Assembly (NCBI GenBank): GCA_000004985.1 | Contig: GG739012.1 | Strand: one strand, 5' to 3' | From: Naegleria gruberi | Taxonomy: Eukaryota | DNA length: 11,321 nucleotides | Shown: piece by piece, positions 1-11,321 of the stretch | Numbering within the stretch: position 1 is the stretch's first letter | How the letters are laid out: every line of letters begins with the position of its first letter | Notes under the pieces: model-generated | Databases searched by the model: none | Told to the model about the DNA's origin: nothing | Seen by the model: the letters and a program-made list of their open reading frames with translations, nothing else | Made by a program: the position numbers and the translations under genes

Positions 1-38
1 CCACATTCTCACATGAAAGTTAAGGAAGTTGAACTTGT

Positions 39-83
39 CTATCAGAGAATTTGATTATTAAATGTTTCGAATATATAACATAC
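39..83 (-). other. Spliceosomal intron of 45 nt in the P450 gene (GTATGT...GATAG). A possible 26-nt micro-exon lies at 13-38 and continues the I-helix as TSSTSLTF, followed by a GTGAGA donor at 7-12.
   Basis: The minus strand reads GAG|GTATGTTATATATTCGAAACATTTAATAATCAAATTCTCTGATAG|ACAAGTTCAACTTCCTTAACTTTCAT|GTGAGA. Translating after the AG gives T-S-S-T-S-L-T-F, which completes AGFE-TSSTSL (the AGxETT I-helix signature). Without splicing the frame reaches TGA at 42-44. Confidence 0.55.
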
Positions 84-1097
84 CTCAAACCCAGCAAATA
101 AGACAATAAAAATAGCAGATAACAATTCAGACTTGGACAACTTTTCCTCCTCTTTTGTGGCAGCAGCAGATGATTTTAACAGCAAGGTCAATAAATCCTC
201 ATCATCCTTTTCTAGATAGGTATGATCATCGAATTCTTGTTGTTTCTTTTCAATCATAGAGTAGGTTGCTTGTTTGAATTTTTCCTTAGCATCTTTGTAT
301 CTTTTAAAGAAACCAAATGGGATAATCTCAAATAAATATTTTGGTAGTACGAAATTATAGATCAAACCATTGAGTAAGTTATTGATCCAATCATGAATTC
401 CATCTCTATGGGCAGCATCCTTATCAAAAATTCCAACATCATAATCAAAAGCAACTCTATTAATTACATCTAAAGTTATTGATTTGAGTTCATTACTAAT
501 GTTTACCTTTCTAATTGTACCATCTGATTCTGAGCCATAAATTGATTTCCAAAATTTGATCATCTTTTTGCATTCTTCAAGAGTAACTCTAAAGACGTTC
601 TTCAAGTGAGAAGAACTGCTGAATATTGGATTTGCTAGAGTTCTGTGCTTTCTCCAGATTGGATCATTGGAATCGGCTGAGAAAATATTCGGACCAAATA
701 TTCCAACTGGTTCGAACAAGTTTCCCTTTGAGACAGTCTTGTACTTTTTTACAAGGATTTCTCTAATCAAATTCTCATCATTTGAAATGTGAATTTGGCT
801 GAAAGTTCCAAGTTGAATTTTAACAACTTTAGCATTTGGATTATTCTTGAATGAATTTAGGGCACAATCATAAAGGTGATGAACATAAATCTTCCTATGA
901 ATCATACTATCAATCAGAGGAGGAAAAAAACTGACATATCCTGGTAAATGTTTAAATTTAAAGTAAATTGTAAAGAATGTAATTGTGTAGCGGATCAACA
1001 AATACGAAACAAGACAAACTATCAATAAAAATACATTGAAAAAAGACAGTGTAAACAATTGGTTGAATGAACCAATCAACCCGATCTCTTCTGTCAT
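84..1097 (-). CDS. Cytochrome P450, N-terminal about 338 aa, from the membrane anchor to the I-helix. The exon ends at a GAG|GTATGT donor.
   Basis: The minus-strand ORF begins MTEEIGLIGS... and has two hydrophobic N-terminal segments (LLIVCLVSYLLI, ITFFTIYF). A proline hinge FFPPLIDSM follows, then a P450-like GPNIFSADSNDPIWRKHRTLANPIFS segment. The exon ends ...SAIFIVLFAGFE directly at GTATGT, which fits the I-helix AGxE/TT motif being split by an intron. The reading frame is continuous from 1097 to 84. Confidence 0.85.
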
Positions 1098-1197
1098 TTT
1101 GATTCTGTGGTTGTTGTATTTTTTTTGAATAGTTCAAGGAGATGAGGATCAATTATTATTGGAAACCAAACTAATACATAAAACAAATTTAATTTAT

Positions 1198-1469
1198 TTA
1201 TTTGTTAGTAATTTGTAAACCACACAAAACATAACATCCTTCAATGAGGTTCATATCTTCATCATACATTTGAACACTTCTTAAAGATCCCTCTCTGAGA
1301 GCAGTAACTGGAATAATGTTTTCACAAACGAATTTGTCAGCTGAGACCTTATTCTTATCCCAAATTGAGATTTGGAGGTTGGCAAGATCAGGTGCAGCAA
1401 CATCAAACTCAAAACTTGTGTTATATGTTGGATTCCAACCATTATCCCAAACAGTAGCTGTACTGAAAG
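1198..1469 (-). CDS. Phosphoinositide-specific phospholipase C (delta-like), C-terminal end of the C2 domain with stop codon. The fragment runs into the 980-N gap upstream.
   Basis: The minus-strand translation is ...FSTATVWDNGWNPTYNTSFEFDVAAPDLANLQISIWDKNKVSADKFVCENIIPVTALREGSLRSVQMYDEDMNLIEGCYVLCGLQITNK*. It aligns with the PLC-delta C2 C-terminus ([31 protein letters not shown]...[22 protein letters not shown]). The stop TAA is at 1198-1200 on the minus strand. Confidence 0.8.
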
Positions 1470-2449
1470 NNNNNNNNNNNNNNNNNNNNNNNNNNNNNNN
1501 NNNNNNNNNNNNNNNNNNNNNNNNNNNNNNNNNNNNNNNNNNNNNNNNNNNNNNNNNNNNNNNNNNNNNNNNNNNNNNNNNNNNNNNNNNNNNNNNNNNN
1601 NNNNNNNNNNNNNNNNNNNNNNNNNNNNNNNNNNNNNNNNNNNNNNNNNNNNNNNNNNNNNNNNNNNNNNNNNNNNNNNNNNNNNNNNNNNNNNNNNNNN
1701 NNNNNNNNNNNNNNNNNNNNNNNNNNNNNNNNNNNNNNNNNNNNNNNNNNNNNNNNNNNNNNNNNNNNNNNNNNNNNNNNNNNNNNNNNNNNNNNNNNNN
1801 NNNNNNNNNNNNNNNNNNNNNNNNNNNNNNNNNNNNNNNNNNNNNNNNNNNNNNNNNNNNNNNNNNNNNNNNNNNNNNNNNNNNNNNNNNNNNNNNNNNN
1901 NNNNNNNNNNNNNNNNNNNNNNNNNNNNNNNNNNNNNNNNNNNNNNNNNNNNNNNNNNNNNNNNNNNNNNNNNNNNNNNNNNNNNNNNNNNNNNNNNNNN
2001 NNNNNNNNNNNNNNNNNNNNNNNNNNNNNNNNNNNNNNNNNNNNNNNNNNNNNNNNNNNNNNNNNNNNNNNNNNNNNNNNNNNNNNNNNNNNNNNNNNNN
2101 NNNNNNNNNNNNNNNNNNNNNNNNNNNNNNNNNNNNNNNNNNNNNNNNNNNNNNNNNNNNNNNNNNNNNNNNNNNNNNNNNNNNNNNNNNNNNNNNNNNN
2201 NNNNNNNNNNNNNNNNNNNNNNNNNNNNNNNNNNNNNNNNNNNNNNNNNNNNNNNNNNNNNNNNNNNNNNNNNNNNNNNNNNNNNNNNNNNNNNNNNNNN
2301 NNNNNNNNNNNNNNNNNNNNNNNNNNNNNNNNNNNNNNNNNNNNNNNNNNNNNNNNNNNNNNNNNNNNNNNNNNNNNNNNNNNNNNNNNNNNNNNNNNNN
2401 NNNNNNNNNNNNNNNNNNNNNNNNNNNNNNNNNNNNNNNNNNNNNNNNN
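1470..2449. other. Assembly gap of 980 N. It hides the PLC EF-hand remainder, the X and Y catalytic domains and most of the C2 domain.
   Basis: The stretch is an unbroken run of n. The PLC coding sequence enters it from both sides on the minus strand. Confidence 0.95.
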
Positions 2450-2457
2450 TGTTTATA

Positions 2458-2825
2458 TTAAGCTGATTTCATATTCAAGTTTTTGAAAAGTTTGTTGACT
2501 TCTTGAATGGATAATTTGTTATCATTATTTTCATCAGCCATCATCCAATATCTCATCATGATAACACTCATCGGAGGAGTATCTTTCAAGTGAATAGATC
2601 TTAACAAATAATTTAAAGAAACGAGGAAGGAAATAAATTCTTCTGTCTTTGAAAATATAATATCTAACTGTTCTTGAGCTGATCCATATTTAATTGTAAT
2701 GGTACGATCAACATTATATCCATGCTCCTTCTTCTTTGATTTTAAATGTTCTGCATACTTGAAGAAAGCTCCAGAATCGGTAAAGGAATTACCAGTGATA
2801 ACCTTTTTGATATCTTTCAATAAAA
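2458..2825 (-). CDS. PLC exon 2, covering the rest of the PH domain and the start of the first EF-hand. An in-frame TAA lies at 2458-2460, directly at the gap edge.
   Basis: The minus-strand translation after the AAAATAG acceptor is (V)LLKDIKKVITGNSFTDSGAFFKYAEHLKSKKKEHGYNVDRTITIKYGSAQEQLDIIFSKTEEFISFLVSLNYLLRSIHLKDTPPMSVIMMRYWMMADENNDNKLSIQEVNKLFKNLNMKSA*. The ADENNDNKLSIQEVNKLFKNLN segment matches the PLC-delta EF-hand start ([22 protein letters not shown]). IKKVITGNSFTD...FFKYAEH matches the PLC-delta PH domain (IQEVRMGHRTEGLEKFARD). Confidence 0.8.
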
Positions 2826-2879
2826 CTATTTTAAATAATAAATCCAATTAATTTTCAATTTTTCGTATTCAATACTAAC
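2826..2879 (-). other. 54-nt intron of the PLC gene (G|GTTAGT...AAAATAG), phase 1.
   Basis: The minus strand reads ...AAA GGA AAT G|GTTAGTATTGAATACGAAAAATTGAAAATTAATTGGATTTATTATTTAAAATAG|TT TTA TTG. Joining restores a continuous PH-domain reading frame: ...RKGN-V-LLKDIKK. Unspliced, a TAG falls immediately at the donor. Confidence 0.7.
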
Positions 2880-3141
2880 CATTTCCTTTTCTTGATTTTT
2901 TCTTCTCTATTCTAAAGAATGTATAATTATCATCCAAAAAGATCATGTGTTTCTTTGGTTTGATCATCTTTTCCTTTGATTGTATATTTGCTTCGCAACC
3001 AAGTCCTTTCTTTAAAAGCTCCAAAGTTGATTTTACCATTGTGCTATCCCTAAAGTATCTATCAAATACTACATCACGTGTTTGTTCCGACAATTCTAAT
3101 AAATCAGATATCTCTGATATAGTCTTTGTCATTTGGGCCAT
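2880..3141 (-). CDS. PLC exon 1, from the start codon through the N-terminal half of the PH domain.
   Basis: The ATG is at 3139-3141 on the minus strand. The translation is MAQMTKTISEISDLLELSEQTRDVVFDRYFRDSTMVKSTLELLKKGLGCEANIQSKEKMIKPKKHMIFLDDNYTFFRIEKKKSRKGN. The STLELLKKGLGCEANIQSKEKMIKPKKHMIFLDDNYTFFRI segment aligns with the PLC-delta1 PH domain ([33 protein letters not shown]). Confidence 0.75.
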
Positions 3142-3621
3142 TTTCTCTTTACCTGTTTGTTATTGATAATAATCACAATATTATAATTAAATTAATTTTG
3201 TGTTGGCGATGACTATTGTTTGCAGTACTTTTTTTTGATGGTTGAAATTAACGGATGAATTTGGAAGCTGAAATGAACTTGCTATTGTTTAACTATAATA
3301 ACTCCTTCATCTCTTCTATCACTGAAGACGAATAATCCCACTTGGATGAGTTACCATTATACCGAGTATTCACCCAACAAGAATGAAAGGAAAGAATATG
3401 TATTACAAAGAAAAGGAAGATTAAAAAATCTAATTGCAGTTCAAGAATGGAATTTATGAGAATTTAAGAACAATGTCCTTCATAAATTATATTACTCGAT
3501 ATGATTATATCATAAAATACCAACAAATTAACAAATTGATTCAAGTATTGTTTACAACCTAAATTAAATACCTTAAACAGTCCCATCACCACAAAATATC
3601 CCAATATCCATTTATAGAACC
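3142..3621. promoter_or_regulatory. Divergent intergenic region, presumably a bidirectional promoter, between the PLC gene (minus strand, ATG 3141) and the D-lactate dehydrogenase gene (plus strand, ATG 3622).
   Basis: This 480-bp AT-rich non-coding stretch is flanked by two outward-facing start codons. I recognise no specific motifs. The call rests on position only. Confidence 0.35.
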
Positions 3622-3817
3622 ATGTTGTTTAAAAGAATCCTAAAAAAAATGTCTATAGTGAAGAGTTGCTCTCGAACGATCACATTCTTCAGCTCGAAAC
3701 CCTACGTAAAACAATCATTCAATGCTCTGAATGAAAAGGTGAATGAAAAATTCAGAAAAGATTATTCTTTTCTTCAACAATATTATTCTGGATCAAAATT
3801 GTTGATCGATTCGAAAG
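3622..3817 (+). CDS. D-lactate dehydrogenase (LdhA-type D-isomer-specific 2-hydroxyacid dehydrogenase), exon 1. It encodes an N-terminal extension with a basic, possibly organelle-targeting, leader and ends at the AAG|GTAAGA donor.
   Basis: The ORF reads MLFKRILKKMSIVKSCSRTITFFSSKPYVKQSFNALNEKVNEKFRKDYSFLQQYYSGSKLLIDSK(G). The leader is rich in K, R and S and has no acidic residues in its first 30 aa. The consensus donor AAAG|GTAAGA at 3818 is phase-compatible with the acceptor TTTTAG| at 3863: the codon G+GT gives Gly. Confidence 0.6.
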
Positions 3818-3863
3818 GTAAGATTGCTTCCGAACAAGTTTTGTATTGAGTGATTGGTTTTAG

Positions 3864-4136
3864 GTACTAGTCCGTATGATTATTTGCCAAATTATGAAAG
3901 ATTCATGTCGTATTCTGGTCCTTTTCATTTAAAATTTGTTGATGCTAGATTGACTGAATCGACTGTAGAACTTGCTGAACATTCTGATTTTGTATCTGTG
4001 TTTGTGAATGATTGTTTGAATAGAAATGTATTACAGACATTGAGTCACAAGTATGGAATTAAATGTGTTGCCCTGAGAAGTGCTGGATTTAACAATGTTG
4101 ATTTGTCAGCAGCAAGTGAATTTGGAGTGAAAGTTT
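3864..4136 (+). CDS. ldhA-like: D-lactate dehydrogenase exon 2, covering the N-terminal substrate-binding domain. It runs into a 50-N gap.
   Basis: The translation is (G)[90 protein letters not shown]. It aligns nearly residue-for-residue with E. coli LdhA, from STKQYDKKYLQQVNESFGFELEFFDFLLTEKTAKTANGCEAVCIFVNDDGSRPVLEEL to [27 protein letters not shown]. Confidence 0.85.
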
Positions 4137-4186
4137 NNNNNNNNNNNNNNNNNNNNNNNNNNNNNNNNNNNNNNNNNNNNNNNNNN
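4137..4186. other. 50-N gap of unknown true size. It hides the NAD-binding and catalytic core of the D-lactate dehydrogenase, about 200 codons.
   Basis: The sequence before the gap ends at LdhA residue about 95. The sequence after it resumes at about residue 290. Confidence 0.9.
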
Positions 4187-4346
4187 ACCTTCACAAGATT
4201 ATTGACATTCCCTAATGTAATTGTAACANCCTCATCAAGCTTTCTTTACTCAAGAGGCAATTTCTAACATTGCACAAACAACGCTTGAGAGTCTTTACAG
4301 TTTTGATATTAGTGGTCAAATCAAACAACCAAATGTTTTGAACTAA
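4187..4346 (+). CDS. ldhA-like: D-lactate dehydrogenase C-terminal segment with stop codon. An apparent +1 frameshift falls at the ambiguous base 4229.
   Basis: Frame 2 gives [14 protein letters not shown] up to 4228. Frame 3 from 4230 gives [38 protein letters not shown] with TAA at 4344-4346. Joined without the n, this is [33 protein letters not shown], which matches E. coli LdhA RLSACHNVLFTGHQAFLTAEALTSISQTTLQNL. Confidence 0.8.
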
Positions 4347-4378
4347 TAATAATATTTCAAATTTATCAGAGAATTTTC

Positions 4379-4403
4379 TTATTTACACTTATTAAGAAAT
4401 CAG
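4379..4403. repeat. Copy A of a 25-nt motif, TTATTTACACTTATTAAGAAATCAG. It lies about 35 nt downstream of the D-LDH stop codon.
   Basis: It matches copy B (4575-4599, TTATTTACACTAATTTACAAATCAG) at 22 of 25 positions, and the first 11 nt are identical. Confidence 0.5.
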
Positions 4404-4574
4404 GTCCTAGCTTTTCCAATTTGAGATGCATCTAAAATGGAATCCTTTACATCCTTAGCATCCAAATTTCTGATAGATCCAAAGAAAAAGACTAAACGCA
4501 AGTAAACTACACTATTTGATTTTAAGGAATAAATAGAAACAACCCATCTATCGCAGTTTGAAAATTTGATAATT

Positions 4575-4599
4575 TTATTTACACTAATTTACAAATCAG
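4575..4599. repeat. Copy B of the same 25-nt motif. It overlaps the stop codon and 3' end of the second P450 gene.
   Basis: See copy A. Both copies sit in the 240-bp convergent 3' intergenic region between the D-LDH and P450 genes. Confidence 0.5.
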
Positions 4600-5020
4600 A
4601 TCTTGGTTTGAGCATGATGTGCATATTATCTGGTCTTACTGTGACACCAGGTACTTCAACCACTCTTTCCTTTGGATTGGTTTCATCATTGGTCAATTCC
4701 AATTCATAGAATTGGAGCAATCTTACAAGCATGACAAATGCTTCGATTTGAGCAAACTTGAATCCAATACACTTTCTATTACCCATAGAGAATGGAATCC
4801 AGGTAAAATTGTGTTGAATTCTCAATTGTTCTTCAGCATCCATTGGATATCTTTCAGGAATGAATTCTAATGGTTTCTCCCAATTCTTTTCACTTCTATT
4901 GGCAGCAAAAATGTTAATGTGAATGGTAGTATCCTTTGGAATGGAAAATTCACCCAAGGTAGTACTCTTCTTAGCAACTCTAAAAACATTGACAACTGGT
5001 GGATGCAAACGAAGAGCTCC
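4589..5020 (-). CDS. Cytochrome P450 number 2, C-terminal exon carrying the K-helix ExxR region, the PERF-like motif and the heme-binding cysteine loop. It continues into the 3959-N gap.
   Basis: The minus-strand translation is GALRLHPPVVNVFRVAKKSTTLGEFSIPKDTTIHINIFAANRSEKNWEKPLEFIPERYPMDAEEQLRIQHNFTWIPFSMGNRKCIGFKFAQIEAFVMLVRLLQFYELELTNDETNPKERVVEVPGVTVRPDNMHIMLKPRSDL*. FSMGNRKCIG is the FxxGxRxCxG heme ligand signature, PERY is a PERF variant, and LRLHPP is the conserved post-ExxR segment. The stop TAA is at 4589-4591 on the minus strand. Confidence 0.9.
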   Translation of the reverse strand, partial: GALRLHPPVVNVFRVAKKSTTLGEFSIPKDTTIHINIFAANRSEKNWEKPLEFIPERYPMDAEEQLRIQHNFTWIPFSMGNRKCIGFKFAQIEAFVMLVRLLQFYELELTNDETNPKERVVEVPGVTVRPDNMHIMLKPRSDL

Positions 5021-8000
5021 NNNNNNNNNNNNNNNNNNNNNNNNNNNNNNNNNNNNNNNNNNNNNNNNNNNNNNNNNNNNNNNNNNNNNNNNNNNNNNNN
5101 NNNNNNNNNNNNNNNNNNNNNNNNNNNNNNNNNNNNNNNNNNNNNNNNNNNNNNNNNNNNNNNNNNNNNNNNNNNNNNNNNNNNNNNNNNNNNNNNNNNN
5201 NNNNNNNNNNNNNNNNNNNNNNNNNNNNNNNNNNNNNNNNNNNNNNNNNNNNNNNNNNNNNNNNNNNNNNNNNNNNNNNNNNNNNNNNNNNNNNNNNNNN
5301 NNNNNNNNNNNNNNNNNNNNNNNNNNNNNNNNNNNNNNNNNNNNNNNNNNNNNNNNNNNNNNNNNNNNNNNNNNNNNNNNNNNNNNNNNNNNNNNNNNNN
5401 NNNNNNNNNNNNNNNNNNNNNNNNNNNNNNNNNNNNNNNNNNNNNNNNNNNNNNNNNNNNNNNNNNNNNNNNNNNNNNNNNNNNNNNNNNNNNNNNNNNN
5501 NNNNNNNNNNNNNNNNNNNNNNNNNNNNNNNNNNNNNNNNNNNNNNNNNNNNNNNNNNNNNNNNNNNNNNNNNNNNNNNNNNNNNNNNNNNNNNNNNNNN
5601 NNNNNNNNNNNNNNNNNNNNNNNNNNNNNNNNNNNNNNNNNNNNNNNNNNNNNNNNNNNNNNNNNNNNNNNNNNNNNNNNNNNNNNNNNNNNNNNNNNNN
5701 NNNNNNNNNNNNNNNNNNNNNNNNNNNNNNNNNNNNNNNNNNNNNNNNNNNNNNNNNNNNNNNNNNNNNNNNNNNNNNNNNNNNNNNNNNNNNNNNNNNN
5801 NNNNNNNNNNNNNNNNNNNNNNNNNNNNNNNNNNNNNNNNNNNNNNNNNNNNNNNNNNNNNNNNNNNNNNNNNNNNNNNNNNNNNNNNNNNNNNNNNNNN
5901 NNNNNNNNNNNNNNNNNNNNNNNNNNNNNNNNNNNNNNNNNNNNNNNNNNNNNNNNNNNNNNNNNNNNNNNNNNNNNNNNNNNNNNNNNNNNNNNNNNNN
6001 NNNNNNNNNNNNNNNNNNNNNNNNNNNNNNNNNNNNNNNNNNNNNNNNNNNNNNNNNNNNNNNNNNNNNNNNNNNNNNNNNNNNNNNNNNNNNNNNNNNN
6101 NNNNNNNNNNNNNNNNNNNNNNNNNNNNNNNNNNNNNNNNNNNNNNNNNNNNNNNNNNNNNNNNNNNNNNNNNNNNNNNNNNNNNNNNNNNNNNNNNNNN
6201 NNNNNNNNNNNNNNNNNNNNNNNNNNNNNNNNNNNNNNNNNNNNNNNNNNNNNNNNNNNNNNNNNNNNNNNNNNNNNNNNNNNNNNNNNNNNNNNNNNNN
6301 NNNNNNNNNNNNNNNNNNNNNNNNNNNNNNNNNNNNNNNNNNNNNNNNNNNNNNNNNNNNNNNNNNNNNNNNNNNNNNNNNNNNNNNNNNNNNNNNNNNN
6401 NNNNNNNNNNNNNNNNNNNNNNNNNNNNNNNNNNNNNNNNNNNNNNNNNNNNNNNNNNNNNNNNNNNNNNNNNNNNNNNNNNNNNNNNNNNNNNNNNNNN
6501 NNNNNNNNNNNNNNNNNNNNNNNNNNNNNNNNNNNNNNNNNNNNNNNNNNNNNNNNNNNNNNNNNNNNNNNNNNNNNNNNNNNNNNNNNNNNNNNNNNNN
6601 NNNNNNNNNNNNNNNNNNNNNNNNNNNNNNNNNNNNNNNNNNNNNNNNNNNNNNNNNNNNNNNNNNNNNNNNNNNNNNNNNNNNNNNNNNNNNNNNNNNN
6701 NNNNNNNNNNNNNNNNNNNNNNNNNNNNNNNNNNNNNNNNNNNNNNNNNNNNNNNNNNNNNNNNNNNNNNNNNNNNNNNNNNNNNNNNNNNNNNNNNNNN
6801 NNNNNNNNNNNNNNNNNNNNNNNNNNNNNNNNNNNNNNNNNNNNNNNNNNNNNNNNNNNNNNNNNNNNNNNNNNNNNNNNNNNNNNNNNNNNNNNNNNNN
6901 NNNNNNNNNNNNNNNNNNNNNNNNNNNNNNNNNNNNNNNNNNNNNNNNNNNNNNNNNNNNNNNNNNNNNNNNNNNNNNNNNNNNNNNNNNNNNNNNNNNN
7001 NNNNNNNNNNNNNNNNNNNNNNNNNNNNNNNNNNNNNNNNNNNNNNNNNNNNNNNNNNNNNNNNNNNNNNNNNNNNNNNNNNNNNNNNNNNNNNNNNNNN
7101 NNNNNNNNNNNNNNNNNNNNNNNNNNNNNNNNNNNNNNNNNNNNNNNNNNNNNNNNNNNNNNNNNNNNNNNNNNNNNNNNNNNNNNNNNNNNNNNNNNNN
7201 NNNNNNNNNNNNNNNNNNNNNNNNNNNNNNNNNNNNNNNNNNNNNNNNNNNNNNNNNNNNNNNNNNNNNNNNNNNNNNNNNNNNNNNNNNNNNNNNNNNN
7301 NNNNNNNNNNNNNNNNNNNNNNNNNNNNNNNNNNNNNNNNNNNNNNNNNNNNNNNNNNNNNNNNNNNNNNNNNNNNNNNNNNNNNNNNNNNNNNNNNNNN
7401 NNNNNNNNNNNNNNNNNNNNNNNNNNNNNNNNNNNNNNNNNNNNNNNNNNNNNNNNNNNNNNNNNNNNNNNNNNNNNNNNNNNNNNNNNNNNNNNNNNNN
7501 NNNNNNNNNNNNNNNNNNNNNNNNNNNNNNNNNNNNNNNNNNNNNNNNNNNNNNNNNNNNNNNNNNNNNNNNNNNNNNNNNNNNNNNNNNNNNNNNNNNN
7601 NNNNNNNNNNNNNNNNNNNNNNNNNNNNNNNNNNNNNNNNNNNNNNNNNNNNNNNNNNNNNNNNNNNNNNNNNNNNNNNNNNNNNNNNNNNNNNNNNNNN
7701 NNNNNNNNNNNNNNNNNNNNNNNNNNNNNNNNNNNNNNNNNNNNNNNNNNNNNNNNNNNNNNNNNNNNNNNNNNNNNNNNNNNNNNNNNNNNNNNNNNNN
7801 NNNNNNNNNNNNNNNNNNNNNNNNNNNNNNNNNNNNNNNNNNNNNNNNNNNNNNNNNNNNNNNNNNNNNNNNNNNNNNNNNNNNNNNNNNNNNNNNNNNN
7901 NNNNNNNNNNNNNNNNNNNNNNNNNNNNNNNNNNNNNNNNNNNNNNNNNNNNNNNNNNNNNNNNNNNNNNNNNNNNNNNNNNNNNNNNNNNNNNNNNNNN

Positions 8001-8979
8001 NNNNNNNNNNNNNNNNNNNNNNNNNNNNNNNNNNNNNNNNNNNNNNNNNNNNNNNNNNNNNNNNNNNNNNNNNNNNNNNNNNNNNNNNNNNNNNNNNNNN
8101 NNNNNNNNNNNNNNNNNNNNNNNNNNNNNNNNNNNNNNNNNNNNNNNNNNNNNNNNNNNNNNNNNNNNNNNNNNNNNNNNNNNNNNNNNNNNNNNNNNNN
8201 NNNNNNNNNNNNNNNNNNNNNNNNNNNNNNNNNNNNNNNNNNNNNNNNNNNNNNNNNNNNNNNNNNNNNNNNNNNNNNNNNNNNNNNNNNNNNNNNNNNN
8301 NNNNNNNNNNNNNNNNNNNNNNNNNNNNNNNNNNNNNNNNNNNNNNNNNNNNNNNNNNNNNNNNNNNNNNNNNNNNNNNNNNNNNNNNNNNNNNNNNNNN
8401 NNNNNNNNNNNNNNNNNNNNNNNNNNNNNNNNNNNNNNNNNNNNNNNNNNNNNNNNNNNNNNNNNNNNNNNNNNNNNNNNNNNNNNNNNNNNNNNNNNNN
8501 NNNNNNNNNNNNNNNNNNNNNNNNNNNNNNNNNNNNNNNNNNNNNNNNNNNNNNNNNNNNNNNNNNNNNNNNNNNNNNNNNNNNNNNNNNNNNNNNNNNN
8601 NNNNNNNNNNNNNNNNNNNNNNNNNNNNNNNNNNNNNNNNNNNNNNNNNNNNNNNNNNNNNNNNNNNNNNNNNNNNNNNNNNNNNNNNNNNNNNNNNNNN
8701 NNNNNNNNNNNNNNNNNNNNNNNNNNNNNNNNNNNNNNNNNNNNNNNNNNNNNNNNNNNNNNNNNNNNNNNNNNNNNNNNNNNNNNNNNNNNNNNNNNNN
8801 NNNNNNNNNNNNNNNNNNNNNNNNNNNNNNNNNNNNNNNNNNNNNNNNNNNNNNNNNNNNNNNNNNNNNNNNNNNNNNNNNNNNNNNNNNNNNNNNNNNN
8901 NNNNNNNNNNNNNNNNNNNNNNNNNNNNNNNNNNNNNNNNNNNNNNNNNNNNNNNNNNNNNNNNNNNNNNNNNNNNNNN
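5021..8979. other. Assembly gap of 3959 N. It contains the 5' portion of P450 number 2 (minus strand) and almost all of a vWA-domain protein gene (plus strand).
   Basis: It is an unbroken run of n. Coding sequence abuts both edges. Confidence 0.95.
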
Positions 8980-9446
8980 ATGCTGATCATTTCTATCAAT
9001 ATCTTGCTGATGAAACTGGTGGTAAGAGATTTGAACTAAAGGATATGGACTCTATGCAATCAATGTTCTTAGGTTTGTGTTATAGAGAAGCAGGTGAATT
9101 CCAAATGGTCAATCCAGACATGCAACAACATTTACAATCTTCTGATTCAGCAATTGTCAGACCTGAAGGCGAAGAATTGACAGATGAGGAATTGAAAACT
9201 ATTCACGAAGCTATCCACAACTCAACAATTTCATCAGTCACAATTAAGGGTTCTGAATATGAAATTACAACTAATGATGGTGCCTGTAGATTTGTTCGTA
9301 TTGGAGAAATTGTTTATATCGAACAAAACAAGGACAAAAAGACAAAATATGCCAAAATGGCTCTCGAAGGAAGAAAGATTACTTGGATAACACACAAAGG
9401 AAAGTGGGGCTTAATCGTTGATGACGAAATAAAGAGATCAATGTAA
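8980..9446 (+). CDS. C-terminal about 155 codons of a von Willebrand factor A (vWA) domain protein. The end of the vWA fold is followed by an uncharacterised tail of about 110 aa. The stop is TAA at 9444-9446.
   Basis: The translation is ADHFYQYLADETGGKRFELKDMDSMQSMFLGLCYREAGEFQ... and the tail ends ...KITWITHKGKWGLIVDDEIKRSM*. LADETGGKRFELKDMDSMQSMF follows the characteristic final strand and helix of vWA domains (L..LA..TGG.YF...D...L...F). I do not recognise the tail beyond that. Confidence 0.6.
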
Positions 9447-9538
9447 AGTATTTGTAATGTAATTTCTGATCAATCAGCAAATCATTCGTTTCCACTGGAG
9501 CAGATTATTGGGAATAACTTTTTGAATGTGACATAACT

Positions 9539-9800
9539 CTGAGGCTTCTAAAAAAAGGAAATTGAATAATAAAAAAATAAAAACACAATGTTCAAGTAAG
9601 ATATCTAAACTATCGACAGTATGAACTAAAAATAATGAAAAACCTCATAAAAAATGAGGTCAAAGCTGAGGATTCTAAATAAGGATATACAAATAGGTTT
9701 TAAAAAATAACAAAACAATTACCAAGATAGATATCCAAACAATCACTACAAGAAAATAAATTGTGTGAAAATTCAAGATCATAGAAAATTTCATAAAATG
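9539..9800. repeat. Diverged tandem duplication with two units of about 127 and 135 nt: U1 at 9539-9665 and U2 at 9666-9800. U1 contains a 7-bp hairpin (ACCTCAT-AAAAA-ATGAGGT) at 9642-9660.
   Basis: Both units start with CTGAGG(C/A)TTCTAAA.AAGGA. They share colinear blocks (AAAAAATAA..ACAAT; AAGATATCTAAACTATC vs AGATAGATATCCAAACAATC) and end CTCATAAAAAATG vs TTCATAAAATG. I estimate about 60-65% identity by eye. Confidence 0.55.
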
Positions 9801-9804
9801 TTAT

Positions 9805-9880
9805 CTCGAGTGCCGGGAATTGAACCCGGGTCGCCAGAGTGACAGTCACAGAACCACGTTTAGAGCCTTAATACCTTAGT
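9805..9880 (-). ncRNA. tRNA-like, Pol III-type element on the minus strand. It may be a tRNA-derived SINE head, a tRNA pseudogene or a small RNA gene. It has a canonical T-arm and B-box but an incomplete cloverleaf.
   Basis: The minus strand reads ...GGCTCTAAACGTGGTTCTGTGACTGTCACTCTGGCGAC-CCGGG-TTCAATT-CCCGG-CACTCGAG. CCGGG/TTCAATT/CCCGG is a perfect 5-bp T-stem with a GTTCAATTC T-loop, which is also the Pol III B-box GGTTCRANNCC. GTGACTGTCAC is a small variable-arm-like hairpin. A T4 run follows about 10 nt beyond the 3' end. No 5' segment complementary to the 3' acceptor strand CACTCGA lies within 90 nt upstream. Confidence 0.4.
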
Positions 9881-10385
9881 ACCATTTTTAGAAAGTAAAT
9901 TTGTTTTATTAATTCACTCTTCATTCATTGCTTCAAATTTGTTTCAACAGGTTCCTCAATACAATTAATGAAATCTCTCTTGTACATCATTTCTAATAGT
10001 TGTTGATTTTTAAACAGTTTTGTAAGCAAAGCATGAATCTAAGGTGATAATCTTTTGTATTCGGCAAAATAAATCTCGAGATGAGCGTTAAGAGGACAAT
10101 ATATTTGTTAGTGATTGAATATAAGTTTCCATCCAAATCACCAAAAAAAACTTACAGAACTTGTACAATTAATAAGTAACCTTAAAAAAAATGAGATTCG
10201 TCAGAGAGCGTCTTGAAGTGGTTATGTTATATTCCTCGAACTGGGGAGGAGGTTTGTGAGAATACTTCTTCCCAGAGTACTCCTGGTAAGGAACATTATC
10301 CACCAAATGCCTGCTTCAATGTCTTTTGGTATAAACAGCCGACGATTCAACACGGCGAAAATATTATCTGAATTTTCAACAGTAA

Positions 10386-11291
10386 AATTTCCTCATTCCA
10401 CGCAAGTACACTGTAGAATATTTTGATAATCTCAAAGCATTAGAAAGTGCTTCGGAAGGTGCTAGTGCTGTTGTTAGATTATTCTCCATGAAGAAACTTG
10501 GTGAGATCACTAAAACGGCTTCAGGATCAGGATTTTACATTCTTCCCAACACAATTATTACAAACAGCCACGTTGCTAATGAGATTGAATCCATTGGTAA
10601 GGTAAATGCGTACAACAACTCATGGAACATTAACAGTACAATCTCAGGAATGCCAAAAAAGTTAGAAACTTTGTTTTCAGGAAAAGCAATCAAATATTTC
10701 CAAATGGAAAAATCGTTTCCAGTTACCCAAAATTGGGTTGGCAGAGATCCAATTACTACCACTGTAGGAAACTTTGATTTCTTTGATATTACAGCAATGA
10801 ATTTCTCTGGTTCTCCAAATAAGGTGTTTTTCATACCCTCACCACGAATTTTGCAACCAAATGACGAAATTATTACCCTTTCGTATCCAGGAGACGAGAA
10901 TAAACCTCCTTTCTCTAGCAGTCAGAATTATGTAGACTGGGCTCCAAGTGAATCCTTCTTGAAGGACAATATCTTCAATGGTTATGGAACATTGTGTGCA
11001 AGTGTTGGAAAGATACTTCACCCCTATGATTTCACTCAAAATGGACTTGTAGAAAAAGTTGAAGACTTTTGTTACGATAAGTCCAACCAAGAGTGTTTAG
11101 CCAGTTCTGAAAGTTTAATTTTTGGAAGTTCTGGTGGTGTTATGATTTCTAAATTCTCCAAAGTGTATCACATTAAAGGATACACACTGATTGAGTTTCA
11201 CGCAGTCCATACTGGTGGAGAGTTTGTAAGATGTTCAACTTGTTTGAAACATTTTGGCTCAGCTATGGACAAAGCNTGGTTCACAGCATGA
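10386..11291 (+). CDS. Trypsin-like serine protease of the Trypsin_2 / HtrA-DegP-like chymotrypsin fold. This is the exon carrying the catalytic His, Asp and Ser. The true 5' end lies upstream and is unresolved, because the frame is open back to 10386 and the annotated Met at 10488 is internal.
   Basis: The translation ...YFDNLKALESASEGASAVVRLFSMKKLGEITKTASGSGFYILPNTIITNSHVANE matches the HtrA pattern (VVSI...GSGVII..GYVVTNNHVV). The downstream GSSGGVMI is the GxSGG catalytic serine motif. The catalytic His falls about 28 aa after the first Met, which is too close to be a real N-terminus. The ORF ends at TGA 11289-11291, but the ambiguous base at 11276 may hide a frameshift. Confidence 0.75.
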   Translation, partial: NFLIPRKYTVEYFDNLKALESASEGASAVVRLFSMKKLGEITKTASGSGFYILPNTIITNSHVANEIESIGKVNAYNNSWNINSTISGMPKKLETLFSGKAIKYFQMEKSFPVTQNWVGRDPITTTVGNFDFFDITAMNFSGSPNKVFFIPSPRILQPNDEIITLSYPGDENKPPFSSSQNYVDWAPSESFLKDNIFNGYGTLCASVGKILHPYDFTQNGLVEKVEDFCYDKSNQECLASSESLIFGSSGGVMISKFSKVYHIKGYTLIEFHAVHTGGEFVRCSTCLKHFGSAMDKXWFTA

Positions 11292-11321
11292 CACTTGGAG
11301 AATTTGTGAAAAATGTGAAAT

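What the first reader, a model, noticed from the sequence alone, without database searches (positions are those of the whole stretch)
3622..4346. Bacterial-type fermentative D-lactate dehydrogenase (LdhA family) in a spliced eukaryotic gene, with an internally repeated N-terminal extension
The plus-strand gene aligns closely with E. coli LdhA, both over the N-terminal domain (3864-4136) and over the C-terminal helix (4187-4346). It is clearly eukaryotic: it carries a 46-nt GTAAGA...TTTTAG intron that is phase-compatible across the junction. Exon 1 (3622-3817) adds an extension of about 65 aa that starts with a basic leader resembling a mitochondrial presequence, MLFKRILKKMSIVKSCSR. The rest of the extension (TITFFSSKPYVKQSFNALNEK...DYSFLQQYYSGSKLLIDSK) looks like a diverged second copy of the enzyme's own first 45 residues ([28 protein letters not shown]). 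Both segments align to LdhA STKQYDKKYLQQVNESFGFELEFFDF, and they share YSGS/YSGP and KLLID/LKFVD. That pattern suggests a partial 5' tandem duplication that became an N-terminal extension, or alternative first exons. LdhA-type NAD-dependent D-LDHs are patchily distributed in eukaryotes and often ascribed to bacterial ancestry.
Basis: partly seen in the sequence, partly recalled or inferred. Interest (0 to 1): 0.5.

Follow-up and report, generated by a model that had tools for sequence, protein, structure and literature searches.

The report
Naegleria D-lactate dehydrogenase gene, gapped assembly
This is an ordinary LdhA-type D-lactate dehydrogenase gene of the amoeba Naegleria gruberi, broken by an assembly gap; the supposed duplicated N-terminal extension is the enzyme's normal N-terminus followed by a lineage-specific insertion of about 45 residues.

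Summary
The window is a whole 11,321-nt Naegleria gruberi NEG-M scaffold, 44% N. The plus-strand gene at 3622/3649-4346 is a real, spliced, LdhA-type NAD-dependent D-lactate dehydrogenase.

A 99%-identical metagenome contig (L003) fills the 50-N gap with 662 nt. It gives a four-exon, 388-aa protein with the catalytic Arg/Glu/His and the NAD-binding motif intact. The 46-nt intron (3818-3863) is the only frame-preserving GT..AG solution. Its position and phase 1 are conserved in N. lovaniensis and in a third species.

The interpretation of exon 1 does not hold. TITFFSSKPYVKQSFNALNEK in exon 1 is the family's canonical first strand and helix (23.7 bits against a family N-terminus profile; AlphaFold places it as beta1/alpha1).

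Four tests for an internal duplication were negative: protein shuffles, DNA shuffles, a profile scan and hhalign. The basic leader MLFKRILKK comes from an upstream ATG found only in N. gruberi; the conserved start is 3649.

Orthologues are already annotated in Naegleria and Willaertia, and eukaryotic LdhA structures exist. Interest is low.

The parts
3622..3648 (+). Nine in-frame codons (MLFKRILKK) from an upstream ATG specific to N. gruberi. Their use is unknown and they are not conserved in orthologues.
   Evidence: only the window and L003 have an in-frame upstream ATG. N. lovaniensis has a stop one codon upstream; L001 and Willaertia have none. The AlphaFold pLDDT of this stretch is about 50.
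3649..3817 (+). Exon 1 from the conserved start codon (MSIVKSCSR...), ending in phase 1.
   Evidence: The start aligns with the MSLAKSQTR (L001) and MSLTNSTVK (Willaertia) starts, and all have an A-rich context before the ATG.
3676..3738 (+). The canonical first strand and helix (beta1-alpha1) of the catalytic domain: TITFFSSKPYVKQSFNALNEK.
   Evidence: A family N-terminus HMM scores 23.7 bits here and nowhere else. F, S, K and Y of FSSKPY are at least 90% conserved across 62 homologues. AlphaFold places the strand at residues 18-22 and the helix at 27-46 of the 156-aa model.
3739..3817 (+). Proximal half of the lineage-specific insertion (VNEKFRKDYSFLQQYYSGSKLLIDSK).
   Evidence: It is absent from all bacterial homologues and only about 12 residues long in Willaertia. 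It is predicted helical. The whole insertion (both halves) is 36-43% identical among Naegleria-clade orthologues, against 68-78% for the core.
3818..3863 (+). Intron 1: 46 nt, GTAAGA..TTTTAG, phase 1.
   Evidence: It is the unique frame-preserving solution. The same position and phase occur in L001 (42 nt) and N. lovaniensis (51 nt). Willaertia has no intron here.
3864..3919 (+). Distal half of the insertion ([19 protein letters not shown]), with the conserved motif (Y/F)LPNY.
Evidence: Third-codon-position variation among species in the motif fits coding constraint.
3920..4136 (+). Rest of the visible exon 2: beta2 (PFHLKFVD) through GFNNVD...GVKV of the catalytic domain.
   Evidence: Pfam PF00389 E 1.6e-13. 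E. coli LdhA alignment. The family profile scores 89.4 bits.
4137..4186 (.). A 50-N assembly gap. It stands for 662 nt holding the end of exon 2, intron 2 (47 nt), exon 3 (the NAD-binding domain), intron 3 (49 nt) and the start of exon 4.
   Evidence: L003 positions 853-1514 bridge the two flanks at 93-99% identity.
4187..4346 (+). The visible end of exon 4: ...[52 protein letters not shown], with stop TAA at 4344-4346. The catalytic His codon is at 4233-4235.
   Evidence: His352 is invariant in 62 homologues.
4229..4229 (.). A single N that is an extra, spurious base and causes an apparent frameshift.
   Evidence: L003 reads GTAACACCTCATCAA with no base at this place.

Best explanation
The locus is the Naegleria gruberi gene for an LdhA-type, NAD-dependent D-lactate dehydrogenase (D-isomer-specific 2-hydroxyacid dehydrogenase fold). 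It interconverts pyruvate + NADH and D-lactate + NAD+.

The gene has four exons and three short introns (46, 47 and 49 nt). In this scaffold its middle is hidden by an assembly gap.

Exon 1 encodes a short leader and then the enzyme's normal first strand and helix. Between helix alpha1 and strand beta2 the Naegleria clade carries a mostly helical insertion of about 45 residues, weakly conserved. A conserved phase-1 intron splits this insertion. It is most likely a surface excursion of the catalytic domain (inferred).

Translation most likely starts at the conserved ATG at 3649. The upstream ATG at 3622 is a peculiarity of N. gruberi.

Shown: homology, gene structure, conservation, and where the canonical N-terminus lies.

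Inferred: enzymatic activity, cytosolic location, and physiological role. Possible roles are fermentative pyruvate reduction, or use of D-lactate released from prey peptidoglycan as the Naegleria and euglenozoan literature proposes (the methylglyoxal pathway is a further possible source, from general knowledge).
For: Species: the P450 ORF at 42-1097(-) is 100% identical to XP_002668565.1 of N. gruberi, which sits on a contig of exactly 11,321 nt.

Family:
- Pfam PF00389 on the window protein.
- PF00389 plus PF02826 on the orthologue and on the ORFs of the same-species contig L003.
- The solved-structure sequence search puts LdhA-type D-LDHs on top by about 70-110 bits.
- Foldseek gives TM 0.82-0.89 (normalised to target) to the P. 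aeruginosa, Dictyostelium, Chlamydomonas and E. coli D-LDHs.

Completeness: L003 gives a 388-aa ORF. R291, E320 and H352, plus G205/G207/G210/D229, fall in invariant alignment columns.

Orthologues: N. lovaniensis 68%, N. fowleri, Willaertia 60%, and the L001 species 72%.

Intron.

Canonical N-terminus in exon 1.

Insertion rather than duplication.

Role in the literature: PMC9928731 and PMC7052976.
Against: No transcript data were available, so the 5' end, the start codon in use and the splicing are inferred from comparative sequence only.

The AlphaFold placement of beta1 is guided by the alignment supplied, so it is not fully independent evidence.

NCBIfam D-LDH and VanH models score below their curated cut-offs (196 vs 356 bits; 230 vs 540 bits). 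Those models represent other subfamilies.

Substrate specificity within the 2-hydroxyacid dehydrogenases cannot be proven from sequence.

The heterolobosean proteins depart from a nearly invariant VAEH motif (they read TADF) and, except in the L001 species, have an extra Gly in the GxGxxG loop. This could alter their properties.
Confidence: 0.85

Rival explanations
1. One reading: exon 1 is an N-terminal extension of about 65 aa, created by a partial 5' tandem duplication of the enzyme's first 45 or so residues. The true enzyme would then start in exon 2.
For: phmmer extended the E. coli LdhA alignment over [19 protein letters not shown] (query residues 67-86), though with low posterior probabilities. 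In N. gruberi alone, YSGS/YSGP and KLLID/LKFVD look alike, and there is a 12-nt repeat pair AAAATTGTTGAT/AAATTTGTTGAT.
Against: - The similarity is at chance level in protein shuffles (p 0.09-0.63), DNA shuffles (p 0.13-0.21) and hhalign (probability 0.16%).
- The family N-terminus profile hits only the exon-1 segment (23.7 bits) and not the supposed second copy.
- The look-alike motifs are not conserved in the L001 species or in N. lovaniensis.
- AlphaFold makes TITFF the first strand and leaves KLLIDSK as coil.
- Willaertia has the exon-1-type N-terminus joined almost directly to PFHLKF.
Confidence: 0.04
2. MLFKRILKK(MSIVKSCSR) is a working mitochondrial presequence. On this view the N. gruberi enzyme is mitochondrial, or is sent to two compartments through alternative start codons.
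For: The 18-residue leader has six basic and no acidic residues (read directly from the sequence). The ATG at 3622 is in frame, has an A at -3, and is conserved in the same-species contig L003.
Against: - The upstream in-frame ATG is absent from N. lovaniensis (stop one codon upstream), the L001 species (its upstream ATG is out of frame) and Willaertia.
- The annotated orthologues begin only 4-9 residues before beta1.
- AlphaFold confidence for the leader is about 50.
- No targeting predictor or transcription start data were available.
Confidence: 0.12
3. The insertion is a gene-model artefact: a larger intron removes it and the mature protein resembles the bacterial enzymes. Alternatively, exon 1 and exon 2 are alternative first exons.
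For: There is a GT at 3739 just after the canonical NEK. Willaertia lacks most of the insertion.
Against: - Enumerating all GT..AG pairs leaves only 3818-3863 as a frame-preserving, stop-free intron.
- The (Y/F)LPNY...GPFHLKF block is conserved at the protein level with third-position changes in three species.
- All length differences among species keep the frame.
- Exon 2 has no suitable ATG ahead of beta2 and lacks beta1.
Confidence: 0.03

Closest known systems
Naegleria lovaniensis XP_044548188.1 (UniRef A0AA88GNU9, 'D-lactate dehydrogenase'), with N. fowleri CAG4716576.1
   Same: Orthologues at 68-69% identity. They have the same canonical N-terminus, the same insertion of about 45 residues, and (checked in the N. 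lovaniensis DNA) the same phase-1 intron inside it.
   Different: They have no in-frame upstream ATG leader and only about 4 residues before beta1. The intron is 51 nt. The N. fowleri models are split in two or appear to read through intron 1.
Willaertia magna KAL9645606.1
   Same: A heterolobosean orthologue, 60-65% identical. It shares the TADF and GGSGKIG signatures.
   Different: It has only about 12 extra residues after alpha1 and no intron at that site.
E. coli LdhA, the fermentative D-lactate dehydrogenase (PDB 3wx0, 5z1z), and the P. aeruginosa and F. nucleatum enzymes (5z20, 5z21)
   Same: The same subfamily and fold, the same catalytic Arg/Glu/His and the same FVND and GFNNVD motifs. 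About 49% identity in the alignment.
   Different: The bacterial enzymes have no introns and no alpha1-beta2 insertion. They read VAEH where the heterolobosean enzymes read TADF, and they have the standard GxGxxG loop.
Eukaryotic LdhA-type enzymes with solved structures: Dictyostelium discoideum DicLDHA (7wn9, 8grv) and the Chlamydomonas pyruvate reductase (4zgs)
   Same: These show that LdhA-type D-LDHs in eukaryotes are already known and structurally characterised. Their N-terminus KITLFSSKPY matches the window's TITFFSSKPY.
   Different: Neither has the insertion. They are no closer to the Naegleria enzyme than bacterial ones are: about 306 bits each, whereas the best bacterial database hits reach 49-56% identity.

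Membership tests
LdhA-type NAD-dependent D-lactate dehydrogenase (D-isomer-specific 2-hydroxyacid dehydrogenase superfamily) | Two-domain architecture: the catalytic domain PF00389 wrapping the NAD-binding domain PF02826. | tested here: met
   PF00389 on the window's N-terminal part. PF00389 plus PF02826 on the ORFs of the same-species contig L003 and on the L001 orthologue (E 5.6e-26 and 1.5e-47). The NAD-binding domain itself lies in the window's N gap.
LdhA-type NAD-dependent D-lactate dehydrogenase (D-isomer-specific 2-hydroxyacid dehydrogenase superfamily) | Closest relatives are LdhA-type D-LDHs rather than other subfamilies (Lactobacillus-type D-LDH, HicDH, VanH, PGDH, GyaR, CtBP). | tested here: met
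   Solved-structure sequence search: the ten LdhA-type entries score 265-306 bits; the next are Lactobacillus D-LDH at 195, HicDH at 178, and PGDH/GyaR at 133 or less. Foldseek gives the same order. No formal phylogeny was built.
LdhA-type NAD-dependent D-lactate dehydrogenase (D-isomer-specific 2-hydroxyacid dehydrogenase superfamily) | The catalytic Arg-Glu-His triad. | tested here: met
   R291, E320 and H352 of the L003 protein fall in invariant columns of 12- and 62-sequence alignments. In the window only the His codon (4233-4235) is visible; Arg and Glu lie in the gap.
LdhA-type NAD-dependent D-lactate dehydrogenase (D-isomer-specific 2-hydroxyacid dehydrogenase superfamily) | The NAD-binding GxGxxG motif followed by the conserved Asp. 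| tested here: met
   G205, G207, G210 and D229 are invariant. N. gruberi, the other two Naegleria species and Willaertia have one extra Gly (GGSGKIG).
LdhA-type NAD-dependent D-lactate dehydrogenase (D-isomer-specific 2-hydroxyacid dehydrogenase superfamily) | Reaches the curated score cut-off of a named D-LDH model. | tested here: inconclusive
   NCBIfam best hits are vanH_gen at 230.6 bits (cut-off 540) and PRK08605 D-LDH at 196 bits (cut-off 356). Both are below cut-off, and no LdhA-specific model appeared among the NCBIfam matches.
LdhA-type NAD-dependent D-lactate dehydrogenase (D-isomer-specific 2-hydroxyacid dehydrogenase superfamily) | Pyruvate/D-lactate oxidoreductase activity with D stereospecificity. 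| not testable with these tools
   This needs an enzyme assay on recombinant protein.
Internal tandem (partial gene) duplication | Similarity between the two proposed copies that is significant at the protein or DNA level and conserved in orthologues. | tested here: not met
   Protein shuffles p 0.09-0.80. DNA shuffles p 0.13-0.21. One 12-nt repeat pair only. hhalign probability 0.16%. The family N-terminus HMM hits one site only.
Mitochondrial presequence / N-terminal targeting extension | An N-terminal extension ahead of the mature domain that is conserved among orthologues. | tested here: not met
   The upstream in-frame ATG occurs only in N. gruberi. Orthologues start 4-9 residues before beta1. 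Targeting predictors were not available.

The most novel reading that the evidence does not exclude
The helical segment of about 33-45 residues and the phase-1 intron inside it arose together in the Naegleria lineage; Willaertia has neither. Possible routes are insertion of an intron-bearing segment, or an intron gain whose flanks became coding sequence. On this reading the insertion gives the D-LDH a new property, such as a different oligomeric state or regulation. The extra upstream start codon in N. gruberi might add a second cellular location.
Probability: 0.1. Interest if true: 0.35.

Novelty: new member of a known kind. Interest (0 to 1): 0.14.

Why it matters
Mainly as housekeeping. The N. 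gruberi reference scaffold carries this gene broken by a gap and a spurious base. The full gene (388 aa, four exons) can be recovered from a public metagenome contig.

It also corrects a plausible-looking but wrong reading. What looked like a duplicated extension is the normal N-terminus plus a clade-specific insertion.

The insertion and its co-located conserved intron are a small, tidy case for studying how introns and protein insertions arise together in Heterolobosea.

LdhA-type D-LDHs in eukaryotes, their patchy distribution and their likely gene-transfer history are already documented. Nothing here would surprise a specialist.

Tried and rejected
- Alternative splice models that would remove the insertion: I enumerated all GT..AG pairs and only 3818-3863 works.
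- Duplication hypothesis: four independent tests were all negative.
I folded the N. lovaniensis orthologue and the window's 156-aa N-terminal part instead.
- Fetching the 223-kb N. gruberi scaffold that carries a 99%-identical P450, to look for a second D-LDH copy: the look-ups returned nothing.
- Sample provenance: SRR636569 appears in papers as one of the Tan et al. 2015 datasets used for methanogen genome binning. PRJEB11402 was not found in the paper library.
- No N. gruberi D-LDH protein model surfaced in the protein searches. The word-indexed search is not exhaustive and short fragments would rank below the listed hits, so I do not claim the gene is unannotated.
- No formal phylogeny was built. 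The statement that bacteria are at least as close as other eukaryotes rests on scores and identities only.

Full report
**What the window is**

The window is 11,321 nt at about 30% G+C. It holds 4,991 N in five runs: 1470-2449, 4137-4186, a single N at 4229, 5021-8979, and a single N at 11276.

The long minus-strand ORF at 42-1097 is a cytochrome P450. It is 100% identical to XP_002668565.1, 'predicted protein, partial [Naegleria gruberi]'. That protein is recorded on a contig of exactly 11,321 nt. The window is therefore a complete small scaffold of the N. gruberi NEG-M draft genome.

**Checking the observation**

- Exon 2 (3864-4136) matches Pfam 2-Hacid_dh at E 1.6e-13.
- Its best solved-structure match is E. 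coli LdhA (3wx0) at E 3.5e-15.
- The 3' piece (4187-4346) encodes the C-terminal part with the catalytic His: ...[13 protein letters not shown]...

- 4137-4186 is an assembly gap inside the gene.
- The N at 4229 is an extra base that shifts the frame.

**Filling the gap**

An exhaustive protein search found a 75-aa ORF identical to the window's exon-1 ORF apart from one residue (P0069; 97% over the matched stretch). Its contig is L003, 4,341 nt, from ENA assembly ERZ929261.
- L003 is 99% identical to the window downstream of the gap. Upstream it is 93% by BLAST, a figure that counts gap columns in the non-coding flank.
- It bridges the 50-N gap with 662 nt.

The complete gene has four exons and three introns:
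- 46 nt, GTAAGA..TTTTAG
- 47 nt, GTAAGT..AAATAG
- 49 nt, GTATGT..AAAAAG

It encodes 388 aa counted from the second ATG. In alignments of 12 and 62 homologues, R291, E320 and H352 (the catalytic triad) are invariant. So are G205/G207/G210/D229 (NAD binding) and the FVND and GFNNVD motifs.

**Family assignment**

A full-length orthologue from another species (L001/L002, 401 aa) was assembled from an environmental metagenome (run SRR636569).
- It carries PF00389 plus PF02826.
- Against solved structures, ten LdhA-type D-LDHs lead at 265-306 bits: Dictyostelium, E. coli, Salmonella, P. aeruginosa, F. nucleatum, Chlamydomonas and others (the organisms are named).
- Lactobacillus-type D-LDH follows at 195 bits, HicDH at 178, and other subfamilies lower.

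An AlphaFold model of the N. lovaniensis orthologue (pLDDT 86.5) gives the same ranking by Foldseek, with TM 0.82-0.89 normalised to target.

NCBIfam has only VanH and Lactobacillus-type D-LDH models. These are hit below their cut-offs.

The gene is LdhA-type.

**Orthologues and the intron**

The best database hits are these:
- N. lovaniensis XP_044548188.1: 389 aa, 68% identity, named D-lactate dehydrogenase by UniRef.
- N. fowleri models.
- Willaertia magna KAL9645606.1: 359 aa, 60% identity.

The next-best hits are bacterial (Chryseobacterium, Empedobacter, Thermotogae and others) at 49-56% identity.

Intron 1 lies at the homologous position and in phase 1 in three species:
- N. gruberi, 46 nt
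- the L001 species, 42 nt
- N. lovaniensis, 51 nt

In the window and in L001 the intron contains in-frame stops, so it must be removed. An enumeration of all GT..AG pairs shows 3818-3863 is the only frame-preserving, stop-free solution in the window. Willaertia has an uninterrupted ORF here.

**What exon 1 really is**

Bacterial and other homologues begin MK[IV][AT][FV]FS[ST]KPYD+helix. The window's exon 1 contains TITFFSSKPYVKQSFNALNEK.
- A profile built from 61 canonical N-termini hits this segment at 23.7 bits.
- The full N-terminal profile splits in two. Positions 2-27 align to residues 10-35, and positions 24-94 align to residues 76-147.
- MAFFT alignments agree. F, S, K and Y of FSSKPY are at least 90% conserved over 62 sequences.
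- AlphaFold models put TITFF (or TIASF) as strand beta1 and the following residues as helix alpha1, at pLDDT 84-92. PFHLKF forms beta2. KLLIDSK is coil. The models depend on the alignment supplied, so they are supporting rather than independent evidence.

Exon 1 therefore carries the enzyme's normal N-terminus. What is unusual is an insertion of about 45 residues between alpha1 and beta2: residues 31-75, window 3739-3817 plus 3864-3919.

The insertion varies among species:
- It is about 53 residues long in the L001 species and about 43 in N. lovaniensis.
- It is only about 12 residues in Willaertia.
- It is absent from bacteria, and from the Dictyostelium enzyme as far as the sequence alignment shows.
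- It is 36-43% identical among Naegleria-clade species, against 68-78% for the core.
- Its conserved motifs are KF.[KR]D..F[LV]..Y[YF] and NP..[YF]LPNY...GPF.
- It always keeps the reading frame.
- Synonymous-type third-position changes in the LPNY block fit coding constraint.

**The duplication claim**

Four tests were negative:
- Smith-Waterman scores of exon 1 against exon 2 segments, each against 5000 shuffles: p = 0.25, 0.09 and 0.63 in the window; 0.46 and 0.80 in L001.
- The DNA-level test: p = 0.13-0.21. The repeat finder reports only one 12-nt pair.
- The family N-terminus profile finds only one copy.
- hhalign between orthologue alignments of the two segments: probability 0.16%, one aligned column.

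The YSGS/YSGP and KLLID/LKFVD look-alikes are peculiar to N. gruberi. The L001 species has FESS/LTGP and IQTFQD, and N. lovaniensis has YQ-P/RSGP and SSLQD.

**The leader**

The upstream ATG at 3622 is in frame only in N. gruberi (the window and L003).
- In N. lovaniensis a stop lies one codon upstream of the start.
- In the L001 species the upstream ATG is out of frame (ATGATAAAAAAATG, seven A against eight).
- Willaertia has no in-frame upstream ATG.
- All four share an A-rich context at the conserved ATG, which is window 3649.

Whether N. gruberi uses 3622 cannot be decided without transcript data. As a conserved mitochondrial presequence it fails.

**Function and context**

By homology the protein reduces pyruvate to D-lactate with NADH, or runs the reverse reaction.

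The Naegleria pangenome paper lists D-lactate dehydrogenase among enzymes linked to the digestion of bacterial cell walls (PMC9928731). A euglenozoan comparative study places D-LDH downstream of MurNAc etherase. It also notes earlier evidence for multiple gene transfers of LDH genes between prokaryotes and eukaryotes (PMC7052976).

In my searches the heterolobosean enzymes are at least as close to bacterial as to Dictyostelium sequences. That fits this picture, but it is not a phylogeny.

**Verdict**

The gene call, the family and the intron are correct. The 'internally repeated N-terminal extension' is not.

This is a known kind of enzyme in a lineage where orthologues are already annotated. 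It carries a modest clade-specific insertion and a co-located conserved intron. Interest is low.

Noticed in passing
window 1-11321: The window is an entire small N. gruberi NEG-M scaffold. XP_002668565.1 is recorded on a contig of exactly 11,321 nt. 44% of the window is N.
   Followed up: yes
window 42-1097 (-) and 4589-5008 (-): Two cytochrome P450 genes flank the D-LDH gene. The first is also 99% identical, over 73% of its length, to XP_002670273.1 on a 223-kb N. gruberi scaffold. This small scaffold may therefore be a haplotig or a recent duplicate. The larger scaffold could not be fetched.
   Followed up: partly
window 4137-4186 and 4229: The 50-N gap understates the missing sequence, which is 662 nt in L003. 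The lone N at 4229 is an inserted base that breaks the reading frame.
   Followed up: yes
L003 residues 156-161 and 203-210 (hidden in the window's gap): The heterolobosean D-LDHs read EYSPAATADF where at least 90% of 62 homologues read AYSP.AVAEH. N. gruberi, N. lovaniensis, N. fowleri and Willaertia have an extra Gly in the NAD-binding loop (GGSGKIG); the L001 species does not. The conserved Cys of VCVFVND is Ser or Thr. The functional meaning is unknown.
   Followed up: no
N. fowleri models P0336, P0337 and P0338: The N. fowleri orthologue is annotated either as two separate genes (FDP41_002065 and FDP41_002066) or as a 405-aa protein. The extra residues of the 405-aa protein...LPVRTIGIENLK..., look like read-through of intron 1, since GTAAGA translates as VR.
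   Followed up: partly
L005 about 6160-6215 (N. lovaniensis): Intron 1 of the N. lovaniensis gene is 51 nt, a multiple of three, and has no in-frame stop. Retaining it would not break the ORF.
   Followed up: no
L001 289-302: In the L001 species an upstream ATG opens a 6-codon uORF (MIKKCR*) that overlaps the main start codon. One more A in the A-run would put it in frame.
   Followed up: partly
window 2458-3141 (-): Two adjacent minus-strand ORFs (129 and 88 aa). The first has a weak EF-hand match (E 0.0055, below the Pfam cut-off). They may be exons of a calcium-binding signalling protein.
   Followed up: no
window 8982-9446 (+) and 10488-11291 (+): The first is the C-terminal end of a gene emerging from the large gap, with no Pfam match. 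The second is a 267-aa ORF with a weak Trypsin_2 match (E 1.6e-4, below the cut-off), interrupted by the N at 11276.
   Followed up: no

Follow-up and report, generated by a model that had tools for sequence, protein, structure and literature searches.

A 5′-truncated tRNA-Asp(GUC) gene fragment in a Naegleria gruberi intergenic spacer, probably the relic of a nuclear tRNA gene

What does a perfect but solitary tRNA T-arm represent when it stands in the AT-rich genome of a protist, with no visible 5′ acceptor partner and with two tandem repeats on its 3′ side? We addressed this question for a locus of Naegleria gruberi, using as the window of analysis a complete scaffold of 11,321 bp, of which ∼44% consists of N (in runs at 1470-2449, 4137-4186, and 5021-8979). 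The tRNA piece and the duplication lie together in an intergenic spacer of 744 nt (9447-10190), which was delimited by tblastn of P0001, P0003, and P0004 and is flanked by two plus-strand genes. On one side, the stop of the last exon of NAEGRDRAFT_76520 (9120-9446, plus strand), which shows 100% identity to an N. gruberi predicted protein, borders the spacer; on the other, a gene for a trypsin-like peptidase, recognized by tblastn and a weak Pfam Trypsin_2 match, begins with an ATG at 10191 (plus strand) and has a paralogue with 70% identity on a 708-kb N. gruberi scaffold. By tblastn placement of this gene, the tRNA piece lies 343 nt upstream of its start, in divergent orientation. The spacer also contains several further small near-duplications.

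A preliminary description of this DNA had proposed either a tRNA-derived SINE, composed of a head, a body, and a repeated tail, or a decayed tRNA gene whose flank had been duplicated, and had drawn the tRNA-related part as far as 9890. The tRNA-related sequence that we find is limited to 43 nt on the minus strand (9847-9805), and we describe below its identity, its missing 5′ part and repeated 3′ flank, and the explanations that may be offered for its origin.

Identity of the tRNA piece and its closest relative

The piece is a 5′-truncated fragment of a tRNA-Asp(GUC) gene, comprising tRNA positions 30-73, with position 47 absent, which is roughly the back 60% of an aspartate tRNA gene. From 5′ to 3′ on the minus strand, it reads GA, CTGTCAC, TCTGG, CGAC, CCGGG, TTCAATT, CCCGG, CACTCGA, and G. 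The opening GA represents G30 and A31 and stands directly 5′ of the anticodon loop, C32-C38, with positions counted back from the T-arm. The loop itself, CTGTCAC (9845-9839), carries the anticodon GTC at 9843-9841 and C38 at 9839, an assignment made from the sequence and from a T-arm spacing that is the same as in a full-length relative (L001a, described below) and in our covariance model. It is followed by (i) the 3′ strand of the anticodon stem, TCTGG, which lies between the anticodon loop and the variable region, and by (ii) a variable region of 4 nt, CGAC (9833-9830). The T-arm (9829-9813), identified by motif search and by local Rfam T-arm matches, has a 5-bp stem of CCGGG and CCCGG around the loop TTCAATT, just as the preliminary description had read it. 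Within this T-arm, the B-box GGTTCAATTCC (9826-9816) is the only occurrence of GGTTCRANTCC in the window, where 0.01 would be expected. The fragment closes with the 3′ acceptor strand CACTCGA (positions 66-72, ending in A72) and the discriminator base G73 (together 9812-9805), both assigned from the sequence and by comparison with L001a. U1-A72, G73, C38, and a 4-nt variable region are features of yeast and human tRNA-Asp, and U1-A72 and G73 are present in L001a too. Further, the fragment matches human tRNA-Asp at 26 of 31 nucleotides across positions 32-62, ungapped.

This register changes the reading of a GTGAC-T-GTCAC mini-hairpin that had been placed where a variable arm would be. The CTGTCAC at 9845-9839 is the anticodon loop, at the canonical distance from the T-arm, and the GTG(A) of the supposed hairpin is unrelated junction sequence that is complementary by chance. 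The earlier remark that no clean anticodon stem-loop can be drawn is true as far as it goes, since none is drawable, but the sole reason is the loss of that stem's 5′ strand. By eye, we also considered a class-II tRNA (Sec, Leu, or Ser), whose variable arm would be long; the Asp spacing and the covariance model ruled it out.

The covariance model was made from the spliced L001a together with yeast and human tRNA-Asp sequences, under a cloverleaf structure. It gave 31.5 bits (E ∼1e-7) at 9864-9805 (minus strand), with the signal coming entirely from positions ∼30-72; five of the seven acceptor pairs are broken in this match, and the D-arm is absent. In the window, Rfam gave no match at the gathering score and ARAGORN called no gene, with introns or without, which bears out the earlier statement that this is not a standard tRNA gene. 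When Rfam was applied with a permissive E-value to 9400-10520, the sole credible signals were local matches between the T-arm hairpin and the T-arms in the tmRNA and mascRNA models, and the remainder was noise (ROSE_3, a snoRNA, mir-29, nos_TCE, and others).

The isotype-specific 3′ end GGTTCAATTCCCGGCACTCGA was used to scan public collections of viral contigs, bacterial MAGs, and metagenomes. The viral contigs scanned gave no match; a match in a bacterial MAG (L002) is not a tRNA and probably arose by chance; and the metagenomes gave one AT-rich eukaryotic contig, L001. On this contig, ARAGORN, run at default thresholds with introns allowed, calls a tRNA-Asp(gtc) that is interrupted at 37/38 by an intron of 12 nt (1313-1231, minus strand); we designate it L001a and, on the strength of this call, take it as a bona fide gene. 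Over the 43 nt at the 3′ end of spliced L001a, the window sequence 9847-9805 agrees at 42 of 43 positions. The lone mismatch is at position 42, where the window has G and L001a has T, and G42 would fit, we infer, a C28-G42 variant of the A28-T42 pair of L001a. Moreover, a chimera of the first 28 nt of L001a and the 43 nt of the window is called by ARAGORN as tRNA-Asp(gtc), whereas the native window gives no call. The covariance model also detected a second orphan tRNA-Asp-like piece on L001, at 810-762 (14.3 bits, E 0.019). The contig additionally carries an ankyrin ORF. The other relative that was found, L003 (1.2 kb), is without a B-box.

The missing 5′ part and the repeated 3′ flank

The window copy lacks tRNA positions 1-29, and with them the D-arm and its A-box as well as the 5′ strands of both the acceptor stem and the anticodon stem. 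The DNA 5′ of the breakpoint (9918-9848, minus strand) is unrelated to tRNA positions 1-29 in a shuffle-controlled alignment: 85% of shuffles score as high as these 70 nt or higher, and other window segments score equally well. In a search of both strands of the whole window for 5′-exon-like sequence, the best local scores were at most 20, against a shuffle mean of 19.3 ± 2.1, and no acceptor-complementary T[CT]G[AG]GTG followed by a D-arm occurs in the window. Motif, local-alignment, and covariance-model searches therefore agree with the preliminary description that a complementary 5′ acceptor strand is missing. A decayed 5′ half was also considered, including a weak A-box look-alike, TGGTACTAAGG (9884-9874, minus strand), which matches at 7 of 11 positions and whose distance to the B-box is 14 nt too great; it was rejected, its alignment being at or below the shuffle level.

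By these comparisons, the 5′ part is lost outright rather than decayed. Since no 5′ sequence stands upstream of the fragment or elsewhere in the window, the break falls between positions 29 and 30; alternatively, the GA may be part of a CTGTGA/CTGTCA micro-duplication, which can be seen in the sequence, and the breakpoint could then be at 31/32. A cloverleaf is impossible without the 5′ acceptor strand, the D-arm, and a full anticodon stem, and the locus can therefore yield no tRNA product. Productive Pol III transcription without an A-box is likewise unlikely.

On the 3′ side of the fragment, the two head-to-tail units of ∼127 nt that had been described previously are real. The proximal copy A (9800-9666, minus strand; well-aligned core 9744-9666) and the distal copy B (9665-9539, minus strand; well-aligned core 9614-9539) are identical at 92 of 123 aligned positions, or 75%, with z = 7.4 against dinucleotide shuffles, and this alignment is far above those of other window segment pairs; across the two cores, 59 of 80 positions are identical. 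TRF did not detect the duplication. The 127-nt periodicity extends neither into the tRNA piece nor past 9539, so that the array comprises two copies only; no further copy of the units occurs in the window outside its N runs (6.3 kb), nor do they match L001 or L003 significantly. The hairpin with a T-tail that had been noted in the distal unit was located at 9661-9641 (minus strand), where GACCTCAT-TTTTT-ATGAGGTT is followed by a T-run; it is found in copy B only and is degenerate in the aligned copy A. From 9804 to 9539, the minus strand contains 12 runs of at least four T's, the longest being T7. The tandem duplication is a separate, older event in the 3′-flanking spacer DNA.

Origin of the fragment

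The 3′ trailer (9804-9785, minus strand), defined from the sequence and by comparison with L001a, consists of ATAACATTTT and ATGAAATTTT, which form a 10-nt near-duplication. No CCA follows G73, and ATAACATTTT stands in its place. The T-run that had been noticed past the 3′ end is a T4 at 9798-9795 (+7 to +10, 6 nt past the tRNA end), the first such run and a Pol III terminator. ATGAAATTTT is also the trailer directly 3′ of the L001a tRNA; it occurs once in each of the two sequences, both times just after the tRNA. Beyond this 10-nt trailer, the flanks of the window and of L001 are not significantly similar (p = 0.16 downstream and 0.28 upstream). Target-site duplications, which had been proposed as a check on the SINE reading, were looked for at every plausible boundary of the fragment and of the fragment plus repeats, and no flanking direct repeats of at least 6 nt were found. 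Because there is no CCA, a gene-type trailer with its T-run is present, and target-site duplications are lacking, a truncated gene is favored over a retro-copy.

The piece is thus probably the relic of a nuclear N. gruberi tRNA-Asp(GUC) gene that has lost its first ∼29-31 nucleotides. A DNA-level rearrangement, either a deletion or a breakpoint inside the gene, rather than retroposition, would have removed the 5′ end. N. gruberi has 924 tDNAs (PMC2888827), and eukaryotic tDNA loci turn over rapidly and leave pseudogenes and relics behind (PMC2888827, Bermudez-Santana et al. 2010); with so many tDNAs and so fast a turnover, a relic of this kind is to be expected. Of the decayed tRNA gene with a duplicated flank that had been suggested earlier, both the dead gene and the flank duplication stand, but the gene is truncated and otherwise undecayed.

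This last property bears on the age of the event. The fragment shows 0-1 change in 43 nt, and because these 43 nt stand undecayed beside a duplication that has diverged by 25%, the truncation would be recent, or the piece would have been homogenized by gene conversion from intact copies; constraint is a less likely cause. Three observations nevertheless count against the relic of a tRNA-Asp gene: (i) drift would be expected in a relic that had long been dead, and its absence would allow for constraint, such as that on a TFIIIC site; (ii) the intron that is present in the comparator L001a and absent from the window copy could point to an RNA-mediated origin; and (iii) the second orphan tRNA-Asp-like piece on L001 hints at recurrence.

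Constraint of the first kind is the core of an explanation resembling the extra-genic TFIIIC sites termed ETC, in which the relic is kept as a putative TFIIIC-binding boundary or organizer between the two flanking Pol II genes, while Pol III transcribes it scarcely or not at all. A perfect B-box does stand here outside a functional Pol III gene and inside a non-functional relic, departing at one position from the extended Dictyostelium consensus GTCnnnnGTTCRAnYC (PMC3159450); its 43-nt setting is undecayed while the neighboring spacer has diverged; and its position, in a spacer of only 744 nt and 343 nt upstream of a divergent gene start, would suit such a role. Systems of isolated B-boxes exist in Dictyostelium, where an isolated B-box suffices for TFIIIC/TFIIIB assembly, and in yeasts, where ETC/COC sites act as boundaries (PMC3159450). 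However, a B-box of ∼11-16 nt would be enough for this purpose, yet the anticodon loop, the variable region, and the acceptor strand are equally intact, and because these non-B-box parts are as well preserved, a recent origin fits better than B-box-specific selection. We therefore regard maintenance as a TFIIIC site as unlikely, and residual TFIIIC binding at the intact B-box as plausibly the only activity that the relic could keep.

The two orphan tRNA-Asp pieces, one in the window and one on L001, occur within ∼8 kb of related DNA. Such orphan 3′ pieces, with a B-box and a terminator and without an A-box, could conceivably form a recurrent, maintained class of heterolobosean elements, a suggestion drawn from their sequences that we rate as quite improbable. 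If it held, the pieces might be putative TFIIIC landing pads or boundary elements, or members of an undescribed tRNA-Asp-derived repeat family that would add to the unusually high N. gruberi tDNA count; and if they were both recurrent and TFIIIC-bound, they could offer a first handle on ETC-like genome organization in Discoba.

A repeat family of a more familiar kind is invoked when the locus is read as a 5′-truncated tRNA-Asp-derived SINE or dispersed repeat, with the ∼127-nt unit as its body. LINE-mediated copies are frequently 5′ truncated, a tRNA-derived head with a B-box does adjoin a repeated unit here, the tDNA count of N. gruberi is unusually high (924), and a second orphan tRNA-Asp-like piece is present on L001. 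Against this, (i) the transcribed strand of the supposed body contains 12 runs of at least four T's, the first only 6 nt past the tRNA; (ii) there is no A-box, given that TGGTACTAAGG matches at 7/11 and is 14 nt too far away; (iii) target-site duplications are absent, as is an A-rich or simple-repeat tail (TRF); and (iv) downstream of the two tRNA-Asp pieces on L001, nothing matches the ∼127-nt units significantly. In addition, the head is undecayed and the units are 25% apart, and head and units therefore do not share one history. The literature searched gave nothing specific on Naegleria SINEs, tRNA introns, or tRNA-targeting retroelements. The SINE reading of the preliminary description is accordingly not supported, and we hold it to be very unlikely.

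A processed retro-pseudogene, that is, a 5′-truncated retro-copy of a spliced tRNA-Asp transcript, would explain why the window copy lacks the 12-nt intron of L001a, the sole full-length relative found, and abortive reverse transcription typically leaves copies truncated at the 5′ end. This intron evidence comes from one gene on one metagenome contig, however, and the window has no CCA, no target-site duplications, and no A-tail, but does have a gene-type trailer with a T-run and ATGAAATTTT, as in L001a. A retro-copy is, in our estimation, highly improbable.

Least tenable of all, with a negligible probability, is a functional but unconventional tRNA gene, whether interrupted by a long or non-canonical intron, split or permuted in its arrangement, or serving as companion tRNA-like promoter to a small-RNA gene in divergent orientation. 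Naegleria belongs to Discoba, as do the trypanosomatids, in which a companion tRNA or tRNA-like gene serves as promoter for a divergent small-RNA gene ∼100 nt upstream, with both the A-box and the B-box of the companion being needed; here, there is no A-box, no small-RNA family match within 650 nt on the divergent strand, and no Rfam family above noise on either strand of 9400-10520. An intact or intron-containing tRNA, which the preliminary description had allowed for as a possible mis-folding, was rejected: intron-aware ARAGORN finds none at default thresholds, and relaxed ARAGORN yields nothing but a poor Ser(tga) model, interrupted by an intron of 78 nt (9805-9968). This model appears at the 80% threshold only, has two mismatches in its acceptor stem and a D-stem of three base pairs, all wobble, and carries an anticodon that disagrees with the Asp identity evident in the 3′ half. 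Within the window, a split or permuted gene is excluded: nothing like a 5′ half is found on either strand or on either side, and in a permuted gene the T4 right after the 3′ half would stop the precursor.

Comparison with known systems

For a perfect T-arm that stands alone in an AT-rich protist genome, the simplest reading is thus a truncated tDNA. The result is of use mainly for annotation, in that it identifies in N. gruberi a probable relic of a tRNA-Asp gene that had not been annotated, and it marks the locus as a probable rearrangement breakpoint within a tRNA gene.

Cytoplasmic tRNA-Asp(GUC) genes, represented here by L001a and by those of yeast and human, share with the window piece the CUGUCAC anticodon loop, the 4-nt variable region, the UUCAAUU T-loop, A72, G73, and a nearby T-run terminator. 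Unlike these genes, the window piece is without positions 1-29 and so has no acceptor stem, D-arm, or A-box, and the intron of L001a is absent from it.

The window piece belongs with tRNA pseudogenes and relics (PMC2888827) in being what is left of a tRNA gene that no longer functions, within a tDNA-rich genome. Most catalogued tRNA pseudogenes are either full-length copies with point defects or retro-copies, whereas the window piece has a clean 5′ truncation and no point decay, and it is too short for tRNAscan-type detection. With tRNA-derived SINEs it has in common a B-box-bearing, tRNA-related sequence followed by non-tRNA sequence, but it differs from them in having no A-box, T-run terminators across the would-be body, no target-site duplications, and no tail.

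Finally, the ETC sites of yeast, the COC sites of S. pombe, and the ex-B and rDNA B-boxes of Dictyostelium resemble the window piece in presenting a consensus B-box outside a functional tRNA gene; the B-box of the piece stands in an intergenic spacer and could be bound by TFIIIC. While all these other sites generally show no tRNA homology beyond the B-box itself, the N. gruberi piece retains 43 nt of contiguous tRNA sequence.

Short repeats and strand composition of the relic's spacer

The spacer around the relic, a 5'-truncated tRNA-Asp(GUC) gene fragment, contains several short tandem near-duplications on the minus strand. Among these, CTGTGA/CTGTCA (window 9840-9851) lies at the breakpoint and in the anticodon loop; ATAACATTTT/ATGAAATTTT (9785-9804) is in the trailer; and GTACTAAG/GTATTAAG (9867-9882) resides upstream of the relic. 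The occurrence of several such near-duplications in one spacer suggests a slippage-prone region, with which the 127-nt duplication 3' of the relic is consistent. Further, the duplicated spacer (window 9539-9804) displays a strong strand asymmetry, with its minus strand containing 138 T versus 64 A (52% T), and 12 runs of four or more T versus only one run of four or more A.

Neighboring genes of the relic

Adjoining the relic on the plus strand is a partial gene for a trypsin-like peptidase, P0003 (window 10191-11291), whose full-length paralogue, P0004 (427 aa, 70% identical), is encoded on a 708-kb N. gruberi scaffold. The remainder of the window harbors two cytochrome P450 pieces, namely an N-terminal part and a heme-binding C-terminal part, with gaps between, together with a partial D-2-hydroxyacid dehydrogenase gene and an exon with an EF-hand (jointly, window 42-1097, 4589-5008, 3854-4135, and 2458-2847, on the minus, minus, plus, and minus strands, in that order). 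These gene models are fragmentary because N makes up 44% of the scaffold.

Matches to the tRNA in other contigs

The 3' end of the window tRNA matches 24 contiguous, identical nucleotides (GGTTCAATTCCCGGCACTCGAGAT) on the minus strand of a Competibacteraceae MAG contig (JAXMFU010000001.1, 6654-6677), at a site flanked by one AAC(3)-like and one VOC-like ORF. Neither a T-stem nor a tRNA call was found at 6654-6677, and the match is probably due to chance, since a 21-mer is expected to occur ∼0.3 times in 596 Gb.

A second tRNA-Asp-like relic was detected by our tRNA-Asp covariance model (14.3 bits, E 0.019) at 762-810 (minus strand) of Ga0210044_10161042, a metagenome contig of AT-rich eukaryotic DNA (26.6% GC). 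This relic retains (i) an acceptor-like stem with five of seven pairs and (ii) a T-arm with one A·C mismatch, lacks both the D arm and the anticodon arm, and is followed 3' by a T6 run. RCC1-repeat-like exons directly precede it on the same strand. It lies ∼420 nt downstream of, and shares its strand with, an intact, bona fide tRNA-Asp(GTC) gene (1231-1313, minus strand), which is interrupted at position 37/38 by a 12-nt intron; eukaryotic tRNA-Asp genes are seldom known to carry introns.
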